Source of the DNA: an uncultured Gammaproteobacteria bacterium
Lineage (GTDB): Bacteria; Patescibacteriota; Patescibacteriia; 2-01-FULL-39-33
Assembly: GCA_964536975.1 (NCBI GenBank)
Contig: CAZHYS010000002.1
Location: 12,288 to 76,287, forward strand
Length of the DNA: 64,000 nucleotides
Direction of reading: 5' to 3'
Positions 1 through 64,000 of this stretch are shown one piece after another. The position numbers were made by a program, and so were the translations under genes. The number at the start of each line of letters is the position of its first letter. Positions within the stretch are counted from its first letter, which is position 1. The notes under the pieces are model-generated. The model was not told where the DNA came from. It saw nothing but the letters and a program-made list of their open reading frames with translations, and made no database searches.

Positions 1-568
1 GATATTTTTTTGTAGTATCAAGCAATAACTCCCGGCCGATCTCAGCCATTTTTTGATGCAAGGATTCGTTTGTTTCTTCTCCAGTCAAAGCGATTTGTTC
101 TTGGGCTAGAATCGGGCCGTGATCCATTCTTTCATCCATCAGCATAATGGTCACGCCAGAGACATCGTCACCAGCCAAAATTGCCGCCTGAACCGGCGAA
201 GCGCCGCGGTGGCGAGGCAAAAGGGAAGGATGGACGTTGATATTGCCGCGGGGAAAAATATCCAGAATCACCTGTGGAATAATCAATCCATACGCTACCA
301 CCACCATGATGTCAGCGCCGAGAGTTTTAAGTTCGTCGGCGAGCTCAAGGTTGTCTTTGAGTGTTTCCGGCTGGAAAATTTTAAACCCATGTTTTATCGC
401 CAGCTCCTTGATCGGCGGGGGAGTAAGAGTTTGTTTGCGGCCGGCCGGTTTGTCCGGCTGGGTGATAATGCCGACAATTTCAAAATCAGCGTCTGACGCC
501 AATTTTTCCAAAAAAGGCACGGCAAATTCCGGCGTGCCCGCAAAGACAATTTTTGTTTTATTATTCAT
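1..568 (-). CDS. fmt: Methionyl-tRNA formyltransferase, N-terminal ~189 aa; truncated by the window start
   Basis: My minus-strand translation from the ATG at 568 gives MNNKTKIVFAGTPEFAVPFLEKL...HPSLLPRHRGASPVQAAILAGD, a formyltransferase N-domain. It lies immediately downstream of def and overlaps it by 8 nt. It is absent from the ORF track because the stop codon lies outside the window. Confidence 0.8.
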   Translation of the reverse strand, partial: MNNKTKIVFAGTPEFAVPFLEKLASDADFEIVGIITQPDKPAGRKQTLTPPPIKELAIKHGFKIFQPETLKDNLELADELKTLGADIMVVVAYGLIIPQVILDIFPRGNINVHPSLLPRHRGASPVQAAILAGDDVSGVTIMLMDERMDHGPILAQEQIALTGEETNESLHQKMAEIGRELLLDTTKKY

Positions 569-1025
569 CAGTATCAAATTTTCTGATTTTTTTCGCTTTA
601 TCAATAAATAAAATTCCGTCCAGATGGTCAATTTCGTGCTGGGCGATGCGCGCCAACATCGCTTCAGCCTTGAGTATATGTTTTTTGCCGGCTTCATCAG
701 TGAATTCCACGGCTATTTTTTTATGGCGTTTGACTTCTCCGGCCAATCCGGGCAAGGACAAGCAGCCCTCTTCGCCCCATTCTTTGGCAAAAGATTTTTT
801 GATAATCCGGGGATTGATCATCGCGTAAGTTTCGCCTTCAAATTGAATCACGACAATGCGGATATTTTCACCGATCTGCGGCGCGGCCAACCCGACTCCA
901 TCGGCCACCAGCATAGTGTCAATCATTTGCGGAATAAGCCGTTGGATTTTTTCTACGCCAACATCAGTCACTGGTTGTGACTTTTGGCGCAAAATTGGGT
1001 TTGGATGGGTGATAATCTTCAACAT
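561..1025 (-). CDS. def: Peptide deformylase
   Basis: 154 aa with the GVGLAAPQIG, EGCLS and HEIDHLDG motifs. Confidence 0.9.
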   Translation of the reverse strand: MLKIITHPNPILRQKSQPVTDVGVEKIQRLIPQMIDTMLVADGVGLAAPQIGENIRIVVIQFEGETYAMINPRIIKKSFAKEWGEEGCLSLPGLAGEVKRHKKIAVEFTDEAGKKHILKAEAMLARIAQHEIDHLDGILFIDKAKKIRKFDTDE

Positions 1026-1072
1026 AATCGTCTATTATATTATGCCACACAATAATTGTCAAGGCAAAATAA

Positions 1073-1384
1073 TTGCCTGATTCAAGAAGAAATGTTAAAT
1101 TTTATTATATGGCAACAAATATCGGCCCCCAAAAAATAGAAGACCTTCTGATCGCCAAAATCAACAAGCGTCCTCCGGCTTATGAATGGCAGGATTTAGC
1201 TTTGCGAATAATCGGTGAACTGAATATTCCCGGGTTTAAGAAAGCCGCTGTTTTCAAGGTGTGCCGAGACAATCACAAGCAAATAATCCTCAAAGCGCTG
1301 AATGATACCAAGGAATTATGCGAATCAGGAGCTAGATGGCGTTACTTCTTCAAGATATTGGGTAAAAAAGATGATAAAAAATAG
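1073..1384 (+). CDS. Hypothetical small protein; the true start may be the internal Met at ~1109
   Basis: The ORF is divergent from def. I recognise no motif. Confidence 0.3.
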   Translation: MPDSRRNVKFYYMATNIGPQKIEDLLIAKINKRPPAYEWQDLALRIIGELNIPGFKKAAVFKVCRDNHKQIILKALNDTKELCESGARWRYFFKILGKKDDKK

Positions 1385-1388
1385 GGAC

Positions 1389-1417
1389 TTGACTTTTTTT
1401 CCTAAGTGTGCTAAAAT
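1389..1417 (+). promoter_or_regulatory. Sigma70-like promoter: TTGACT, 17-nt spacer, TAAAAT
   Basis: TTGACT lies at 1389-1394 and TAAAAT at 1412-1417. No protein gene follows on this strand. Confidence 0.5.
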
Positions 1418-1423
1418 TAATAT

Positions 1424-1744
1424 ACAAGGTAAATATCGTACCTTTCTATCCCATTGCGGTCGGCAGTCGGGATGCCGGCGCCAATCGCGGGCTTAATGGG
1501 CATAAGGAGTGGCTCGATTCCTCTTTCCCGTTTCTCCTTCCTTGGGGAGTTGAGCCACTCCAATTTAGTAGTTCCCCAAGGTGAGCCTCCTCTCGAACGG
1601 CCATTCGGGGGAGACTTCCTCGCTGAAGATGGCGGCTGTGTCTAGCAAGCTTCACAGCCGCCATCACATATGCCTTGTGCCGCTGGCAAAGCCAGCTCCC
1701 GAATGGGACGACGGAAACAGGCCCACGTCGTCCCTCTTTTTTTA
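1424..1744 (+). ncRNA. Candidate structured ncRNA of unknown class, ~320 nt and GC-rich
   Basis: The element is delimited by a strong promoter and two tandem intrinsic terminators. It contains a perfect 10-bp stem (1506-1515 pairing 1552-1561). No convincing ORF is present and it stands alone between def-side genes and a minus-strand gene. Confidence 0.4.
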
Positions 1745-1790
1745 CCAAAAAATCCTGTCCCGAGTCCTCGGGACAGGATTTTCTTCTATT
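1705..1790 (+). terminator. Two tandem rho-independent terminators
   Basis: The first is GGGACGACG...CGTCGTCCC followed by a T9 tract (1705-1744). The second is TCCTGTCCCGAG...TCGGGACAGGA followed by a T-rich tract (1751-1790). Confidence 0.55.
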
Positions 1791-1798
1791 TTAAAAAG

Positions 1799-2587
1799 CT
1801 ACAACTTAAATTGGCCAACCAGATAACCGACGCCAAACGGCGCTTCATAACTCAAGACTTCAAAATTGAAATTAATATTGTTTAATGCTCCGAGTAAAAT
1901 AAAAATCGATCTTAATCCGCATTCTGCCGCTCGTTCTGCTAAATCTTGATCAAAATTGACAACGCTTTGACTGTCGCCGTTTTTCAATAATTCAATCAGT
2001 TTCTCATCAAACTCTTTGCCCGCCGGATTAAAGGGTAGAGGAGCGTTCTCAGTCAAACAGTGAGAAAGATCGCCGGAAGCGATTATCGCCACCCGCTTAT
2101 CAGAGTTCATTATCGCTTCTTTGAGATTTTTGCCAAATTCAAAATGCGCCCGGCTATCCAAAAGCGAAAAGTAAATCGGAATTATCTTCACATCTTTGAG
2201 GTGTCGGGCGAGGTAAAACATCGGCACGCCGACTCCATGATCCAATTCTGATTCGGAAATGATATTGATGGGGGACTTGGCTTCAATTTTCTCTTTGTTG
2301 GAGGAAATTAGAACCGTATCGCCGTTAAGCTCCAATTGGGTGGAAAAATCTCCGAATGATTCAAAGTTTATCCGGTACTTATCGCAGATATTAATAGTGA
2401 AATAATCCGGATGGATTTCTCCATGCGGCGAAATAACTACCAAAATATCTGGCTTGGCAGCGTACAATTCGCGCTCCAGCCGCTCAAACGCCTCTTTGGT
2501 TTTGGCTATTTGTTTCAAATTATCCTTACCGATGGATGGTATTGCTATCGGCGGATGGGGCACGATCGCGGCAAATACGAGGGACAT
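1799..2587 (-). CDS. Class III extradiol dioxygenase / LigB-MEMO superfamily protein
   Basis: The N-terminus has AIVPHPP and ILVVISPHG motifs, similar to the LigB/DODA GHGSP...SAHW pattern. Confidence 0.55.
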   Translation of the reverse strand: MSLVFAAIVPHPPIAIPSIGKDNLKQIAKTKEAFERLERELYAAKPDILVVISPHGEIHPDYFTINICDKYRINFESFGDFSTQLELNGDTVLISSNKEKIEAKSPINIISESELDHGVGVPMFYLARHLKDVKIIPIYFSLLDSRAHFEFGKNLKEAIMNSDKRVAIIASGDLSHCLTENAPLPFNPAGKEFDEKLIELLKNGDSQSVVNFDQDLAERAAECGLRSIFILLGALNNINFNFEVLSYEAPFGVGYLVGQFKL

Positions 2588-2599
2588 AGAAGATTAGTT

Positions 2600-2745
2600 A
2601 AAAAGTTTATAAAGTCGAATTAATTTGAGCCAAGAGTCCAAAGTCAGCCATGTTTTGACTTTATAAACGGTTCGGCTTCGCTCACCACAAGCTTTACGAA
2701 CTTTATAGACTTTCGACTCCATGGATTTTAGACTATTTTTCTACC
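2600..2745. repeat. Copy of the main interspersed intergenic repeat (R1), MITE-like with inverted arms
   Basis: The core is GGTTCGGCTTCGCTCACCACAAGC at 2670-2694. The arms GAGTCCAAAGTC and GACTTTCGACTC are mutual reverse complements. Confidence 0.5.
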
Positions 2746-4087
2746 AATCCCCGGTGATGGTTTGGCCGAGGGGGTGAACATCCAGTGTTCCTTGGGAAAC
2801 AGTAATTACGTTGCTCCATTTGTAATTCATTTTCAAGAATATGTCGCCATTGAAAATAGGCAGACGCTTGCCTTCAGAGATGACATAAACCGTGTTAATT
2901 CCCTTGACTTTTATCAATTCGCCATCCGGCAGAGTGACCGGATTGCCGGAACGATATTTGTCCAGCTCCGCCGAATCAACTGCTTTTACCGTCAATCCCT
3001 GAAAATTAAAATTTTGGATTTCTTTATTTACTACCAAATGGCGACGATTGCTATTGACATAATATATCTCCTTTGTTTTTTTGTCTTGTAATAACGCGCC
3101 GGCTGGATAGATTGTATATTTAGTGATATTTGGCCCGTTTTCATATTGCGACAGCTCGTCATCAGAGACGGAAATTACTTCATCCTCCATAAAGCCAAGT
3201 GATTTAAAAACTTCCGCGCTTTCAATTCTTCTCTTGGTGTCGTCAATAATCATAAAGATATCGCCGACCGGATTTTTTAGCAAAGAATAATTAAGATATT
3301 TTATCGGTACTCCGTCATCATAAGAATTCAAATCTTCTTGGGATACCTCTACTACTTTGTCTTCATCAAATCGCGAAGCAAAAACCGCTTGAGAAGCAAT
3401 CTCCCGTTTTTTACCATTTTCAATCAGATAAGTTTTGGAATCGTTGGCCAAGCGAAGCAGCGATCCATCCGGCCATTTTTTGCCGAAATATTTATTCCAG
3501 AGATTCCAAAACAGCTGATTACCGTGGATATGGGGAGTGTAATTATACAAACCCGCGGTCGCGGTGCTTTTGGGGGTTACTTTTACTCCGTCGATATTGT
3601 AGGTTTTTCCCGGTTGGTAGTTGAATTCCGTGATGTTGTCCATATAATAACGAGTCTGCGCCGCCGCGGAATTGACCTGTTTATAAAAACCTTGCCAGCG
3701 AGAATCGCATCCGCCGCCATCCGGACAACCATAGCCGGTCGCCCAGTCGTATTGGCTTTGTTTGGGTGACGAATCGGTCAATAGGCTCATTTCTTTCTGG
3801 ACCAAAACCATCAGATACTTGGGATTTATCAGCCAGCGTTGAGCCACCTCAAAAAAAGTCTGGGTAGCAGTCTTGAAATTTCCTTCTTTGTCAATAGTGA
3901 TATAACTTTTGAGCGTGCCTTCGCGTTTGGCCAAAAAACGATCAATGTCATCCAAAGTCATGCTGCGGTAGTTGTTCATTTCATTGTCGGAAATGAGATA
4001 ATCGGGATCAAATTCGGCGGCCAGCGATTGGCCGGCAAAAATAAAAAATAAAGCAACGGAAATAAGAAGGGGATAGCGTAATTTCAT
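2741..4087 (-). CDS. Secreted protein with four tandem ~45-aa repeats
   Basis: A signal peptide MKLRYPLLISVALFFIFAGQSLA is present. The repeats follow the pattern Y-x-I-x-x-G-K-R-R-x-I..V-S-x-x-x-L-x-x-Y. Confidence 0.55.
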   Translation of the reverse strand: MKLRYPLLISVALFFIFAGQSLAAEFDPDYLISDNEMNNYRSMTLDDIDRFLAKREGTLKSYITIDKEGNFKTATQTFFEVAQRWLINPKYLMVLVQKEMSLLTDSSPKQSQYDWATGYGCPDGGGCDSRWQGFYKQVNSAAAQTRYYMDNITEFNYQPGKTYNIDGVKVTPKSTATAGLYNYTPHIHGNQLFWNLWNKYFGKKWPDGSLLRLANDSKTYLIENGKKREIASQAVFASRFDEDKVVEVSQEDLNSYDDGVPIKYLNYSLLKNPVGDIFMIIDDTKRRIESAEVFKSLGFMEDEVISVSDDELSQYENGPNITKYTIYPAGALLQDKKTKEIYYVNSNRRHLVVNKEIQNFNFQGLTVKAVDSAELDKYRSGNPVTLPDGELIKVKGINTVYVISEGKRLPIFNGDIFLKMNYKWSNVITVSQGTLDVHPLGQTITGDW

Positions 4088-4164
4088 GATATGAATAATA
4101 ATTATTTTTAAAATCTTCTTCTGTTAATTAATTATAGCATACGACGCAAGAAATGGCATCATCA

Positions 4165-5043
4165 TCAGATATTTCCCAAAACTATATTCTTTAGCCCCAT
4201 TTTTTGTCCGATTTGCCGCGCCTTTATTAGAGTCGTTTTGGGTGTCGGCGCTTGATCGGCAAATTTGTAGGTCGGATAAAAAGCGTTTAGATGCCAGGGC
4301 GTGTCCGGACTTAATTTTTCCAAAATAAATGCGGCAATTTGTTCCAATTCTTCTGTTGAATCATTGACTCCCGGCACTATTAAAGTGGTGATTTCCAAAT
4401 GAACGCCAAATCGCCTAATGGCAATCAAATTTTCCAAAATTGGCCCTAATTTCGCGCCGGCGATTTCAAGATAACTCTTCGGCCGGAAAAATTTCAAATC
4501 AATATTGGCGGCATCCAAAAACGGCAAAATGTCATTTAGCAACTCATTTGACATATAGCCATTTGACACCCAAATATTTTTTAGCCCCTTTTGCCGCGCC
4601 AGGGTCATTATGTCCAAAGCAAATTCGGCAAAAATAGTCGGTTCGGAATAAGTGTAAGAAATTGACGGACAACCGGCGGCAATCGCAGCCGATACGATTT
4701 CCGCTGGCTCTGTTTCCGGCAACTTTTCAAATTCCAAAAAATTTTTTCCGTCAAGTTGGGAAATTTGGGCGTTCTGGCAATAAAGGCAGCGCAAATTGCA
4801 ACCAAAACAGGCGATGGAATAAGTAAAGGTGCCGGGCAGAAAATAATTAAGCGGCTTCTTTTCAATCGGATCATTTTGTCTAGCGACAATTTTACCGTAA
4901 TTAAGTGAATACAAAATTCCGTCAATATTTCTTCTGACGCCACAAAGGCCGGTTCGATCCACATCAATGATGCAAAAGTGCCGGCATAGTTTGCAATGGA
5001 TTTGCCGATTAGATGTTTTGTTGTAATATCTAGCTCGTCTCAT
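4165..5043 (-). CDS. amrS: AmmeMemoRadiSam-system radical SAM enzyme (AmrS-like)
   Basis: The N-terminal zinc-ribbon-like segment CKLCRHFC...GLCGVR is followed by the radical SAM motif CNLRCLYCQN (CX3CX2C). Confidence 0.7.
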   Translation of the reverse strand: MRRARYYNKTSNRQIHCKLCRHFCIIDVDRTGLCGVRRNIDGILYSLNYGKIVARQNDPIEKKPLNYFLPGTFTYSIACFGCNLRCLYCQNAQISQLDGKNFLEFEKLPETEPAEIVSAAIAAGCPSISYTYSEPTIFAEFALDIMTLARQKGLKNIWVSNGYMSNELLNDILPFLDAANIDLKFFRPKSYLEIAGAKLGPILENLIAIRRFGVHLEITTLIVPGVNDSTEELEQIAAFILEKLSPDTPWHLNAFYPTYKFADQAPTPKTTLIKARQIGQKMGLKNIVLGNI

Positions 5044-5602
5044 ACATCTTTATCATAATTAAAAAGATAAAAAAAATACAGCCAAAATGACGGCTGAAAA
5101 AAAGCGCGGCCAGACGACGTGCATTCGTCTGACCGCTTGGGATTTCCGGATGAGCCAGTGGCTCGCCCGGGTGGTCGCGAAAATAAGTTGGAGGCGACGG
5201 ATTGGGGGATTGGAGGGCTCCGTCGCCTCCCGGTGCGGAAATCCAGCCTTCCACCGTGGGGGGCCGGAGAAGGCTGCTTGAAAGAACAATTTAGGGCGTC
5301 CTCGCCGCGCCGGTAGTCGCGGCGAGGACTATTCGCGCTTTCGGGACAAGAAAGTGCGAGGGGTAGCTTTTTGGCCGGCAGATCAGGAGAGAGAGAATAA
5401 TGTTTATGATACGAGACCATAATAGAGATAAACTCTCTCCCTGTGCTGCCGGGCAGCCAAGAGATTCTCCTCTTAGCAAGGAGAACCGTCCGTTAGATAT
5501 TATATATCATAAGTCTAAATTTGTCAAGCCCCTAATAAATTATTTCCCAAATAAGCTATTTTTGCTAAAATATAAGGCATGGAACAATAAAGCTAAAGGA
5601 AC

Positions 5603-6295
5603 ATGCGCATAGAAGAGAATTATTCCAAAATAGACTACCCTCAGCTATACCGGGGCGATAGGAATCGCCGCCGGCCGGCCAAAACCATTAGATTCTTCTT
5701 GTCGTTGCTGTTTGCCGCGGCCATTATTTTGGCATTAGCCATTTTGACAGTAAAGCTGGCGGTCGGGCCGATTATGAAACAGGTTGAATCTTTACCCGGT
5801 GATTTCCCGTCGGGATTGGATTTCTACGAATTAAGCCAAGCGCAAATAAAAATCCAAAACCCAGCCAGCCGAAAAAAAATTATTTCTTTGGTAGGAAAAT
5901 TTCCCGATTGGCTGATTGAACCAATAATCAAAAAGATTTCCCCTGATTTGCGACAAGAATTGGAAAAAACATTTGGTGGCTCGTCTTCCGGCATTGACCC
6001 GGGACAGCTTAGCGCCGAAGAATTTAAAAATATTCTCAACCGATCGGAATTGGAAAAAATAAAAAACCTTTCCTTGTCCTGGGTCGGACTAGAAAAAACC
6101 AAGGAAGATTTGGCCGACTATTATAAACAGCAGCTGCAAATCAACGGTTTTGAATTCAAAGAAAATATTGACGATTATGAGATCAGCCTCGGTTTTTGGA
6201 AGGAAGGGGTTTTTGGTGAAATTGATTTAAGCGCTAGTGGTAACAACCCGTCGCAGAGCGATGTAGATGTAAATATAAATTATTCTGACAAATAA
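5603..6295 (+). CDS. Hypothetical membrane-anchored protein
   Basis: An N-terminal transmembrane helix FFLSLLFAAAIILALAIL is followed by a soluble domain. Confidence 0.45.
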   Translation: MRIEENYSKIDYPQLYRGDRNRRRPAKTIRFFLSLLFAAAIILALAILTVKLAVGPIMKQVESLPGDFPSGLDFYELSQAQIKIQNPASRKKIISLVGKFPDWLIEPIIKKISPDLRQELEKTFGGSSSGIDPGQLSAEEFKNILNRSELEKIKNLSLSWVGLEKTKEDLADYYKQQLQINGFEFKENIDDYEISLGFWKEGVFGEIDLSASGNNPSQSDVDVNINYSDK

Positions 6296-6297
6296 TT

Positions 6298-7065
6298 ATG
6301 AAAGTGGAAATTCTCGGAGTGCGGCTTGATAATATAAATTTTGACGCCGTAATGAAAAAAATAGATGATTTTATCAATGGACCGACGCAAAATTTGATCG
6401 TCACCGTCAATCCGGAATTTATTGTTGCCGCCAATAAAAATTTTAATTTCAAAAGTACTCTAAACAGCGCCAGCCTGGCTGTTTGCGACGGTTTCGGCCT
6501 AGCTGTCGCGTCTAAATTATTGAAGCGGGGAAAATTATCGCGCATAACCGGCGTTGATTTGACAAAAAAGCTATTGACTCTGCCCAAAATAGGGAAAGGG
6601 CATCCCAAGATATACTTGCTTGGCGGTCAGAGCGGTTCGGCCGAGGCGGTGGCGCAAAAATATCCTGCTAATATCGTTGGCGCTGATTCGCAAGTCAGAT
6701 TGGCGGCTGATGGTCGGCTGGAAAATCAAGATCAAATTATTGCCAAAATAAATGACAGTGGCGCCAATGTTCTTTTGGTCGCTTTCGGACAAGTCAAACA
6801 AGAATTGTGGATCAGAGAAAGTCTTTCCCAGCTGCCGGCAGTTAAGGCGGCTATTGGCGTCGGCGGGACATTTGATTATTTGTCCGGTCAGGTGAGGCGC
6901 GCGCCAAAAACAATGCGCCGAATGGGATTGGAGTGGCTGTTTCGTTTGACAACCAACCCGAAGCGCGCCGGCCGGATATTTAACGCGCTAATCGTGTTTG
7001 GCTGGTTAGTGGCAGGGGAGTTAATATGGAAAAATTACAAATTCAAAATTACAAATAACAAATAA
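6298..7065 (+). CDS. WecB/TagA/CpsF family glycosyltransferase
   Basis: The EWLFRLTTNPKR motif and the typical ~250 aa size. Confidence 0.75.
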   Translation: MKVEILGVRLDNINFDAVMKKIDDFINGPTQNLIVTVNPEFIVAANKNFNFKSTLNSASLAVCDGFGLAVASKLLKRGKLSRITGVDLTKKLLTLPKIGKGHPKIYLLGGQSGSAEAVAQKYPANIVGADSQVRLAADGRLENQDQIIAKINDSGANVLLVAFGQVKQELWIRESLSQLPAVKAAIGVGGTFDYLSGQVRRAPKTMRRMGLEWLFRLTTNPKRAGRIFNALIVFGWLVAGELIWKNYKFKITNNK

Positions 7066-7109
7066 ATTTCAATTTGATTTTTTCACCTCAATAAACTAAA
7101 ATCATTCAT

Positions 7110-8609
7110 ATGCTTTCATTTGCCAAAAGAAAAATTCGCACCCGCTTCGCCCCCAGTCCGACCGGCTATCTCCATGTCGGCGGTTTGCGCACAGCGCTCT
7201 ATGCTTATCTTTTCGCCAAACAGAATCAAGGCAGATTTATTCTGCGAATAGAAGACACTGATCAGGCCAGAGAAGTTAAGGGGGCAGTAAAGAATTTATT
7301 AGACTCGCTAAAATGGGCTGGTTTGGAGCCGGATGAGGGAATTATCGCTAAATGGGGAAAAACCGCTGAAAAGGGCCGTTTTGGGCCTTACACGCAGTCC
7401 AAAAGGGTCAAAATATACCAAAAATATGCTCAAAAGCTGGTTGACAGCGGTCAAGCCTACTATTGCTTTTGTTCGCCCCAACGATTGGAATCATTAAGGC
7501 ATCAGCAAGAACAAGAAAAAAAACCGACTCGCTATGATTGGCATTGCCGCCATCTGACCGAAGAAGAAGTCAAAAAAAAGCTCAAAGCCAAAGAGCCGCA
7601 TGTCATTCGGATGAAGGTGCCGGAAAATCAAGAATTGGAATTTACTGATTGGGTGAGGGGGAAGGTGGTTTTTAATACCAATGATATTGACGACCAAGTG
7701 ATCATTAAGTCCGATGGTTTCCCGACTTATCATTTGGCCAGTGTTGTTGACGATCACCTGATGCAAATTACTCACGTCATCCGAGGCGAAGAATGGCTGT
7801 CGTCAACACCCAAACACATTCTTCTGTATATGTCTTTTGTTTGGCCGGTGCCGGAATTCATCCATTTACCGCTTCTGCTCAATCCTGATAAGTCAAAATT
7901 ATCCAAACGTCAGGGCGACGTGTCAGTGGAGGACTACCGCCAAAAAGGATACCTGCCGGAAGCGTTGGTCAATTTTGTCGCTTTGCTTGGCTGGAATCCG
8001 GGAACAGAGCAGGAGATTTTTTCTCTGGATGAGCTAATTAAAAAATTTAATTTGCAAAAAATAAACAAAAGCGGAGCGGTATTTGATGTTAAAAAGCTAG
8101 ACTGGATGAACAGTGAATACATCAAAAAACTGCCCGCAACCAAGTTCGCGGCTTTAGCTGGTCCGTTTCTGGCGGAAAAATTTCCGGAATTTGACTTTTC
8201 CGCTGATCCGAAAGCGGTCGCAAAAATTTTGGCGCTGGAACAAGATCGGATTATGCGATTAGACCAAATAGGCGATAACGCGAGCTTCTTTTTCACTGAC
8301 AAATTATCTTTCAAGTCGGAACTATTGGTATGGAAAAAATCAACCGCCATGGCGACAAAAGAAAATCTGGCATTATTGATTGAGGAATTAAAGAAGTTTT
8401 CGGCCGGCGAGTGGACAGCGGAAAAACTGGAAAATCTGGTCAAAAATATAATTGCCCAAAACAGCCTCGGCAACGGTGATGTCTTGTGGCCGATGCGGGT
8501 AGCGCTTACCGGCGAGGAAAAATCTCCGCCGCCTTTTATTGTCGCGGAAATACTTGGTCAAGAAAAAAGCCTGCAAAGATTGTCCGCGGCAATGGAGCTT
8601 TTAAAATAA
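7110..8609 (+). CDS. gltX: Glutamyl-tRNA synthetase
   Basis: RFAPSPTGYLHVGGLRTAL (a HIGH-region variant) and KLSKRQG (KMSKS). Confidence 0.9.
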   Translation: MLSFAKRKIRTRFAPSPTGYLHVGGLRTALYAYLFAKQNQGRFILRIEDTDQAREVKGAVKNLLDSLKWAGLEPDEGIIAKWGKTAEKGRFGPYTQSKRVKIYQKYAQKLVDSGQAYYCFCSPQRLESLRHQQEQEKKPTRYDWHCRHLTEEEVKKKLKAKEPHVIRMKVPENQELEFTDWVRGKVVFNTNDIDDQVIIKSDGFPTYHLASVVDDHLMQITHVIRGEEWLSSTPKHILLYMSFVWPVPEFIHLPLLLNPDKSKLSKRQGDVSVEDYRQKGYLPEALVNFVALLGWNPGTEQEIFSLDELIKKFNLQKINKSGAVFDVKKLDWMNSEYIKKLPATKFAALAGPFLAEKFPEFDFSADPKAVAKILALEQDRIMRLDQIGDNASFFFTDKLSFKSELLVWKKSTAMATKENLALLIEELKKFSAGEWTAEKLENLVKNIIAQNSLGNGDVLWPMRVALTGEEKSPPPFIVAEILGQEKSLQRLSAAMELLK

Positions 8610-8633
8610 ATCCGATCGTCAATATAAAAAAAG

Positions 8634-8676
8634 AAAACAGGACTTGGCCGAACGCCTTGTCCTGTTGTGTTTTTAG
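8634..8676 (+). terminator. Rho-independent terminator after gltX
   Basis: ACAGGAC...GTCCTGT followed by a T tract. Confidence 0.55.
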
Positions 8677-9076
8677 ATCCCGCCTCGGTCCTGGTTAGTT
8701 ATGGTTGTGTGCCGCCAACTCCCTTTCTTGAAGGTGACTTTGGAGCGGAATAGGAGTGGGAGGAGACACGTTGACCGAGGCGGGAAAGCAAAACTCCCGT
8801 TTTTCCCATCAGAAAGAAGTGAGCCATGGCCGCGGAGAGGTTTCTACTAGTACAGCCATCGCCCAAAAGGCAAGCGATCGCAGAACGCGCAGACAAGGAT
8901 GGGAAAGGGAGTAGTAAAGAACAGTTTATTGTTTGTAATGATAACACAATGCGTGGAAAAAGCAAATACTTTAACTTCTAATCGCGTATCTGCTTGTTGA
9001 TTACAGCTTTACAGATGGTTCGACTCCGCTCACCACAAGCTTTACAAACTTTATAGATTTTCGACTCCATGGGCTT

Positions 9077-9106
9077 TTGACTTTTTAGACTTATTTATGA
9101 TATAAT
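9077..9106 (+). promoter_or_regulatory. Putative promoter inside an R1 repeat: TTGACT, 18-nt spacer, TATAAT
   Basis: It lies about 45 nt upstream of the M23 peptidase gene. Confidence 0.4.
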
Positions 9107-9148
9107 TATTGCATAAAAATCACAATTTAATTTTCCATACTCAATCTC

Positions 9149-10402
9149 ATGCTTGTCGGCAGGTTCTCTCAATTAAAATATCATATTTTAGCGATTTTAA
9201 TAATGCTGCTGATTGTTTTTAGCGGCGTTTTTTGCTTAGGAAAAATTATTTTGGCTGAAGAATCGGAGGACTCTAGCGGACCAAATCAAACAGTAATAGA
9301 CGACTTGAACCGTCAAATCCAGGAACAGCAAGCAAAAATCGATCAAATTGCCCAAAAAATAGAGCAGTATAAAGACAATATTAAAAACGCCCAAAACGAA
9401 GCGACTAGCCTGAACAACCAAATCTACATCCTCAATAATCAAATTGCCAAGGCCGAGCTTGACATCACCGCCAAAGAAGAGGAGATAAAAGCGGTAGAAT
9501 TGGAAATTTCCCAGGTAGAATTGGAAATAAAAGACAGTGAAACAAAAATAGAAAACGCCAAGGAAGATTTATCTGCTTTTGTCAGAAGACTTGATCAATA
9601 CGACCAAAAAAACTATCTGATGGTACTTTTAAGCAATAATTCTTTTTCGGAATTTTTTGACCAAATCAAATATCTGGAAGGCATTGAAGAAGAAATCCAG
9701 CAAACACTCAACCGAGTGCAAGAATTGGTGGAAAAATTAAACAAGCAAAAAAACGGTTTGAATCAAAAAAAGCAAGAATTATCCGATCTTTTAAATAAAT
9801 TGGAAGATGATAAATTAGCGCTGGAAAGCCAAAAACAGACCAAGCAATACCTGATCGGTCAGACCAGAAACTCGGAGAAAAAATACCAGAATATGGTGAC
9901 TGACTTAAAAGCCGAGCAGGCTGCCGCTAACAACGCCATCGCCAGCCTGGAAAATGCCCTGCGCGAAGAATTGAAAAAAACCGAGGGTCAAGAGACTTTG
10001 GAATCATTTGGCGATGTCTATATGGGTTGGCCGACTGCCAGCCATAGAATTACTGCTTATTTTCACGATCAGGACTATCCCTTCCGCAACTTATTTGAAC
10101 ATTCGGGGATAGATCTCGGCGTAGGAATGGGCACTCCGGTCAAAGCCGCCGAATCCGGCTACATTGCCAAAATAGGCCTCAACACCAAATGGTACGGCAA
10201 TTACATTATGATTATTCACAATAATAATTTGGCGACGTTATATGCCCATTTGAGCAGTGTCAGCGTTTCTGCCGACGAGTTTATCCTAAAAGGACAAGTC
10301 ATTGCCGCCAGTGGCAATACGGGATTTTCTACTGGCCCGCATCTGCATTTTGAAGTCCGTTCCAACGGTATTCCAGTGGATCCATTGGATTACCTGCCTT
10401 AA
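9149..10402 (+). CDS. M23 family metallopeptidase with N-terminal coiled coil (EnvC-like)
   Basis: A TM/signal segment, a long coiled coil, and the C-terminal HxxxD...HLHFEV M23 motifs. Confidence 0.8.
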   Translation: MLVGRFSQLKYHILAILIMLLIVFSGVFCLGKIILAEESEDSSGPNQTVIDDLNRQIQEQQAKIDQIAQKIEQYKDNIKNAQNEATSLNNQIYILNNQIAKAELDITAKEEEIKAVELEISQVELEIKDSETKIENAKEDLSAFVRRLDQYDQKNYLMVLLSNNSFSEFFDQIKYLEGIEEEIQQTLNRVQELVEKLNKQKNGLNQKKQELSDLLNKLEDDKLALESQKQTKQYLIGQTRNSEKKYQNMVTDLKAEQAAANNAIASLENALREELKKTEGQETLESFGDVYMGWPTASHRITAYFHDQDYPFRNLFEHSGIDLGVGMGTPVKAAESGYIAKIGLNTKWYGNYIMIIHNNNLATLYAHLSSVSVSADEFILKGQVIAASGNTGFSTGPHLHFEVRSNGIPVDPLDYLP

Positions 10403-10690
10403 AATAAATTTCAAATTTGAAATTTTAAATTTCAAAACAATGGTTCGGCTTCGCTCACCACAAGTTTTTAATTTTCAAATCCGCCGCCGCGGATTGTTAA
10501 ATTGTCTAATTGCTATATTGTTTTTGTCTCTATTATGGAGATAAAACCCGACAATTTTACAATTTAACAATGTAACAATTCTTTAATTTGACTTTTTGAC
10601 TTTATAGACTTTAAGAACTCCTGCCTACCGCCTGCCTGCCGGTAGGCAGGGCAGGCAGGTTCAACTTTACGGACTTTATAAACTAAACCA

Positions 10691-11119
10691 ATGTTTGACC
10701 GACAAGAATTCGCTAAGAATATTTTCAATCTGGTTTTTAACATCGCCGGCTGGGTTTTCGTAATCATCGCGATTATTGTCGTTTATTTATTTTTTAATCC
10801 GGAATTGATTGAAAAATACGCGATGATACTTATTCCCGCGCTGATTTATGGCGGCGGAATGATTATCGCCTCCTGGTTCAACGCGAAAAAGAAAACCAGA
10901 ATGGAAAAAGGGGAGGGGACATCGGAATTCAATCTTTATATCAACCAGGTTGATTTTGCTAAACATGATTTGTTGATGTTTTTGACGCCGTTTTTCATAA
11001 TAATAATGTTCTATTGGTCAAAAGAAAAAATGGCCATGGCCGATATCTTCGCTTCGGCCATTGCTTTTGTCGGCTTATATCTATCAAAAAAAATCTACAC
11101 TCGAAAAATAAACAAATAA
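10691..11119 (+). CDS. Hypothetical multi-pass membrane protein
   Basis: Hydrophobic segments only. Confidence 0.45.
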   Translation: MFDRQEFAKNIFNLVFNIAGWVFVIIAIIVVYLFFNPELIEKYAMILIPALIYGGGMIIASWFNAKKKTRMEKGEGTSEFNLYINQVDFAKHDLLMFLTPFFIIIMFYWSKEKMAMADIFASAIAFVGLYLSKKIYTRKINK

Positions 11120-12202
11120 ATGTTCGGCCTCAAGCCAATCAAATTCCCGAGAGATGAAAACGCCCACCACAATATCATTGAATGGTGGTATTTTAACGGT
11201 CACTTGCGCGATAATAGCGGCCGTCCTTATGCTTTTATGGATTGCCTGTTTAAAGCCGACGTCAAAAAAGTCCGCATACCATTCCTGAAAAAGGTGCCTT
11301 ATCGCGACATTTATTTCGCCCATTCGCTGCTGTCAGATATCAAAAAGCAAGCCAACGAACGAGAGGTTCAATATCTAACCTTCATTTCCAAAGACAGTTT
11401 CAAGAAACCGGAACTTTTTGTTAATTATCGCAACCCCCTAGAATTGGCTGGCAGCTACACCAACTATGCCATTGAAAAAATCTCGCCGCAAAAATATCAT
11501 ATCAAGACACAGAACATGGATTTGATTTTGGACTCAACCAAAAAGCCTCTCCTTGAAGGAGGGGAGGGACATATCAAAGTCTGCGGCCGTAAAAGCTATT
11601 ATTATTCCCTGACCAATCTGAAAACCTCCGGCTGGATTAAGACGGGCGGAAAATATGTGGCGGTAAGCGGCAAATCCTGGATGGACCACCAATGGGCCGA
11701 TGTCAGCTACAGTAAAGACAAATGGACCTGGTTTTCCATCCAATTGAATAGCAATATTGAAATAATGGCTTGCGAATATAACGATGGCAACAGTCGGGCA
11801 TTGCTGGCGGATATTATTGACAAAAGCGGCCGGCAAAAAAACGTCTCTGATTTGATTATTGAACCCGGGGACAAATTTTTTTCTAGCCGATTAACCAAGG
11901 CGGACTATCCATTATCTTGGCAGATCAAAATTCCGTCACAAAAGATTTATCTTCGCGCCGAGGCATTGGCCAAAGACCAGGAAATGGTTTTTGGAACGAT
12001 AAATTACTGGGAGGGACCATTGAAAATATCCGGCAAAATCAAAGGAAAAACCGTTTCCGGCCAGGGCTTTGCCGAATTAGTCGGCTATCCGTCAAACTAC
12101 AATAATGTCTCTTTGGTAAAATCAAAAATCAAGCAGATAGTCGGTCGAGAGATAAGTAAATCAAGAAATATTTTTAAGAAAAGAAAGTTTTTTATTTTTT
12201 AA
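11120..12202 (+). CDS. CrtC/AttH-like lipocalin-domain protein
   Basis: The N-terminal FPRDENAHHNIIEWWYFNGHL motif typical of hydroxyneurosporene-synthase/AttH family. Confidence 0.45.
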   Translation: MFGLKPIKFPRDENAHHNIIEWWYFNGHLRDNSGRPYAFMDCLFKADVKKVRIPFLKKVPYRDIYFAHSLLSDIKKQANEREVQYLTFISKDSFKKPELFVNYRNPLELAGSYTNYAIEKISPQKYHIKTQNMDLILDSTKKPLLEGGEGHIKVCGRKSYYYSLTNLKTSGWIKTGGKYVAVSGKSWMDHQWADVSYSKDKWTWFSIQLNSNIEIMACEYNDGNSRALLADIIDKSGRQKNVSDLIIEPGDKFFSSRLTKADYPLSWQIKIPSQKIYLRAEALAKDQEMVFGTINYWEGPLKISGKIKGKTVSGQGFAELVGYPSNYNNVSLVKSKIKQIVGREISKSRNIFKKRKFFIF

Positions 12203-12324
12203 CGGGCAGGGATTAGTAATCAGCGATTAGCGTTTAGCCTTTAGCGATTTGCGCCCCAGGCGCATCCCCTCCATATAGACTTTACGAACTTTACTGACTT
12301 TATAGACTTTCGACTTTCCGGTTT

Positions 12325-13290
12325 TTACTTTTCGCCGCTATGAAACTTTTTGTGGACTTCCTTGAGATGGGGGTTGGTCAAGTGGGTGTAAATCTGAGTA
12401 GTAAGTATATTCTTGTGCCCCAAGAGTTCCTGAACACTGCGAAGATCGGCGCCCTGATTCAATAAATCTGTCGCGTAGCTATGGCGCAAGGTATGAGGCG
12501 TGGCGCTAATCGGCAAACCAGCCATGGCTGTGTATCGCTTGACCATCCTTTCAACTGATCTGATATTCAAACGATGTTCGTCTTTTTTGTCGGCGCTAGG
12601 ACGGTAATTGATAAATAGGGGAGGGCAGAGGTCATCTCTGGTCTGCAGATATTTGGCCAGCCAGCCCATTGACCGCCGGGAAAAATAAACCACTCGGCTG
12701 ACGCCGCCTTTACCAAAGATATTCAATTCGTAATCGGAAAATTTATTTTTCAACAAATCATTCTTATTGAATTGAGATATATTAAGCGACGTTAATTCTG
12801 ATACCCGCATCCCGGTAGAGAAGAGCGCCTCCAATATCGCTCGATCCCGCAAACCATCAACTGAAGATATGTCGGGCATCGCCAGCAGCTTTTCAATCTG
12901 TTCAAATTTCAAAAATTTTATTGCTTTGTCCTTGTCGGTTAATTTTGGCAATTTAACTTTATCTGCCGGCAGAGAAATAATATCTTTATCGGTAAAATAG
13001 CTCAAAAGATTACGTAAGGCGATCAAGTAATAGTTCTGGGTCGTCTTTTTGATATACTTGTCCTTATTATCCTTTTTTCGCGACAAATATAGACGATAAT
13101 CCCAAACATGGTCTGGGGTGAGCTCATGAGGCCTAAGATCGCTTAAATCGCGAATTTTGAGCCAATTGATGAACATCTTAAGGAAGTTATGATAATTGCG
13201 GGTAGAAGCCGGACTAAGGCCTTTTTCTACCTCACAGTAAGCCAGAAAATCAGGGATGTGCTTTATTATGGAAATAGTAGATTTTTTCAT
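12325..13290 (-). CDS. Tyrosine site-specific recombinase, XerC/XerD family
   Basis: C-terminal catalytic motifs HTLRHSYAT...LLGH...IYTHL. Confidence 0.8.
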   Translation of the reverse strand: MKKSTISIIKHIPDFLAYCEVEKGLSPASTRNYHNFLKMFINWLKIRDLSDLRPHELTPDHVWDYRLYLSRKKDNKDKYIKKTTQNYYLIALRNLLSYFTDKDIISLPADKVKLPKLTDKDKAIKFLKFEQIEKLLAMPDISSVDGLRDRAILEALFSTGMRVSELTSLNISQFNKNDLLKNKFSDYELNIFGKGGVSRVVYFSRRSMGWLAKYLQTRDDLCPPLFINYRPSADKKDEHRLNIRSVERMVKRYTAMAGLPISATPHTLRHSYATDLLNQGADLRSVQELLGHKNILTTQIYTHLTNPHLKEVHKKFHSGEK

Positions 13291-13383
13291 ATTTTGGGTC
13301 TATATCGTCTCTTAATCTATATTATACGACATTAGGTATATAAAAGAAAACGACTTATCCACAAACCCCAAACCACCCCTTCC

Positions 13384-14238
13384 CTATCTTTCCTTATAAA
13401 AAACTTTATCCCCGAATCTTACGTCAATATATTCCAATTTATTTTTGTCTTGGACTTTGCCATTCAAGACGAGTAGGAGATTATCCAAAGATAACTTCGG
13501 ATCGCTGTCGGCGGAAAAAAGACCCCGCCAGCCGTCTTTAGTAACCAAAACCACCTCCTCCCCTTCCCCCGCCTCATAACCATAAATCGCCAAGGAAGTT
13601 TTTTTGATTTCTTCATTGAGAGCAATTATAAAAGATGCCGGCTTGCCGCCAAGCGCTTGATCGCCGATGACAATGTCTTTATTGCCGACATTTAAAACCG
13701 GAAACCTGTCCCAATACCTTTCTGCTTCCTCTTGGCTTATTTCCATTGTTGCTCTCCCCTCTTCATCAGCGAAATAAAATTTTTGCTGATTATAAATTAT
13801 CAAAAAACTGACTTTTTCTTCAATATTTATTGATAATTTTTTCCAGCCCTTATCTATCATCAGATTTTTCAAGTTGTAACGCTCATTGATTTTCTCCGCC
13901 AATTGGCCGGTGTCCAAAAACAACAAATTCCGCCGCGGTATCAAATACCAACGCCAACTGTTTAATTCATCTTCTACCAGATTTGAAATTTCTTCCCGAT
14001 TAATCATATCCAAACCGTTTATCTCCACCTCTTTAATCCTGAATAAATCGCTGTATACAACCACATAAACAGCCAGCAACACCGCTAAAACCTTCAAATA
14101 AAAAACAACATCAAATTTCCCGCTTCGATTACGAAAATAAGGATTAACAAATTCTTTGTCTTGGTAATCCTTTTTTATTTTGTGGTGTTGTCGTAAATTT
14201 GGCGAGTCCGTAATCATCAGAAAAATTGCTATTGACAA
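13384..14238 (-). CDS. ftsQ: Cell division protein FtsQ/DivIB-like
   Basis: A single transmembrane helix followed by a POTRA-like segment FRIKEVEINGL. Confidence 0.55.
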   Translation of the reverse strand: MSIAIFLMITDSPNLRQHHKIKKDYQDKEFVNPYFRNRSGKFDVVFYLKVLAVLLAVYVVVYSDLFRIKEVEINGLDMINREEISNLVEDELNSWRWYLIPRRNLLFLDTGQLAEKINERYNLKNLMIDKGWKKLSINIEEKVSFLIIYNQQKFYFADEEGRATMEISQEEAERYWDRFPVLNVGNKDIVIGDQALGGKPASFIIALNEEIKKTSLAIYGYEAGEGEEVVLVTKDGWRGLFSADSDPKLSLDNLLLVLNGKVQDKNKLEYIDVRFGDKVFYKER

Positions 14239-14310
14239 AATTTATAATTTATACTACAATTATATTAGTGTTTCTTTGGCGCAATAAAACAAAAAAACAA
14301 CCGGGCTGCT

Positions 14311-14688
14311 ATGGAAAGGAAGGAGACCATGGCGAAAAAGATGAGCGGCAGAGAAAAAGAAAAAGCAGAGCGGCAACAAGTGGTGGAGGCTATCAAAGCA
14401 TTCGCCGGGCACCTCTTGTCAGAAGAGCCGCCAACCGAGGAGGAAATGGCGCAGCAACTGCCCATACTACTTAAGGAAATTGACCGACTCGGCTGTTACC
14501 CGGAAGCGGCGAATTTTCTGAGCGGCGTTGTCAAGAGGGTGCCGGAAACAACGAAGCGTTCGTTGGTCTATTCGCTTTTTCCCGCACTCAAGGCAGCCAA
14601 GTATGACGGCAATGCTAACACCGACCCTGTTCACGAGGACGTGTTAGACATGTTTGCCACATTAAGCCACGAGGAAAACGCGGCTTAG
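14311..14688 (+). CDS. Hypothetical protein in a GC-rich patch
   Basis: A 125-aa ORF. Local GC is visibly higher than in the flanks. Confidence 0.3.
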   Translation: MERKETMAKKMSGREKEKAERQQVVEAIKAFAGHLLSEEPPTEEEMAQQLPILLKEIDRLGCYPEAANFLSGVVKRVPETTKRSLVYSLFPALKAAKYDGNANTDPVHEDVLDMFATLSHEENAA

Positions 14689-14773
14689 CCCTTTCCGACA
14701 CCGCGCCTGCGCATCGGCGCGTATTCCTCCAGAGAGTCCAAGCAAGGTCACCCGACAGGCCTAGCTTGGACTC

Positions 14774-16030
14774 TTATTCTTTTACTTCAATTTTTTTGAA
14801 ACCAGTATATTTTCTAAGCGCCTTAGGAATAACAATTGACCCATCCTTTTGCTGGTATTGTTCCAAAATCGCCGGAAATAGCCGGCTGGTCGCCAATCCG
14901 GAAGCGTTTAGGGTGTGAACAAACTCATTCTTGCCGGTTGTGGCGTTCTTAAATCTGATATTGCCGCGCCGCGCCTGATAATCAAGCGCGTTGGAAGCGC
15001 TGGAGACTTCTTTATAAATTCCCATTGACGGGATCCACACTTCTATATCCATGGTTTTGGCCATGGCGGCACTGGCATCGCCAGCCGCCAACTGAACCGT
15101 CTGATAATGCAGTCCCAACCCTTCCACTAGTTTTTCAGCATTTTTGACCAGCTCGGCAAAAGCATCCCAGGAATTTTCTGGCTTAGTAAATTGGAACATT
15201 TCTATTTTGTTGAATTGATGGCCGCGGATCATTCCTCGCTCTTCCTTGCGATAACTGCCGGCCTCGCGCCGAAAACAGGCGCTATAAGCGCAATATTTCA
15301 GGGGCAATATTTTCTCATCTAACACTTCTTCCCGATGGAAGTTGCCCAACATCATCTCACTGGTGGCATTGAGGCAGGTTTGATCTTGGGTCCAGAACAG
15401 ATCATCGCGGAATTTTGGCAAATGGCCGGAGGTGTAGGCCGACTGTTCAGTCAGCATAAACGGCGCCAAAATGAAATCGTATTTATTTTTGGTATGAAAG
15501 TTTAGAAAATAATTCAAAAGCGCCCATTCCAGCAGCGCGCCCTTGCCTTTGTAAGCCCAAAACCCGGAACCGGCAATCTTCACTCCCCTCTCGTAGTCAA
15601 TTATATCCAGCGAAGTCGCCAGTTCAACATGATCTTTCGCCTGAAAATCAAATTCCGGTTTTTTGCCAAAAGTTTTAACAACCTTGTTATTTTCTTTGCC
15701 GCCGGCCAGGACATCATCAGCGGGAATATTGGGCAATTCAGACATTGCCGTTTTAAATTCTTCTTCCACGCTGTTTAATTCTTCATCAACTTTTTTTATC
15801 TCCTCCCCCACTCTCTTCATCTCGGCGATAATCTCCGGCGTCGGCTTGACTTTGGAATGCTTGTTCCTTTCCGCTTTCAGCTCTTCTGATTTTTTGATCA
15901 AATTCCGCCTCTTTTCGTCTGATGATAAAACTTTGTCCAGCAACGGCTCAATCACCGACGCTTCCGCCCGTTTGAGCAGTGCCTTTTTAATCCCCTCCTT
16001 GTCCTCGCGAATTCTATTGATGTCTAGCAT
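14774..16030 (-). CDS. serS: Seryl-tRNA synthetase; start taken at MLDINRIRED
   Basis: An N-terminal coiled-coil arm and a class II core. Confidence 0.9.
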   Translation of the reverse strand: MLDINRIREDKEGIKKALLKRAEASVIEPLLDKVLSSDEKRRNLIKKSEELKAERNKHSKVKPTPEIIAEMKRVGEEIKKVDEELNSVEEEFKTAMSELPNIPADDVLAGGKENNKVVKTFGKKPEFDFQAKDHVELATSLDIIDYERGVKIAGSGFWAYKGKGALLEWALLNYFLNFHTKNKYDFILAPFMLTEQSAYTSGHLPKFRDDLFWTQDQTCLNATSEMMLGNFHREEVLDEKILPLKYCAYSACFRREAGSYRKEERGMIRGHQFNKIEMFQFTKPENSWDAFAELVKNAEKLVEGLGLHYQTVQLAAGDASAAMAKTMDIEVWIPSMGIYKEVSSASNALDYQARRGNIRFKNATTGKNEFVHTLNASGLATSRLFPAILEQYQQKDGSIVIPKALRKYTGFKKIEVKE

Positions 16031-16099
16031 ATGGTAAATTTTTAATTTAAAATTTTCAATTCTCAAACATTATATAAACAGTATGATTTTGTCATGAAG

Positions 16100-17566
16100 C
16101 TACTTCTCCGGCCGCATAAAGGGAAACAGAATCACATCGCGGATTGATGGTTGATTGGTGAGCAGTATCGTCAATCGATCAATCCCGAGCCCATAGCCGG
16201 CGGTTGGCGGCATGCCGTGGCGCAAAGCTGCGACAAAATCATCATCCATCGGCATCGCTTCGGCGTCTCCGCCACGCAACAACTTGGCCTGCTCTTTGAG
16301 CCGGTTTTCCTGATCAATCGGATCATTTAGTTCATCATATGCCTTGACCATCTCCGCACCATCAACAATCAGCTGAAAGGTGTTAATCAGCCGCGGGTCG
16401 TCTTCGTTCCTTTTGGCCAAGGCAATCATCTCTACCGGATAATGTGTCAGGAATGTCGGCTGGATAATGCTCGGCCGAGCCACTCTCTTGTATAATTCGT
16501 CTAATAGCGCGCCATAATGCTTCGCGCCTTTTATATCTACTTCTTTTAGATTTTTATCTTTGATTGCTTTTTTTAACTTTTCAAAGTCATCGGCTTTAGC
16601 CAAATCAATGCCCGTTTTATCCTTGATTAGGTCGGCGAACCTCATTTTTTTGATATTTTTAAAATTCAACTTTTTTCCCTGATATTCAATTGTCTCACCC
16701 AATCCTAATTCTTTGAATATTTTTTTCAGCAATTCTTCAGTCATGGTCATCAATTTTTCATAATCAGCATAGGCGCAGTAGAATTCCAGCATCGTAAACT
16801 CCGGATTGTGGAATTTGTCTATACCTTCATTGCGAAAATTTTTGCTGATAGTGAATACTTTGTCCAGTCCGCCGACAATCAATCGCTTGAGATAAAGCTC
16901 CGGCGAAATAGACAGAAATAGGTCAATATCCAAAGCGTTCAAATGAGTCTTAAAAGGCGTGGCTGAAGCGCCGCCGTAAATCGCTTGCAGATTCGGCGTT
17001 TCCACTTCTATAAAATCATTGTTTTTCAAATAATTTCTGACCGCGTCAATAATTTTTGATCGTTTGATAAAAACTTCTTTGACTTCATCATTGGCAATAA
17101 GATCCAGATAGCGCTGACGGTAGCGGATTTCTTTGTCTTGCAATCCATGCCATTTTTCCGGCAAAGGCAGTAGCGCTTTGGCAAGTAATTGGTATTTTTT
17201 GACCAAGACAGAGATCTCACCCTTTTTGGTGACAAACATCTTTCCTTCCACGCCGATAAAATCACCGATATCAAAGTTGGCGGCAAAAAAATCAAAATCT
17301 TTTTCACTGATTTCATTGGTATTGAAAACGATCTGCAAGCGGCCGGAAGCGTCAGACAGATGGCAAAAAGCGATTTTGCCCATTATCCTTATGGACATTA
17401 TCCGACCGGCAGTTTTGACCTTTGCCCCCTCTTTGGCGGCCTTGGCTTCGGCCAGCGATTCTTGTTTGTCAAATTTATTGGGAAAAGGATTTACTCCGGC
17501 GGCTTTTATCCGCTCCAGCTTTTCCAAACGGGCTTGTTGTTCGTCAAGTAATGGTTTTTCCGCCAT
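16100..17566 (-). CDS. lysS: Lysyl-tRNA synthetase, class II
   Basis: The FRNEGIDKFHNPEFTMLEFY motif. Confidence 0.9.
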   Translation of the reverse strand: MAEKPLLDEQQARLEKLERIKAAGVNPFPNKFDKQESLAEAKAAKEGAKVKTAGRIMSIRIMGKIAFCHLSDASGRLQIVFNTNEISEKDFDFFAANFDIGDFIGVEGKMFVTKKGEISVLVKKYQLLAKALLPLPEKWHGLQDKEIRYRQRYLDLIANDEVKEVFIKRSKIIDAVRNYLKNNDFIEVETPNLQAIYGGASATPFKTHLNALDIDLFLSISPELYLKRLIVGGLDKVFTISKNFRNEGIDKFHNPEFTMLEFYCAYADYEKLMTMTEELLKKIFKELGLGETIEYQGKKLNFKNIKKMRFADLIKDKTGIDLAKADDFEKLKKAIKDKNLKEVDIKGAKHYGALLDELYKRVARPSIIQPTFLTHYPVEMIALAKRNEDDPRLINTFQLIVDGAEMVKAYDELNDPIDQENRLKEQAKLLRGGDAEAMPMDDDFVAALRHGMPPTAGYGLGIDRLTILLTNQPSIRDVILFPFMRPEK

Positions 17567-17695
17567 ATTGTTGGGTGTTTGAGGTTAAATTATAATCTAA
17601 TTTTACAGGATTAAATGATTTTTGACAAGAAAAAGAGGGCTAAGCTCTCGTGTCTTGAGAACTCGCCCTCGTTTTGACGCTCGGTCGCGTCTTAC

Positions 17696-18730
17696 TTAAT
17701 TTACTCGTGCCCGGTTGTCCGCCGTTTCTCTCGCCAAGAATAGCTCCAGGAGCTTATACAGGACAATGCCAACAGCCATGGCAATCAGTCCGCCCGTTGC
17801 AATGAGGAGCGCCTGTTGAAATATAGTCATTCCCGGCCGATAGAACAACCCGCACGCAATCGCGCCGCCGATGACACCGCTGATGCCGCACAACACCCGC
17901 TTACTAGAATGGATCAGACGGAATAGTCTGAACAGAAACTTAAATGCATCATAAACCAAAAGAACCAGCCCTCCCAAAACAAAGCGCGCGGCATCATAAA
18001 GAAAAAGGGAAATATGAATCGGCGTTCTGATGATCAATGCCGCCAGCCCAATAGTAAGCCACCGAAAAGCTGACAAATAAGTCAGCCGCGTTTCACTCAT
18101 CCCCTTTTCTTCAAGCTGCGCGTAACGCCTTTCCTTATTGTAGTCGCTGTAGTCAACGAAGAGTTCCTGATAGAAAAAGGGCATTGGACGCCAATATCTG
18201 TTCGTCAATGTCGCGCCCAGATAAGTCGCCGTCGAGAAAAGCCAATACGGGATCAGGAAACTCCCCGCCAGTGCAACCATCAGAAGACCACCGAGTGTAA
18301 CTCCTCCATCTCCATTCGGGGCAGTCTTTGCTAACGCAAAGGCATAAACCGCCATGGGAGTGATCCATGACCAGAACAATGTCCACATCACCAATGTGAC
18401 ATGAAAGAGCGGCCTGGTCTTGAGCAGCCAATCAGCCGCCGGATGAGCGTTCTTCCGGACCATATACAGAGTCTGCCGCGCGGCAATCGGTACTGACCGA
18501 ATCACATCGCGGAATTCGTAGCTGATGTAGCCGGCGGCAAAGCCAGCCACAATGGCCAACGGCCAATACTGTGGCAAAGCCAACCAAACCATGACACACA
18601 CCACTCCACCAATTACGCACGCCTTAAGAAAGTTTATCACGATTTTACCCTCCTTCCGCCGCGGCGGATTATATTGTGACAGTACGTTTTGACAGACCAT
18701 GGTGTCCATCAACAATACATTATAAATCAA
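17696..18730 (-). CDS. Hypothetical multi-pass membrane protein in a GC-elevated patch
   Basis: 344 aa with many transmembrane segments. Confidence 0.45.
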   Translation of the reverse strand: MIYNVLLMDTMVCQNVLSQYNPPRRKEGKIVINFLKACVIGGVVCVMVWLALPQYWPLAIVAGFAAGYISYEFRDVIRSVPIAARQTLYMVRKNAHPAADWLLKTRPLFHVTLVMWTLFWSWITPMAVYAFALAKTAPNGDGGVTLGGLLMVALAGSFLIPYWLFSTATYLGATLTNRYWRPMPFFYQELFVDYSDYNKERRYAQLEEKGMSETRLTYLSAFRWLTIGLAALIIRTPIHISLFLYDAARFVLGGLVLLVYDAFKFLFRLFRLIHSSKRVLCGISGVIGGAIACGLFYRPGMTIFQQALLIATGGLIAMAVGIVLYKLLELFLARETADNRARVN

Positions 18731-18875
18731 AACGCCAAGAAAGTCAACCCCGAAAAAACCGGAATTTAATCCGGTTTTTTGTGGTAATAGGCCTAAATAT
18801 ACCCCTCCCTAACCCTCCCCTTCAAACAAGGGGAGGGAACGGCCAATTGTAAATTGGGTTGTTAATTTTTATAGT

Positions 18876-19169
18876 TTATTTCTTTTTTTTGCCTTTTTTC
18901 TCGTTTTTCTTTTCCCAAAATCTTTCCGCCAGCTTGCCACCGGCTTCAATCAGCGGCGGAAGATAATTGGCGGTAGTTTCCACCTTCTTCTTGATTGACT
19001 CCAAAATCTGATCAAGGAGTGTCATCTTTTTGCGCAAGCTCTTAGTGATGGTTTTAACATCGCGAAGAATAAGCACAAAATAAAAAATCCCCCAGGCCGA
19101 TGTTATGCCGATTAGCAAAATAACAAGCGATAATGACAGCCAAAGGATGTCTTTTGAGGTGGTAAGCAT
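18876..19169 (-). CDS. Small membrane protein
   Basis: An N-terminal transmembrane helix and a K-rich tail. Confidence 0.35.
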   Translation of the reverse strand: MLTTSKDILWLSLSLVILLIGITSAWGIFYFVLILRDVKTITKSLRKKMTLLDQILESIKKKVETTANYLPPLIEAGGKLAERFWEKKNEKKGKKKK

Positions 19170-19349
19170 GGGAGTATGTTGATTAATTTCTAATTTTTAA
19201 TTTAAAATTTTAAAACAATTTTTAATGGTTCAGCTTCGTTCACCACAAGTTTTCGATTTAAAATTTACAATGAATTTTCAATTATCAATTTTTAAAATTA
19301 CTGATTACCGCCTTACAGACTTTTGACTTTATGGACTTTAGACTTTTGA

Positions 19350-21776
19350 CTACCTTACTTTTACATTATATTCCTTTTTTAGCTTGTCAACAACTTTATC
19401 GTGGACTTTTTGCGCCTCGGCGAGCTCCAAGGTTTTCTCTTCGTCGCGATAAACCACCCGAATCGCCAAAGCTTTTTTGCCTTCGGGAATGTCTTTGCCT
19501 CTAAAGACAGACAAAAACCTTGCCTCTCTGATGAGCGGATCAACACTCATGGCAGTCTCAACGACATTGCCGTACAACACCTCATCCCCGATCTCCATAG
19601 ACAAGTCCAATTCTATGCCGGGAAACTTCGGCAATGACCGGTAAGTCGGCGAGGGCTTGGCCAGTTTGGCCAGTTTTTCAAAATCAATATCAATTATGCC
19701 GACATCAGATTTAATACCAAATAGATGAAGTGCTTCGCGATCAACAATCCCGATCCGGCCAACACTCTCTTTTCCTTCGCTCGCCAAAATAGAAAAAACG
19801 CTGCCCGGTTGCCAGATCCGACTGCTCTCGCCATCAGCCGCCGCCAGAGAAAAATCCTTGATGTTTAATTTTTCCAACAGAACAGACAAGGCGCCCTTAG
19901 CCGCCAAAAATGCCTCCTCCCCTCCCCGGCCGGCAACAGCCAAACAGAGATTGGTAATTTCATCGGGCAGATCGTTTGGTTTATTCAAATACACCTTGCT
20001 CAATTCAAAAATGCTCATTTCCTTGTAACTGTTCTCATTGTCGGCAATCGCTTGCAAAATTCCGGGCACCAAAGACGTCCGCATATACTCAAAATCAACA
20101 TTGAGCGGATTGGATATTTTGACGTGGTCTTCCACTGACAAGCCGCAATTCTTGATTAATTTTTCCGAAATAAAGCTATAATTATAGTTTTCCGAAAAAC
20201 CCAAGCCGACGATGATGTCTTTGACCTTATCTTCCAGTTGAAAAGGAGAGACGGCGGCAACATCAACGGGAATTTCGCCAGCCGGCAATATCGCCGGCAG
20301 ATTGTGATAGCCGTAGACGCGAGCGATTTCTTCAATCAAATCATGCGGTCCCTCAATGTCACGATCGCGCCAATAAGGCACCTTCACTTTGATCTGTTTG
20401 TCCCCGGCCGCTCTAAATCCCAGATTATCCAAAATTTCTTTTATTCGCGCCGACTTTATTTCTACGCCCAATATTCGCCGAACATCTTCCAGCGCCAGTG
20501 TCAACTCTTTGGCTTTGAATTTGTAATCTTTTTCGTCAAAAATCTTGGACGCGACTTTCCCGCCCGCCAATTCCACTACTAGTTCCACCGCTCGCAATAA
20601 AGCAGGGGTGGTTCCCTCAGGATTAAGACCCTTTTCAAAAAGATTAGAGCTGTCTGAATGCAAATTCAGGACTCTGGCAGTCTTTCTAATGGAAACAGGA
20701 TCAAAGGTGGCCGCCTCCAAAACAATCGTTTTAGTGCCATCTGACACCGCGGATAGCTCTCCGCCCATGATACCGGCGACTGCCGCCGGATTCTTGCCAT
20801 CGGCAATAACCAGATTGCTACTGCCCAATTCATAAGTCTTTCCATCCAGCGCCAAAATTTTTTCACCCGATTTTGCAAGACGGACAATTATCTCCGCCTT
20901 ATTCTCCCTCCCATTTACAAGGGGAGGGACAGGGTGGGGTAATAATTTTTCATAATCAAAAACATGCATCGGCTGACCGAATTCCAACAGAATATAATTG
21001 GTGATATCTACCAGGTTATTAATCGGCCGCAAACCCGACGCCAATAGTCGCTGTTGCAGCCATAGCGGCGAAACATCCACTTTCACGCCGGTCATCACAA
21101 TCGCCTGATAGCGCGGGCAGAGTTTTGGTTCTTTGACTGTGACCTTCAGAGACGGGGCATGCCCGGTCTCTACGGAAGCAATTCTTAGATTCGGCTTTGG
21201 TTCGCGGTATAAAAACTTTTCGCCCATAATCGCCGCCGCCTCACGCGCCAACCCGATGACACTCATGGCATCCGGCCGATTGGAAGTAACCTCAATATCA
21301 AAAATATAATCCTCCACTGGCATCACTTTTTCAAACGGCAGACCGACTTTGAGGTAATCGGGCATAATATAAATACCGGTATGATCGTCGCCGACACCGA
21401 GCTCGCGCTGGCTGCACATCATCCCAAAGCTATCCACCCCGCGGAGTTTGGCTTCTTTCACTTCCATCTCCCCCACTCTGCCGCCGATTAACACCACCGG
21501 CACTTTCTGCCCGGCTTTGATATTCGGCGCGCCGCAAACTATCTGGAGCGGCTCTTTCTCGCCGATATCAACTTTGCAGACATGTAGCTTGTCGGCGTTC
21601 GGATGATTGTTTATTTCCAAAATCTCGCCCACAACCACCTTGGAAAATTTCGCTTCATTGTGATGAATAAAATCAACCGTCGGTCCGCTTTGCGACAGCG
21701 CTTTGGCAAAATCCGCGGCCGATTTTTTCGTCGCGATATGCTCTTTGAGCCAGTTGTAGGATATGTTGAGGTTCAT
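19350..21776 (-). CDS. pheT: Phenylalanyl-tRNA synthetase beta subunit
   Basis: 808 aa with a tRNA-binding N-domain HPNADKLHVCKVDIG. Confidence 0.9.
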   Translation of the reverse strand: MNLNISYNWLKEHIATKKSAADFAKALSQSGPTVDFIHHNEAKFSKVVVGEILEINNHPNADKLHVCKVDIGEKEPLQIVCGAPNIKAGQKVPVVLIGGRVGEMEVKEAKLRGVDSFGMMCSQRELGVGDDHTGIYIMPDYLKVGLPFEKVMPVEDYIFDIEVTSNRPDAMSVIGLAREAAAIMGEKFLYREPKPNLRIASVETGHAPSLKVTVKEPKLCPRYQAIVMTGVKVDVSPLWLQQRLLASGLRPINNLVDITNYILLEFGQPMHVFDYEKLLPHPVPPLVNGRENKAEIIVRLAKSGEKILALDGKTYELGSSNLVIADGKNPAAVAGIMGGELSAVSDGTKTIVLEAATFDPVSIRKTARVLNLHSDSSNLFEKGLNPEGTTPALLRAVELVVELAGGKVASKIFDEKDYKFKAKELTLALEDVRRILGVEIKSARIKEILDNLGFRAAGDKQIKVKVPYWRDRDIEGPHDLIEEIARVYGYHNLPAILPAGEIPVDVAAVSPFQLEDKVKDIIVGLGFSENYNYSFISEKLIKNCGLSVEDHVKISNPLNVDFEYMRTSLVPGILQAIADNENSYKEMSIFELSKVYLNKPNDLPDEITNLCLAVAGRGGEEAFLAAKGALSVLLEKLNIKDFSLAAADGESSRIWQPGSVFSILASEGKESVGRIGIVDREALHLFGIKSDVGIIDIDFEKLAKLAKPSPTYRSLPKFPGIELDLSMEIGDEVLYGNVVETAMSVDPLIREARFLSVFRGKDIPEGKKALAIRVVYRDEEKTLELAEAQKVHDKVVDKLKKEYNVKVR

Positions 21777-21908
21777 AGTTTAAGCGATTAGCTTTTAGCG
21801 TTTAGGGATTAGTAACTAGGAGTTAGGAGTTAGGAATTAGAGTCATTATTTGTCATTCCGACCGGAACGATCCGCCTCGGGCGGAAGAGATTAAAAAAAT
21901 CTTAATTT

Positions 21909-22970
21909 CTAGAATTGGCTTATCACTCTCAAATCATTTCTATACAACAGCCTAATATCATCAATCGCCAGTCCTGATTTCATCATATAACAGCGTTCCA
22001 CGCCCCAGCCGAAAGCAAACCCGCTATATTTCTTCGGATCAATACCGCCGAATTTCAAAACATTTGGGTGGACCATGCCGGCGCCGGCGAGTTCCAGCCA
22101 GCCCTCTTTGCACAGCTTGCAACCCGCCTCCGCTTCGCTACGGCGAGGCGAGCCCTTGCCGCCGCAGACGCCGCAAGAAATATCCACTTCAAAGCTCGGC
22201 TCCGTAAATTTGAAATGATGCGGCCGCAGACGAATCGTGCGCTCGGGGCCGAAAAACTTTTTGACAAAATACTCCACTGTGCCTTTGAGATGAGTAATGT
22301 TGATATCTTTGTCAATCACTAGTCCTTCAAATTGATGGAACATCGGCACATGAGACGCGTCTATCTGCCGGCGATAAGTCTTGGAGATATTCATCATCCG
22401 AATCGGCAGTTTCCCCTTCTCCATTTCCCGCAACTGTCCGGATGAAGTGTGCGGCGTCAAAACGCGCTGCCCCATTTTCTTGTTAATCGGCTGACGATCA
22501 ATAAAAAAAGTTTCCCACTCATCGCGCGCCGGATGGTCGGACGGCATATTCAAAGATTCAAAAGCATAATAATCCCATTCCACCTCCGGATAACGCACCC
22601 GCTGAAAGCCGATTTTTTCAAAAATAGCGGAAATTTCCCGAATCGCCTGGGTCGCCAGATGCAAGTGGCCGACCGGATATTCCTTGCCCGGCAAAGTGTA
22701 GTCAAAACTGCCGGCGCTAGCCGGATGGTTCAAATCATTTTTGAGCAGGCTGATTTTTTCGGCGATTTCAATCTTTAGCCGGTTGGCAGTCTGGCCGAAC
22801 TCGGCGATTTGTTCCTTGGGGATGCTTTTGAGCTCTTTCATGAGATCAGTAAGAAGTCCCTTCTTACGGCCCAAAAATCTGTTTTCCAGAGATTCCAAAT
22901 CCGCCGCCGTCTTCACCTGACCGACAGCCGCCTCAAACTCCCGCTTGACTGCTTCTATTTTTGACTTCAT
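21909..22970 (-). CDS. pheS: Phenylalanyl-tRNA synthetase alpha subunit
   Basis: The PSDHPARDEWETFFI class II motif. Confidence 0.9.
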   Translation of the reverse strand: MKSKIEAVKREFEAAVGQVKTAADLESLENRFLGRKKGLLTDLMKELKSIPKEQIAEFGQTANRLKIEIAEKISLLKNDLNHPASAGSFDYTLPGKEYPVGHLHLATQAIREISAIFEKIGFQRVRYPEVEWDYYAFESLNMPSDHPARDEWETFFIDRQPINKKMGQRVLTPHTSSGQLREMEKGKLPIRMMNISKTYRRQIDASHVPMFHQFEGLVIDKDINITHLKGTVEYFVKKFFGPERTIRLRPHHFKFTEPSFEVDISCGVCGGKGSPRRSEAEAGCKLCKEGWLELAGAGMVHPNVLKFGGIDPKKYSGFAFGWGVERCYMMKSGLAIDDIRLLYRNDLRVISQF

Positions 22971-23060
22971 ATTAAGTTAATTATAAGGGGAAAAGCTTTA
23001 TAAGTCAACAAAAATCCCGAGAATTCGGGATCTAATTGCCGGCGCGCCTGTTTGGCAAAA

Positions 23061-23441
23061 TCAGTACGGCCGGCGAGCGGACAGAAAGAAAAATTCCAAA
23101 ATAGCGACGCCAACCACTAGCAGAATCGCATTCCACCAGGTCAAAAGATCTTTGCCTTGCAAAAACAAAACCGTCGCCACCAGTAGGGCGAAAAAAAACG
23201 ACTGGCGAAAAGAAGTGCCGACAATCTTGTATTCCAAAGAAAACTTATTGAATAGTTTGCGAAAACCGAAGCTAAGTAGAAAAAAAGTCCCCAGTAGCGC
23301 GAAAAATAAACTCAAAAAAAATAACAAAAAACCCAAAAAATTCGTCTCAAACGGATTGACGGCAAAAAGCACCATTGCCCAGGCGGTCCAACACGCCAGG
23401 GTCGCTATCAAAACAACGATGATGAGCTGCTTGAGAGTCAT
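23061..23441 (-). CDS. Hypothetical membrane protein
   Basis: Hydrophobic segments only. Confidence 0.4.
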   Translation of the reverse strand: MTLKQLIIVVLIATLACWTAWAMVLFAVNPFETNFLGFLLFFLSLFFALLGTFFLLSFGFRKLFNKFSLEYKIVGTSFRQSFFFALLVATVLFLQGKDLLTWWNAILLVVGVAILEFFFLSARRPY

Positions 23442-24183
23442 AAAAAAATAATTCTACTATTGATATTATACCACAAAAATTATCAGCAAAAAAATATCCG
23501 TAATTTGAAATCCCGTCCAGTCCCGAGAGATCGGGAGCGGGACGGGATCCGGAGAAAGTTGATCGCTCTGCGAAAACTTCACTTATAAAAAAGAAAAAAG
23601 ATTTCTTGATTGTGAATGTTGGAAGCAAAACGATATATTCAACTCCTCTCCAAAGATTATAACAATGAAAAAAAATAAAGACAATAAATATTTTTTGTCA
23701 AGAGGAAAAAAATAAAATATTGTGATCGGCAATCAGTAATAATTGTAGAGACGCGATTCATCGCGTCTGGAAGTAATTAGTAACGAGTAACCGGTAACGG
23801 AACTCGTAATAGTGTGTCATCCCGACTGAGGACGCCCCAAGCGGACGAGTGGAGCCTGCCTGCCGGCAGGCAGGAGTCCGTAAAGTCATAATGTCATAAA
23901 GTCCAAGGTCAATCACATTTGACTTTATAGACTTTATGGACTTTTGACTTTTAACCAAGCTGCTCAAACATAAAAGCGGCGCTGACAAGTCAGAACCGCT
24001 TTTATGTTTTTGAAATTTAACACTGCCATTTTGGCAGCTATGGGAAAGAAAAAAAATATTTGAAAGAGCCCTTTCCCGCTTAAACCGGCAATTCAAATTG
24101 CTGGCTTGAGCGGAATGAGGAGATAGATAGTCAAAGAGCGAATCTCTTTTTTCTCTATCTCCTCAAGTTGTTCGGAGGGGGTC

Positions 24184-24369
24184 TCATGTCTCTACGGCCT
24201 CCCCTAGGCGGGAACAGCTATGCCGCTGTTGGCGGATTTGCGCGAACGCTTTGGCCGCGCAAACCGGACAATAGCCGTGGCTTATTTCTTCCCCTTCCAG
24301 GGAAACCACGGGAATAATCCAAGCACTACCTTCTCGAATCCGTTTGCATGCGCAGCATTGTACTACCAT
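24184..24369 (-). CDS. Small Cys4 zinc-ribbon protein
   Basis: 61 aa with CCACKR...CPVC. An AAAGGAG SD lies upstream. Confidence 0.4.
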   Translation of the reverse strand: MVVQCCACKRIREGSAWIIPVVSLEGEEISHGYCPVCAAKAFAQIRQQRHSCSRLGEAVET

Positions 24370-24940
24370 GCTGTGCTCCTTTCATACTTCCGGAGAAAAA
24401 CTATTTTTCCCCACCATGATACGAATAAGGCCAAAAAGAAAGTTATCGGCACATTTTTATTTTGTTTTGTTTTTGGCCGATCTTTCTTCCTTAGCCGTCC
24501 CTCCCGGTAAACAGGATGGTGACAAGCATTGCCTCCTTCGCATCAGGCTGGGGAAAATTTTTCAAACAACGATATAGAGGATGGCTATTCTCTGCCCGAT
24601 TCTGATTCCGATTGCTCGGGATAAATCGGGAGAGCGAGAGATTCCTTCCGGCCCTAATAATTTAAAAATATTTGTGACCTGGAATCTTTCTAATAATTAT
24701 GCCGTATTGCCGATCCGCGCTTTGGGCAAAGCCCGAAGGCAGATTCGGCCGCTGGCACCATTCCCCTCCTCTATATTGTTGTTTCAAATGATATTAAAGT
24801 ACATTCTTTTCAAAACTATCCCGCCAAATGGATTTCAATTCCCTCATAAAAAGTCTTTTCTGGAATATTCTACTTAGCAAGATAGTTTTGAGGGGAAGCG
24901 TCGCTAGCAACGAATGCGAGCGACACTTCCCTGAAATAGC

Positions 24941-25351
24941 TTACACAATACGACTGGGCCCCTCATAAGAGCCACTGCACCGTTCGCCGGAGCATAGGTG
25001 AAAAGCGAGTATTTCTTGCCCTCCTTCCACCATCAACGGTCTGACATCGCCACAATTCGGGCATTGGCCGAAGTGGTAGGGCTTTGAGAAAAGAATGCTC
25101 AAAACCGCCACCACAAACGCAATGTAGCCGAAGATCTCCATGTCGCTGCTCATATACGCAACATAAGCAGCGACGCACCCAACGAAAGACGCCAAGGAAG
25201 TCAACCATGACTTCCTCGTCACCCTCCCCTTGGAAAACCCTATGGTGCGGAGTGTGAAAAGTCCCGCCAGAACAGCAACAACGATGAGCAAAAACATGCC
25301 TCTTCTCCTTTTTTCTTCCCTTTCAAACCTCTTGTTATAGAGGCGGTACAT
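24941..25351 (-). CDS. Membrane protein with C-terminal zinc ribbon
   Basis: Two transmembrane helices followed by CPNCGD...HLCSGERC. Confidence 0.4.
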   Translation of the reverse strand: MYRLYNKRFEREEKRRRGMFLLIVVAVLAGLFTLRTIGFSKGRVTRKSWLTSLASFVGCVAAYVAYMSSDMEIFGYIAFVVAVLSILFSKPYHFGQCPNCGDVRPLMVEGGQEILAFHLCSGERCSGSYEGPSRIV

Positions 25352-25539
25352 CCAGATGACTGGCGCATCGCCCCTAACAAGAGATTTGAAAGATTGGGTT
25401 TAAATGTACTCTAATATATAATTATATCACATCTAAAAAAGTTTGTCAAGTCTTTTTTGCCTATTTTATTAAAAAATAGCTAAATTTAGCTATTTTATTA
25501 TAATTTTTACTAAAAATATTTGACTTAATCGTTTTGCCA

Positions 25540-25568
25540 TTGACAAAATAAAAATTTTTTTCTATACT
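25540..25568 (+). promoter_or_regulatory. Strong promoter: TTGACA, 17-nt spacer, TATACT
   Basis: TTGACA lies at 25540-25545 and TATACT at 25563-25568. Confidence 0.5.
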
Positions 25569-25633
25569 CTAAATATATCCTGAACTGGTCAGGATATGTA
25601 TATTCGCGTGGCGAATAATAAGGAGGACTAAGA

Positions 25634-25861
25634 ATGGGTTTCCAAAAATATCGGGACAATAAAACGGGTGAAATACGGGAAGGTATTGAAATAGCCCATG
25701 ATCCAGGTGAGCCTTCGGATCCTGTACTTAGTACGGTATCTTCCTGTATCTGCTTTATTACGGCTGGGTTGATTGACCTGCCGGACAATGGGCGCCCGGA
25801 ACATGGCACCTATCAAGATAAAGAATCTGGAGAACTCCGCTCAGGCACGAGAGCGCGATAA
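25634..25861 (+). CDS. Hypothetical 75-aa protein
   Basis: SD AGGAGG at 25621-25626 and ATG at 25634. Two perfect hairpins lie in the 5' UTR (25575-25597 and 25601-25617). Confidence 0.4.
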   Translation: MGFQKYRDNKTGEIREGIEIAHDPGEPSDPVLSTVSSCICFITAGLIDLPDNGRPEHGTYQDKESGELRSGTRAR

Positions 25862-25900
25862 ATTCACCAATAGACCCTCCCTCTGGCAAAGATGCCTTAA

Positions 25901-25931
25901 ACCGATGATCCTGAATCATCGGTATTTTTTT
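25901..25931 (+). terminator. Rho-independent terminator
   Basis: ACCGATGAT-CCTGA-ATCATCGGT followed by T8. Confidence 0.55.
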
Positions 25932-26116
25932 AACTCAAAAAATCCCCTTAAACAAAAATCCACAATAAAACAGATAAAAATTAAAATAAATTTTCAATAA
26001 TTTAATTTTAAAATTACTAATTATAGACTTTACGAATGGTTCGGCTTCGCTCACCACAAGCTTTATGGACTTTTGACTTTACTGACTTTCGACTTTTAAC
26101 TGTTTAATCTTCCATG

Positions 26117-29100
26117 TTACGTGTTCCTAAACTCGCAAATATTATAAAAATCGCAATACTTGCACAGCTCGCTCGGCCGAGGCGGAAAATCGCCTTTTTT
26201 TATTTCTTCAATTGTCGCGATAATTTTGTCCTCCACCTTGCCCAGTTCTTTGTCATTGCCCAAAAAAGAAACTTCCCGATTGTTATCCAGATAATAAAAA
26301 ACCAATTCCGCCGCCTCTTCTTTCATTACTCGCCGAGCGGCAATCTGATAAATCAGCAGCTGCTCCTTGTCTTCGGCTGACAATTTATCTTTGGCGTTTC
26401 CCGTCTTATAATCAACAATCCTAATCTTACCCCCGGCCTCGTCAATCCGGTCAATAACGCCCCGAATGATATAGCGGCCGCCTTCCCCTATCCGCAAACT
26501 GAATGGGTATTCCAAGTTTTTTACCTCCGGCTTCTCCGCCGAATATTTTTGGAAAAAAACTTTCAAGATGTCTTCGCCTTTTTTAAAAAAATCTTCTTTG
26601 GTTTTCTTGTCCGGATACCAATCGTCAATAAAAGACTCCTGATATATCTTACGCAAATCTTCCCACTTCACTTCTTCTGGCTGCCCGGCCGACTGCCCGA
26701 ATAAATCCGGCTGGCGGCTATTTTTCCGGCGATTCACTTCTTGAAAAAATCTTTGCAAAGTCAAATGCATTGTCCGGCCAAAAGAAAACTGCGGCTTGCC
26801 GCGAGCGGGAACTTTCAAGATATGGGCAAAACGATATTGGTACGGGCAATTCTCAAACGCTTTGAGCTGGGTAAACGAAAACCGGCTCGGCGGCAGATAA
26901 GCCGCGCCATTGTCCGCTCCGGCCGGCCGTTCTTTTTTGGCCGGGGATAAATCTTCTTCGCTTTTTTCCGCTCCCTTGGCCAGCTTCAAGCCGCGTTCTT
27001 CAAGCTCCGCCAAAAACCGAGACAATCTTTTCTTCCGGGCGCCGCCGTAATCATCGGCGGACGAAAAATACAAGCCCGTCTTGGCGCGCGTCATCGCCAC
27101 ATAAAACAATCGCCGTTCCTCTTGCAAATGAATGTCCCCTTCCGGCACTATCTCTTTGACCAATTTGGCCGGCAGATCTATCGCTTCGCCACGGGCAATA
27201 GTCGGAAACCGCTTGTCCACCAGATTGGGCAAGAAAACATATTTGAATTCCAAGCCCTTGGCAGCGTGAATAGTCATCACTTTGACACTGTCTGGACTTT
27301 CTTCTTCCCAGTTTTGCGCGAGTGTCCCCTCTTCGCCCGCCTCCGTCTCCAAATCCATAAACGCCAAAAAATTCTTGAGCGATTTGTCGGCATTTTCTTT
27401 TTCAAATTCCTGAATTTTTTTGTAGAACTGATTGAGATAATTGAGCTGCTGGCGATTTTCCCGCGTATCTTTGGTAGTCAGCGTTTGCAGATAGCCGCTG
27501 TCGGCCAAAAACGCCTGGATGATTTCCGTGGTGTTTTTGTTTTGCCGCGTCAGTTGGCAATGCCGATCCAGTATCGCCAGAATCTCGGCGATTTTTTTCT
27601 TGCCCGCCTCGGAAACATCATTTAACGCTGCCGCTTGCCGGCACGTTTCATAAAGCGACTGGCTTTTGCGACTGGCAAAATAATTCAAATTGACGATATC
27701 CTGATGCGACAAGCCCCAAAGCGGCAATGACAACAGGCGATACATGGCCGGACCTTCGTGATAATCATCCAGCAATTTGAAATAAGCCAAGAGATCCAAA
27801 ATAATCTTTTTGCCATACAATCCCTTGGAGGCGAAAAATTGATAAGGGATCCCCGCCTGCTCCAAGGCATAAGCAAAATCATCAGCGCCGGAATTCGCGC
27901 GGACCAGAATGGCAAAATCCGACCAGTTGGTCTCTTGGCTTTGGTTGTACAGCTCGGTTATTTTGCTGATGACCAGTTTGACCTCATCGGCGAGCCGGCG
28001 GCCGTGAAGATGGAGGATTTCGCCGCTATCTGATGTGGCGGAAATAAGTTTCTTGGATAATTTCTGGCTGTCGCCGGCGAGCTTCACTTCCAAACGATAA
28101 GGATTGTTCTGACAGATAAAATCATAAGACAAATCCAGGATATTCTGGCGACTGCGGTAATTCTGATTCAAAAATATTTCTTTGGCCTCTGGATAATCGT
28201 CTTTGAATTGCAGGATATTGGAAATGGACGCGCCGCGGAATTTGTAAATCGCCTGATCGTCATCACCGACGACCGTAATATTGTTACTCGGCGCCGCTAG
28301 CAATTTGACCAGTTCATATTGGGCATAATTGGTATCCTGAAATTCATCAACCAAAATATATTTGAATTGGCGACGATAACGCGCCAGGATATTTTTTCTT
28401 TCATTGAATAATTTCAAGCAATAATTAATTAAATCGCCGAAATCCAAAGCGTTATTATCAAGCAAGAGCTGCTGATAGACATGATAAGCGTTGGCGATTT
28501 CTTCTTGTTTGGTTATTTCTTGCGCCAATACTTCTTTGAGCTCGGCCTTGTCCATTTTTTCCAATTGCTCATCGTCAACGACCGTACGGATAAATTCGGC
28601 CGAATCGGCGTTCAGCTTGAGCTCCTCCACATAAGCCAGATAATCCTTGGCTGAAACATTTTCATCCTTGGCGCGGGAAAAATGACGGATGAGCGCGTGG
28701 ATGAATTTGGTCGGATTGCCAAGCGGACGATAATAATCCAAATTAAACTTATCCAAATTCTGCCGCACCAGCAGCCATTGCTGGGTGGTATTGAGCAATT
28801 TGAAATCATGCGGCAAGCCGATTTCCAAGCCATGGTCATGAAGAATCCGCTCGGCGAAAGAGTGAAAAGTGGAAATCCACAAATCCACATAACCGTACGG
28901 CAATAATTGATCCACTCGTTCTTCCATCTCGCCGGCGGCCTTATCGGTAAAAGTGAGCGCCAAAATTTCGTCAGTGGCGCATTTGCCGTCGGTGATAAGA
29001 TGGGCAATTCTCCTGGTGATGACTGCGGTTTTACCGGTACCGGCGCCGGCCACGATTAAAAGCGGCCCCTTGTCATGAGTGACCGCCTCCTGTTGCGCCT

Positions 29101-29164
29101 GATTAAGATTATTTAGTTTTTCCATCATTGCTTTTATCTTAACAAAACCATCAGTTTGCTTCAA
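26117..29164 (-). CDS. UvrD/PcrA-family helicase fused to a C-terminal PD-(D/E)XK nuclease with a Cys cluster
   Basis: Walker A AGAGTGKT. The C-terminus carries IDRIDE..RIVDYKTG and C...CKYCDFYNIC. The true start may be MMEKLNN at ~29128. Confidence 0.8.
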   Translation of the reverse strand: MKQTDGFVKIKAMMEKLNNLNQAQQEAVTHDKGPLLIVAGAGTGKTAVITRRIAHLITDGKCATDEILALTFTDKAAGEMEERVDQLLPYGYVDLWISTFHSFAERILHDHGLEIGLPHDFKLLNTTQQWLLVRQNLDKFNLDYYRPLGNPTKFIHALIRHFSRAKDENVSAKDYLAYVEELKLNADSAEFIRTVVDDEQLEKMDKAELKEVLAQEITKQEEIANAYHVYQQLLLDNNALDFGDLINYCLKLFNERKNILARYRRQFKYILVDEFQDTNYAQYELVKLLAAPSNNITVVGDDDQAIYKFRGASISNILQFKDDYPEAKEIFLNQNYRSRQNILDLSYDFICQNNPYRLEVKLAGDSQKLSKKLISATSDSGEILHLHGRRLADEVKLVISKITELYNQSQETNWSDFAILVRANSGADDFAYALEQAGIPYQFFASKGLYGKKIILDLLAYFKLLDDYHEGPAMYRLLSLPLWGLSHQDIVNLNYFASRKSQSLYETCRQAAALNDVSEAGKKKIAEILAILDRHCQLTRQNKNTTEIIQAFLADSGYLQTLTTKDTRENRQQLNYLNQFYKKIQEFEKENADKSLKNFLAFMDLETEAGEEGTLAQNWEEESPDSVKVMTIHAAKGLEFKYVFLPNLVDKRFPTIARGEAIDLPAKLVKEIVPEGDIHLQEERRLFYVAMTRAKTGLYFSSADDYGGARKKRLSRFLAELEERGLKLAKGAEKSEEDLSPAKKERPAGADNGAAYLPPSRFSFTQLKAFENCPYQYRFAHILKVPARGKPQFSFGRTMHLTLQRFFQEVNRRKNSRQPDLFGQSAGQPEEVKWEDLRKIYQESFIDDWYPDKKTKEDFFKKGEDILKVFFQKYSAEKPEVKNLEYPFSLRIGEGGRYIIRGVIDRIDEAGGKIRIVDYKTGNAKDKLSAEDKEQLLIYQIAARRVMKEEAAELVFYYLDNNREVSFLGNDKELGKVEDKIIATIEEIKKGDFPPRPSELCKYCDFYNICEFRNT

Positions 29165-29257
29165 GCCGATGCCATATTGACCTCCTTGGCTAAAAGGAAT
29201 AATATTTACTCAAGCGAAATAGATGCTATTTAGGAGGACAAAAAGGGAGGGCTTAAC

Positions 29258-29476
29258 ATGCTGAATCAAATAATTACCGTCTGTGGGTTTGGGGGAGTCT
29301 TGGCCAAAATAAATTTTGAAAAATCCGAAGAAACCATAACCTGCAGTGAATGTGGCCAAGAGACGTCGGGAGAGCTTCTTGAAGAAGATCCCGCGTCAGG
29401 ACGAATGGTTTGTTCTGAATGTTTAGGGGCAACAGGAACGGATGACGGATTAGCAGACACGGGGGATGATTTGTAG
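29258..29476 (+). CDS. Small Cys4 zinc-ribbon protein
   Basis: SD GGGAGG lies 7 nt upstream. The protein has CSECGQ...CSEC. The stop codon is embedded in an R2 hairpin. Confidence 0.45.
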   Translation: MLNQIITVCGFGGVLAKINFEKSEETITCSECGQETSGELLEEDPASGRMVCSECLGATGTDDGLADTGDDL

Positions 29477-29978
29477 AGACGAGGCATGCCTCGTCTCTAC
29501 AAAATAACATGAAAGGAGTTGGAATAATGAACCAAGGAGGCCATAAAATGTGGTGGGAATCGGCCGCATCCGAGCCGACCAAAAAACCGGCGACATTCCA
29601 TCACGCCGGTTAGTCCATAATAAGCGCGGGGAGGGAGCGACACGCGTCACCCCTTCCCCATCAACCACAAACTTCATTTTTAATTTTTATTATAGTGTAT
29701 TTTTCCTGCCGCACTGAAAAATTTGGAATAAGCGAAAGGCAAAATGTCCGCCGCGGCGGACAAAATTTTTATTGTTTGAGTCCGTCCGCCGCGGCGGACG
29801 GACAAGTTTAAAAATTTTGTTAGAATTTTGCCTGGAGTGCCAAATTTTTCAACTGCGGCGACTTTTTGCGCTACTTTTTCCTAGAAAAAGTGGCAAAAAA
29901 ATAATTTTGCAAACAACCAAAAATCCCGTCCCAAGTGTTCGGGACGGGATTTTTGGTTTATTAAGCTGAAAATTAAAA

Positions 29979-30395
29979 TTAACGTTTGCTCCACTGCGGG
30001 GCGCGCCGGGCGCGTCTCAAACCAGGCTTCTTTCTTTCCTTGACTCTCGGATCGCGTTTCAAAAATCCTTCTGCCTTTAGCACCGGCCGCAAAGTTTCAT
30101 CCAAAGCGATGAGCGCTCTGGCAATGCCATGCCGGCAAGCTTCGGCTTGCGCCACCACTCCCCCGCCTTTGACCATTATCTCCACGTCAACGGCTTTGAG
30201 CTTATCGGTAATCCGCAAAGCATCCTGGCAAATATCCTGAAATCTCTTGAGCGGAAAATATTCAACAATCTTCTTGCCGTTGACCGAATACTCGCCCTTG
30301 CCCTTGGGCCAAAGCTTGACCCGAGCCAAAGCGGTCTTTCTGGCGCCGCGCGCGTAGATATATTTGTCTTTTCTGGTTTTATTATCTTGTTCCAT
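29979..30395 (-). CDS. rpsI: 30S ribosomal protein S9
   Basis: The C-terminus GGGVVAQAEACRHGIARAL...KKPGLRRARRAPQWSKR. Confidence 0.9.
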   Translation of the reverse strand: MEQDNKTRKDKYIYARGARKTALARVKLWPKGKGEYSVNGKKIVEYFPLKRFQDICQDALRITDKLKAVDVEIMVKGGGVVAQAEACRHGIARALIALDETLRPVLKAEGFLKRDPRVKERKKPGLRRARRAPQWSKR

Positions 30396-30397
30396 AA

Positions 30398-30766
30398 TTA
30401 TTTTATTGTAAGTCTTTTGATCATTTCATCGCGAAGCTTGTTTTTCGGCAACATGCCATAAACTGCCCGCCGCAATATTTCGCCCGGATTTTTGGCAAAT
30501 ACTTCAGACATCTTTTTGCTCTTTAAGCCGCCCGGATAATTGCTATGCCAAATATATTCTTTTTTGGCCAATTTGCCGCCGGTAAATTTCATTTTATCGC
30601 AATTAACGACTTCTACCTTGTCGCCGGCGTCAATGTGCGGCTCAAACGACGGCTTATTTTTGCCGCGCAACAAAATGACGATTTCCGTCGCCAAACGACC
30701 CGCCGGCCGCCCGGTCGCGTCCAACTGATGAACTTTCCGATCAATTTTATTTGCTATTTTTTTCAT
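30398..30766 (-). CDS. rplM: 50S ribosomal protein L13
   Basis: 122 aa matching L13. Confidence 0.85.
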   Translation of the reverse strand: MKKIANKIDRKVHQLDATGRPAGRLATEIVILLRGKNKPSFEPHIDAGDKVEVVNCDKMKFTGGKLAKKEYIWHSNYPGGLKSKKMSEVFAKNPGEILRRAVYGMLPKNKLRDEMIKRLTIK

Positions 30767-30770
30767 AAGA

Positions 30771-31130
30771 TTATGCTTTGTCCACTAATTCCAATATTGC
30801 CATCTCCGCGCCGTCGTTTTTCCGCGGAGCGATTTTGACGATACGAGTATAGCCGCCTTGGCGCTCCTGAAACCGCGGCCCCAATACTTCAAATAATTTT
30901 TTGACAGCCGTCTGCAAATAAAGCTCTTTCAATGCCTGTCGGCGATTGTGCAAAGTGTCTTTCTTGGCCAAGGTAATGAGCCGCTCCACCTGGGGTCGCA
31001 ACAATTTGGCCTTGGCTTTGGTAGTTTTCACTTTTTCATAAACAACAAAACTGGTCGCCAAATTGCGGAACATCGCTTTGCGCGGCGCTGCCTTTCTGCC
31101 TAAAGTTTTTCCTTTTTTCTGATGTCTCAT
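30771..31130 (-). CDS. rplQ: 50S ribosomal protein L17
   Basis: 119 aa matching L17. Confidence 0.9.
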   Translation of the reverse strand: MRHQKKGKTLGRKAAPRKAMFRNLATSFVVYEKVKTTKAKAKLLRPQVERLITLAKKDTLHNRRQALKELYLQTAVKKLFEVLGPRFQERQGGYTRIVKIAPRKNDGAEMAILELVDKA

Positions 31131-31160
31131 ATATGCTTGACTTTACTTGCAAAATATTAA

Positions 31161-32042
31161 TTATTCTTCGGTCTCGGTCTTTTTGGGCCGGCCTCTTTTC
31201 TTCGGCTTGTCTTCTCCCTCCGGCTCGTCTGCTATTTCTTCTTCTTCGGATTCCCGGACTTCTTTCTTTAACGCTTCAATCAGTTCTTCCTGCGGCTTTT
31301 CCGGCATAATCACCGGCGCTTCCACATCCACTTCCGCGATTTCTTCCCGTCCGCCTTCCATTAGCCACGAAAATTGATTGACCAGAATCTCGGCCGCTTT
31401 CTGGATCGCTGATTCCGGATCAATCGTGCCATCGGTTTCTATATTTAAAATCAATTTGTCATAATCCACTTTCTGGCCCACGCGAGTCGCGCCCACTTCC
31501 ACGCCGACATTAACTACCGGCGTAAATATGGAATCCACCAGCATCAAGCCGATTTCCCCTTTTTCCTTGCTTTCTTCCCGTTCTTCCACCGGCACGTAAC
31601 CGATGCCCTTGGCAACAGTAATATCCATTTCCAATTCCGAATTCTTATCGTTTAAAGTGGCAATAACCTGATTTTTGTTGATTACCTCAGCATCAGACGA
31701 CGCCTCAATGTCCGCGCCAGTCACTTCCTTCTCGCCCTTGGCTTTCAATTTGAGTGTCACCGGTTCATCGGTGTGCACTTTGATTCTCAATTTTTTCAAA
31801 TTCAAAACGATATTGACGACATCCTCACTGACATTATCAATCGTGCTGAATTCGTGCTGAACGCCTTTGATTTTGACAGCTGTCACTGCGCCGCCCGGCA
31901 AAGACGACAACAGCACCCGCCGCAACGCATTGCCCAGCGTCAAGCCGTATCCGGGAAAACAGGGCTCAATAATCACCTTGGCTTTTTTGCCCTTCTCTTC
32001 TTCCTCAACGATGAATTTTTTGGGTAAGGAAATGTGTTTCAT
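31161..32042 (-). CDS. rpoA: RNA polymerase alpha subunit with an atypical C-terminus
   Basis: The NTD is conserved. The C-terminus is an acidic linker ending in KKRGRPKK instead of the HhH alpha-CTD. Confidence 0.8.
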   Translation of the reverse strand: MKHISLPKKFIVEEEEKGKKAKVIIEPCFPGYGLTLGNALRRVLLSSLPGGAVTAVKIKGVQHEFSTIDNVSEDVVNIVLNLKKLRIKVHTDEPVTLKLKAKGEKEVTGADIEASSDAEVINKNQVIATLNDKNSELEMDITVAKGIGYVPVEEREESKEKGEIGLMLVDSIFTPVVNVGVEVGATRVGQKVDYDKLILNIETDGTIDPESAIQKAAEILVNQFSWLMEGGREEIAEVDVEAPVIMPEKPQEELIEALKKEVRESEEEEIADEPEGEDKPKKRGRPKKTETEE

Positions 32043-32093
32043 AATTTTTTTCCTCCTAGTTTATTTAAGGGGTTAAAGTTAAATCAAATATGA

Positions 32094-32720
32094 TTACTTG
32101 GAATAGAACTCGATGATAACGCGCCAATCAATGTTGCGTTCCACGTTATCCAAAGCCGGCTTACCAGTCACCTTGCCTTTTAGCTCTTTGGCATCAACAC
32201 TAAGCCAAACGACAGTTTCCTTCTTGGCCAAGGTTTCCGCCAAATTGGCAAACAGCGGCGATTTGGCGCTGGCCGGATCAAGGGAAATAATATCGCCGAC
32301 TCTGACCTGAAATGACGGAATATCAGTCTTCTGACCATTGACCAAAAAATGAGCATGACTGACCAGCTGTCTGGCTTGGCGCCGAGACGCGGCAAATCCC
32401 AAGCGATAAACAGTGTTATCAAGCCGATTTTCCAAAAATCCGAACAAAATTTCGGCGGTATTGCCAATTTTGGTCAAAGCTTTATCAAAATAATTTCTAA
32501 ACTGTTTTTCTCTGATGCCATAAACCCGCTTGGCCTTCTGTTTTTCCATCAATTGCCGGCCATAATTGGTCAATTTGCCAAAACCTTTGGCGCCATGAGC
32601 GCCCGGCGGAAAATTGCGGCTGATCATCGGGCATTTCGGAGAGTTGCATTTTTCACCTTTGAGAAAAAGTTTCTCGCCGGCCCGGCGGCATTTTTTACAT
32701 TGTTTGTCTACTGCTGACAT
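32094..32720 (-). CDS. rpsD: 30S ribosomal protein S4; start taken at MSAVDKQCKKC
   Basis: An N-terminal zinc motif CKKCRR...CNSPKC and the S4 body. Confidence 0.9.
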   Translation of the reverse strand: MSAVDKQCKKCRRAGEKLFLKGEKCNSPKCPMISRNFPPGAHGAKGFGKLTNYGRQLMEKQKAKRVYGIREKQFRNYFDKALTKIGNTAEILFGFLENRLDNTVYRLGFAASRRQARQLVSHAHFLVNGQKTDIPSFQVRVGDIISLDPASAKSPLFANLAETLAKKETVVWLSVDAKELKGKVTGKPALDNVERNIDWRVIIEFYSK

Positions 32721-32745
32721 GGTATTTTGCTTTTGGTTAATTTTA

Positions 32746-33228
32746 TTAGACTCGTCTCGGTTTGGGCGCGCGGCAACCATTATGCGGAATCGGCGTCACA
32801 TCTTTGATGGAGCTGACGTTGAGGCCATTAGCATTAAGCGCTCTAATCGCGGCTTCGCGACCGCCGCCGATACCTTTGACAAAAACCGATACTTCTTTCA
32901 AATTGTGCTTTTTGACTTTTTCGCAGGCATCTTTGACGATTATTGTCGCGGCGTACGGAGTGGCCTTTTTCGGACCCTTAAAACCGCATTGGCCGGCCGA
33001 AGCCCATGACAAAACATTGCCATTCTGATCGGTCAAGGTGACAATGGTATTATTGTAAGTCACTTTGATATAAGCGCGACCGGAGCTGACTTGCCTAGCC
33101 AAGCCCTTTTTGGCGCCTTTTCGTCTGATCTTTGACGCGCCCGCTGTTTTTTTCGCGGACTTATCAGCCGAATCAGCCGGCTGCGGAGCCGGATTCTGTT
33201 CTTCAATTTTTTTTGCTTCTTCTGACAT
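32746..33228 (-). CDS. rpsK: 30S ribosomal protein S11 with an N-terminal K-rich extension
   Basis: The C-terminus [16 protein letters not shown]. Confidence 0.9.
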
Positions 33229-33251
33229 TTATTTGAAAGCTAAATTAATTT

Positions 33252-33644
33252 TTAGGTCTTTTGGGCGGCGTCTTTGCGACCGGAACCCATGGTCTTTCTG
33301 ACATTGCCGCGAACAGTACGGTTATTGGTTTTGGTGCGCTGCCCGCGGGCCGGCAAATTTTTGGCATGGCGGGTGCCGCGGTAGCACTTGATTTCTTTGA
33401 GTCGCTTGATATTACCGATTACCTCCCGTCGCAAATCGCCTTCTACGCGATAATTCTTTTCCACAATAGTACGCAAAGCATTGGCCTGATCCTCAGTCAA
33501 ATCCTTGACCCGGATATCCGGGCTAACTTTGGCCTTGGCCAAAATTTCGTTGGATAATTTGCGACCAATGCCCAAAATATAGGTCAAACCGATCTCTATT
33601 CTTTTTTCATTGGGTAATATTGTGCCTGCTATTCTTACTGCCAT
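33252..33644 (-). CDS. rpsM: 30S ribosomal protein S13
   Basis: 130 aa matching S13. Confidence 0.9.
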
Positions 33645-33744
33645 AATACTTATTAGCTTGTTAGCTGATTAGCTATTTAGCTTATTAGCTTGTTAATTTT
33701 AATTAATTCCAATCAAACTCCAATCAAACAGCCGATTTGTTTGG

Positions 33745-33858
33745 TTAGCCTTGGCGTTGTTTGTGTTTGGGATTTTTGCAAATAACCACCAATCTTTTTT
33801 TACGGCGAACGACTTGGCAATCTTTGCAGATTTTTTTGACGGATGAACGGACTTTCAT
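33745..33858 (-). CDS. rpmJ: 50S ribosomal protein L36
   Basis: My own translation gives [37 protein letters not shown]. The gene is too short to appear in the ORF track. Confidence 0.85.
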
Positions 33859-33862
33859 TTTT

Positions 33863-34102
33863 TTAATAGCGATAAGTTATTCTTCCTCTGGTCAGATCGT
33901 ATGGTGTCATCTGGACTTTAACGCGATCGCCCGGCAAAATCCGAATGTTGAACATTCGCATCTTCCCCGACAAATGAGCCAAAATCTCATGGCCGCTATC
34001 CAGTTTGACCTTGAAACTGGCGGCCGGCAACAGTTCGACAATCTCCCCGTCTACCTCAAGAAAATCCTTGGAAGCCGGGGTGTTGTTTTGGTTTTTGGAC
34101 AT
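33863..34102 (-). CDS. infA: Translation initiation factor IF-1
   Basis: 79 aa with an S1-like fold sequence. Confidence 0.9.
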
Positions 34103-34447
34103 TAAAATTTATCAATTTAGACAGTTATCCCCAATTTGAGGATAAATAAAATTCATGGCAACCGTTTTTGTACCCGTCGGTTAGCCAGGATTTTAGCTGA
34201 AATAAGCTAAATTTTGTCTGTTTTTTCACTAAATCTATTATAGCAGATTTAATGTGTTTGTCAATAACATTGTCAGTTTAGCGGAAAAAATCTAACAAGT
34301 CAAGGGAAAATTACAAAACATAAAACACATAACATGGAACATTGGGGCATTGTAGAGACGCGATTAATCGCGTCTCTGGAACTCGGCAACAATACAAAAC
34401 ACGCCCGGAACACGACTGCTCCGGGCGATAATGTGTGGGGTAAAATG

Positions 34448-34774
34448 CTACACCGGCTGATAGTGACGTTTCTTGGCCGCAGCCTTGTGATAAGCGGCCA
34501 CCATGCCGCTAACCGCCTTTTTCATTTCAACCAGCGAATCAAAGGAATAATCAGAGTCGCCCCGGAAATCTTTGAAACCGCGCTCCGCGATCGCGTCACG
34601 AACATCGTTATCTTTCTCCGTCTGCAAGGTCATGTCTGACGCGAAATTCATAAACGCCGGAATGCCATTGGGTTGAGAGAAGTAAAAATCCCCCGTTTGC
34701 GGATTAACCGCCAAAAGCTGCATATCTCCTGTCCTCATTGCCTTCTCCTTCCTTCCTTGTTTTGCTTTTACCAA
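34448..34774 (-). CDS. Hypothetical protein
   Basis: A 108-aa ORF. An R2 hairpin lies downstream of its stop codon. Confidence 0.3.
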   Translation of the reverse strand: MVKAKQGRKEKAMRTGDMQLLAVNPQTGDFYFSQPNGIPAFMNFASDMTLQTEKDNDVRDAIAERGFKDFRGDSDYSFDSLVEMKKAVSGMVAAYHKAAAKKRHYQPV

Positions 34775-35080
34775 CCAACCATTATTATAAATTATTTTTC
34801 AGAAAGTGTCAACATAGATCAATATAAAAAATTTCAGCCGCTCGAGACATAGTTTCGAGCGGCTGTTTGAGTTTGGGTATATTGTCAGGCCCTACCCAAG
34901 GGGCCTAAGCGCTCCCGTTGCAACAATGAGCGGTCCGCGGAACAAAGAACCTCCGCATTGCCATCCCTCCTTTCTTTCCTTTAATTCCGACTATTTTAGT
35001 CGGTTTTATTATTATATAAAAGAAAAATCGGCTTGTCAAGAGCTTACTGCGATATTGCGATTACTATAAAATTTATCACC

Positions 35081-35109
35081 TTGACAAATGATCTTTTTTT
35101 TGCTAAAAT
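35081..35109 (+). promoter_or_regulatory. rnpB promoter: TTGACA, 17-nt spacer, TAAAAT
   Basis: It lies directly upstream of the RNase P RNA 5' end. Confidence 0.5.
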
Positions 35110-35116
35110 TCAATCG

Positions 35117-35524
35117 TCCAAACAAGCTGGATGACTGCCCGGGCTCAACCTAAAAAATTAAGCGCGGGAGGAAAGTCCGAACACCCTTTCCGAGCAATCG
35201 GAATGTCATGGCAATGGCTAACGGCCATCCGTTCCGCCGCGAGACGGAATGAGGACCAGTTCCACAGAGACAATACTATCCCGAATCTTTCGGGACAAAG
35301 GTGAAAAGTGTGAAGGTGTTTTAAATTGGGTCAGAGATATCTCCTCAACTTAAAGCTGCTTCACTCGGCCTCTGGCAACAGAGTGCCCGTGGTAAACTCT
35401 GCCTGGTGCAACCCCAAATACAGTCGGGGGCTTGAGCCGGCCAGTAATGACCGGCCCAGATAGATAGTCATCGCTTTGCTCTTATGGCAAAGAACAGAAT
35501 TCGGCTTACAAGCTTGTTGGGACG
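35117..35524 (+). ncRNA. rnpB: RNase P RNA, bacterial type A
   Basis: The P4 strands GGAAAGTCCGAAC and ACAGAATTCGGCTTA are present. The segments GTGCCCGTGGTAAACTCTGCC and GCTTGAGCCGGCC align to E. coli M1 RNA. The P1 ends are complementary and a terminator follows at 35524-35572. Confidence 0.85.
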
Positions 35525-35627
35525 ACAAAAAATCCATCCTTTCCGAATCTTCGGCGAGAATGGATTTTTTGATTGACTTTTTTGAAACAAAAAGCGAGAG
35601 TAAGAACCCCAAAACATTCTCCCCTGT

Positions 35628-36023
35628 TTAAGTCGCTTCATCAATTGCCTCATTAACTAGCCGATCTGCCTCCTTGTTGCTTTCCCGAAAAATATGTTTG
35701 AATGATATTTTTTCAAAACCCTGCGCCAGATTCCAAACTTTGACAAATAACGGCGCGATGCCTTCATTTTTGACTTTATATTCCCGATTCAACTGCTTTA
35801 CCACTAATTCCGAATCAAGCAAGCATTCCACTTCGGTCGCGCCAGCCGCTTTGGCTTTTTCCAAGCCCAAGATGAGCGCCTGGTATTCCGCCTGATTATT
35901 GGTAGCCTCGCCGATATATTTTTTGAATTGTTCTTTCCTGCCGTCAATCTCCAAAACAACGCCAATGCCGGCCGGCCCGGGATTGCCTCGCGCTCCTCCG
36001 TCAGTATGTAAAATCGTTTTCAT
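35628..36023 (-). CDS. rnhA: Ribonuclease HI
   Basis: 131 aa with HTDGGARGNPGPAGIG. Confidence 0.85.
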   Translation of the reverse strand: MKTILHTDGGARGNPGPAGIGVVLEIDGRKEQFKKYIGEATNNQAEYQALILGLEKAKAAGATEVECLLDSELVVKQLNREYKVKNEGIAPLFVKVWNLAQGFEKISFKHIFRESNKEADRLVNEAIDEAT

Positions 36024-36094
36024 AATTTTTATAAAATTTCTAATTTTAATCTCATCTTTCCCATCTCGCTACCGGTTACTCGTTACTGGTTACT

Positions 36095-37834
36095 TTATTC
36101 GCTCAACCTCAAATCCACAATCTTCAACTGCAATTCCCTGTTCCCATTCCACTCATTTACTCCCAAATCAAACACCACATCTATCTTATCGCCTGATTTC
36201 AGTTTAGCACACCAACCGCCAAAGGAAAAACCGATTAGCTTATGGATATCCGGGCTGGATTCTTGGCTGGCCAACACCCGCAAATGCCGGCCGTCAGCGC
36301 CAACGACCTGCGCGCTTTCCACTATAAGCCCCGAAACGCAAAACAACGGTTTGGGATTGCCCTCGCCAAACGGCTCAAATTTCTCCAGTTCTTCCCAAAG
36401 ATCCCAGTTGATATCTTTTAATTCCACTTCCGCCTCCACCTCCAATAGCGACCGCAAATCAACGCCAGCCAGCTGCTTCTCGGCCAATTCATCCAACCGG
36501 GTTTTGAACTTTTGAAAATTATCATCGCCAATGACAGTAAATCCGCAAGCCTGGCTATGTCCGCCGAATCGCTGTAGAAATTCCGCGACCTCGCCAAGCG
36601 CGGCGGTAATATTGAATTCTTCAATACTCCGCCCCGAACCGACATATTTATCGCCAGCGCGGGAAATTACCAAAGCCGGCCGATGATATTTATCGGCCAA
36701 TCTCCCGGCCACCAATCCGACAATGCCGCCGGGCCAATTGTCCCCCACCACCCACAACATCTTTTTCTTTTCCAATTCCGGCTCAACTTGGCTTTCCGCT
36801 TCTTTTAGCAGTTCCACGGTGATTTGCTGGCGTTCCCGGTTATTGTTCTCCAAAATTTCCACCAGCCTTTCCGCTTCCGCCTCTGATCGGGAATTTAGCA
36901 AATTGAAAGCGACCGAAGCATGATCCACCCGTCCAGCGGCGTTTATCCGCGGCACCACTCGCCAGCCGAGATATTGCGTATCAATGCCGGCGGCAGTATT
37001 GTTTATTTTCGCCATCATTTTTTTGAGTCCCAACCGCTTGGTTTTTTTGAGTACCACCAGTCCGTACTTCACCAGCACCCGATTTTCACCCAGCAGATCG
37101 CAAATATCCCCTACGGTCGCGATTGCCGTCAAATCCAACAGCCACTTGTCAAATCCGGCCGGCAATTTCAGCGGCAGATCATCCTTGTTCTGCCGGATGA
37201 TCATCGCTTGCGCCAATTTGAAAGCGACGCCCGCGCCAGACAACCCCGAAAAGGGGTAGCCCGAGTCCTTAACTGACGGATTGATTATCGCCAGCGCCGG
37301 CGGCAATTTTTCCGGCTCCTGGTGATGATCGGTAACAATGACATCCACGCCGGCTTCATTGAAAATCTCTATTTCTTCCCAATTGGAGATGCCGCAGTCA
37401 ACCGTCACCACCAATTGAAAACCTTGTTTGATTATCTGCCGGGCTATTTCTTTATTGAGGCCATACCCTTCCGTCTCGCGAAAAGGAATATAAATATCGG
37501 TATCCAGCCCCAGACTCCGGAAAGTCTGGTATAAGATCGTTGACGCACAGACGCCGTCGGCGTCATAGTCGCCATAAACCATCACTTTTTGCTTTTTTGC
37601 CACCGCGGCAAAAATCCTGTCCACGGCTTTATTCATATCCTTGAACAAAAACGGATCCAAAACCTGTTCGTCATAATTTGGATTCAAAAAATCGTCAATT
37701 GCTTTTTTGTCCTTTAGTCCCCGATTAAAAAGCAACTGGACAATAATGTTGTTCATCTCCGGAAACCGCTCGCTGTCGGCCGGAGTCATTTTTGGCAATA
37801 GCTGCCACCTTTTTTCCATAAAAAATTTTGACAA
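36095..37834 (-). CDS. recJ: Single-stranded-DNA-specific exonuclease RecJ
   Basis: DHH-family motifs GDYDADGVCAS and DHH. Confidence 0.85.
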   Translation of the reverse strand: MSKFFMEKRWQLLPKMTPADSERFPEMNNIIVQLLFNRGLKDKKAIDDFLNPNYDEQVLDPFLFKDMNKAVDRIFAAVAKKQKVMVYGDYDADGVCASTILYQTFRSLGLDTDIYIPFRETEGYGLNKEIARQIIKQGFQLVVTVDCGISNWEEIEIFNEAGVDVIVTDHHQEPEKLPPALAIINPSVKDSGYPFSGLSGAGVAFKLAQAMIIRQNKDDLPLKLPAGFDKWLLDLTAIATVGDICDLLGENRVLVKYGLVVLKKTKRLGLKKMMAKINNTAAGIDTQYLGWRVVPRINAAGRVDHASVAFNLLNSRSEAEAERLVEILENNNRERQQITVELLKEAESQVEPELEKKKMLWVVGDNWPGGIVGLVAGRLADKYHRPALVISRAGDKYVGSGRSIEEFNITAALGEVAEFLQRFGGHSQACGFTVIGDDNFQKFKTRLDELAEKQLAGVDLRSLLEVEAEVELKDINWDLWEELEKFEPFGEGNPKPLFCVSGLIVESAQVVGADGRHLRVLASQESSPDIHKLIGFSFGGWCAKLKSGDKIDVVFDLGVNEWNGNRELQLKIVDLRLSE

Positions 37835-38015
37835 ATTTCCGTCGTCAAGGTATTATTTCAAATATGAACAAATCCAAACGAAAAAATATTCTCAAAAACA
37901 CCTGGGCGATCATCGTCGTTATCATGATCCTGTCGATGGTCTTTTTTACAGTCATGCCGTTTTTCTATTAGACCGGCAAGTCGTCCAAAAAATCACAATA
38001 ATCCGCCGCGGCGGA

Positions 38016-39794
38016 TTATTTTTTTAATACCGCCAAGAAGGCGTCAGTCGGTATATCCACCTTGCCCATGCTCATCATTTTTTTCTTGCCTTTTTTCTGC
38101 TTTTCCAGCAATTTGGCGCGCCGGCTCCAGTCGCCGCCATAAAGCTTAGCTGTCACATCTTTTCGCAAAGCCGAAATCCGTTCAGCCGCGACCACCTTGC
38201 CGCCAATCGCCGCCTGGATTTTCAGGACGAACTGCTGGCGCGGCAGCTCTTCCTTCAAGATTGAAACAATCCGTTTGCCGACCTGATGAGCAGTGTCTTT
38301 GTAAGTGATAATGGACAAGGCGTCCACCTTTTCTTCTGCCACCAGGATCTCCATTTTGACCACTTCCGTCGGCTGATGGCCGTAAAAATCATAATTCAAG
38401 CTGGCATAGCCGGCGGAAATTGATTTGAGCTTGTCATAAAAATCAACGATCAATTGGGTCAAAGGAATGTAATAATGCAAAATCGCCACATCAGCGTCCA
38501 GGTATTCGGTGTTGATATATTCGCCTCGCTTTTCGGTCGCCAGCTGCATAATCCCGCCTATATAGCGTTGGGGCGTAAAAATATCCACTTTCATGATCGG
38601 CTCCTCAACGCGATCAATAAATGTCGGATCAGGAAAATTTATCGGATTGTACACCGTCTCCTCGCCGCCGGTTTTTAGATATACCTTGTATGCCACGCTC
38701 GGCACAGTGACAATGAGATCAAGATCAAATTCGCGCCGCAATCTTTCTTGGAAAATTTCCAAATGAAGCAGTCCCAAAAAACCGCAACGAAAGCCAAAGC
38801 CGAGCGCCTGGGAATTTTCCGGCTCATAGTTCAAAGCGGCGTCATTGAGCTTTAATTTTTCAATCGCTTCCCGCAGTTTATCAAAATCACTACCATCTTT
38901 GCAAAACACGCCAGCATAAACCATCGGCTTGACCTCTTTGTATCCCGGCAAGGGCGTGACCGGCTTATCCGCCGGCGCAATTGTATCGCCGACTTTGCAT
39001 TGGGACACCTCTCTTAAGCCGGTCACGATATAACCGACCTCGCCGGAAGAAATCGTTTTGTCTTTTATCGGCTTGGGAGTAAAATATCCCACTTCAATAG
39101 CATTGGCTCTAGCGCCGTTGGAAACGAATTTCAATTGGTCGCCTGCCGCCGCCCGCCCGGAAAAAACCCGAACATAGGCGACGACACCCTTGTATTCGTC
39201 ATAAATAGAATCAAAAATAAGCGCCTGAAAATCTCCGGCCGCGTCAAATTTCGGATCCGGCACTTTGGCGATAACCGCCCGCAAAACCTCTGGCACGCCC
39301 TCGCCGGTCTTGGCTGAAACTTTGTAAATATCTTCCGGCTGGCAACCAATAAGGCTGACGATCTCGGCAATGGTTTTTTCCGGATTGGCGTTGGGCAAAT
39401 CTATTTTGTTTATCACCGGGATGATTTCCAAATTTTGATCCAGCGCCAAATACAAATTCGCCAGGGTCTGCGCCTGAATACCCTGGGTGCAATCTACGAG
39501 CAATATCGCCCCTTCCACCGCCATTAGACTGCGGGACACTTCATAAGTAAAATCCACGTGTCCGGGCGTATCAATCAGATTGAGCTCATAGCCGTCATAA
39601 TTCATCCGAACCGGCTGGAGTTTGATGGTGATGCCACGTTCCTGCTCAATATCCATCTGATCAAGCAATTGTTCTTTCATCTCTCTCTTGCTGACCGTGC
39701 CAGTAATTTCCAGCATCCGGTCGGCCAAAGTGGACTTGCCGTGATCAATGTGGGCGATAATGCAAAAATTTCTTATTTTTCTGCTGTCAATCAT
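38016..39794 (-). CDS. lepA: Elongation factor 4
   Basis: An N-terminal GTPase domain AHIDHGKSTLADR and LepA-specific C-terminus. Confidence 0.9.
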   Translation of the reverse strand: MIDSRKIRNFCIIAHIDHGKSTLADRMLEITGTVSKREMKEQLLDQMDIEQERGITIKLQPVRMNYDGYELNLIDTPGHVDFTYEVSRSLMAVEGAILLVDCTQGIQAQTLANLYLALDQNLEIIPVINKIDLPNANPEKTIAEIVSLIGCQPEDIYKVSAKTGEGVPEVLRAVIAKVPDPKFDAAGDFQALIFDSIYDEYKGVVAYVRVFSGRAAAGDQLKFVSNGARANAIEVGYFTPKPIKDKTISSGEVGYIVTGLREVSQCKVGDTIAPADKPVTPLPGYKEVKPMVYAGVFCKDGSDFDKLREAIEKLKLNDAALNYEPENSQALGFGFRCGFLGLLHLEIFQERLRREFDLDLIVTVPSVAYKVYLKTGGEETVYNPINFPDPTFIDRVEEPIMKVDIFTPQRYIGGIMQLATEKRGEYINTEYLDADVAILHYYIPLTQLIVDFYDKLKSISAGYASLNYDFYGHQPTEVVKMEILVAEEKVDALSIITYKDTAHQVGKRIVSILKEELPRQQFVLKIQAAIGGKVVAAERISALRKDVTAKLYGGDWSRRAKLLEKQKKGKKKMMSMGKVDIPTDAFLAVLKK

Positions 39795-40272
39795 AAATAA
39801 AAGCTGATAATACTAAACTATTATATCAGCCAAGAGAGAGAAAATCAAGAACACCGGGGTTGAGGGGTAGTAATTAGTAATCGATAATAATCGTGGAGAC
39901 GCGATAAGCTCGCGTCTAAAAGTAATCAGTAACGAGTAATCGGTAACGGAACTCGGCAGACAGTGTCATCGCGAGTCCGCCGTGGCGGACGTGGCGATCC
40001 CATATTTATATTGTCATCCCGACTGAGGACGCCCCAAGCGGACGAGTGGAGGGATCCCCTGCCTACCGGCAGGCAGGCTCCACTTGTCTGCTTGAGGCAC
40101 CTGTCCGCATTGGGTGGAGACTCGCAATGACAACAGTGACGGATTTAAAAATAAAAATCAAAAAAAATCACCCCCGCAATCGCTACAAAAAAGCAATTGC
40201 GGGGGCTAATGGGCTAAGGATCCAAAGGCAAAAAAATCCAAAGAACCTTTGCCTGCCTGCTGGCAGGCAAGT

Positions 40273-41113
40273 TCAAAGGGCTAATTCTTGCGGGACGGAC
40301 CAGGCGAAACCGCCACCGTCATACCACTGGCGGCCAGGATGGCCGTAATACGCGTGCAGCCGCCGACCAGTGTCGTAGCGGAGCGCGGCCAGGAGGCGCG
40401 GGCGGCCGCCAGAATCAGGGATGGGAGGATGCATGACGACGATGTACTGAAAACCAAGGGCTTTAATTTCCTCGTCCGTGAGATAATCGCGGATAAGGCA
40501 GCCAACCTCGGGGTTCGGATCGGTGAGGTTCTGACCGTTGGTAAATGCCCCGGTCTCGGCGTCTTGACGCATGTGCTGCGTCAGTCGCTCGTTGTCCCGC
40601 CAGAGCTTGGCTGGCAGAATGGCGATGCGGTGGACAACACCGGTGGTCGGCTGGAACTGTTTGGAGCGAAGGACGCTTTTGGCGTAATCGCTCAAGTCAT
40701 CGCCCTTCTGCTGGAAGTAAGTGATCCACTTTTTCCCTGTCCGTCCGGTAGTGGCGGGAAAGGTGATATAGATCACGCCGTTGGTGGCGACTGTCCACTT
40801 CGGTTTGAGACACTTCTGGTAATCCTCAACTGAGATGGTGCCTTGGGGGGCTGACTAGTGACGCCAGCATCTTAAAATCGACGACATATGGAACAAGGGG
40901 CGTGGAAGGGACGGCCGGGGTAGGACGGGCGGTGATGACCAAATCACCGGAATTTACCCGCCGGATTGCTTCATCCGGACTGTCGGCGCCGGTCTCTCTC
41001 ATAATATTTTTGACCAACGCGTTGAGCTTACCCAACCCGGGTAGCACCTCCATAATGGCAAGTCGCGGCTTCGCCCTTTCCGTTCCCTGATTTTCTGCGT
41101 CTCTATTTCCCAT
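40273..41113 (-). pseudogene. GC-rich foreign ORF split by a frameshift or stop (95-aa and 167-aa pieces)
   Basis: The two minus-strand ORFs are adjacent but in different frames. An in-frame TAG at 40855-40857 interrupts the downstream frame. GC content is far above the flanks. Confidence 0.35.
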
Positions 41114-41228
41114 GATTATCTCCTCACTCGCTCAATTGCGAGTTTCTGTTTTCCCTCTCATCCGAGGGCAGAACCACGGCTACCACAGTAGCAGCCACAG
41201 CCAAAAGATTTCAATAAAGTCCTCCCGT

Positions 41229-41440
41229 GTCATCCCGACTGAAGCGATCCGCCTCGGGCGGAGAGCGAAATGGAGGGATCCCTCCATGCGTTCATCCCGA
41301 GTACTCGGGACTCACTTAGTCGGGATGACACTATAATCAATATCTTTTGGCTATGGCCGCTTTTTTTACCAATTATTGTTTCAAGGTACTTATATATAAT
41401 TATAACACGCCTTAAATGTTTTGTCAATGGCAACCCAATA
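41229..41440. mobile_element. MITE-like palindromic element (R5) plus a shared ~100-bp tail
   Basis: It has terminal inverted repeats GTCATCCCGAC...GTCGGGATGAC and a near-copy at 47204-47450. Confidence 0.5.
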
Positions 41441-41480
41441 TTTTGTTTAAAATAAGGAAAAAAAATAAAAAAATTGTTAA

Positions 41481-41693
41481 ATTGTCCGCCGCGGCGGATT
41501 GTCAAATCGTCATTAACTCCCGAATTTAGAGTCAACACCCAACAATATAACAATATGACAATTTAACAATTGCCGTTTTAAAATTGAAGCATTGAAAACT
41601 TGTGGTGAGCGAAGCCGAACCATTCATTGAAAATTTAAAATTATAAATTAGAAATTTTATTAGAAATTAGACATTAGAAATTAGAAATTTTTC
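41481..41693. repeat. Left inverted repeat flanking murJ; perfect or near-perfect reverse complement of 43576-43789
   Basis: I reverse-complemented one arm and compared it base-for-base by eye with the other over ~213 bp. Each arm contains the R4 palindrome, the R1 core, and TAGAAAT-type heptamer repeats. Confidence 0.7.
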
Positions 41694-41723
41694 TAACTCC
41701 TAATCCCTAAACGCCAATCGCTG

Positions 41724-43445
41724 TTATACCCCTTCTCCTTCCCTCATCACATCTTCGGCCACCGCTGGACTGACCTTCTTGAGTAGTTTCTTCCTCATTG
41801 ACGCGACAAAAATCGCCATCTCTTCCATATTTAGCAGCCAGCCAAACAGCCAATAGCCAAGCATTCCGCCGCCGCCGGCGATTCCGCCTTGCAATAAAAT
41901 TCCCAAAAAAGTATCAGTGGCCACATATACATTAAGCGCCTGAAGCAAGCTGTAAGTAATCAGCCCGGCGGCCAAAGAAGCGAATAAAATCCTAATTGAT
42001 GAATCAACGATTTTCCGGCCGTCCAATCGGCCGATTTTAAACTTAAGCCAAATCATCAGCAGAATCAGATTGACAACCGAAGAAGCGCCAATCGCCGCCG
42101 GCAAAGCAAGAATGCGCAAGTCCCCCACTTCCCACAAATCAGCGATTTTTAGGATAGCGACAGTAAAAAAAGAAAACCAATTATCAAAACTGAATATCCA
42201 GCGGAAAAAGAATAACGCCGCCAAATTCGCCGCCAACGAAAAAACTCCGATATAAAAGGGTGTCCGACTGTCATGCAAGGCATAAAAAGCGCGAATCAGC
42301 AGCGGTAAGGCGCTCTGGGCAAACAAGCTCAAGGCAAAAATTGCCAGACTGGCGGCGGTCAACCGCGTGTCCAGCCAGTCAAACTGGCCGGCACCGAGAA
42401 TAACTCTGACGATTTGCGCCCTTAGCACGTAAAACAGAATTGACACCGGCACGATCAAAAATAGCACCTGACGGAAAGTGACAGAAAAAGTTTCAACGAA
42501 TCCGGTTAAATTCTTTTTTGCCGCAAGCAGAGACAGAGCCGGCAAAGCCGCCACCGCGAAAGAAACGCCAAAAATTCCCAAGGGAAAACTTTGCAAATTA
42601 TTGGCCAAATTAAAAATCGCCAATGAGCCGACGGCCAAAGTGGAAGCGACCATGGTTACTGTCAAAATATTTACCTGATTGATTACCAGCGTCAAGGTGC
42701 GCGGGATCATCATCCGGCCGACCAAGCGGACGTTTTTGTCTTTTAACCCAAAAATCGGCGCGTAGCGATAGCCGGAGGAAAAAACTGTCGGCAATTGGAC
42801 CAACAGATGCATTGCCGCGCCCAAAACCACGCCCCAGGCCAAACCATAAAGTCCCCACTCGGGAACAAAATAAATCGCGCCGATGATAATGCCGATGTTA
42901 TAAAAAATCGGCGCGAGCGAATAAGCGAAAAATTGTTTGAATGATTGGAGAATTGAGCCAATCACCGCCGAAATGCCCAAAATCAGCGGGCTCAAAAACA
43001 TTATCCGTGACAATTGCGTCACCAGCGCCAATTTTTCCTCATCAAATCCGGGCGTAATTAGTGGCATTATTTGAGGAGCAAAAACAAAAAAAATTCCGCA
43101 AATTATTACCAGCCCGGCAATCACCAAATTCAAAATGCTATTTATCAGCCGCCAAGCTTCTTTTTTCTTGCCGCTTAGAAACGAGCTATTCTCTATCAGT
43201 CCGGTAAACACCGGGATTAGGCCGGCAGAAATCGCGCCCAAAACCAAAAGATTATACACCAAATCTGGCAGACGAAATGCCGCGTAATAAATATCCAGTT
43301 CGTTGCCCGCGCCAAAATGCGACGCCAGAATCCGGTCGCGAAAAATGCCGAGAAACCGGCTGACCAAAGACAGGGCGCCGATGATGATCGCCGCCGAAGT
43401 AATTGTCCTGGCTTGGGAATTAATAATTTTTTTGAACCCAAACAT
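41724..43445 (-). CDS. murJ: Lipid II flippase MurJ
   Basis: 573 aa, a multi-pass MviN/MurJ family protein with the N-terminus RFLGIFRDRILASHFGAG. Confidence 0.85.
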   Translation of the reverse strand: MFGFKKIINSQARTITSAAIIIGALSLVSRFLGIFRDRILASHFGAGNELDIYYAAFRLPDLVYNLLVLGAISAGLIPVFTGLIENSSFLSGKKKEAWRLINSILNLVIAGLVIICGIFFVFAPQIMPLITPGFDEEKLALVTQLSRIMFLSPLILGISAVIGSILQSFKQFFAYSLAPIFYNIGIIIGAIYFVPEWGLYGLAWGVVLGAAMHLLVQLPTVFSSGYRYAPIFGLKDKNVRLVGRMMIPRTLTLVINQVNILTVTMVASTLAVGSLAIFNLANNLQSFPLGIFGVSFAVAALPALSLLAAKKNLTGFVETFSVTFRQVLFLIVPVSILFYVLRAQIVRVILGAGQFDWLDTRLTAASLAIFALSLFAQSALPLLIRAFYALHDSRTPFYIGVFSLAANLAALFFFRWIFSFDNWFSFFTVAILKIADLWEVGDLRILALPAAIGASSVVNLILLMIWLKFKIGRLDGRKIVDSSIRILFASLAAGLITYSLLQALNVYVATDTFLGILLQGGIAGGGGMLGYWLFGWLLNMEEMAIFVASMRKKLLKKVSPAVAEDVMREGEGV

Positions 43446-43575
43446 TGTCTGGCTGTATAAAAACCGTTAACTTAATTTTGATTTGGCGATTAGAGCGACC
43501 ACCACACCGACAAAAATAATGCCAAAAATTACGTAGGTCATGGGCTAGGAATTAGGAGTTAGGGATTAGGGATTG

Positions 43576-43789
43576 GAAAAATTTCTAATTTCTAATGTCT
43601 AATTTCTAATAAAATTTCTAATTTATAATTTTAAATTTTCAATGAATGGTTCGGCTTCGCTCACCACAAGTTTTCAATGCTTCAATTTTAAAACGGCAAT
43701 TGTTAAATTGTCATATTGTTATATTGTTGGGTGTTGACTCTAAATTCGGGAGTTAATGACGATTTGACAATCCGCCGCGGCGGACAATT
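43576..43789. repeat. Right inverted repeat flanking murJ
   Basis: See the left arm at 41481-41693. Confidence 0.7.
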
Positions 43790-43827
43790 AGTCAATTTGA
43801 CTTTACAGACTTTATAAACTTTTGACT

Positions 43828-45888
43828 TTATGAACTCATTCTCACATCCACGATCTTCGCGCCTTTGCCTTTGACGCCGACCATCACCGGATTGAAATCC
43901 ATTTCCTTCACCTGCGGATAGCGCTGGGCAAAATCGCCAGTCTTTACCAATATCTCCGCCACTGCCTCAATATCCAGCGGTTTTTGGCCGCGCGCGCCGG
44001 CAAACATTTTGGCAATTTTTAGATCACCGATCATCGCTCTGGCGGCCGCTTTATCAAACGGCGCGATTCTAAACGCGACATCCTTGAATATCTCGGCGTA
44101 AATCCCGCCCGCGCCGACCATTACCAGCGGGCCGAATTGCGCGTCGCGCTTCATACCGACAATTACCTCAAACCCTTTGACCATCTCCCCCACCAAAAAC
44201 CCGTCCAGCGCCGGAATCTTTTTTTTCATCTCGGCGATGGCCGCTGTCATCTCCTCAGTGTTTTTTATGTTTAATTTCACTCCGCCGACATCAGACTTGT
44301 GAGTGATTTTTTCCGACACGATCTTTATCGCCACCGGCCAGCCGATTTTTTCCGCCGCGCCAATCGCCGCTTTTCCATCGGCAGCAAACTCGGCTCGGTG
44401 CAAATTGAATCCCAAAGGCAATAATAATTTTCTAGCGTCAATTTCCGTCAACACCGCTTGATTGAAAATCTTATTTTCCGACGGTTTGATTTTTGATTTT
44501 GCGATTGTTAGCGGCGCCATCCTCATCCGGCTATACTGCCACATCCGGCCGAGCGTTTCCACTGCCTGATTGGGAAAATTATATACCGGCAAAGAATATT
44601 TTTGAAAAATATCATAATGGCCGGTGATCTTGGCTTCACCCATGAAACACGCCAATACCGTCTTGGTCGTCTTTTTGGCCAGGCGGCCGACAATCTCCGC
44701 GGTCTTGGCCACATCCGTCATCTTCTGCGGGGTTAATGCCACTATGACCGCGTCAACATTTTTGTCCTTCAAAGCCTCGCCCAGCGCCCATTCATAGCGA
44801 TCAGCGCCGGCATCGCCCAGAACATCAATGGGATTTTTGACGCTGGCCGCCGGGGGCAATTTTGATTTTATTTTTTTGGCCGCGGACGCGGACAACTCCG
44901 CCAATTCCAATCCGTGCGCCGACAGCAAATCCGTCAGCAATACGCCCGGCCCGCCGGCGTTGGTGATAATAGCCACGCGCTTGCCCTTTGGCAGCGCCTG
45001 CCAAGAAAAGCCTTTGGCCAAATTGAAAAAATCTTCCAAATCCCTCGCCTCAATCAATCCTGATTGGGCGAAGGCCGTACTATAAGCTTGCGCTGAACCG
45101 GCCAATGAGCCAGTATGCGAGGACACTGCCTGGCTGCCCTTCTCTGTTTTGCCGGCTTTTAGCACAACCACTGGCTTTTGGCCGGAGACGCGACTCGCCG
45201 TTTCCATGAACCGCCGGCCATCCCTGATATCTTCAAGGTAAGATATGATCACTTTGACTTTATCGTCGCTTCCGCAATATTCCAATAAATCATTTTCGTC
45301 AATGTCTAATTTGTTTCCCATACTGACAAAATAAGCCAAGCCGACTTTTTGCGCCTCCGCCAAGTCCAAAAATGCCGTACCCAAAGCGCCCGATTGGGAA
45401 AGAAAGGCGACATTGCCCCGCGTCGGCGTGCCGGGCGCGAAAGAAGCGTTGACCGGCAAAAGAGCGGAAATAAAGCCAAGACAGTTTGGTCCCAAAATTC
45501 TGATCTGATATTTTCCGGCAATTTTTTTGATTTCATTTTCCAGCGCCACCCCCGCTTCGCCTAATTCGCGGAAGCCGGCGGAAATAATGACGATGTTTTG
45601 GCATTTCTTCTTGCCACATTCTTCCACTGCTTCGGCGACAAATTGAGCCGGAATGACGATTATCGCCAAATCCACCGGCCCAGGCACTTTGGCAATGGAC
45701 GGATAAGCCGAAAGACCGGCAATGTTTTTTTCATCCAAATTGATCGGATAGATTTTGCCGGCAAAACTGTTTTTGAGATTGACCACAATATCATTGCCGA
45801 CCTTGCCCGGTTTGGCCGACGCGCCAATGACCGCGACTGATTTGGGATTGAAAAAAGGTTTGAGATTGGTTTTATTTTTAATTGGCAT
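43828..45888 (-). CDS. ADP-forming acetyl-CoA synthetase (NDP-forming acyl-CoA synthetase, fused alpha/beta)
   Basis: A CoA-binding N-domain VAVIGASAKPGKVGN and an ATP-grasp C-domain. Confidence 0.8.
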   Translation of the reverse strand: MPIKNKTNLKPFFNPKSVAVIGASAKPGKVGNDIVVNLKNSFAGKIYPINLDEKNIAGLSAYPSIAKVPGPVDLAIIVIPAQFVAEAVEECGKKKCQNIVIISAGFRELGEAGVALENEIKKIAGKYQIRILGPNCLGFISALLPVNASFAPGTPTRGNVAFLSQSGALGTAFLDLAEAQKVGLAYFVSMGNKLDIDENDLLEYCGSDDKVKVIISYLEDIRDGRRFMETASRVSGQKPVVVLKAGKTEKGSQAVSSHTGSLAGSAQAYSTAFAQSGLIEARDLEDFFNLAKGFSWQALPKGKRVAIITNAGGPGVLLTDLLSAHGLELAELSASAAKKIKSKLPPAASVKNPIDVLGDAGADRYEWALGEALKDKNVDAVIVALTPQKMTDVAKTAEIVGRLAKKTTKTVLACFMGEAKITGHYDIFQKYSLPVYNFPNQAVETLGRMWQYSRMRMAPLTIAKSKIKPSENKIFNQAVLTEIDARKLLLPLGFNLHRAEFAADGKAAIGAAEKIGWPVAIKIVSEKITHKSDVGGVKLNIKNTEEMTAAIAEMKKKIPALDGFLVGEMVKGFEVIVGMKRDAQFGPLVMVGAGGIYAEIFKDVAFRIAPFDKAAARAMIGDLKIAKMFAGARGQKPLDIEAVAEILVKTGDFAQRYPQVKEMDFNPVMVGVKGKGAKIVDVRMSS

Positions 45889-46041
45889 ACCGCATTGACT
45901 TTATAAATGGTTCGACTTCGCTCACCACAAGCTTTACGAACTTTATGACTTTTGACTTTATGAACTATCTCCATTCTACCACAAATTTTAAGATAAAAAA
46001 ACGCCCGCGCTTCTCTTCCGTGAGAAACGCGGGGTAATTGT

Positions 46042-46407
46042 CTACTTAGTTGCCATATCGCACAGCAACTTAGTCATGTCACTGCCGATAGCAGCCGCTT
46101 CTTCCGGCGGCAACGGCTTGGCAAACAGAAATGTCGCTTTCGTGCCGGCTGCCGGCATTTCTATCTGGACTGGATAGTAGCCGACGCGTTGAAATCTGTC
46201 CGCGTTGTCTTGGTGGGGAAAAACAATCACGAAACTTTCCCCGAAGAACAACGCTGATTTCACCGGCGATTGTCCTGCCCGCGCCCGGCCATTCTCTTCA
46301 AAAAACAAGACGCCTTTGAATATGATTTGCGAACCACCTAAGACACTCATTCCTTCTGTCCTCCTAATCTTATTTTCCGTCATAATTATATTCAGCGCCG
46401 ATCTCAC
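46042..46407 (-). CDS. Hypothetical protein
   Basis: A 121-aa ORF in a GC-elevated insert. Confidence 0.3.
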   Translation of the reverse strand: MRSALNIIMTENKIRRTEGMSVLGGSQIIFKGVLFFEENGRARAGQSPVKSALFFGESFVIVFPHQDNADRFQRVGYYPVQIEMPAAGTKATFLFAKPLPPEEAAAIGSDMTKLLCDMATK

Positions 46408-46492
46408 ATCAATCGACGCTTAAGCCGCAACAGACAAATCCAAAGGGCTAAGGATCCAAGGGCTTAATCCCAAAGGATCTTAGCGCTAAGGA

Positions 46493-47128
46493 CTAGTTAC
46501 TTGCGGGCACCGCAGCCGGATCATCGCCGTTAAAGTCGTGGACAAGCCAGTTGCAGTGCCAGTGCCACCCGCCGCCGCGCCAGACGAGGTAACGGACGCG
46601 CAAGTAGCCATCCGAGCCGCGATAGATGGTACCCCAGAAGAATATGGCTTTGCCCTTCCATTCTTCCGGAATGAGCTCGGGATGAGCCAGGAGGTAGTCC
46701 AAGAGACAGGCGTTGTAGACCGGCTTGCCGTTGAGCTTCTTACGAAGCTTGTTGCCGACGATCACACCGCCATTCTTTTGTTTTTCGTCCAGGTAGAGCA
46801 CTACCTTGGACGGATCCCACTCCATTTGACCGCCCTTGATGTGCTCTTCTACTTGCCAACCATCCGGTACGAACGGGTCGGCGTCCAGATCAATGAGGTG
46901 CTTTTGTTTGAACCCACCATCAAGTGAAGACAAAAAATCGGTAAGCTCCGCCGATTTTTCAATCCAGCTTTGTGCTACGGCCGATTCCAAAATCGGCACG
47001 CCGCGAATAAGTTGGACGATAAACTCTCGCCACTGGCGGAGAGCTTTTTTGACCGCCACTTTAACAATGCAGTCAACCTCTTCCTGAGTATACATCTTTT
47101 CTTTTGAGGCTTGTTCCGTTTTTTTCAC
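46493..47128 (-). CDS. Hypothetical protein with a Trp-rich C-terminus
   Basis: 211 aa in a GC-elevated insert. I recognise no family. Confidence 0.4.
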   Translation of the reverse strand: MKKTEQASKEKMYTQEEVDCIVKVAVKKALRQWREFIVQLIRGVPILESAVAQSWIEKSAELTDFLSSLDGGFKQKHLIDLDADPFVPDGWQVEEHIKGGQMEWDPSKVVLYLDEKQKNGGVIVGNKLRKKLNGKPVYNACLLDYLLAHPELIPEEWKGKAIFFWGTIYRGSDGYLRVRYLVWRGGGWHWHCNWLVHDFNGDDPAAVPASN

Positions 47129-47203
47129 GGCTTATTCCTCCTTCTTAGTACGCGCCAGCGGGCTGCCCAATGCAGCCATAGCCAGAAAATACCAATTGTA
47201 GCG

Positions 47204-47450
47204 TCATCCCGACTAAGTGAAGCCCTCCCGTCCCGAGTGCCCGGGACGGGAGGGACGAACGCATGGAGGGATCCCTCCACGGAGTTTACCCTGAGCGTAG
47301 TCGAAGGGGTCGGGATGACACGGGAGGACTTTATCAAGATAATATTTCAGTATCTTTTGGCTATGGCCGTTTTTTTGCCAATAATTGCTTGTAAGGTACT
47401 AATATATAATTATAGCATATCTAAAATATTTTGTCAATAGTTAAATCAGC
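47204..47450. mobile_element. Second copy of the MITE-like R5 element with an inverted core
   Basis: It has the same terminal repeats and tail as 41229-41440. The central segment is in the opposite orientation. Confidence 0.5.
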
Positions 47451-48154
47451 TAAAAATAATAAAAGTGGCTAAAATTAGAGAAAAAATATATCACCATAAA
47501 TCTACAAATCAGCCGCGGCATCTGCCTCCTCTATAGGCGCTTGCCAGCCTTTGGCGGGGACGAGCGCCCGTAATGGGGACGGTTTCCAATGATTGGATTA
47601 TTGTGTTTTATGCGACCATTAATAAATCTTGTGCTAATTTTATGCGAAAGCGAGCGCTAAAAATTTTCGCAAGCGAAGCGTCAGAAAATTTTAGCGAGCG
47701 AAGCATAAAATTTAGCCATGATTTATTACCGGTCGCGACTTTTGCGCCACTTTTCTAGAAAAGTGGCATAAAAAAATAATTTATTTTTAAAATAAGATCG
47801 CCACGTCCGCCATTGCGCCTGTCCGCCTTGGGTGGAGACTCGCGATGACACGACTTGCCGAGTTCCGTAAAAACGCCCCGGCAGAGTGTTCCTGTGCTGG
47901 CGCAATTAAATTTTAATTTCATCAAAAAGAGACGCCCCGAATATTCGGGACGTCTCTGCAAATTGGGCGGGGGCATCCGCCTCCGCGCGAGCTACGGCGA
48001 GACAAGCGCCCCGCCCCTACAAATATTTTTGCTCCGTGTTATTTGATTTTCTTGGTTCCGTAAAGACGTTGCGTCGCGACGTCTCTACAAAATTCCTATT
48101 ACTGATTACCGATTACAGATTACAGATTACAGATTACTGGTTACTAATTATTTA

Positions 48155-50806
48155 TTACTTTTTCTCCCTCACCACTGCCTGCGCCGCGGCCAATCTGGCA
48201 ATCGGCACTCTAAATGGAGAGCAAGACACATAAGTGAAACCCTCGCGATGGCAGAATTCCACCGAGGCCGGGTCACCGCCATGCTCACCGCAAATGCCGA
48301 TTTTCAAATCCGGCTTGACACTGCGGCCTTTGGCAATGGCGATTCGGATTAATTCGCCGATACCTTCCTGGTCCAAAGATTGGAACGGATCGCGGTCATA
48401 AATGCCTTGAGAGACATACTCTTTGAGGAATTTGCCGGCGTCGTCACGGCTAAAACCGGCGCCCATTTGCGTCAAATCATTGGTGCCAAAAGAAAAGAAT
48501 TCGGCGTACTTGGCAATCTGATCGGCAGTGACGGCCGCCCGCGGCACCTCAATCATCGTGCCAATCTTATAAGCCATTTCCATGCCAGCTGATTTCAACC
48601 TTTCTTCAACTATATCCACCACGCGTTTCTTCAATATTTCCAATTCTTTGGCGGTGCCGACAAGCGGAATCATTATTTCCGGCTTGACATCGGATTTGCG
48701 GCCGCATTTCGGACACTCCTGCGCTACTTCTATCGCCGCTTCAATAATCGCTCTCACCTGCATATCATAAATTTCCGGAAAAGTGATCGCCAAGCGGCAG
48801 CCGCGATGGCCAAGCATCGGGTTGAACTCGTGGAGCTCGGCGATTTTGGCTTTCAAAGTGCCGGCGTCCACTTCCATTTCCCGCGCCAAATCATAAATAT
48901 CTTTTTCTTCAGTCGGCAAAAATTCGTGTAGCGGTGGATCTAAAAGTCTGATCGTTACGCCAAAACCATCCATCGCGTGAAACAATCCGATAAAATCTTC
49001 TTTTTGATAAGGCAACAACTTTGCCAGTGCTTTCTCGCGTCCAGCGACATCAGCGGCCAAAATCATTTCCCGCACTGCCTTAATTCTGTCACCCTCAAAA
49101 AACATGTGTTCAGTCCGGCATAGGCCGATTCCTTCGGCGCCGAATTTTCTGGCTACTTGCGCGTCATGAGGGGTATCCGCGTTGGTGCGAACACCAAGCT
49201 TTCTAATTTCATCCGCCCAACTCATAATGGTAGCAAAGTCGCCGGAAAGCTCCGGATCACGCGTTGTCACTTTGCCCTGATATACTCGGCCGTCGCTGCC
49301 GTCCAAAGTGATAAAATCGCCTTCTTTGATGACAATGCCTTTGCTCTTTATAGTGAATTTCTTTCCTTTTTCATCAATATTAAGATCCGCGCAACCGGCG
49401 ACGCAGCAAGTACCCATGCCCCGAGCAACTACAGCGGCGTGCGAAGTCATACCGCCACGGGCGGTCAAAATGCCTTTGGCGCTGTGCATACCGTCAATAT
49501 CTTCCGGGGAAGTTTCCAGCCGCACCAAAATAACGTCCAAACCCTGCTGGGCTTTTTCAAACGCTTCTTGAGCGGTAAACACCACCTGGCCGACTGCCGC
49601 GCCCGGTGACGCCGGAAGACCTTGGGCGATCTCTTCCGCTTCTTGCTTGGCGACCGGATCGATTTGTTTGTGTAGTAATTGATCCAATTGAGCGGCCTCT
49701 ACTTTCAACAACGCCTCTTTCTTGGTCAATTTTCCCTCGGCTACCAAGTCAACGGCAATTTTGACAGCCGCAGTCGCAGTGCGTTTTCCATTTCTAGCCT
49801 GCAAAATAAAAAGTCGACCATTTTGGATGGTAAATTCCATATCCTGCATATCCCGATAATGATCTTCTACCTTGGTGCAAATATCCACCAATTCTTTGTA
49901 GATTTCCGGATTCTGTTCAGCCAAGGCAGCCACCGGCTGCGGTGTGCGGATGCCGGCGACGACATCTTCGCCCTGGGCGTTCATCAGATATTCGCCATAA
50001 AATTTATTCTCGCCAGTGGACGGGTTCCTAGTAAAGCACACGCCCGTACCGCTCTCTTCGCCCAAATTGCCGAAGACCATCGCCTGGATGTTGACGGCCG
50101 TGCCAATGAGTCCTTTGATATTATTGATTTCGCGGTAACGAATCGCCCGATAGTTGTTCCAGGAATTAAACACCGCATCAATGGCCAATCGCAGCTGCTC
50201 TTTGGGATCTTGAGGAAAATCAAATCCTTTGAGCTCCTTAACTTTTTGCTTATAGCGACTGATAATCTCCCGCAGATCTTCGGCTGTCAGATCAGTATCG
50301 TATTGCGCGCCCTTGGTATCTTTGACATTTTCCAAGATCTCTTCAAACTCCGCCGAGTCAATACCCAAAACAACATCGCCGAACATTTGAATCAAACGGC
50401 GATAAGAGTCAAAAGCAAACCGCTGATTGCCGGTTTTTATGGCCAAGCCCATTGTAGATTGATCGTTAAGACCCAGGTTCAAGATCGTATCCATCATTCC
50501 CGGCATTGATGAAGCGGCACCGGAACGAACAGAAACCAAAAGCGGATCATTGGGATCGCCCAGTTTCTTGCCCATATTATGCTCCAATTCGGCCAGTTTT
50601 TCTTCTACCTGCCGCAACACCTCCACTGGATAAGCCTTGTTGTTTCTGTGATAGGCGTCGCAAACCTCGGTGGTAATAGTGAAACCGGGCGGAACATTTA
50701 TTCCCAGAGCGCTCATCTCGGCCAAATTGGCGCCCTTGCCACCCAAAATCTCTTTCATGTCTTTGTTACCCTCTTTAAAAGAGTAAACGTACTTTTTTTC
50801 AGACAT
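48155..50806 (-). CDS. ppdK: Pyruvate phosphate dikinase
   Basis: 883 aa containing the PEP-utilising His domain and the TIM barrel. Confidence 0.9.
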   Translation of the reverse strand: MSEKKYVYSFKEGNKDMKEILGGKGANLAEMSALGINVPPGFTITTEVCDAYHRNNKAYPVEVLRQVEEKLAELEHNMGKKLGDPNDPLLVSVRSGAASSMPGMMDTILNLGLNDQSTMGLAIKTGNQRFAFDSYRRLIQMFGDVVLGIDSAEFEEILENVKDTKGAQYDTDLTAEDLREIISRYKQKVKELKGFDFPQDPKEQLRLAIDAVFNSWNNYRAIRYREINNIKGLIGTAVNIQAMVFGNLGEESGTGVCFTRNPSTGENKFYGEYLMNAQGEDVVAGIRTPQPVAALAEQNPEIYKELVDICTKVEDHYRDMQDMEFTIQNGRLFILQARNGKRTATAAVKIAVDLVAEGKLTKKEALLKVEAAQLDQLLHKQIDPVAKQEAEEIAQGLPASPGAAVGQVVFTAQEAFEKAQQGLDVILVRLETSPEDIDGMHSAKGILTARGGMTSHAAVVARGMGTCCVAGCADLNIDEKGKKFTIKSKGIVIKEGDFITLDGSDGRVYQGKVTTRDPELSGDFATIMSWADEIRKLGVRTNADTPHDAQVARKFGAEGIGLCRTEHMFFEGDRIKAVREMILAADVAGREKALAKLLPYQKEDFIGLFHAMDGFGVTIRLLDPPLHEFLPTEEKDIYDLAREMEVDAGTLKAKIAELHEFNPMLGHRGCRLAITFPEIYDMQVRAIIEAAIEVAQECPKCGRKSDVKPEIMIPLVGTAKELEILKKRVVDIVEERLKSAGMEMAYKIGTMIEVPRAAVTADQIAKYAEFFSFGTNDLTQMGAGFSRDDAGKFLKEYVSQGIYDRDPFQSLDQEGIGELIRIAIAKGRSVKPDLKIGICGEHGGDPASVEFCHREGFTYVSCSPFRVPIARLAAAQAVVREKK

Positions 50807-50942
50807 AATGATTTTATTATGATTAGAAATTAGAAACCGCGAGCGAATTTACGCCCTCGCCGGCAGTTTTCAATCGCCAATCTGCAAGGCAAATAAAAAT
50901 GACAGACCATCACTGGCCCATCACCTTCCAATTTCCCAGCAA

Positions 50943-51902
50943 TTACCGCATTACTTGTTTCTTGGAGAGTAAGCCGTTCTGCGCGCCTATTTTGGCAACG
51001 ACAGAAGCGGAATTAGTTATCCCCCATTTCAATGCGTCCTTAATACTTTTACCATAAATCAAAGCGCTTGTAAAGGCAGAAGCAAAAGCGTCCCCCACTC
51101 CGACCGTGTCAGCATTCTTGGCCGGCCGGGCTTTGAGAAAATAATACTTTTTGCCGTCATAAGCATAGGCGCCCTCTTCGCCATCGGTGATTACTACCGC
51201 TTTAGGGCCGAGATCTTTGATGTACTTGATCAAATTTTTTATATTTTTCAACTTTTTAAACTCCAACGCCTCATCACGATTGAGAATAAGAACGCTCGTT
51301 TGGGGCAAAAACTTTTTGACTTTAGCCAAATCAGCCAGTTGTTTCACGCCCGGATTCCAAGCCAATTTTTTCTTTTGCCCGATAACCGCTTTCATTATCT
51401 TGTCCCAGCTTTTTTCCGGCAGAGATGAGACATAAAACCAATCGGTGTTTAATTGTATGAGCGGCAAATCCGCTACCGATAAATCATCGCTGGCGCCGCG
51501 GTAAGTAAATAAGATATGTTCTTTGGCGGCAGTATTGAGCGTCAAAATCATTGAGAAGCCGGTTTTTTTGCTATGGTCTATTTTTATAAATTTTGTCTCA
51601 ACGCCACGATTCTTCAGATTGGCCAACGCCGCCCGGCCGTTTTCATCTCCGCCCAATCGGCAAACTGTGCCGGTTTTAAGCCCCAAAGAAGCGAATGATA
51701 CCGCCGTATTGGCCGCGCCGCCGCCGAAAGAAAAAAATAAATCATCAGCCATTATCTTGGCGCCATATTCAAAAGCCAGGAGTTTCTGCTTGGTCAGATT
51801 GCCGGTAGACACCAATTCGCCCTCGCCGGAATAAAACATAATATCGCGAGTCGCGCCGCCGACCGTGATGACATCAAATTTTTGCGGTTTATTTTTCTTC
51901 AT
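50943..51902 (-). CDS. PfkB-family carbohydrate kinase
   Basis: The VITVGGATRD and DTVGVGDAF motifs. Confidence 0.8.
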   Translation of the reverse strand: MKKNKPQKFDVITVGGATRDIMFYSGEGELVSTGNLTKQKLLAFEYGAKIMADDLFFSFGGGAANTAVSFASLGLKTGTVCRLGGDENGRAALANLKNRGVETKFIKIDHSKKTGFSMILTLNTAAKEHILFTYRGASDDLSVADLPLIQLNTDWFYVSSLPEKSWDKIMKAVIGQKKKLAWNPGVKQLADLAKVKKFLPQTSVLILNRDEALEFKKLKNIKNLIKYIKDLGPKAVVITDGEEGAYAYDGKKYYFLKARPAKNADTVGVGDAFASAFTSALIYGKSIKDALKWGITNSASVVAKIGAQNGLLSKKQVMR

Positions 51903-51998
51903 ATAAGGATATTATAGCAAGGACGAAAAATATTGACAAATTACCACCGGAGCGATATCATAATTAGTAATTCAAACAACCGAAATGGGAGGAAGGAA

Positions 51999-52082
51999 AT
52001 GGCTTGGCAAACAATTATGACGATCATGGCGCTTGTGGTTATTGGGCTAATCTGGCTGGAGATTGGCGACGCCAGACACTGA
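51999..52082 (+). CDS. 27-aa hydrophobic peptide
   Basis: SD GGGAGGAAGG precedes it. The sequence is MAWQTIMTIMALVVIGLIWLEIGDARH. The TTGACA-17-TATCAT promoter lies at 51933-51961. Confidence 0.4.
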   Translation: MAWQTIMTIMALVVIGLIWLEIGDARH

Positions 52083-52096
52083 CAGGAGGGACAGGA

Positions 52097-52198
52097 ATGT
52101 GGTTGTATGCTCTTTTCGCAACATTGGCACTTTTTTGCATCGGATTAACAGGGGTGGTTTTCTACTTTTGGCGCAAGAATCCCCTTGGCCGCATGTGA
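52097..52198 (+). CDS. 33-aa hydrophobic peptide
   Basis: SD AGGAGGG lies 6 nt upstream. The sequence is MWLYALFATLALFCIGLTGVVFYFWRKNPLGRM. A hairpin terminator follows at 52212-52255. Confidence 0.4.
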   Translation: MWLYALFATLALFCIGLTGVVFYFWRKNPLGRM

Positions 52199-52267
52199 CA
52201 CGCCAACAAAAAAATAGCTCCGCCTTGGCACAAGAATCAAAGCGGAGCTATTTCAATTGTAAAAAAA

Positions 52268-53395
52268 TTATTTTTTCCTCCTTTTTTCTTCTTTTTTGGC
52301 CGCTTTTTCCCAGCCGTTTATGGGCATATCAATAAAAAATGCCGTCCCCTTCCCTTCTTCCGATTCAAACCAGACTTTGCCGCCGGCTTTTTCCACTGAT
52401 AATTTGATCAAATACAATCCCAGTCCCGACCCTTCCGTGACTTTTTCTTTGGCATTGTCCGCCCGAAACAATCTGGTAAATATCTTGTTTTGCTGATGTT
52501 GGGGAATGCCCATGCCGGTATCTTGGATTTTGATAAACAGCCGCGAGCCCTTCTTGGCGACCGTCAAATAGACTTTGCCGTTATCGCGATTGTATTTGAC
52601 GGCATTGGACAGAAGATTTTGAAAAATAATCCGCAAAAATTTGGCATCTGATCTGATCGGTTTCAACCGAGAATCATAGTTCTTGATGACTTTGACGTTT
52701 TTCAATTTGATTTTCGGGATCAATTCGCCAAGAACATCTTCGGCCAACTCAATCACGTCTACCCTTTCAATGTTTATTTCTATTGTCCCCAAATCCACTC
52801 GGGAAACATTTAATAAGTCATTGACCAGTTCAATCATCCGCTGATTGCCATTATAAATTTCTTTCAGATATTCCTTGAGCTCTTTAGTGACACCGCCAAT
52901 ATCGCCATTAAGCATCATTTCCGCGTACCAATTGATCGCCGAGAGCGGCGTCCGCAATTGGTGAGACGCTAGGGAGACAAATTCCGTCTTGGATCGATCA
53001 GCCGCTTTGTCTTGAGTGATATCCTTTTCTACTCCGATGAAATATTTTATCCTTTTTGCTATGTCCAAAACCGGCGCAATCCTAATCATGGCATCGTATT
53101 TTTCTCCGTTTTTTTTCTTATTTTCCAATTCCGCCGAAAAAGTCTGTTTCTTGATTTTTATCGTCTGCCACAATTTTTCATAAAAGTCCTTGGTCATTAG
53201 TCCGCCCCACAATTCATTGCTGCCTGCCTTTTTGCCCAAAACTTCCCTGACCTTAAAACCGGTCACCCCTTCAATGGCGCTATTGGCATAGATGACTTTT
53301 CCATCCGCGTCAGTAACAATAATACCGTCGGCAATATTGTCTAAAGCCGCGGCAAAAATGTCCGAATTGATTTTTTTGGTCTTACGGTTAAACAT
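52268..53395 (-). CDS. PAS-domain sensor histidine kinase
   Basis: A PAS domain, a HisKA H-box HQLRTPL and an HATPase_c domain. Confidence 0.8.
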   Translation of the reverse strand: MFNRKTKKINSDIFAAALDNIADGIIVTDADGKVIYANSAIEGVTGFKVREVLGKKAGSNELWGGLMTKDFYEKLWQTIKIKKQTFSAELENKKKNGEKYDAMIRIAPVLDIAKRIKYFIGVEKDITQDKAADRSKTEFVSLASHQLRTPLSAINWYAEMMLNGDIGGVTKELKEYLKEIYNGNQRMIELVNDLLNVSRVDLGTIEINIERVDVIELAEDVLGELIPKIKLKNVKVIKNYDSRLKPIRSDAKFLRIIFQNLLSNAVKYNRDNGKVYLTVAKKGSRLFIKIQDTGMGIPQHQQNKIFTRLFRADNAKEKVTEGSGLGLYLIKLSVEKAGGKVWFESEEGKGTAFFIDMPINGWEKAAKKEEKRRKK

Positions 53396-53461
53396 TTTGT
53401 CCTTCCATCCTATAGCAAAGATTGCCCCGAGAATACTCGGGACAACTTTTGATATATGATC

Positions 53462-53905
53462 TTATCTGGTGACAGAAATAGTCTGGCTCTGCTCGGCATC
53501 CGGAGCGCTGACTGTGACTCTGCCGGTAGTCGCGTCTTGGGAGATTTCATAGCAAACTCCGCCGGTGGCGCAGCTGCCGCTGGGATCAACCGGAATAGAC
53601 ACGATGTACATGCCGTTATCGGTCAAATCCGACAAATCAATCAACCCGGTGCAAGCAGTGGCATCGGTGGCGCAGATTTCCGTGGAAGTGCTGGTAATAT
53701 TGCCTGGCAAATTGCCATTGTTGTCAATGGCGTATTGATACACCGCGTTCAAAATGGTGTTGACATCAATACTGCGCTGGGCATTTCTGGTGTCGGCCAA
53801 TTGCTTGCCAGGATTAATGGCAATAATGACAATACCGGCCAAGATGGCAATCGCCGCCACTACCAAAAGGATTTCCAGCAAAGTAAAACCTTTTCGGTTT
53901 CTCAT
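53462..53905 (-). CDS. Type IV pilin (major pilin-like)
   Basis: A prepilin leader and methylation site KGFTLLEILLVVAAIAILAGI. Confidence 0.8.
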   Translation of the reverse strand: MRNRKGFTLLEILLVVAAIAILAGIVIIAINPGKQLADTRNAQRSIDVNTILNAVYQYAIDNNGNLPGNITSTSTEICATDATACTGLIDLSDLTDNGMYIVSIPVDPSGSCATGGVCYEISQDATTGRVTVSAPDAEQSQTISVTR

Positions 53906-54086
53906 AGTTTTGCTTAGTTTATTATTTAAATTTATTAACGACCTTTAAATTAGTCAGGAGTCTAAAGTCATAGAGTCTATAAAGTCAAAATGCAACTGAC
54001 TTTGGACTCCATGGCTTTCGACTTTATGGACTTTACAGACTTTTGACTTTATAGACTTTAGGCTTGTTTATATTATAACACACTTT

Positions 54087-54545
54087 TTAATTAAAATCCG
54101 CTACTGGCCGCCAGCTGACAATACTTATTGAAGGAGAAACTTGATCTATGATTATCCGCCATCGGCTTACGGCCGCGCTGACATAAGCCGAGACATTGAT
54201 TGTCACGTTGCCCCCGCCAGCCTGCTGAACATCATAGTCGCATGCTCCGCTGCCCAAAATCAAGTTATATTGCCCGGAAAAAGAAGAGTTGCTTTTCAAA
54301 TTCATCAGCGCCTGCTCGGCGCAAGCGTCGGCAATCGCCTTGGCTTGCGAATGCTGATAAATAATCAAGTCATTCTTTGACTGATTGGTGCTAAAAATCA
54401 ACAGCGAGGCCGCTATCGCCAAACCGACAACGCTAATAAGCAAAACACTGACCAAGGTGACTATCCCCGACTGTTGATTATTTTTTGATTCCGACCGAAC
54501 CATAGAAAGTTTTTGAATAATTGAATTCTTGACGGCTATTGTCAT
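54087..54545 (-). CDS. Minor pilin or pilus-assembly protein-like
   Basis: A single N-terminal transmembrane helix in a pilin operon context. Confidence 0.4.
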   Translation of the reverse strand: MTIAVKNSIIQKLSMVRSESKNNQQSGIVTLVSVLLISVVGLAIAASLLIFSTNQSKNDLIIYQHSQAKAIADACAEQALMNLKSNSSFSGQYNLILGSGACDYDVQQAGGGNVTINVSAYVSAAVSRWRIIIDQVSPSISIVSWRPVADFN

Positions 54546-54990
54546 TGATATAGCTCAAATCAAAACTAAACCGAATCAAATCCGGCGTACCACTGGTAGC
54601 GGTGTTTTCAAACAACAAATTGGCGGCAGTGGTCCAGTCGGAATTCAACTCCACCGGCAACCCCGACCCTTCCGTAATTCTAATTTTTCCCCCGCTCAAA
54701 TCAAAAATAATCGGATTAATCATTGATTCATCTCTGCCGATGGATAATGATGACGAACTGGCACCGATAGCGGGAATATTGACGATTGCACCGCCCTCTA
54801 CTGCCGACTGAATCAAAAAGACAATTTGCCGGCCCTGTTGTTCCACCTCGCTGATCGCCCGGTTCTTGACTTGGGAACTCAAAATCACTGACAAAAATAT
54901 TGACACGCCCAAAAGAACCGCCCCGGCCAAGCCGACATACAACAAAAGCTCAATTAAAGTAAAACCATCGCTGTATTTTTTTATAATCAT
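54478..54990 (-). CDS. Prepilin-type N-terminal cleavage/methylation domain protein
   Basis: The GFTLIELLLYVGL motif. Confidence 0.7.
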   Translation of the reverse strand: MIIKKYSDGFTLIELLLYVGLAGAVLLGVSIFLSVILSSQVKNRAISEVEQQGRQIVFLIQSAVEGGAIVNIPAIGASSSSLSIGRDESMINPIIFDLSGGKIRITEGSGLPVELNSDWTTAANLLFENTATSGTPDLIRFSFDLSYINDNSRQEFNYSKTFYGSVGIKK

Positions 54991-55000
54991 AAATAATATT

Positions 55001-56647
55001 TTACCGGCATCTATTACCTATACACCATCGAGCGCAAGTCTGGATCTCCCGTTCCGACAAACACCCATAAACACAAGTCCGATCTCGCGCTCTCGTCCGG
55101 ATATCCAAACAATACCATCTCCCCCACGCGCCGCAAGTATCCAAGACGCATTGCGTTTGACTGTCGCAACCAAACGCGCAAGTCCGTGCCTGTGCCATGT
55201 AATCGCTGCCGCAGCCGCCCAAACCGCAACCCTGATCCACCCAAGCAGTGCAAGAGTCATCCACGCACTGCTCTTCAATATCACAACCGGCAATAGAACA
55301 TGTCCTAGTCTGATACAGCTGAGTCGCGCTGCAGCCATTGCCACCGCATTGATTGTTTGTCCAGTTAGAACACTCGCAAGCCGGATAAAGCGCCGGCGCG
55401 GCAAAGGCAACAAAGCCGAAAGTTTCGCCGCCATGACTTCTCTCCGTGTCGGTATACTGGTCTTCTTCTGCTTGTAAACCGATTTGTATCGCGCTATTGC
55501 TGCAAATCACCCCCCAGGAGCCGTCGTTATCGTCCATTTCCTGTTGACTGGCCAGAGCCAGGGGCGGATTTGAATAACTGTTTTGATAACCAAAAGTAAA
55601 GCAGCCATTGTCTTTGCCCCTGACGGTATTACTGGTCTGATAACTTTCAAAAATATTTGTTGCGATTGTCGTCGTACTGCCGGCATCCACCGCCACCCAG
55701 CCGATTGTTTCAATGTTGTGAGTAGTATAGGCCTCCGCTCCATTTAAAGCGATCCTCATGCCTTGAGCGTCCGGCGGATCAGTCCGGCTGTTTAAGTTGC
55801 TAACATAAGTCGTAATCCAACGTGAATCGTTGAAACTCATTACCTGATGCAAAACAATCAAATTGCCGGCAAAACTCTGATTGAAAGTCTGCGTATCATA
55901 AAGCCAATTATTTTTCCGGCCGACGGTATTGGTATCGTATTTTCCCGCCTCAATTTTTACTCCCTCCATGTCCCACGATCCTTCTTCCACCACCCAATAA
56001 GCGATTTCTTCCGCTGAAAGATTGCGGTTTCTCGGCTCCTGCAATCTTATTTCGCAGCCGGTCTCGGTCATATTCCTGATTCTGACTGAAGCCGAACGGG
56101 AATTGACCGCGCTATAACGCGTCGCGACAACAACCGGACTGATATAGGTATTGATAAAATTAATCGCGAGCCAATTTTCATCAGTAGAAATTAATCCCGA
56201 CTCCATTTTGAACTCTCCGCTCGTGCCGCGCCAATCAGTCAAATAGCTGTCCAAAGAAATCTCTCCGCTCTTGGCGCCGTATTGCCAATTGACGCGCGAA
56301 ATTATTCTTTTTGTGCTTTGATCAATAGTTTGAATTTCTATCGCTCTGGTAAAATTTCCGTTGACATCGGAAGAACCGGAAAATTGCCACTGCCCGCCGG
56401 ATAGCGCCAAACCGTAAATTCCATCGTTCAAATTTAAAAAGTCGTTATTGCGGATATTTCTCACAACCGCCAAACCCTCCTCGGCGACTAGTAGCGCCTG
56501 GGATCTCACCCCGGACAAAACAATCCCTTCTTGGCCGTAAAAAATCGCCCCGCTGAAAGCCGCTACCACTATTACAAAAAGAGAGACCGATAAAATCGCC
56601 TCTACCATGGAAAACCCCGAATTAGTAATCAACCATCCCTTTTTCAT
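55001..56647 (-). CDS. Large pseudopilin with a Cys-rich C-terminal repeat domain
   Basis: A pilin-like N-terminus GFSMVEAIL and ~30 Cys in the last 130 aa. Confidence 0.6.
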   Translation of the reverse strand: MKKGWLITNSGFSMVEAILSVSLFVIVVAAFSGAIFYGQEGIVLSGVRSQALLVAEEGLAVVRNIRNNDFLNLNDGIYGLALSGGQWQFSGSSDVNGNFTRAIEIQTIDQSTKRIISRVNWQYGAKSGEISLDSYLTDWRGTSGEFKMESGLISTDENWLAINFINTYISPVVVATRYSAVNSRSASVRIRNMTETGCEIRLQEPRNRNLSAEEIAYWVVEEGSWDMEGVKIEAGKYDTNTVGRKNNWLYDTQTFNQSFAGNLIVLHQVMSFNDSRWITTYVSNLNSRTDPPDAQGMRIALNGAEAYTTHNIETIGWVAVDAGSTTTIATNIFESYQTSNTVRGKDNGCFTFGYQNSYSNPPLALASQQEMDDNDGSWGVICSNSAIQIGLQAEEDQYTDTERSHGGETFGFVAFAAPALYPACECSNWTNNQCGGNGCSATQLYQTRTCSIAGCDIEEQCVDDSCTAWVDQGCGLGGCGSDYMAQARTCAFGCDSQTQCVLDTCGAWGRWYCLDIRTRARDRTCVYGCLSEREIQTCARWCIGNRCR

Positions 56648-57053
56648 TGATTGTTATTGTTTTACTGTCATTGACATTGCCAATCAAAATATCACCGACA
56701 GCCGAGGGCAATCCGGTCACTTTGGAAAAAACTACTTCCGACAATCCGCTGAATTGGATTATGCCGGATAAATCATAAATCTCATCATAACCGATGTCAC
56801 GACTGGAAAAATTGTCGCCCTTAAAAATTGTCGCTTGATTCTGATCAATATTTACTCCCCAAGCGCTATCCCCCTCCATAGTAATTGATCTGATTTGCGC
56901 CCGCCGCAAGCTTTGAGCGATCGTGCCGCCAGATACTTCCAAATCGCTGCGCTGTTGCAATGACCGATAAACCGGAATACCGATTGCCGTCAAAATCGCC
57001 ATCAAAGAGATGGACAATAGAACTTCCAGCAAGGTAAATCCCTTTTTATCCAT
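56622..57053 (-). CDS. Prepilin-type pseudopilin
   Basis: KGFTLLEVLLSISLMAIL. Confidence 0.7.
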   Translation of the reverse strand: MDKKGFTLLEVLLSISLMAILTAIGIPVYRSLQQRSDLEVSGGTIAQSLRRAQIRSITMEGDSAWGVNIDQNQATIFKGDNFSSRDIGYDEIYDLSGIIQFSGLSEVVFSKVTGLPSAVGDILIGNVNDSKTITINEKGMVDY

Positions 57054-57059
57054 ATGCGA

Positions 57060-58580
57060 TTATTCTTCAATTATTTCTACATAGGTGCCAATCACCCAGC
57101 CGGTCTCTCCGTCGGCGAGAATTATCTCATACCAATTTGATTTTTCTTCGCGATACTGATAAATTTCGCCGGTAATCGCTTTGGCCACGATTTTTCCCGC
57201 CGTGGATGGAGAATTGCGGACATTGAGATAGCCAATACCGGTAGACAAAATTCTTAATTCACCAAGCACTTCATCCGGCATTGATTCCGGTATAGTCAGT
57301 AAGTCAGCCGTGCCGGTAGCTGTCGCCGGCGAAGATGTCGCCATCGCCTCTTGAGGCGTTGTAGTGGAGACCTTAAAAACTGTTTTGGCCGGCGTCTCAC
57401 TGACCGATCGAGGTCCAGTAGTGGAAACGGAAGTTTGCTTATTGAGTCCGCCAATCAAGCTATAAATCGGCAAAATCACGGCCAGCGCCACTGCTACGAC
57501 GCCCAGCCAGATTATCACTAACATCAACGGCTCCAATAAAACCGATAAATTTTTGGTAGTATTTTCGGTTTTTTCTTCATAAATCCCCCCCACTTTGAGC
57601 AGTATCTCCGGCAACTTGCCCGACTGTTCGCCGGAAGCAATCATCTGCTGGACCGGCAAAGGGATTATCTTGTCGCTTCCCTTGAACAATTCAAATGTCC
57701 GCTGAAAAGAATTTCCTTCTTCTATTTTTCCTTTGGCAAAAATAAAAAACTTCTTATAGCTGTAAAAGGTCGTCGCCTCATTGAGCGAAGACAATGCTTC
57801 AATAATCGGCAGACCGGCGTCCAAAAGCGTCCCCAAAATATAGCCCAGCTGGGCGACTTCCACCTCTTGAACCAACTTTTTTATCGCCGGCAAATGAAAC
57901 AAAATCGCCTGACCAATAAATTTGGTCCGCCGATAGAAGAACAAAAAATACAACAAAACGCCCAGCGCCACAAACAGCGCCGGAACGACAACTTGGCCGT
58001 AAACCTTGACAAACTCGCCAATGCCGATGAGAATCCTGGTTATGGCCGGCAAGTCTAGATTGAGTTGGCTAAATACCGATGATAATCTGGGCAGGATAAA
58101 CCAAGCCACACCCGCCCCGATGACAGCAGTCAGCCCCAGAACCAACACCGGATACATCATCGCCGAGCGGATTTTCGCTTTGAAGCTCCTTTCTTTTTGT
58201 TGCTGTTCTACGATGACTTTCAAATTTTCCGCCAGCCGACCCGATTCCTCGCCGATCATAATCAAGGAAATGACATGATCGGGCATTAGCTTGGTGGCGG
58301 CCAGGGCATCAGACAGAGAAGTGCCGGCGTCAATATCGGCTGTCATCCGATCAATCGTTTCTCTCATGTAGCGGGACTTCATGCCTTTTTTTATCGCGGC
58401 CAGGGCGAATATGATATCCATTCCGGCCTCCAAAAGCATCGCCAAATTCTCCACAAAAAAATCCTTTTCATCGCCGACATTTAATTTTGACAAATTAGAA
58501 AAAAAGGAGTTTGGTTTTTTGGAATTTTGGGCCATCTCCTTTTTGGCTGGTTTCTTTTTTGTCACCTTCCTCCCGAACAT
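57060..58580 (-). CDS. pilC: Type IV pilus / T2SS platform protein PilC/GspF with a C-terminal SH3b-like domain
   Basis: Two GspF repeats. The C-terminus has NWYEIILADGETGWV. Confidence 0.8.
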   Translation of the reverse strand: MFGRKVTKKKPAKKEMAQNSKKPNSFFSNLSKLNVGDEKDFFVENLAMLLEAGMDIIFALAAIKKGMKSRYMRETIDRMTADIDAGTSLSDALAATKLMPDHVISLIMIGEESGRLAENLKVIVEQQQKERSFKAKIRSAMMYPVLVLGLTAVIGAGVAWFILPRLSSVFSQLNLDLPAITRILIGIGEFVKVYGQVVVPALFVALGVLLYFLFFYRRTKFIGQAILFHLPAIKKLVQEVEVAQLGYILGTLLDAGLPIIEALSSLNEATTFYSYKKFFIFAKGKIEEGNSFQRTFELFKGSDKIIPLPVQQMIASGEQSGKLPEILLKVGGIYEEKTENTTKNLSVLLEPLMLVIIWLGVVAVALAVILPIYSLIGGLNKQTSVSTTGPRSVSETPAKTVFKVSTTTPQEAMATSSPATATGTADLLTIPESMPDEVLGELRILSTGIGYLNVRNSPSTAGKIVAKAITGEIYQYREEKSNWYEIILADGETGWVIGTYVEIIEE

Positions 58581-58586
58581 TGAAAA

Positions 58587-60281
58587 TTATTTTTTGATTT
58601 TTGTTTCTTTTTTCTTATTGCTAGCCGAGCCATTCATATCCGGCGGCGTGGCAATGCGGAACAACTCTTCCATTGTTGTCAGGCCACTTTTGACTTTTTG
58701 CAATCCATCCTCAAACAACGACACCGCCCCTTCCCGCCGCGCCAAGTCCCAAATTTGCTTGGTGGACGGATTGGTCAAAATCAATTCTTCCATCGCCGGA
58801 GTTATCGGCACGAATTCAAAAATCGCCACCCGACCGCTATAGCCGGTATTGTTGCAGGCGCTGCAACCCTTGCCTTTGTACAAAGTGGTCTTATTGCCGG
58901 AAAAAAATTTCTCCAATTTGGGAAATTGCCGGAACAATTCTTTGTTGTCCATCGGATAACTGTAGCGGCATTTTTCACAAATTCGCCGCACCAATCTCTG
59001 CGCCACCACCAGTTCCAAAGTGGACGCCATAAGAAACGGCTCAATCCCCATATCCAATAGCCGCGGAATGGCCGTCGGCGCGTCATTGGCATGAAAGGTG
59101 GACAAAAGCAGATGGCCGGTGAGTGAGGCATTGACGGCGATTTCCGCCGTCTCTTCATCGCGGATTTCTCCGACCAAAATAATATCCGGATCCTGACGAA
59201 CGATTGACCGCAGTCCCTTGGCAAAAGTGAGATTGGTCCGCTGATTGACCTGGATCTGATTGACACCAGTGATTTTGTACTCCACTGGATCTTCAATGGT
59301 AGTAATATTGACCGTGGAGCGATTAAGCGGCTTGAGCAAGGCATACAAAGTAGTGGTCTTGCCACTGCCGGTCGGACCAGTGACAAGAATCATGCCAAAC
59401 GGCTTTCTGGCCGCTTCCCAAAGCAAGTCCTGATCGCGACTGGATAAGCCGATATCAGTCAGGGAAAAACCGCGGACATATTCCGACAGAATTCTCATCA
59501 CGACTTTTTCGCCGTCCAAGGTTGGAATGACCGAGACGCGGAAATCGGTGGAACGGCCGTCACTGCGTTTGTACCTAATGGCGCCGTCCTGCGCCGCCAA
59601 ATGCTCATCTGTCCGCAAATGCGCCTGAACTTTTATCCGATTGATGATGTTCTCATAATAATCCTTATTCAATCGTCCCGCTTCCTGCAACACGCCGTCA
59701 ATGCGAAAACGAATGACTAGTTCTTTTTCCTGCGGCTCAAAATGGATATCCGAAGCGCGATACAAAATCGCGTCTTCAAAAATCTCGTCAATGATTTCCG
59801 GCGCGATCCGATCCTGGCTCTTGATAATGCGGGCAAAACGGGTATCCAAAGACTTTTGATAATGGACAAAAATATCATCAATGTCTTCCGCCAAAGAATA
59901 AGCAATGGTGATTTTTGCCTTGGGAAAAATCGCTTGCGCCGCCGCCAGCGATTTTTTCTTGTCCAGGCTGTCAGTAGCCACCGTCAGCTCCTTTTTGTTT
60001 TCACCAAACAAAACCAAGCGGCTCTTCTTGGCCGCCGCCTCCGGAATTTTGAGCACCTGCTCCCGTGATGGACGATTGGTGTTGAGATCGGCATAAGGCA
60101 TTTGAAAGCTCTCGGCAATCGCCTGCCCCAACAAATCCTTGTTGATGAGCTGTTCGCTAAGGAGATAATCAACCACCGTCAAGTTTTTCAATTTGGAAAA
60201 TTTTTCCGCTTTGTCAAAATCCTCCTTGGAAACATAACTGCCATCCAAGAGAATCTGCTTCAGCTTGGCAGTATCAAGCAT
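58587..60281 (-). CDS. pilB: Type IV pilus assembly ATPase PilB/GspE
   Basis: Walker A VTGPTGSGKTTTLYA and a C-terminal CxxC...CxxC motif. Confidence 0.9.
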   Translation of the reverse strand: MLDTAKLKQILLDGSYVSKEDFDKAEKFSKLKNLTVVDYLLSEQLINKDLLGQAIAESFQMPYADLNTNRPSREQVLKIPEAAAKKSRLVLFGENKKELTVATDSLDKKKSLAAAQAIFPKAKITIAYSLAEDIDDIFVHYQKSLDTRFARIIKSQDRIAPEIIDEIFEDAILYRASDIHFEPQEKELVIRFRIDGVLQEAGRLNKDYYENIINRIKVQAHLRTDEHLAAQDGAIRYKRSDGRSTDFRVSVIPTLDGEKVVMRILSEYVRGFSLTDIGLSSRDQDLLWEAARKPFGMILVTGPTGSGKTTTLYALLKPLNRSTVNITTIEDPVEYKITGVNQIQVNQRTNLTFAKGLRSIVRQDPDIILVGEIRDEETAEIAVNASLTGHLLLSTFHANDAPTAIPRLLDMGIEPFLMASTLELVVAQRLVRRICEKCRYSYPMDNKELFRQFPKLEKFFSGNKTTLYKGKGCSACNNTGYSGRVAIFEFVPITPAMEELILTNPSTKQIWDLARREGAVSLFEDGLQKVKSGLTTMEELFRIATPPDMNGSASNKKKETKIKK

Positions 60282-60301
60282 GGGAATTGTGATTATGATT
60301 T

Positions 60302-60694
60302 TTAAGAATTCAAAACTTTATTGACATGGTCAACGACTCTGGAAATCGGCGTGTCTGATTTGACAAAATAATCCTTGGCGCCGAGCTCCTTTACTCTCTT
60401 GATATCTTCTTCCTGACTTAAATTGCTGGAAACAATCACCGGCGTATGATCTTTTCTGTCTTTGAGTTCGGCCAGTACCGCAAAACCGTCCACTCGCGGC
60501 ATCATTAAATCTAACAATAGCAAATCAAACTTCTCCGCCTTCATCGCGTCAAGCGCTTCCCGCCCATTACCGACTGTTTTCACCTCAAAGCCTTCTTTAG
60601 TCAATTTTAATTCCAAGGCTTTGGCCATCGGCCGTTCATCATCGGCTACCAAAATTTTTTTTGGCTTTCCCGCCATAAATTGAGTTATCAACAA
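60302..60694 (-). CDS. Single-domain response regulator (CheY-like)
   Basis: A receiver domain with DLLLLDLMMP. Confidence 0.8.
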   Translation of the reverse strand: MLITQFMAGKPKKILVADDERPMAKALELKLTKEGFEVKTVGNGREALDAMKAEKFDLLLLDLMMPRVDGFAVLAELKDRKDHTPVIVSSNLSQEEDIKRVKELGAKDYFVKSDTPISRVVDHVNKVLNS

Positions 60695-60737
60695 TTGATA
60701 TTATAACATTTTTTATATCAAAAAACAAAACGAATTT

Positions 60738-61367
60738 TCATCTTATGTCCACTGCGCCCGAACGGAGCACTTCCGGCTCACTGGAAATTAGTGACGCCAA
60801 TGTTGACGGCGCCGATTCTTGCCGGCCAATGTCAACATAAAAATCAACGCTATTGCCAAAATAATCTTTAGCTTCTGTGGCAGTCATAGCTGGCGGCAAG
60901 CCCTCGGGATTGGCGCTTGGCGCGACCAGTGGTCCGGTCTGCCGGACAAGATCGCGGAGCTCATCATTGTCCGGCAGACGGAATGCCAGACTGTTTGTAC
61001 CGCGATGAAGATAGGCAAATTTTTCTTCCGCGCAAGCAAAAATAATGCTAATCTTTCCCGGCCAATATCGCTGACAAAAATTTTTCTGCTTATCTGACAA
61101 AACTATACCGAATAAATCCAAGCCGCCGATATCGGCAATCAAAATTATCAGCGGCTTGTCCGGCCGCCTTTTTCTGACTTGATAAATTCGCTCCACTGTA
61201 TCCGGATTTAACGCCCGGCCGACCAAGCCATAAATCGTATCCGTCGGCAACACACCGATGCCGCCGGATTTTAAAATGTTAATTGTTTTTTGAGTAAAAT
61301 TTTTCTTCATAAGCACGATTTTATTTATTCCTTCCTCTTCCCAAGTGAAGAAACGGAGAGGGGTCAT
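60738..61367 (-). CDS. tsaC: L-threonylcarbamoyladenylate synthase, TsaC/YrdC family
   Basis: VLPTDTIYGLVG...PLIIL. Confidence 0.8.
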   Translation of the reverse strand: MTPLRFFTWEEEGINKIVLMKKNFTQKTINILKSGGIGVLPTDTIYGLVGRALNPDTVERIYQVRKRRPDKPLIILIADIGGLDLFGIVLSDKQKNFCQRYWPGKISIIFACAEEKFAYLHRGTNSLAFRLPDNDELRDLVRQTGPLVAPSANPEGLPPAMTATEAKDYFGNSVDFYVDIGRQESAPSTLASLISSEPEVLRSGAVDIR

Positions 61368-61425
61368 GCCTTTTATTCCCTCCCCTTGTCTGAAGGGGAG
61401 GGATAGGGAGGGGTCTAAAACCCAA

Positions 61426-62124
61426 TTATTTATTAAAAAATTTACCCAACTTCTCCACTCTTATCGCGTCCTTCGCCTCAAACTCCCCCACTCTGCTTCG
61501 TTCCAAATCAGACAAATAACCGCCGACACCCAGCTCCTGGCCAATATCGCGAGCCAAAGCGCGAATGTATGTCCCCTTGCCACAAATGACTTTTATCCGC
61601 AAATCAGGATATTTATATTTTAAAATTTTTATTTCCCTGATTTCCACCGGTCGAGGCAAAAGTTCCACCTCCTTGCCGGCGCGAGCGGATTTATACGCTC
61701 GCCTCCCCTTCACTTTTATCGCGCTAAACTGCGGCGGAATCTGATTGATCTGCCCGACGAATTGTTTTATTATTTTTTCAATTTTAATTTTACTGACGAT
61801 TCGACTCCGCTCACCACAAGCTTTACGGACTTTTGACTTTATGGACTTTATAGACTTAATTCCTTCTTCATCATCAGTCGTACTCGTCATGCCCAATCTA
61901 ATGTCAGCAATGTATTCTTTTTCCTGGCCGACGATTTCCGACAGTTGCCTGGTTGCTTCGCGGCCGACGCCAATCACCAAAACGCCGCTGGCCAAAGGAT
62001 CCAGAGTGCCGGCATGACCGACTTTTTTGACTCCGGACAATTTTCTCACTCTGGCGACAATATCAAAAGAGGTCGGCCCCTTCGGCTTGTAAATACCAAA
62101 GATATTTTTAGTTTTGACATCCAT
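61426..62124 (-). CDS. truB: tRNA pseudouridine(55) synthase carrying an in-frame repeat insertion
   Basis: KPKGPTSFDIV...HAGTLDPLASGVL...TTDD. The start at 62124 (MDVKTK) is preferred over the upstream ATG at 62160 in the ORF track. Confidence 0.85.
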   Translation of the reverse strand: MDVKTKNIFGIYKPKGPTSFDIVARVRKLSGVKKVGHAGTLDPLASGVLVIGVGREATRQLSEIVGQEKEYIADIRLGMTSTTDDEEGIKSIKSIKSKVRKACGERSRIVSKIKIEKIIKQFVGQINQIPPQFSAIKVKGRRAYKSARAGKEVELLPRPVEIREIKILKYKYPDLRIKVICGKGTYIRALARDIGQELGVGGYLSDLERSRVGEFEAKDAIRVEKLGKFFNK

Positions 62125-62318
62125 ATTAAATTTGCTGCGCTCTAATATTCTTGCTGCCACCGCTCAGGGCAAGCTCCTTCGGCTTGTAAATACCAAAGAT
62201 ATTTTTAGTTTTGACATCCATATTAAATTTGCTGCGCTCTAATATTCTTGCTGCCACCGCTCAGGGCAAGCTCCTTCGGCTTGTAAATACCAAAGATATT
62301 TTTAGTTTCTTTCTCCAT
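62086..62318. repeat. 97-bp tandem direct repeat, two perfect units plus a diverged partial third
   Basis: A repeat marker recurs at 62087, 62184 and 62281, giving a period of 97. Each unit contains the truB start codon and its first 15 codons. Confidence 0.8.
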
Positions 62319-62393
62319 TGATTTATTCTAAACCATCTGATATAATTCCGACAAATAGTGCTATAAATCAAAGAACGGCGAAAGGAGGCAGAA

Positions 62394-62588
62394 ATGGATC
62401 GTTGCGTCGTTGAACTGGAAGTATGCAACTGTGATTGCCACAAGGGAATTCCGATGAATCACTTCGTGTCGTGCTGCGAAATTTGTCCTAGTTGTGGCCG
62501 GAACATCAAATCGGAGTGCTACCAGGCGCATCTTGCACGGTGCAACCCGGAAAAAGCATACGAAGCATACTTAGAATCATTCCAGTAA
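62394..62588 (+). CDS. Small Cys-rich metal-binding protein
   Basis: SD AAAGGAGG precedes it. The protein has CNCDCHKG...CCEICPSCGRN...C...C. Confidence 0.45.
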   Translation: MDRCVVELEVCNCDCHKGIPMNHFVSCCEICPSCGRNIKSECYQAHLARCNPEKAYEAYLESFQ

Positions 62589-62804
62589 TTCGCCGGCGGG
62601 TACGATGGTTAACCTTACACAACTCTTGACAAAATAGCCAAAACGCGCTAAACTGTCGTCGTTGAGGTAGCCTCAATTGCCGACAGAAAAATTCCGGATC
62701 TGACGGCATAAAAGACAGTAGCAACCGGTTGACTGGCAGTAATGTTCCGACTGCCGGAATATAAAGGACAAATGGAATGCCTCGCGACTTAGGGCTTGCG
62801 GGGC

Positions 62805-63977
62805 TTATTTTTTTCTATCAAATTTCCTGCGCTTTTGCCGGCTGGCGCGATTGCCAAAACGATGCGCTTCATCCCGTACTTTTAGTAATTGCTTTCTTGA
62901 TGCTTCGGCGAGTTCCTTGATCGGCTTTTTCGTGTCAGACGGAAACACCAGTTTATCACCGCCGAATTTGGAAATCCCGACCAGCGGAATACTGACATTT
63001 CTCGCCCGAAAAATCTTAACCACATAATCCACCTGCGGCTTGCCGCCATCAATCATAATCAAATCCGGCCGTGGCCACTCGGTATGGCTAAGCCGCCGGA
63101 TTATCATCTCTCCCAAAGCCGCCAAGTCATCACCGGCTGGCGCGGTCTTTATCTTGAACAAGCGGTACTGGGATTTATCCGGCTCGCCGCCGGTGAGCAC
63201 TGCCATCGCGCCATAAGTCTCGCGACCGGACAAGTGGCTGATATCATACCCTTCTATCCGATTAACACCGCGAGTGGATGCCGCTTCGTCGGCAGTGATA
63301 AGAGTGACATCCTGCAAACGCGACAATGCCGCCGCCCGCTCGGGGTGGTCTTTTTTAAGTTTAGCGATAAGCCGCTTTTTCTTGCCAGCAAAAAGCAAGA
63401 TGAGATTTGAGATATTACGCTGATAATCTGCTCGGCTGATAGCTTCAACGCAAATTCCTGGACACAAGCCGACCTGATGATCAAAACATGGCCGTCCCTG
63501 GCCTGGCCGGCAAGTGCTATAGGGAAAAATCCGGCGCACCAGTCGAAGGGCGTTTTTGAGCATGGTGGCATTTTGATACGGACCGAAAATCCTCCCTCGG
63601 CCGGCGGGAAATTTGTTGAGTTCCCGCTCGCGGACGATAAGCGGCCGTGGATAATCATCATCCGTAAAAACGACATAGACAAACGACCGATCATCTTTGT
63701 CTTTGATATTGTATTTCGGCCAATGCTTTTTGATCAAATTCGCCTCCAAAATAACGCTGTCCAAAATCGTCTCCGTGATTTGGTATTTGATGTCAGCCGC
63801 TGTTCTCGTCATTTCCGCGATTCGCGGCTCAATGTCTTTGCGAAAATATTGAGCAACTCGCTTTTTCAAATTAGTCGCGCGGCCGATATACAATATTTCC
63901 TTTTTCGGCCCCAGCCAAAAATACACGCCGGGCGCGTCAGGAAATTTTTTGGTTTTAGCGATTAATTTTTCGTTCAT
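62805..63977 (-). CDS. UvrC-family excinuclease, short (Cho-like); lacks the C-terminal HhH region
   Basis: An N-terminal GIY-YIG domain (GVYFW...YIGRA), the UvrC Cys motif CFDHQVGLCPGIC, and an endonuclease V-like segment. Confidence 0.7.
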   Translation of the reverse strand: MNEKLIAKTKKFPDAPGVYFWLGPKKEILYIGRATNLKKRVAQYFRKDIEPRIAEMTRTAADIKYQITETILDSVILEANLIKKHWPKYNIKDKDDRSFVYVVFTDDDYPRPLIVRERELNKFPAGRGRIFGPYQNATMLKNALRLVRRIFPYSTCRPGQGRPCFDHQVGLCPGICVEAISRADYQRNISNLILLFAGKKKRLIAKLKKDHPERAAALSRLQDVTLITADEAASTRGVNRIEGYDISHLSGRETYGAMAVLTGGEPDKSQYRLFKIKTAPAGDDLAALGEMIIRRLSHTEWPRPDLIMIDGGKPQVDYVVKIFRARNVSIPLVGISKFGGDKLVFPSDTKKPIKELAEASRKQLLKVRDEAHRFGNRASRQKRRKFDRKK

Positions 63978-64000
63978 TTGTTTTGATCTGTAGAGACGCC

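What the first reader, a model, noticed from the sequence alone, without database searches (positions are those of the whole stretch)
41481..43789. murJ is bracketed by two ~213-bp inverted repeats that look identical
I reverse-complemented 41481-41693 and compared it base-for-base with 43576-43789. I found no mismatch over ~213 bp. The two arms enclose the essential lipid II flippase gene plus short flanks. Other intergenic copies of the same element in this window are clearly diverged. Identical arms therefore imply very recent transposition of a non-autonomous element, or ongoing gene conversion or inversion between the arms. Each arm carries a TTGACA-17-TTAAAAT promoter-like site reading inward. 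If real, murJ would always receive one sense and one antisense promoter, whichever way the segment sits.
Basis: seen in the sequence. Interest (0 to 1): 0.75.

Follow-up and report, generated by a model that had tools for sequence, protein, structure and literature searches.

The report
Perfect inverted repeat pair bracketing murJ
The essential cell-wall gene murJ of an uncultivated Patescibacteria (CPR) bacterium really is flanked by two identical 214-bp inverted copies of a repeat-rich spacer, but the evidence points to a recent local inverted duplication, not to a jumping element or a genetic switch.

Summary
It is the only long inverted repeat in the 64-kb window. The arms enclose murJ and a conserved 24-aa small ORF.

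Independent single-run assemblies from at least two projects break exactly k-1 bases into each arm. One is a strain with 2 SNPs in murJ. The structure is therefore real and shared by strain variants.

Three relatives keep the same acd-sORF-murJ-lepA order and orientation with short spacers and no arms. Both arms are lineage-specific additions, and murJ sits in its ancestral orientation.

The arms belong to a modular intergenic repeat family. The right arm has the family's usual orientation and full architecture. The left arm is the only inverted copy and is truncated.

There are no terminal inverted repeats, no target-site duplications, no other full-length copy and no adjacent recombinase. 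Zero differences is expected from recency alone.

Best reading: a recent inverted duplication with microhomology at its ends. Inversion, antisense transcription and RNA pairing are possible but untested.

Side finding: the 23-nt core inside the arms is identical across many phyla and inserts in-frame into essential genes.

The parts
43559..43798 (+). Right arm (perfect tract 43576-43789). It lies between the acd stop (43828) and the small ORF/murJ. It is a family member in the orientation shared by all other copies.
   Evidence: Architecture of heptamer array, 23-nt core, octamer array, then a GC palindrome.
41471..41710 (-). Left arm (perfect tract 41480-41693). It is an inverted copy starting 14 nt after the murJ stop codon, and is the only minus-strand copy of the family in the window.
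41724..43445 (-). murJ (lipid II flippase, 573 aa), in its ancestral orientation.
   Evidence: Pfam MurJ 1.6e-81. 80/65/66% identity to orthologs in syntenic loci L004/L003/L005.
43467..43541 (-). Conserved 24-aa hydrophobic small ORF (MTYVIFGIIFVGVVVALIAKSKLS) between the right arm and murJ.
   Evidence: Orthologous peptides lie directly upstream of murJ in L004, L003 and L005.
43648..43670 (+). 23-nt core GGTTCGGCTTCGCTCACCACAAG inside the right arm, flanked by 9-nt direct repeats TTTTCAATG.
41599..41621 (-). The same 23-nt core inside the left arm.
43685..43714 (-). Promoter-like site ATGACA-18-TAAAAT reading towards murJ (sense).
   Evidence: 10 of 12 matches, not enriched over shuffles.
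41555..41584 (+). The same promoter-like site in the left arm, reading into the 3' end of murJ (antisense).
43799..43822 (+). GACTTTAYA nonamer array just outside the right arm. It is part of the family architecture but was not copied to the left arm.
41458..41569 (-). Terminator-like 3' end of murJ. A long imperfect hairpin (UUGUUAAAUUGUC 41569-41557 pairing with GACAAUUUAACAA 41486-41474) crosses the arm's outer boundary and is followed by U7AU8 (41473-41458).
   Evidence: The whole 3' region folds with z = -3.85.
41399..41427 (-). Perfect sigma-70-type promoter (TTGACA-17-TATAAT with TG) just outside the left arm. It heads a 1.9-kb lineage-specific insertion with orphan ORFs 40826-41113 and 40273-40776.
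   Evidence: A paralogous promoter module lies at 47347-47438.

Best explanation
The two arms are the product of one recent, local inverted duplication, or an equivalent single copying event, of about 214 bp of a repeat-rich intergenic spacer.

The parent is the right arm. It is a member of a modular intergenic repeat family that had inserted between acd and the sORF-murJ pair. A copy was placed in inverted orientation immediately 3' of murJ. Its end points lie in short tandem arrays (TTAGGRR heptamers on the inner side, ACAATTT octamers on the outer side), and these arrays provide microhomology. The structure is fixed in the population and murJ has kept its ancestral orientation.

Shown here: the identity and extent of the arms; their absence from relatives; the family membership, orientation and truncation pattern; the lack of transposon hallmarks; the lack of a nearby invertase; and the presence of the structure in several read sets and two strain variants.

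Inferred: the copying mechanism, namely template switching or microhomology-mediated repair during replication. Also inferred are the consequences. Read in murJ's sense direction, the left arm gives a strongly folding 3' region ending in a hairpin plus U-run that probably terminates murJ. It also places a weak promoter-like site antisense to murJ. Any transcript covering both arms would pair over 214 nt. RecA could in principle invert the 1.9-kb segment. None of these effects needs to be selected.
For: - Arms are 214/214 identical, and all 6 mismatches of the 240-nt alignment sit in the outer 26 positions. If mismatches were spread uniformly this would have probability (26/240)^6, about 1.6e-6, so the perfect tract is one discrete event.
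- The junctions lie in heptamer and octamer arrays.
- Relatives L004, L003 and L005 keep pfkB-PPDK-acd-sORF-murJ-lepA-recJ on one strand, with no inverted repeat. In L004 the spacers are 145 and 114 bp, against 382 and 1,930 bp here.
- murJ identity to L004 (80%) lies within the range of its neighbours (62-89%), so it was inherited vertically.
- The core occurs 9 times in the window: 8 on the plus strand, and only the left arm on the minus strand.
- The right arm keeps the family's GACTTTAYA array just outside the copied tract, as do the long members at 10.4 and 19.2 kb. The left arm lacks it.
- No TIR or TSD. No other copy above 80% identity in 64 kb. The arm-specific 31-mer is absent from JGI metagenomes.
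- No recombinase lies nearer than a Xer-like gene at 12325-13290.
- Logan contigs from single runs equal window 41664-43605, ending 30 nt (k-1) inside each perfect tract, in 5+1 runs. A variant with 2 SNPs from another project ends at 41667/43605.
- Expected arm differences at strain-level divergence are 0.2-0.9.
Against: - The direction of copying (right to left) is inferred from architecture and orientation, not proven.
- The 12-nt and 6-nt matches just beyond the mismatched edges could instead be remnants of older diverged copies whose centres were homogenised by gene conversion.
- The outer-left junction (41470|41471) and the middle of the left arm are attested only by the source assembly. 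The ORFs next to that junction are not on record in other assemblies.
- Bubble-popping in the assembler could have erased small differences between the arms.
- Only 64 kb of the genome could be searched for further copies.
- No expression or read-level data could be examined.
Confidence: 0.6

Rival explanations
1. Selected pairing or insulation. The arms are kept identical by gene conversion because they work together. One version is a 214-bp RNA duplex that brackets sORF-murJ in a read-through acd-murJ transcript, forming an RNase III processing stem like that of rRNA operons. Another is paired promoter/terminator cassettes that insulate murJ from its neighbours.
For: In relatives the sORF starts only 22-45 nt after acd, so the ancestral genes were probably co-transcribed and the arm now interrupts that unit. 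The left arm in sense orientation folds well (z = -3.85) and ends in a hairpin plus U-run. Mismatches cluster at the edges, as expected at the ends of a conversion tract.
Against: The arms are absent from all three relatives, so there is no conservation and no covariation to support selection. Perfect identity is expected from recency alone. The right arm in sense orientation does not fold better than shuffles (z = -1.45). No transcript data are available, and RNase III was not looked for.
Confidence: 0.12
2. Two independent insertions of a about 240-bp non-autonomous mobile element (MITE-like), one on each side of murJ.
For: The arms belong to an interspersed intergenic repeat family. Its 23-nt core shows gain and loss at precise sites in other genomes. 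A 9-nt direct repeat TTTTCAATG flanks the core inside the arm.
Against: No terminal inverted repeats and no target-site duplication at the arm ends. No third full-length copy in 64 kb, and the arm-specific sequence is absent from JGI metagenomes. The next best copy is only 80% identical over 118 nt. Two random insertions landing 1.9 kb apart in about 1 Mb is unlikely. No transposase is in the window.
Confidence: 0.1
3. A gene-sized invertible segment. The 1.9-kb sORF-murJ segment flips between the arms, by RecA or a distant recombinase, and so changes murJ expression in part of the population.
For: Perfect 214-bp inverted repeats are adequate substrates for homologous recombination (established knowledge). 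A Xer-like tyrosine recombinase exists at 12325-13290. Both orientations would be invisible to k=31 assemblies.
Against: There is no adjacent invertase. The arms are far longer than recombinase sites. The enclosed gene is essential. The assembled orientation is the ancestral, co-directional one. Because the promoter-like sites lie in the arms and not in the segment, inversion would not change them. No read-level evidence exists.
Confidence: 0.07
4. Assembly artefact, whole or partial. The left arm, or its perfect identity, was created by the assembler through a collapsed or borrowed repeat or through bubble popping.
For: The source is a short-read metagenome-assembled genome. The middle of the left arm and its outer junction are seen only in that assembly.
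Against: Independent single-run assemblies from at least two projects and two strain variants contain both inner junctions and break exactly k-1 nt into each perfect tract, as a true inverted repeat predicts. Unique sequence continues on both outer sides in synteny with relatives.
Confidence: 0.06

Closest known systems
Invertons: invertible promoters or gene segments flipped by site-specific recombinases, such as Hin, Fim and the Bacteroides invertons detected with PhaseFinder (10.1101/2023.03.11.532203; PMC11602134; PMC11892184).
   Same: A DNA segment is bounded by inverted repeats, promoter-like sequences are involved, and the segment could in principle exist in two orientations.
   Different: Invertons rely on enzyme-mediated inversion of specific, mostly intergenic regions. 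Here the arms are 214-240 bp, no invertase is adjacent, and the segment is a whole essential gene. The promoter-like sites sit in the arms, so flipping would not move them. No second orientation has been observed.
Bacterial MITEs and small interspersed repeats: Correia, BOX, RUP, ERIC (PMC10969869; PMC3184786; PMC3049150).
   Same: Short, non-coding, AT-rich and modular intergenic repeats that occur in many copies, can carry sigma-70-like promoters and terminator-like hairpins, and can lie next to essential genes. The modular build recalls pneumococcal BOX elements.
   Different: The arms lack terminal inverted repeats and target-site duplications. Family members are mosaics of short tandem arrays around a 23-nt core and are not discrete units. 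The two identical copies are adjacent to each other, not dispersed.
Inverted segmental duplications, and RecA-dependent inversions between inverted repeats such as rRNA operons or IS copies (established knowledge of bacterial genome rearrangement).
   Same: Long, perfectly identical inverted repeats arise by duplication and are potential substrates for homologous inversion. Junctions in microhomology are typical of template-switch events.
   Different: The scale is very small (214-bp arms and a 1.9-kb segment), and the copied DNA is an intergenic repeat and not a gene or an IS.
rRNA operon processing stems cleaved by RNase III (established knowledge).
   Same: A gene is bracketed by long complementary sequences that would pair if both are in one transcript.
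   Different: There is no evidence that both arms are co-transcribed, no conservation and no covariation. The resemblance is purely formal.
Rickettsia palindromic elements (in-frame insertions into genes; PMC10969869). This comparison concerns only the 23-nt core inside the arms.
   Same: A short repeat is found both between genes and in-frame inside conserved genes, and is tolerated in protein loops.
   Different: The core is only 23-24 nt against about 150 bp, is not palindromic, and is identical across genomes with 34-68% GC.

Membership tests
MITE (miniature inverted-repeat transposable element) | Terminal inverted repeats at the two ends of each copy | tested here: not met
   Best end-to-end match is 14 of 40 for the perfect tract and 12 of 40 for the extended tract, against a shuffle mean of about 15 and a maximum of 21-22.
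MITE (miniature inverted-repeat transposable element) | Target-site duplication flanking each copy | tested here: not met
   Only 5-mers such as AAATT were found, inside low-complexity sequence, when the boundaries were shifted by up to 12 nt.
MITE (miniature inverted-repeat transposable element) | Several dispersed, near-identical full-length copies in the genome | tested here: inconclusive
   No third full-length copy in 64 kb, where the best is 80% over 118 nt. The arm-specific 31-mer is absent from JGI metagenomes. The rest of the genome was not available.
Inverton (recombinase-driven invertible segment) | Inverted repeats flanking the segment | tested here: met
   214-bp perfect arms, 240 nt at 98%. 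They are much longer than typical recombinase sites.
Inverton (recombinase-driven invertible segment) | A site-specific recombinase (invertase) encoded nearby | tested here: not met
   Flanking ORFs match no Pfam, NCBIfam or PHROG family. The only recombinase in the window is a Xer-like gene at 12325-13290, 28 kb away.
Inverton (recombinase-driven invertible segment) | Both orientations present in reads from one population | not testable with these tools
   Only k=31 assemblies that break at the arms were available. Raw reads could not be mapped.
Composite transposon | Insertion sequences with transposase genes at both ends | tested here: not met
   The arms are 240 bp and non-coding. There is no transposase in the window.
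Core-bearing intergenic repeat family of this genome (defined here) | The 23-nt core GGTTCGRCTYCGCTCACCACAAG flanked by arrays of 7-9-nt tandem repeats | tested here: met
   Both arms contain the exact core plus AATTTCT heptamer and AATTGTTA octamer arrays. Seven further members are in the window.
Intrinsic terminator (left arm read in murJ's sense direction) | A stable hairpin immediately followed by a U-run | tested here: met
   The stem 41569-41557 / 41486-41474 is followed directly by U7AU8 at 41473-41458, and the region folds with z = -3.85. The simple scanner missed it because its loop exceeds 8 nt. Function was not tested.
Any Rfam RNA family | A match to a curated covariance model | tested here: not met
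   Only RNase P at 35119-35524 reaches threshold in the window. Nothing was found in 41300-43900 at E<=5 except chance-level hits, and nothing at the core in 18 metagenome loci.

The most novel reading that the evidence does not exclude
The two arms act as a pair. In one version, a transcript reading from acd through murJ folds its two 214-nt complementary arms into a perfect duplex. That duplex would excise or stabilise the sORF-murJ message, much as an rRNA processing stem does. In the other version, homologous recombination flips the 1.9-kb segment, so that part of the population carries the essential flippase gene against read-through transcription. Either way, a recently copied repeat would have become a control device for cell-wall synthesis in a CPR bacterium.
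Probability: 0.1. Interest if true: 0.65.

Novelty: new variant of a known kind. Interest (0 to 1): 0.35.

Why it matters
As it stands, this is a clean, datable example of how repeat-rich spacers in a reduced CPR genome are copied and rearranged around an essential gene. It also warns that identical arms in a short-read MAG do not by themselves indicate a switch or a transposon.

If the arms proved to pair in RNA or to mediate inversion, murJ expression would be under an unusual structural control. That is directly testable with existing read sets.

The more far-reaching lead is the 23-nt core carried by the arms. It is an undescribed sequence that is identical across distant phyla, is gained and lost at precise sites, nests into its own centre, and sits in-frame in genes such as murD, lysS, tsaE and truB.

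Tried and rejected
- **Phage origin:** megablast of 41300-43950 against phage records found nothing.
- **Known RNA family:** Rfam gave nothing at gathering threshold on the window, at E-value threshold on the locus, or at gathering threshold on 18 metagenome loci, beyond RNase P and one tRNA.
- **Invertase or transposase next to the arms:** the orphan ORFs 40826-41113, 40273-40776, 40288-40833, 46042-46407 and 46493-47128 have no Pfam, NCBIfam or PHROG match. orf211 belongs to a family of more than 1,000 Patescibacteria hypothetical proteins with no known domain. orf167 and orf211 are not detectably related.
- **Confirming the outer-left junction in other assemblies:** orf95 and orf167 are not on record with those exact products.
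- **Finding sister strains with the other orientation:** there are no MurJ relatives between 80% and 100% identity. The exact-match contigs are all k=31 fragments.
- **Other copies of the whole arm:** none in JGI metagenomes.
- **Literature:** no paper holds the core sequence or its peptide translations.
- **tRNA-like reading of the core (T-arm plus acceptor):** considered by eye and dropped, because the upstream bases do not complete a T-stem and the A/G variation falls on the position that is nearly invariant in T-loops.
- **Split motif at truB:** I considered that the perfect 97-bp tandem repeat at truB is bounded by the two halves of a related motif. I did not pursue it, because the left half coincides with truB's own KPKG codons.
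Full report
**Observation.** The reverse complement of 41481-41693 matches 43576-43788 at 213 of 213 positions. The maximal perfect run is 214 bp, 41480-41693 against 43576-43789. A gap-free alignment extends to 240 nt at 98% (41471-41710 / 43559-43798). All six mismatches lie in the outer 26 positions. The perfect tracts are 1,882 bp apart. In the whole window this is the only long inverted repeat apart from weak family matches. The arms have 31% GC in a window of 45.5% GC.

**What is enclosed.** The segment holds murJ (41724-43445, minus strand, Pfam MurJ E=1.6e-81). It also holds a 24-aa hydrophobic ORF (43467-43541, minus; MTYVIFGIIFVGVVVALIAKSKLS). That small ORF is conserved directly upstream of murJ in three related genomes. 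Upstream on the same strand is an ADP-forming acetyl-CoA synthetase (acd, 43828-45888). Downstream are lepA and recJ.

**Real or artefact.** The organism is an uncultivated Patescibacteria (CPR) bacterium near Candidatus Buchananbacteria. The exact MurJ protein occurs on an NCBI contig of 99 kb, presumably the source, and on Logan single-run assemblies. Logan contig L001, seen in five runs, equals window 41664-43605. It ends exactly 30 nt (k-1 for k=31) inside each perfect tract. L002 ends at 41667/43605. This is what a true inverted repeat does to a de Bruijn graph.

A variant with two SNPs in murJ, from another project (SRR8925817, two runs), breaks at 41667/43605 as well. Both inner junctions are therefore in raw reads of at least two projects and two strain variants. 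The outer-left junction and the middle of the left arm are attested only by the source assembly, because the neighbouring ORFs are not on record elsewhere. Assembler bubble-popping could hide a few differences between the arms. Orientation cannot be read from k=31 contigs, since both orientations share all short k-mers.

**Comparison with relatives.** Three reference genomes carry pfkB-PPDK-acd-sORF-murJ-lepA-recJ-rnhA on one strand. These are L004 (MurJ 80% identical), L003 (65%) and L005 (66%). None has an inverted repeat around murJ. In L004 the acd-murJ and murJ-lepA spacers are 145 and 114 bp, against 382 and 1,930 bp here. The sORF starts 22-45 nt after acd in the relatives. MurJ's identity to L004 lies within the range of its neighbours (62-89%). 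So murJ was inherited vertically and sits in its ancestral orientation. Both arms are additions in this lineage.

The long murJ-lepA spacer also contains a perfect TTGACA-17-TATAAT promoter (41427-41399, minus). It contains two orphan ORFs of higher GC, 55-59%. A paralogous promoter and 5'-UTR module heads a second lineage-specific cassette between PPDK and acd (47169-47438).

**What the arms are made of.** Each arm is a mosaic with five parts:
- an AATTTCT heptamer array;
- a 23-nt GC-rich core, GGTTCGGCTTCGCTCACCACAAG, flanked by 9-nt direct repeats;
- a promoter-like site;
- an AATTGTTA octamer array;
- a GC palindrome, TCCGCCGCGGCGGA.

The core occurs nine times in the window. Short members at 2669, 9017, 26038, 45909 and 61798 are embedded in GACTTTAYA nonamer arrays. 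Long members at 10442 and 19227, and the right arm, add heptamer and octamer arrays and end in a nonamer array.

Eight of the nine cores are on the plus strand whatever the direction of the neighbouring genes. Only the left arm is inverted. The right arm still has its nonamer array just outside the copied tract (43799-43822), and the left arm has none. This makes the right arm the likely parent and the left arm a truncated inverted copy. The family is absent from 21.7 kb of the closest relative.

- *Transposition.* The arms have no terminal inverted repeats (14 of 40 matches, shuffles 15.3) and no target-site duplication beyond low-complexity 5-mers. There is no third full-length copy in 64 kb, and the best other copy is 80% over 118 nt. 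An arm-specific 31-mer is absent from JGI metagenomes. No transposase is in the window.
- *Recombinase-driven switch.* The flanking ORFs have no known domains. The only recombinase is a Xer-like gene 28 kb away.
They occur at chance frequency (4 found, 4.8 +/- 2.2 expected). They are not conserved in the other long family members. Because they lie in the arms, inversion would not change them, which argues against a switch.
- *Ongoing conversion.* Strain variants differ by 0.10% (L133) to 0.43% (L134). At those rates 0.2-0.9 differences are expected in 214 bp, and the probability of zero is 0.4-0.8. Recency alone is therefore enough.

**Most likely history and effect.** All mismatches of the 240-nt alignment sit at its two edges. 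Under uniform mutation that has probability about 1.6e-6, so the 214-bp tract is one discrete event. Its ends lie in TTAGGRR heptamers (inner) and ACAATTT octamers (outer). I read this as a recent inverted duplication by template switching, or microhomology-mediated repair, between short arrays. A single gene-conversion tract between older copies is the close alternative.

Read in murJ's sense direction, the left arm folds far better than shuffles (-67.2 kcal/mol, z = -3.85). It ends in a long hairpin (41569-41557 with 41486-41474) followed directly by U7AU8 (41473-41458). This is probably the murJ terminator. The right arm in sense orientation is unremarkable (z = -1.45). Antisense transcription, pairing of the two arms in one RNA, and RecA-mediated inversion are all possible consequences. 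None has evidence.

**Comparison with known systems.** The locus looks like an inverton in form. It fails the adjacent-recombinase criterion, and the two-orientation criterion could not be tested (10.1101/2023.03.11.532203; PMC11602134). It resembles Correia or BOX-type small repeats in being modular, intergenic and promoter-bearing, but it lacks the MITE hallmarks (PMC10969869; PMC3184786; PMC3049150). It is best filed as an inverted duplication of a member of an undescribed intergenic repeat family.

**Side finding.** The 23-nt core is not confined to this genome. The core appears in four settings:
- as the loop of GC-rich hairpins whose stems differ between genomes;
- inside arrays of 7-9-mers;
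- nested in the centre of a related motif;
- inside long ORFs, sense over antisense 42:12, mostly in the frame reading GS(T/A)(S/P)LTT.

Among 104 parsed MurD orthologs of 71-100% identity, the site after DHLNYY is empty in 79. It carries the 8-codon core in 15 and a core with a second motif nested in its centre in at least 5. It carries an unrelated repeat-derived insertion in 4. In this window the element is also in-frame in truB. Copies on one contig are co-oriented in 13 of 14 adjacent pairs, although several of these are tandem clusters. Neither Rfam nor the searchable literature has it. It behaves like a very small element that is gained and lost at precise sites, and its mechanism is unknown.

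**Verdict.** The interpretation as a transposon pair or a switch is not supported. A recent local inverted duplication is the best explanation (confidence 0.6). Interest in the bracket itself is moderate to low. The core element deserves its own study.

Noticed in passing
window 43648-43670, 41599-41621, 2669, 9017, 10442, 19227, 26038, 45909, 61798; loci L013-L132: The 23-nt core GGTTCGRCTYCGCTCACCACAAG is identical in at least 120 metagenome contigs of 34-68% GC. It appears as the loop of hairpins with covarying stems, inside 7-9-mer arrays, nested in the centre of a related motif (CCCTTCGACTT^CGCTCAGGGCAAG), and in-frame in genes. There is no Rfam or literature match.
   Followed up: partly
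L046, L105, L108 (MurD); L069 (LysRS); L110 (TsaE); L014/L060 (TolB-like); proteins P0241-P0360: The core is an 8-codon in-frame insertion (GSTSLTTS/G). It shows presence/absence polymorphism among close MurD orthologs: 79 empty, 15 with the core, at least 5 with a nested second motif, and 4 with a different repeat-derived insertion at the same site. It behaves like a tiny element that is gained and lost at precise sites.
   Followed up: partly
window 61780-61860 (inside truB, 61426-62160, minus): A family member (core plus nonamer array) lies in-frame inside truB. It encodes ...KSIKSIKSKVRKACGERSRIV... in the variable linker between the DxEG and QxPP motifs.
   Followed up: partly
window 62076-62308: A perfect 97-bp tandem repeat (2.4 copies, one mismatch) duplicates the 5' end of truB and its upstream region. 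This gives two extra short ORFs that start like TruB and stop after 31 codons. It is either another very recent duplication or an assembly problem.
   Followed up: partly
window 43467-43541 (minus); L004 9899-9973; L003 2656-2733; L005 7049-7126: A conserved 24-25-aa hydrophobic small ORF (M[TVA]Y[VW][IV][FI]GII[FI]V...KL[SG]) sits between acd and murJ in all four lineages. It is probably an unannotated small membrane protein co-expressed with MurJ.
   Followed up: partly
window 39850-41470 and 45980-48150: Two lineage-specific insertions lie in otherwise conserved spacers. They share a promoter and 5'-UTR module (41214-41428 and 47169-47438, 71-85% identical, part of it inverted), and each carries orphan ORFs of higher GC (50-59%). 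orf211 (46493-47128) belongs to a Patescibacteria hypothetical-protein family with more than 1,000 members and no known domain.
   Followed up: partly
window-wide intergenic regions (e.g. 10587-10613, 12277-12310, 19318-19351, 23881-23953, 26061-26101, 48098-48150, 54020-54060): Nearly every spacer contains arrays of 7-9-nt tandem repeats (GACTTTAYA, AATTTCT, ATTACAG, TTAGGRR). The closest relative has short, plain spacers at the syntenic sites that were compared.
   Followed up: no
window 41226-41335, 40010-40140, 21838-21885, 23761-23825, 47169-47334: A second repeat family with GTCATCCCGAC...GTCGGGATGAC inverted ends lies in 5'-UTR-like positions of several genes.
   Followed up: no
L012 (window 43776-45936): The single-run contig carrying acd ends 14 nt inside the right arm's perfect tract, not the 30 nt expected. 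It breaks within the palindrome TCCGCCGCGGCGGA, and the reason was not established. A strain variant or another copy of this module elsewhere in the genome could explain it.
   Followed up: no

What the first reader, a model, noticed from the sequence alone, without database searches (positions are those of the whole stretch)
61796..61860. In-frame insertion of the main intergenic repeat (R1) inside the truB coding sequence
The DNA at 61796-61860 is the R1 repeat found in about ten intergenic sites: GATTCGACTCCGCTCACCACAAGCTTTACGGACTTTTGACTTTATGGACTTTATAGAC. It sits between the conserved TruB motifs TTDDEEG and FVGQINQIPPQFSA. On the minus strand it is translated without a stop as GIKSIKSIKSKVRKACGERSRI. 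The linker is lengthened relative to E. coli TruB, from ~17 to ~29 aa. This parallels Rickettsia palindromic elements, which insert in-frame into genes.
Basis: partly seen in the sequence, partly recalled or inferred. Interest (0 to 1): 0.7.

Follow-up and report, generated by a model that had tools for sequence, protein, structure and literature searches.

The report
Tiny repeat translated inside truB
A housekeeping tRNA-modifying enzyme gene (truB) of a Patescibacteria genome carries, in frame, a copy of the genome's intergenic repeat, and the 24-base core of that repeat turns out to be present in many unrelated bacterial phyla, where it also sits in frame inside real proteins.

Summary
truB (61426-62124, minus strand) contains about 70-76 nt (61782-61857) that align at 75-81% with four intergenic repeat copies. 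The 21-nt core is identical to the copy at 9019.

The segment has two layers. One is an in-frame array of 9-nt units (AAAGTCNNN in mRNA sense). The other is one 24-nt unit (61797-61820, CGATTCGACTCCGCTCACCACAAG), which adds ACGERSRI. Excising the unit rejoins the array and keeps the frame. None of 119 other TruBs has that peptide.

The insert lies in the only low-confidence internal stretch of a confident AlphaFold model. That loop varies in length across Patescibacteria TruBs and hosts other small repeats in other lineages.

The unexpected part is that TGGTTCGRCTYCGCTCACCACAAG occurs in at least 113 genomes from many phyla. It sits at palindrome centres, inside short tandem arrays, nested in itself, and in frame in real proteins (SMC, Fic, VWA, E2 and others). 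A Fic filled/empty pair differs by exactly 24 nt, and the empty site already mimics the unit's 5' end.

The closest analogues are Rickettsia palindromic elements (by outcome) and cyanobacterial small dispersed repeats (by anatomy). It is a member of neither. The insertion mechanism is inferred, not shown.

The parts
61426..62124 (-). truB coding sequence (232 aa, ATG at 62124, stop at 61426-61428). It is a short, PUA-less TruB typical of Patescibacteria.
   Evidence: ORF. Pfam TruB_N full length plus TruB_C_2. Identical to database protein P0001. 49 invariant family columns retained, including GTLDP. AF2 pLDDT 86 with best PDB matches to TruB-RNA complexes.
61782..61857 (+). Repeat-derived segment inside truB, a composite of 9-mer units and the 24-nt unit. 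The repeat's sense is on the + strand, antisense to truB. It is translated as (I)KSIKSIKSKVRKACGERSRIVSK.
   Evidence: Local blastn against the rest of the window gives 79%/86 nt to 26006-26089 (E 1e-14), 81%/74 nt to 45895-45966, 78%/69 nt to 9008-9076 and 76%/78 nt to 2653-2728.
61797..61820 (+). The 24-nt unit CGATTCGACTCCGCTCACCACAAG (family consensus TGGTTCGRCTYCGCTCACCACAAG). It encodes ACGERSRI on the truB strand.
   Evidence: The 21-nt core is identical to the intergenic copy at 9019-9039. Virtual excision removes 24 nt, keeps the ORF open and rejoins AAAG|TC of the array.
61821..61857 (+). Array of 9-nt units (CTTTATGGA consensus on +, AAAGTCNNN in mRNA sense), 4.3 copies, translated as IKSIKSIKSKVRK.
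   Evidence: Tandem Repeats Finder: period 9, 4.3 copies, score 46. The same units occur in intergenic arrays.
61788..61796 (+). One further 9-mer unit (TTTTACTGA) on the other side of the 24-nt unit, translated as part of VSK.
   Evidence: In register with CTTTACAGA / CTTTACGAA / CTTTATAAA, which precede the unit in the intergenic copies.
2668..2691 (+). Intergenic 24-nt unit copy within GACTTTNNN arrays.
9016..9039 (+). Intergenic unit copy whose core is identical to the truB copy.
10441..10464 (+). Intergenic unit copy within AATTTYAAA-type arrays.
19226..19249 (+). Degenerate intergenic unit copy (TGGTTCAGCTTCGTTCACCACAAG).
26037..26060 (+). Intergenic unit copy. With its flanks it gives the best overall match to the truB segment.
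41599..41622 (-). Intergenic unit copy inside the left arm of the 240-nt inverted repeat that flanks murJ.
43647..43670 (+). Intergenic unit copy inside the right arm of the same inverted repeat.
45908..45931 (+). Intergenic unit copy. Its 3' array flank is the most similar to that of truB (0.82).
54005..54071 (+). Example of a unit-free GACTTTNNN array. Others are at 10590-10624, 12278-12313, 19310-19351, 23915-23956 and 43796-43836.

Best explanation
The truB segment is a genuine, translated copy of the genome's small-repeat system, and it has two layers.

Layer 1 is an in-frame tandem array of 9-nt units (AAAGTCNNN in mRNA sense, three codons each). It is seeded at the conserved G-I-K-S codons (GGA ATT AAG TCN) of a surface loop.

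Layer 2 is one 24-nt (8-codon) unit inserted between two array units. It belongs to a family whose sequence is conserved across many prokaryotic phyla.

The insertion is harmless for four reasons:
- 9 and 24 are multiples of three.
- Five of the unit's six reading frames have no stop codon.
- The host loop is disordered.
- The host loop is already length-variable.

TruB keeps all its catalytic motifs and presumably stays active.

How the unit gets in is inferred. It is copied into sites that can form hairpins or slipped structures (palindrome centres, tandem arrays, its own centre), or into sites that already resemble its 5' end. The route is either template switching or an unidentified trans-acting enzyme. 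It leaves no terminal inverted repeats and no regular target duplication.

Shown: homology of the truB segment to the intergenic copies, the exact 24-nt indel, the in-frame reading, the loop location and the pan-phylum distribution. Inferred: the order of events (array first, then unit), the insertion mechanism and retained enzyme activity.
For: Repeat homology and statistics.
Only in-gene copy in the window.
Unit absent from 119 TruB homologues, and excision restores both array and frame.
Loop hypervariable (modal 21-22 aa, window 33 aa, 21 of 109 at 27 aa or more).
AAAGTC arrays at the same loop in L118, L119 and L002.
Other small repeats at the same loop in L126 (matches its own intergenic array), L127 and L128.
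AF2 low confidence confined to the insert, and a gap against solved TruBs.
Unit in at least 113 genomes of many phyla.
Excision restores palindromes (12/120 vs 2.4% control) or tandem arrays (9/120 vs 0.35%), and the unit nests in itself.
Unit in frame in Pfam-verified proteins in sense and antisense frames.
Fic filled/empty alleles differ by exactly 8 aa / 24 nt, with the empty site ATGGTTCGA mimicking the unit's 5' end.
Right-flank similarity to the unit's 5' end across genomes, p about 2e-8.
Against: - No empty truB allele from a close relative was found. The best homologue is 70% identical and the metagenome scan returned 0 hits, so the truB event is reconstructed, not observed.
- The truB flanks do not resemble the unit's 5' end, unlike the Fic case.
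- The truB copy shares array irregularities with particular intergenic copies. That fits en-bloc copying or gene conversion as well as it fits unit insertion into a pre-existing array.
- No mobilising enzyme was identified near any copy.
- The window's 8/9 orientation bias is not reproduced across genomes.
- The sequence comes from a metagenome assembly, and read-level support was not available.
Confidence: 0.75

Rival explanations
1. En-bloc gene conversion or homeologous recombination. truB already had an AAAGTC-type array in this loop, and a stretch of an intergenic composite (array + unit + array) was copied into it through array homology. No dedicated insertion of the 24-nt unit took place.
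For: AAAGTC arrays occur at the same loop in other TruB lineages without the unit. The truB copy shares the irregular 9-7-9 unit pattern with the 26040 copy and has 0.76-0.82 flank identity to 26040 and 45911. The pairs 2671/9019 and 41599/43650 are clearly en-bloc copies.
Against: Across other genomes the same 24-nt unit sits in arrays with unrelated unit sequences, in palindromes and in plain coding DNA. So the unit can move on its own. The flank similarity lies in low-complexity DNA and is not exclusive, since the array at 19317 matches just as well.
Confidence: 0.3
2. The segment is ancestral truB coding sequence, and the intergenic copies derive from it.
For: The array part (IKS..., KSKV, HKV) is seen in several other TruBs at this site, so part of the segment may be old coding sequence.
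Against: The unit peptide is absent from all 119 homologues. The unit is present in at least 113 genomes of unrelated phyla, mostly outside truB. The closest TruBs lack both layers.
Confidence: 0.03
3. Assembly artefact. The repeat was spliced into truB by the metagenome assembler.
For: The source is a MAG contig. A perfect 97-nt x 2.4 tandem repeat lies 220 nt away over the truB start and could itself be an assembly loop.
Against: Both junctions are in frame. The copy is diverged from every other copy (75-81% identity, with unique CGA instead of TGG), so it cannot be a collapsed read-through of another locus. Analogous in-gene composites exist in independent assemblies, including a complete genome (L072, L082). 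The same 232-aa protein is deposited independently in NCBI (P0001).
Confidence: 0.03
4. The insert is a selected functional module, either a basic RNA-binding extension of TruB or a cis-regulatory DNA/RNA element embedded in the gene.
For: The encoded peptide is very basic (K/R-rich) and sits in an RNA-binding enzyme. The unit's sequence is conserved across phyla, which implies recognition by something.
Against: There is no promoter- or terminator-like site in the insert and no Rfam family over the unit. The peptide is predicted to be disordered. Different lineages carry unrelated inserts at the same loop, which suggests tolerance rather than a specific function. In-protein copies in the Fic family decay.
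Confidence: 0.07

Closest known systems
Rickettsia palindromic elements (RPEs)
   Same: A dispersed repeat occurs both between genes and in frame inside unrelated housekeeping genes. It is translated as an extra peptide at positions compatible with the protein fold (description in PMC10969869).
   Different: RPEs are about 150 bp, palindromic, encode a conserved peptide of tens of residues and are restricted to Rickettsia (PMC10969869). Here the mobile core is 24 nt (8 aa), is not a long palindrome, sits inside 9-nt tandem arrays, and occurs across many phyla.
Small dispersed repeats (SDRs) of Nostocaceae (Elhai et al. 2008, Genome Res 18:1484)
   Same: From my memory of that paper's abstract, SDRs are elements of 21-27 nt that are embedded in tandem heptamer arrays, nested inside copies of themselves, share a small predicted hairpin and are proposed to be mobile. 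All of these are seen for this 24-nt unit. Citing papers describe SDRs as about 20 bp and possibly mobile (PMC2884548, PMC3116915).
   Different: SDRs were reported only in Nostocaceae (PMC5861425). This unit is found in Patescibacteria, Omnitrophota, Bacteroidota, Planctomycetota, Chloroflexota, Acidobacteriota, Fibrobacterota, Brocadia and a DPANN archaeon. It is frequently read in frame in verified proteins. Sequence relatedness to SDR1-8 could not be checked because the paper is not held.
REP / REPIN elements mobilised by RAYT transposases
   Same: Both are short, non-autonomous, hairpin-associated repeats without terminal inverted repeats or target duplications, and both occur in high copy number between genes (PMC3116915, PMC3733652).
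   Different: REPs are defined by a GTAG or CGTC tag plus a conserved palindrome, and they are lineage-specific and extragenic (PMC3733652). Here the conserved part is the loop-like 24-mer and the flanking stems vary. No tag and no RAYT gene were seen, and many copies are intragenic.
Short tandemly repeated repetitive (STRR) heptamer arrays of cyanobacteria
   Same: Both are genome-wide arrays of 7-9-nt units, like the GACTTTNNN and AATTTYAAA arrays of this window. This comparison rests on my own knowledge.
   Different: This is a different phylum with different unit sequences. Here the array is also translated inside a conserved enzyme.

Membership tests
TruB (tRNA pseudouridine-55 synthase), the host gene | Full-length TruB_N catalytic domain with the GTLDP catalytic aspartate motif and the family's invariant residues. 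| tested here: met
   Pfam TruB_N 1-149/149, E 2.9e-48. 49 invariant columns retained, including G39-T40-L41-D42-P43. Foldseek top hits are TruB-RNA complexes with TMq 0.82.
Rickettsia palindromic element (RPE) | About 100-150 bp palindromic element encoding a conserved peptide, in Rickettsia genomes. | tested here: not met
   The repeat-like span is 69-76 nt with a 24-nt conserved core. The flanks are direct 9-mer arrays, not inverted arms. The host is Patescibacteria.
Rickettsia palindromic element (RPE) | In-frame insertion into unrelated protein-coding genes at structurally tolerant positions. | tested here: met
   truB. In other genomes: SMC, Fic, VWA, multicopper oxidase, beta-propeller, E2 acyltransferase and histidine kinase.
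MITE | Terminal inverted repeats and target-site duplications of fixed length. | tested here: not met
   The unit has no TIRs. Its flanks are either continuous arrays or the two halves of a palindrome, with no regular duplication. Only the Fic case shows a 4-nt TCGA on both sides.
REP/REPIN | GTAG or CGTC tag next to a conserved imperfect palindrome, plus a RAYT gene in the genome. | tested here: not met
   There is no such tag or conserved palindrome in the unit. No transposase was found among genes next to the copies. The whole genome was not available, so RAYT absence is untested.
Small dispersed repeats (SDR) | Length of 21-27 nt. | tested here: met
   24-nt unit, defined by array and palindrome restoration and by an exact 24-nt indel.
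Small dispersed repeats (SDR) | Embedded in short tandem repeat arrays and nested within copies of itself. | tested here: met
   Arrays in L072, L081, L082, L115, L117 and all window copies. Nested copies in L056, L083, L097, L069 and L107.
Small dispersed repeats (SDR) | Sequence identity to one of the published SDR1-SDR8 families, and occurrence in Nostocaceae. | not testable with these tools
   The defining paper is not held.
Small dispersed repeats (SDR) | Demonstrated mobility through filled and empty orthologous sites. | tested here: met
   Fic family: P0124 vs P0155 (86% identical, a single 8-aa / 24-nt gap) and P0123 vs P0149. This was not shown for truB itself.

The most novel reading that the evidence does not exclude
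TGGTTCGRCTYCGCTCACCACAAG is an ultra-small (24-nt) insertion element, either mobile or copied by templated insertion. It is shared by bacteria of many phyla and at least one DPANN archaeon.

It invades hairpin tips, short tandem arrays, its own centre and coding sequences that mimic its 5' end. Because it is 8 codons long and open in five of six frames, it repeatedly adds peptides such as GSTSLTTS, LVVSEVEP or CGERSRT to protein loops.

The truB insert would then be one visible case of a general and so far undescribed way in which protein loops are remodelled.
Probability: 0.5. Interest if true: 0.85.

Novelty: new variant of a known kind. Interest (0 to 1): 0.68.

Why it matters
For this genome, the result shows that a core tRNA-modification enzyme tolerates translated selfish or repeat DNA. 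It also marks a TruB loop as a general acceptor of insertions, which is useful for annotation and for engineering.

More broadly, the repeat's 24-nt core is conserved across phyla and is found in frame in verified proteins, with exact 24-nt filled/empty alleles. If that holds up, it extends 'very small mobile elements', so far known only from Nostocaceae, to much of the prokaryotic world. It would also identify a recurrent source of 8-residue indels in proteins.

It would explain many odd low-complexity 'phrases' in metagenome-derived protein sets, and it gives a concrete sequence with which to look for the responsible enzyme or replication mechanism.

Tried and rejected
1. Exact look-up of the window's TruB contig: not on record.
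2. Metagenome scan for conspecific filled or empty truB alleles using conserved flanks and a variable gap: 0 hits.
3. Rfam at gathering thresholds on the window and on 18 unit-bearing loci: nothing overlaps the unit.
4. Literature searches on the DNA and peptide strings and on CPR repeat topics: only irrelevant primer hits, or nothing. The key SDR paper could not be read.
5. Replication-strand hypothesis. The window shows 8/9 units on the C-rich strand, but orientation does not follow local GC skew across 105 other copies (p = 0.24). Rejected as a general rule.
6. tRNA/tmRNA 3'-end origin of the unit (GGTTCGACTCC resembles a T-arm). The window has no tRNA genes, and the flanking bases do not complete a T-stem. 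Left untested.
7. Internal promoter or terminator created by the insert: none found.
8. A transposase next to the copies: none. The gene bracketed by 240-nt inverted repeats is MurJ.
9. Phage carriage of the unit: only 6 viral contigs of 2.9 million.
10. P0044, the largest TruB insert: DNA not available.

Full report
**1. Observation**

It lies in a minus-strand ORF whose most likely start is the ATG at 62124 (232 aa, stop at 61426-61428). The protein is a TruB:
- Pfam TruB_N covers 1-149/149 at E 2.9e-48, with TruB_C_2 also matched.
- It is identical to a deposited 232-aa protein from a 99-kb NCBI contig (P0001).
- Its homologues are Patescibacteria (CPR) TruBs.

Codon by codon, the region reads TTDDEEG-IKSIKSIKSKVRKACGERSRIVSKIKIEKIIKQ-FVGQINQIPP.

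**2. Is it the intergenic repeat?**

The 58-mer as a whole is unique in the window, but its parts are not.
- The 18-mer GACTCCGCTCACCACAAG has 8 matches with at most 3 mismatches, against 0.04 expected. With a looser pattern there are nine copies of a 21-nt core.
- The GGACTTTTGACTTTATGGACTTT part matches five other arrays.
- Local blastn of the truB linker DNA against the rest of the window gives 79% over 86 nt (26006-26089, E 1e-14), 81% over 74 nt (45895-45966), 78% over 69 nt (9008-9076, core 21/21) and 76% over 78 nt (2653-2728).
- On a crude ORF map (71 ORFs, 87% coding), all eight other cores are intergenic. truB holds the only copy inside a well-supported gene.

**3. Anatomy**

Aligning all copies shows a 24-nt unit, TGGTTCGRCTYCGCTCACCACAAG. 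It is always embedded between short direct repeats: RACTTTNNN 9-mers at 2671, 9019, 26040, 45911 and truB, and AATTTYAAA-type units at 10444, 19229 and 43650/41599.

In truB the unit is CGATTCGACTCCGCTCACCACAAG at 61797-61820. Removing exactly these 24 nt rejoins AAAG|TC, leaves a continuous array and keeps the ORF open (…KSKVRK|VSKIKIEK…). TRF independently reports a period-9 array of 4.3 copies at 61821-61857.

So the insert has two layers. The 9-mer array is read as (KSI)n/KSKVRK, and the 8-codon unit is read as ACGERSRI.

**4. Comparison with orthologues**

Among 109 scorable homologues, the linker between TxDxEG and FxGxIxQxPP is 21-22 aa in 67. It is 33 aa in the window, and 27 aa or more in 21.

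The unit peptide (CGERS, GERSR) occurs in no other TruB. The closest relatives (P0002-P0006, 65-70% identity) have short, unrelated linkers, and P0002's linker has no repeat match in its own 14.7-kb contig.

The array layer is different. AAAGTC-type units, in the sense strand and at the same loop, occur in three other lineages:
- L118/P0018: GTC(CATAAAGTC)x3.
- L119/P0022: array units at this loop, even at the modal linker length.
- L002/P0007: array units interrupted by a different G+C-rich palindrome.

The 20-kb neighbourhoods of these genes are poor in such arrays. The conserved G-I-K-S codons (GGA ATT AAG TCN) look like the seed.

Other lineages carry other small repeats at the same loop:
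- L126: an 8-mer array that recurs in its own contig's intergenic DNA (E 7e-7).
- L127: two CCCCGAC…GTCGGGG hairpins.
- L128: GCC-TTCGAGTTGCCGGA-GGC-AAG, an element with the unit's architecture, nested in a palindrome.

This TruB loop is a general acceptor of small repeats.

**5. Structure**

AlphaFold2 on the 40-sequence alignment gives pLDDT 86 and pTM 0.82. The only internal stretches below 50 are residues 86-98 and 103-105, which is the insert. The following helix (112-120) is confident.

The model matches TruB-RNA complexes 1R3E and 1K8W at TMq 0.82 and 0.81. HMMER alignments to T. maritima and M. tuberculosis TruB leave gaps of 12 and 8+2 residues exactly at the insert.

All 49 invariant family columns, including GTLDP, are intact. 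I could not compute distances to the bound RNA because no coordinates were available in the sandbox. The insert is distinct from the thumb-loop region that follows QIPPQFSA (this last point is from my own knowledge of TruB).

**6. The unit is not specific to this genome**

The hosts include:
- Omnitrophota
- Bacteroidota
- Planctomycetota
- Chloroflexota
- Acidobacteriota
- Fibrobacter
- Ignavibacteria
- Gammaproteobacteria
- several CPR classes
- a complete Brocadia genome
- an isolate
- a single-cell genome
- a Woesearchaeota MAG

About one chance hit is expected in that collection, by my calculation from pattern probability times 1.2e12 positions.

Across 120 copies:
- TGG precedes the 21-mer in 91.
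- Excision restores a palindrome with a stem of at least 8 bp in 12, against 2.4% in shuffled-pair controls. An example is L109, GGGCGAGGCA|TGCCTCGCCC.
- Excision restores a continuous tandem array in 9, against 0.35% in controls. Examples are L115 (TTATCAA), L081, L082, L072 and L117.
- The unit is found nested in itself or in the sister element CCCTTCGACT^TCGCTCAGGGCAAG, and also in tandem.

Five of its six frames are stop-free. Sixty of 113 copies lie in open frames of at least 150 aa, mostly read as GS(T/A)(S/P)LTTS.

Pfam confirms real hosts. In the sense frame these are two SMCs, a beta-propeller, VIT-VWA, a multicopper oxidase, DUF4172-Fic and RHS. In antisense frames they are:
- an E2 acyltransferase linker
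- a Brocadia DUF7948/SBBP protein
- a histidine kinase
- an IS91-type transposase
- a glycosyltransferase

The E2 and Brocadia cases are array-plus-unit composites inside genes, the same arrangement as in truB.

**7. Filled and empty sites**

Among 120 homologues of the Omnitrophota Fic protein, 32 have all eight insert columns and most of the rest have none.
- P0124 (WFNG-STSLTTGQ-SMDMD) and P0155 (WFNG-SMDMD) are 86% identical with a single 8-aa gap.
- A second subclade shows the same (P0123 vs P0149).
- There are decayed and doubled copies.

At the DNA level, the empty allele reads TGGTTTAATGGTTCGATGGATATG. The filled alleles have 24 extra nt at that point. In P0121 the sequence immediately after the unit (TGATTCGAAGG) is the old target. 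The empty target therefore already mimics the unit's 5' end (ATGGTTCGA).

Genome-wide, the right flank resembles the unit's 5' end in 7 of 111 copies (at least 7/10 matches), against 0.25% in controls (p about 2e-8). The left flank shows nothing comparable.

**8. Mechanism**

*Shown:*
- The unit is a discrete 24-nt indel.
- It sits at hairpin tips, in arrays, in itself and next to self-like sequence.
- It has no TIRs and no regular TSD.

*Inferred:* copying by template switching at stalled or slipped structures, with microhomology, or action of an unidentified trans-acting ssDNA enzyme.

The strong cross-phylum conservation of the sequence argues that something recognises it. However, no candidate gene lies near the window's copies, the unit is rare in viral contigs, and orientation does not track GC skew across genomes, although 8 of 9 window copies share one strand.

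For truB specifically, I cannot separate unit insertion into a pre-existing array from en-bloc conversion from an intergenic composite. The truB flanks are most like those of the 26040 and 45911 copies.

**9. Comparison with known systems**

The outcome is the same as for Rickettsia palindromic elements, which are about 150 bp, palindromic, encode a conserved peptide and are often in frame (PMC10969869). Size, structure and taxon all differ, so this is not a member.

The anatomy matches what I remember of the small dispersed repeats of Nostoc (Elhai et al. 2008): 21-27 nt, in heptamer arrays, nested. These are cited as about 20 bp and possibly mobile (PMC2884548, PMC3116915), and as absent outside Nostocaceae (PMC5861425). 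That paper could not be read here, so sequence relatedness is untested.

REP/REPIN and MITE criteria are not met. No Rfam family covers the unit, and no paper in the library contains its DNA or peptide strings.

**10. Verdict**

- The insert is two-layered.
- The array layer may be older than the unit, or recurrent.
- The unit is a pan-prokaryotic 24-mer.

As a single in-frame repeat insertion it would be a modest curiosity. The cross-phylum behaviour of its core is what makes it worth following up.

Noticed in passing
window 62079-62308: A perfect 97-nt tandem repeat (2.4 copies, 100% match) covers the truB start codon and first 13 codons. It creates two upstream decoy starts that each run into a stop. 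Each unit ends in CCGCTCAGGGCAAG, the 3' half of the sister element. It could be a real duplication or an assembly loop.
   Followed up: partly
window 41471-41710 and 43559-43798: 240-nt inverted repeats (98% complementary), each carrying a 24-nt unit plus arrays, bracket a single gene (41724-43445) that is MurJ (lipid II flippase), not a transposase. This may be an invertible or recombination-prone segment.
   Followed up: partly
window 61323-61414 and 20899-20940: Another repeat family made of GGGAGGG/CCCTCCC-rich palindromes (for example TTATTCCCTCCCCTTGTCTGAAGGGGAGGGATAGGGAGGGGT) sits directly downstream of truB and at one other site.
   Followed up: no
window 18655, 29747, 29785, 38002, 43771: The short palindrome TCCGCCGCGGCGGA recurs five times, often next to the arrays. 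Its positions look terminator-like.
   Followed up: no
window 41337-41428 and 47347-47438; also 25411-25449: A conserved 92-nt intergenic block (78% identity) contains, on the minus strand, a near-consensus TTGACA-N17-TATAAT promoter.
   Followed up: no
window 35119-35524: Bacterial RNase P RNA class A (178.8 bits), the only Rfam hit in the window. ARAGORN finds no tRNA genes in the 64 kb.
   Followed up: yes
window 60738-61367 (minus strand), directly downstream of truB: The 209-aa ORF has a Sua5/YciO/YrdC-like sequence (…LPTDTIYGL…). In several relatives (P0010-P0013, P0020, P0025, P0037) TruB is fused to a PF01300 domain, which suggests a conserved truB-yrdC linkage or fusion in this group.
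   Followed up: no
window 23915-23956: A GACTTTNNN array lies inside a 112-aa ORF (23758-24096, minus strand) with no Pfam match. Whether this is a second translated array or a spurious ORF is undecided.
   Followed up: partly
L094 (Woesearchaeota MAG) and L098:6677-7546: The 21-nt core also occurs in a DPANN archaeal contig. In one Chitinispirillaceae genome it lies inside an IS91-family transposase gene, read in the same antisense frame as in truB.
   Followed up: no
L002:14148-14188: In the genome of the TruB relative P0007, an (AAAGTCAG)n 8-mer array lies inside the MurG gene (13648-14709). This is another candidate for a translated array.
   Followed up: no
L011, L024, L090, L099, L015: In Fibrobacter and Harrisonbacteria the unit is inserted in the loop of another cross-phylum hairpin, GATTCCCGCC…GCGGGAATGAC. 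This suggests a wider set of conserved small hairpin 'phrases' that host one another.
   Followed up: no

What the first reader, a model, noticed from the sequence alone, without database searches (positions are those of the whole stretch)
62086..62318. Perfect 97-bp tandem duplication of the truB start region creates two 31-aa upstream ORFs
Two identical 97-bp units plus a diverged partial third lie immediately upstream of truB and overlap its start. Each unit contains ATG plus the first 15 truB codons (MDVKTKNIFGIYKPK). Because 97 = 96+1, the reading shifts to ELALSGGSKNIRAQQI and ends in TAA, one base before the next ATG (TAATATG). The arrangement gives uORF(62318-62223), uORF(62221-62126), then truB (62124). 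It could act as a coupled leader-peptide array or be a very recent slippage duplication. The perfect identity argues for a recent origin.
Basis: seen in the sequence. Interest (0 to 1): 0.6.

Follow-up and report, generated by a model that had tools for sequence, protein, structure and literature searches.

The report
Strain-variable 97-bp repeat at truB start
A candidate-phylum bacterium carries two perfect 97-bp repeat units inserted at the start of its tRNA-modification gene truB; an otherwise identical assembly lacks them, so this looks like a recent strain-level variant that leaves the gene readable, not a conserved regulatory leader.

Summary
The repeat is in the sequence as described. 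Period is 97, there are 2.4 copies at 100% identity, and it spans window 62079-62308. It is the only large tandem repeat in the 64 kb. It is not a duplication of the native truB start. On the gene strand it reads R-S-R-S-R. R is 36 bp, truB codons 5-16. S is 61 bp with no detectable source in any collection searched. An independent assembly (Logan, SRR12447083) is 100% identical on both flanks but lacks exactly the 194 bp. There truB starts MEKETKNIF at ATG 62318. Logan contigs from at least 7 other runs stop exactly at the first 31-mer that leaves the repeat, which fits S being present in those reads. Two relatives (65-70% identical TruB) have no repeat and no upstream ORF. The two 31-codon ORFs and the TAA-T-ATG junctions are real. 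There is no conservation, no attenuator structure and no Rfam match. Best reading: a recent, copy-number-variable insertion that is tolerated because each unit brings a stop codon and an in-frame ATG. The closest analogue is mycobacterial MIRU repeats. The origin of S is unresolved. Interest is low to moderate.

The parts
62079..62308 (-). Tandem array, period 97, 2.37 copies, 100% identical. Reads R-S-R-S-R on the truB strand.
62273..62308 (-). R copy 1 (36 bp, AAACTAAAAATATCTTTGGTATTTACAAGCCGAAGG; last base of truB codon 4 to first base of codon 16, TKNIFGIYKPK+G). Follows the native start ATGGAGAAAG.
62212..62272 (-). S copy 1 (61 bp, AGCTTGCC...TAATATGGATGTCA). Absent from the repeat-free allele. 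Carries TAA, one T, and an ATG in the same register as the native ATG.
62176..62211 (-). R copy 2
62115..62175 (-). S copy 2, identical to copy 1
62079..62114 (-). R copy 3, continuous with the rest of truB
62223..62318 (-). Upstream ORF 1 (31 codons plus TAA). Starts at the native truB ATG (62318), runs through R into S and stops.
62126..62221 (-). Upstream ORF 2 (31 codons plus TAA). Starts at the ATG carried by S, one base after the stop of ORF 1.
61426..62124 (-). truB as readable in this allele (232 aa, MDVKTKNIF...). Pfam TruB_N 2.9e-48 and TruB_C_2. Identical to protein P0001, which has an NCBI source.
62325..62354 (-). Promoter-like site TTGTCG-18-TAGAAT. The -10 hexamer ends 6 nt before ATG 62318, and no Shine-Dalgarno lies in between. 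This suggests a leaderless or near-leaderless native truB mRNA (inference).
62158..62179 (-). AAGGAG created at the R-to-S junction (62179-62174), 13 nt before GTG 62160, which is in frame with truB. A possible alternative start giving a 12-residue N-terminal extension. The same motif sits at 62276-62271 with GTG 62257 (inference).
62816..62833 (-). 3' end of the window's own uvrC. It matches the 18 nt of S that end on the A of its ATG in 16 of 18 positions (AGCGCAGGAAATTTGATA vs AGCGCAGCAAATTTAATA). A weak lead on the origin of S.

Best explanation
This is a recent, strain-polymorphic tandem insertion of the VNTR type at the 5' end of truB in a Patescibacteria (CPR) genome.

The reference state, seen in an independent assembly, is promoter, ATG(62318) GAG AAA GAA, R, then the rest of truB (MEKETKNIFGIYKPKGPTSF...). 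The window allele carries two extra (S+R) units of 97 bp between R and the rest of the gene.

Each unit adds 96+1 bases. Translation from the native ATG therefore runs out of frame into S and stops after 31 codons. Each S also carries TAA-T-ATG, with the ATG four codons before R, the same register as the native ATG. The truB reading frame is restored as MDVKTKNIF... for any copy number.

TruB is then most likely made in one of two ways:
- Serial termination-reinitiation at the two TAAuAUG junctions.
- Possibly initiation at GTG 62160, which lies 13 nt behind the junction-created AAGGAG.

The upstream ORFs are by-products that make the insertion tolerable. They are not an evolved leader. Once one R-S-R existed, expansion to two units by slippage or unequal recombination between the 36-bp R copies is straightforward.

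Shown here: the anatomy, the polymorphism, the absence from relatives, and the intact truB frame. Inferred: the reinitiation route, the leaderless native start, the mechanism of expansion, and that the repeat-free form is ancestral.
For: - Perfect array, unique in the window.
- Logan contig L001 (SRR12447083) is 100% identical to window 62514-62273 and 62114-61253 and lacks only the 194 bp. Its TruB (P0121) starts MEKETKNIFGIYKPKGPTSFD.
- Logan contigs L003 and L004 (SRR31200661; SRR11845624, the same contig in 6 samples) are 100% identical to the window. Both end at 62279, so their terminal 31-mer is 30 repeat bases plus the first unique base, 62309.
- Logan graphs use 31-mers, each present once per accession, and contigs of 150 bp or less are not reported (PMC12424806). 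A branch at exactly this node is what an S-to-R junction would produce. It also explains why the 121-nt S unitig is invisible.
- Relatives L006 (TruB 70% identical) and L007 (65%) have one truB start and no tandem repeat. They differ from R at many synonymous sites, so three identical R copies mean recent copying.
- The upstream ORFs and TAATATG junctions are confirmed. Short stop-start distances favour coupling, and short ORFs can deliver ribosomes to a downstream gene (PMC12548453).
- No promoter-like site inside S, no terminator-like site in the array, no stable fold, no Rfam hit.
Against: - The R-to-S junction and the S-R-S arrangement are seen only in the window record itself. No read data could be examined, so the copy number, or even the tandem arrangement, could be an assembly decision.
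- The branch in the Logan contigs proves a second continuation after the 31-mer 62278-62308. It does not prove that the continuation is S.
- The origin of S is unknown.
- Which allele is ancestral is inferred, not shown. The branch-containing runs (at least 7) outnumber the single run with the repeat-free allele.
- Reinitiation without a Shine-Dalgarno sequence in this organism is untested.
Confidence: 0.62

Rival explanations
1. Assembly artefact. The metagenome assembler walked a small cycle in its graph the wrong number of times, or joined reads from two co-occurring strains: one with L-R-truB, one with a different upstream region ending in S-R-truB. The true molecules would then carry zero or one unit.
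For: - The source is a metagenome-assembled contig. P0001 has an NCBI source and a 99,249-bp contig, and its relatives are all MAG proteins.
- A repeat-free allele exists.
- The R-to-S junction was not found in any other assembly.
- Perfect identity between units is what a cycle traversal produces.
Against: - S is not native sequence, so this is not a simple expansion of local sequence.
- An R-to-S link must exist in reads for any cycle to form. A plain two-strain mixture (L-R and S-R) gives no cycle.
- At any final k above 38, a two-unit output needs k-mers spanning S-R-S (reasoning from de Bruijn graph assembly, not tested).
- The branch at the exact repeat boundary in at least 7 independent runs shows the boundary is real in reads.
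- The negative look-ups are weak. Logan cannot report the 121-nt S unitig, and the word search did not even return P0001.
Confidence: 0.17
2. MIRU-like mobile mini-element. S, or S+R, is a short repeat that inserts at start codons and carries its own stop and start. The host gene stays translationally coupled, and copy number varies in tandem.
For: [quoted passage not shown]
- Tandem units and copy-number polymorphism.
- This genome does hold other dispersed short repeats, one of them in frame inside truB.
Against: - No second S-like sequence in the 64-kb window or in any public collection searched.
- The unit includes 36 bp of the host gene itself.
- Stop-start spacing is +1, not the -4 overlap described for MIRUs.
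- The rest of the genome could not be searched.
Confidence: 0.1
3. Evolved regulatory leader. The two upstream ORFs tune or sense something and control truB translation by coupling or attenuation.
For: - The TAA-T-ATG junctions are arranged as needed for coupling.
- The array appears to be present in several samples.
Against: - Absent from an allele with identical flanks and from relatives.
- No alternative hairpins or terminator.
- The peptide has no run of a regulatory amino acid (sequence).
- No Rfam family.
- Perfect unit identity argues for very recent origin rather than maintained function.
Confidence: 0.05
4. Scar of a recombination with foreign DNA. S is the uvrC-truB junction of a related lineage, brought in by recombination that was homologous on the truB side and illegitimate on the other side, and then duplicated. 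This rival concerns the origin of S and is compatible with the best explanation.
For: - The ATG in S sits at exactly the native register (ATG + 3 codons + R), and TAA-T-ATG looks like an operon junction.
- In relative L007 the uvrC stop lies 7 nt before the truB ATG.
- The 18 nt of S that end on the A of its ATG match the window's own uvrC 3' end in 16 of 18 positions. None of 2000 shuffles reached that score for that 131-nt target.
Against: - Window-wide, the same match has E = 2.5, and ten target/strand combinations were tried.
- The frame in which the match is read as uvrC has a TGA inside S.
- No donor sequence was found.
Confidence: 0.3

Closest known systems
MIRU-VNTR loci of mycobacteria (mycobacterial interspersed repetitive units)
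   Same: Units of tens of bp in tandem, with variable copy number between strains. They sit at a gene start, and the unit holds a short ORF whose stop is next to the start of the following ORF, so the downstream gene stays translationally coupled (PMC12548453). The 40-100 bp unit size is from my own knowledge of Supply et al. 1997 and was not re-read here.
   Different: MIRUs are a dispersed family with tens of loci per genome. S has no second copy in the 64 kb or in any collection searched. The unit here contains 36 bp of the host gene. The spacing is TAA-N-ATG (+1) rather than a 4-nt overlap. The phylum is different (Patescibacteria).
Ordinary tandem duplication by slippage or unequal crossing-over between short direct repeats
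   Same: Perfect head-to-tail units, 36-bp direct repeats that can drive expansion and deletion, and alleles with 0 and 2 units.
   Different: A plain duplication copies local sequence. Here 61 of the 97 bp are not present in the repeat-free allele, so an earlier event must have introduced S.
Upstream ORFs and translational coupling by termination-reinitiation in bacteria and archaea
   Same: Stop and start separated by one base and no Shine-Dalgarno sequence before the downstream ATG. Coupling is most efficient at very short distances (PMC12548453).
   Different: Known coupled pairs are conserved gene pairs or conserved leaders. This arrangement is polymorphic within one population and is not conserved.
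Integrative elements that carry a replacement gene end at their attachment site
   Same: Direct repeats of host-gene sequence flank the inserted DNA, and the insert supplies a substitute start (ATG GAT GTC AAA) so the gene stays intact.
   Different: The insert is only 61 bp, has no integrase or cargo, and is itself repeated in tandem.

Membership tests
Tandem repeat / VNTR polymorphism | Head-to-tail copies of one unit | tested here: met
   Period 97, 2.4 copies, 100% identity.
Tandem repeat / VNTR polymorphism | Copy number differs between otherwise identical genomes | tested here: met
   L001 has 0 extra units and the window has 2, with 100% identical flanks. Intermediate numbers were not observed.
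MIRU-like interspersed unit | Many dispersed copies in the same genome | tested here: inconclusive
   No other S copy in the 64-kb window. The rest of the genome is not available, and the public collections gave no hit.
MIRU-like interspersed unit | The unit ORF's stop abuts or overlaps the start of the next ORF, in the same orientation as the host gene | tested here: met
   TAA-T-ATG at 62225-62219 and 62128-62122. The spacing is +1, not the -4 given for MIRUs.
Leader-peptide attenuator / regulatory upstream ORF | Upstream ORF conserved in related genomes | tested here: not met
   Absent from L001, L006 and L007.
Leader-peptide attenuator / regulatory upstream ORF | Alternative terminator and antiterminator hairpins, or a known RNA family | tested here: not met
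   No terminator-like site in 62079-62318, fold z = -1.5, no Rfam match.
CRISPR array (36-bp repeats, 61-bp spacers) | Spacers differ from one another | tested here: not met
   The two 'spacers' are identical, and the repeat is truB coding sequence.
Integrated mobile element with attL/attR | Cargo with an integrase or other genes between the direct repeats | tested here: not met
   Only 61 bp lie between the R copies.
Assembly artefact | Junctions not supported by reads | not testable with these tools
   No read data are available. Indirect support for a real boundary comes from Logan contig ends at 62279.
TruB (tRNA pseudouridine-55 synthase), the host gene | TruB_N and TruB_C_2 domains over the full length | tested here: met
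   Pfam PF01509 at 2.9e-48 and PF16198 at 3e-08. Homologues named TruB in Patescibacteria.

The most novel reading that the evidence does not exclude
The (S+R) unit is a start-codon-associated mini-repeat of candidate-phylum bacteria, analogous to MIRUs. Its copy number sets TruB output, because each added unit inserts one more Shine-Dalgarno-less termination-reinitiation step on a leaderless mRNA. That would make it a heritable, reversible expression rheostat in a genome with few regulators.
Probability: 0.07. Interest if true: 0.55.

Novelty: new member of a known kind. Interest (0 to 1): 0.25.

Why it matters
The main value is as a caution and a small natural experiment. A gene start in a metagenome-assembled genome can differ between strains by a perfect repeat, and that changes the annotated N-terminus (MDVK... 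versus MEKE...). The case shows how an insertion inside the first codons of a gene can be tolerated when it carries a stop codon and an in-frame ATG. If copy number proved to vary widely and to affect TruB levels, it would be an example of repeat-based expression tuning in an uncultivated, regulator-poor lineage. Nothing found here requires that.

Tried and rejected
**Source of S**
- An exact 39-mer was absent from genome contigs and metagenome contigs.
- An exact 30-mer was absent from viral contigs.
- blastn against phages, plasmids and E. coli genomes gave only chance hits or none.
- No second copy in the window.

**Finding the organism in the large DNA collections**
- A 30-mer from the junction of the native upstream flank with R gave no hit in either collection.
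- A 25-mer from R gave no hit in viral contigs.
- The organism is therefore reachable only through the exact-protein index.

**Independent copies of the S-containing allele by exact protein look-up**
- Not on record: the 232-aa and 244-aa TruB forms, upstream ORF 1, and partial TruB products expected from contigs starting at either side of R.
- These negatives are weak. Logan omits contigs of 150 bp or less and cannot hold repeated 31-mers.

**Word-based protein search with the 43-aa S peptide**
- It returned nothing.
- It did not return P0001 either, although P0001 shares 15 residues with the query. I treat it as uninformative.

**RNA element**
- No Rfam hit and no exceptional fold.

**CRISPR-like reading and integrated-element reading**
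- Both rejected on anatomy: identical 'spacers', and a 61-bp insert.

**S as a diverged copy of the neighbouring upstream flank or of the truB sequence downstream of R**
- Alignment scores were at shuffle level.

**Sample origin**
- A literature search on the run and sample accessions found nothing.

Full report
**1.

On the minus strand the region reads:
- upstream flank (L), then ATGGAGAAAG;
- R (36 bp, AAACTAAAAATATCTTTGGTATTTACAAGCCGAAGG);
- S (61 bp, AGCTTGCCCTGAGCGGTGGCAGCAAGAATATTAGAGCGCAGCAAATTTAATATGGATGTCA);
- R, S, R;
- GGCCGACC... and the rest of truB (T).

Tandem Repeats Finder gives period 97, 2.4 copies, 100% identity, at 62079-62308. No other array in the 64 kb has a period above 21. 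Exact searches find three R cores and two S copies, and none in shuffled sequence.

The exception is that the first ORF begins MEKETKN, not MDVKTKN.

The gene is TruB: Pfam TruB_N at 2.9e-48 plus TruB_C_2. Its relatives are Patescibacteria TruB proteins, the nearest 70% identical.

**2. It is an insertion polymorphism, not a duplication of the native start**

The 90%-identity cluster of this TruB has three members. One of them, P0121, comes from a Logan assembly of run SRR12447083 and starts MEKETKNIFGIYKPKGPTSFD.

Its contig, L001 (1068 bp), is 100% identical to window 62514-62273 and 62114-61253. It lacks exactly the 194 bp between them.

An allele therefore exists in which the ATG at 62318 is the truB start and R occurs once. 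The 61 bp of S are not in that allele.

**3. Indirect evidence that the repeat boundary exists in other read sets**

The small Cys-rich gene next to truB is found on Logan contigs L003 (SRR31200661) and L004 (SRR11845624, the same contig in 6 samples). Both are 100% identical to the window and both end at 62279. Their first 30 bases also match the other two repeat copies, and base 31 is the first unique base, 62309.

Logan graphs are built so that every 31-mer occurs once per accession, and contigs of 150 bp or less are not reported (PMC12424806). A contig end at exactly this 31-mer means the preceding 31-mer (62278-62308) has two continuations in those runs. An S-to-R junction next to an L-to-R junction would give exactly this.

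The S unitig would be 30+61+30 = 121 nt and so would go unreported. That explains why S could not be found through the protein index.

This evidence does not prove that the second continuation is S. The R-to-S junction is seen only in the window record. L001 passes through R unbranched, so in that run the insertion is absent or rare.

**4. Relatives have no such arrangement**

- L007 (TruB 65% identical) keeps the order uvrC, truB, response regulator, pilB-like ATPase. The uvrC stop lies 7 nt before the truB ATG, and there is no tandem repeat.
- L006 (70% identical) has a single start and no long-period repeat.
- Both differ from R at many synonymous positions. Three identical 36-bp copies therefore mean recent copying, not conservation.

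**5. What S is remains open**

No match was found in the species-representative genomes, the JGI metagenome contigs, the viral contigs, phages, plasmids, E. coli genomes or the rest of the window. Composition is unremarkable.

Two features suggest that S is a truB upstream junction from a related lineage rather than random filler:
- Its ATG lies at exactly the native register (ATG + 3 codons + R) and is preceded by TAA-T, a typical operon junction.
- The 18 nt that end on the A of its ATG match the 3' end of the window's own uvrC (62833-62816) in 16 of 18 positions. None of 2000 shuffles reached that score for that target.

The second point is weak. Window-wide the core of that match has E = 2.5, and ten targets were tried. 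I report it as a lead only.

**6. How it most likely works**

A promoter-like site (TTGTCG-18-TAGAAT) ends 6 nt before ATG 62318, and no Shine-Dalgarno sequence lies between them. Neighbouring genes do have clear AGGAGG-type sites. The native truB mRNA is therefore plausibly leaderless or nearly so (inference).

In the window allele, ribosomes starting at 62318 stop after 31 codons at TAA 62225-62223. The next ATG is one base away, and the same happens once more before truB.

Short stop-start distances favour termination-reinitiation, and short ORFs can serve only to deliver ribosomes (PMC12548453). TruB is therefore probably still made, as MDVKTKNIF..., perhaps at a reduced level.

A second possible route is the AAGGAG created at each R-to-S junction, 13 nt before an in-frame GTG (62160).

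Each unit resets the frame, so any copy number leaves truB readable. This is the property expected of a repeat that survives in such a position.

There is no evidence of attenuation:
- no terminator-like site in the array;
- fold z = -1.5;
- no Rfam family;
- no regulatory codon run in the peptide.

**7. Comparison with known systems**

The nearest analogue is the mycobacterial MIRU-VNTR. It is described as inserting at start codons with an internal ORF coupled to the host gene, so that expression is little disturbed.

The design and the copy-number variation are shared. The defining dispersed-family character could not be shown, because no second S exists in the 64 kb and the genome is unavailable. 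In addition, the unit here includes host coding sequence.

I therefore file it as a tandem-repeat structural variant that works like a MIRU insertion, not as a member of that family.

**8. Verdict**

| Reading | Probability |
|---|---|
| Real feature of the record, most likely real in the population; recent and polymorphic; upstream ORFs incidental | about 0.6 |
| Assembly artefact, cannot be excluded without reads | about 0.17 |
| MIRU-like mobile mini-element | about 0.1 |
| Evolved regulatory leader | about 0.05 |

Interest is low to moderate (0.25).

Noticed in passing
window 61800-61857 (inside truB); also about 2679-2713, 9008-9052, 26040-26089, 45911-45961: A dispersed repeat: 9-mer units of the type [A/T]AAAGTC, followed by the core GTAAAGCTTGTGGTGAGCG(G/A)AG(T/C)CGAACC. 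It occurs in several intergenic spacers. It also occurs once in frame inside truB, where it codes SIKSIKSKVRKACGERSRIV in a loop that carries different odd inserts in relatives (P0003, P0005, P0009)..
   Followed up: partly
window 10594-10613, 12278-12310, 19313-19340, 23918-23951, 54015-54060: Short arrays of the same 9-mer (GACTTTATA / GACTTTTGA on the + strand) in many intergenic regions. GACTTTA occurs 30 times on the + strand against 8 for its complement, so the arrays are co-oriented with the mostly minus-strand genes. Function unknown.
   Followed up: partly
window 61376-61417; also 18798-18839 (opposite strand) and 20896-20940: A G+C-rich hairpin repeat (ccctcccc...ggggaggg) in the truB-tsaC spacer recurs at two other places in the window at about 80-93% identity. 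It may be a shared terminator-type element.
   Followed up: no
window 62394-62588 (+): A 64-aa Cys-rich ORF with a strong AGGAGG site and an extended -10 promoter-like site (62318-62346). It has no Pfam match. Exact copies occur in at least 7 Logan runs. It sits between uvrC and truB, which are directly adjacent in relative L007. Relative L006 has a different 57-aa ORF, Cys-rich by my reading of the DNA, at the same place.
   Followed up: partly
window 60738-62124; proteins P0010-P0013, P0020, P0025, P0037: Several relatives encode one protein of about 400 aa with TruB and Sua5/YrdC domains fused (PF01509 + PF01300). Here truB and the Sua5/YrdC-family gene are separate neighbours with a 58-bp spacer.
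   Followed up: no
window 62805-64000 (-), L007 193-1389: The UvrC homologue is short: about 398-421 aa with GIY-YIG, UvrC_M and RNase H-like domains. By my recollection typical UvrC is about 600 aa, and the missing part may be the C-terminal helix-hairpin-helix region. This was not tested.
   Followed up: no
L001 ends (window 62514 and 61253), L005 start (61904), L002 start (61783): Independent assemblies of this population break at different points in and around truB. This suggests further strain-level variants or shared repeat k-mers near the locus.
   Followed up: no
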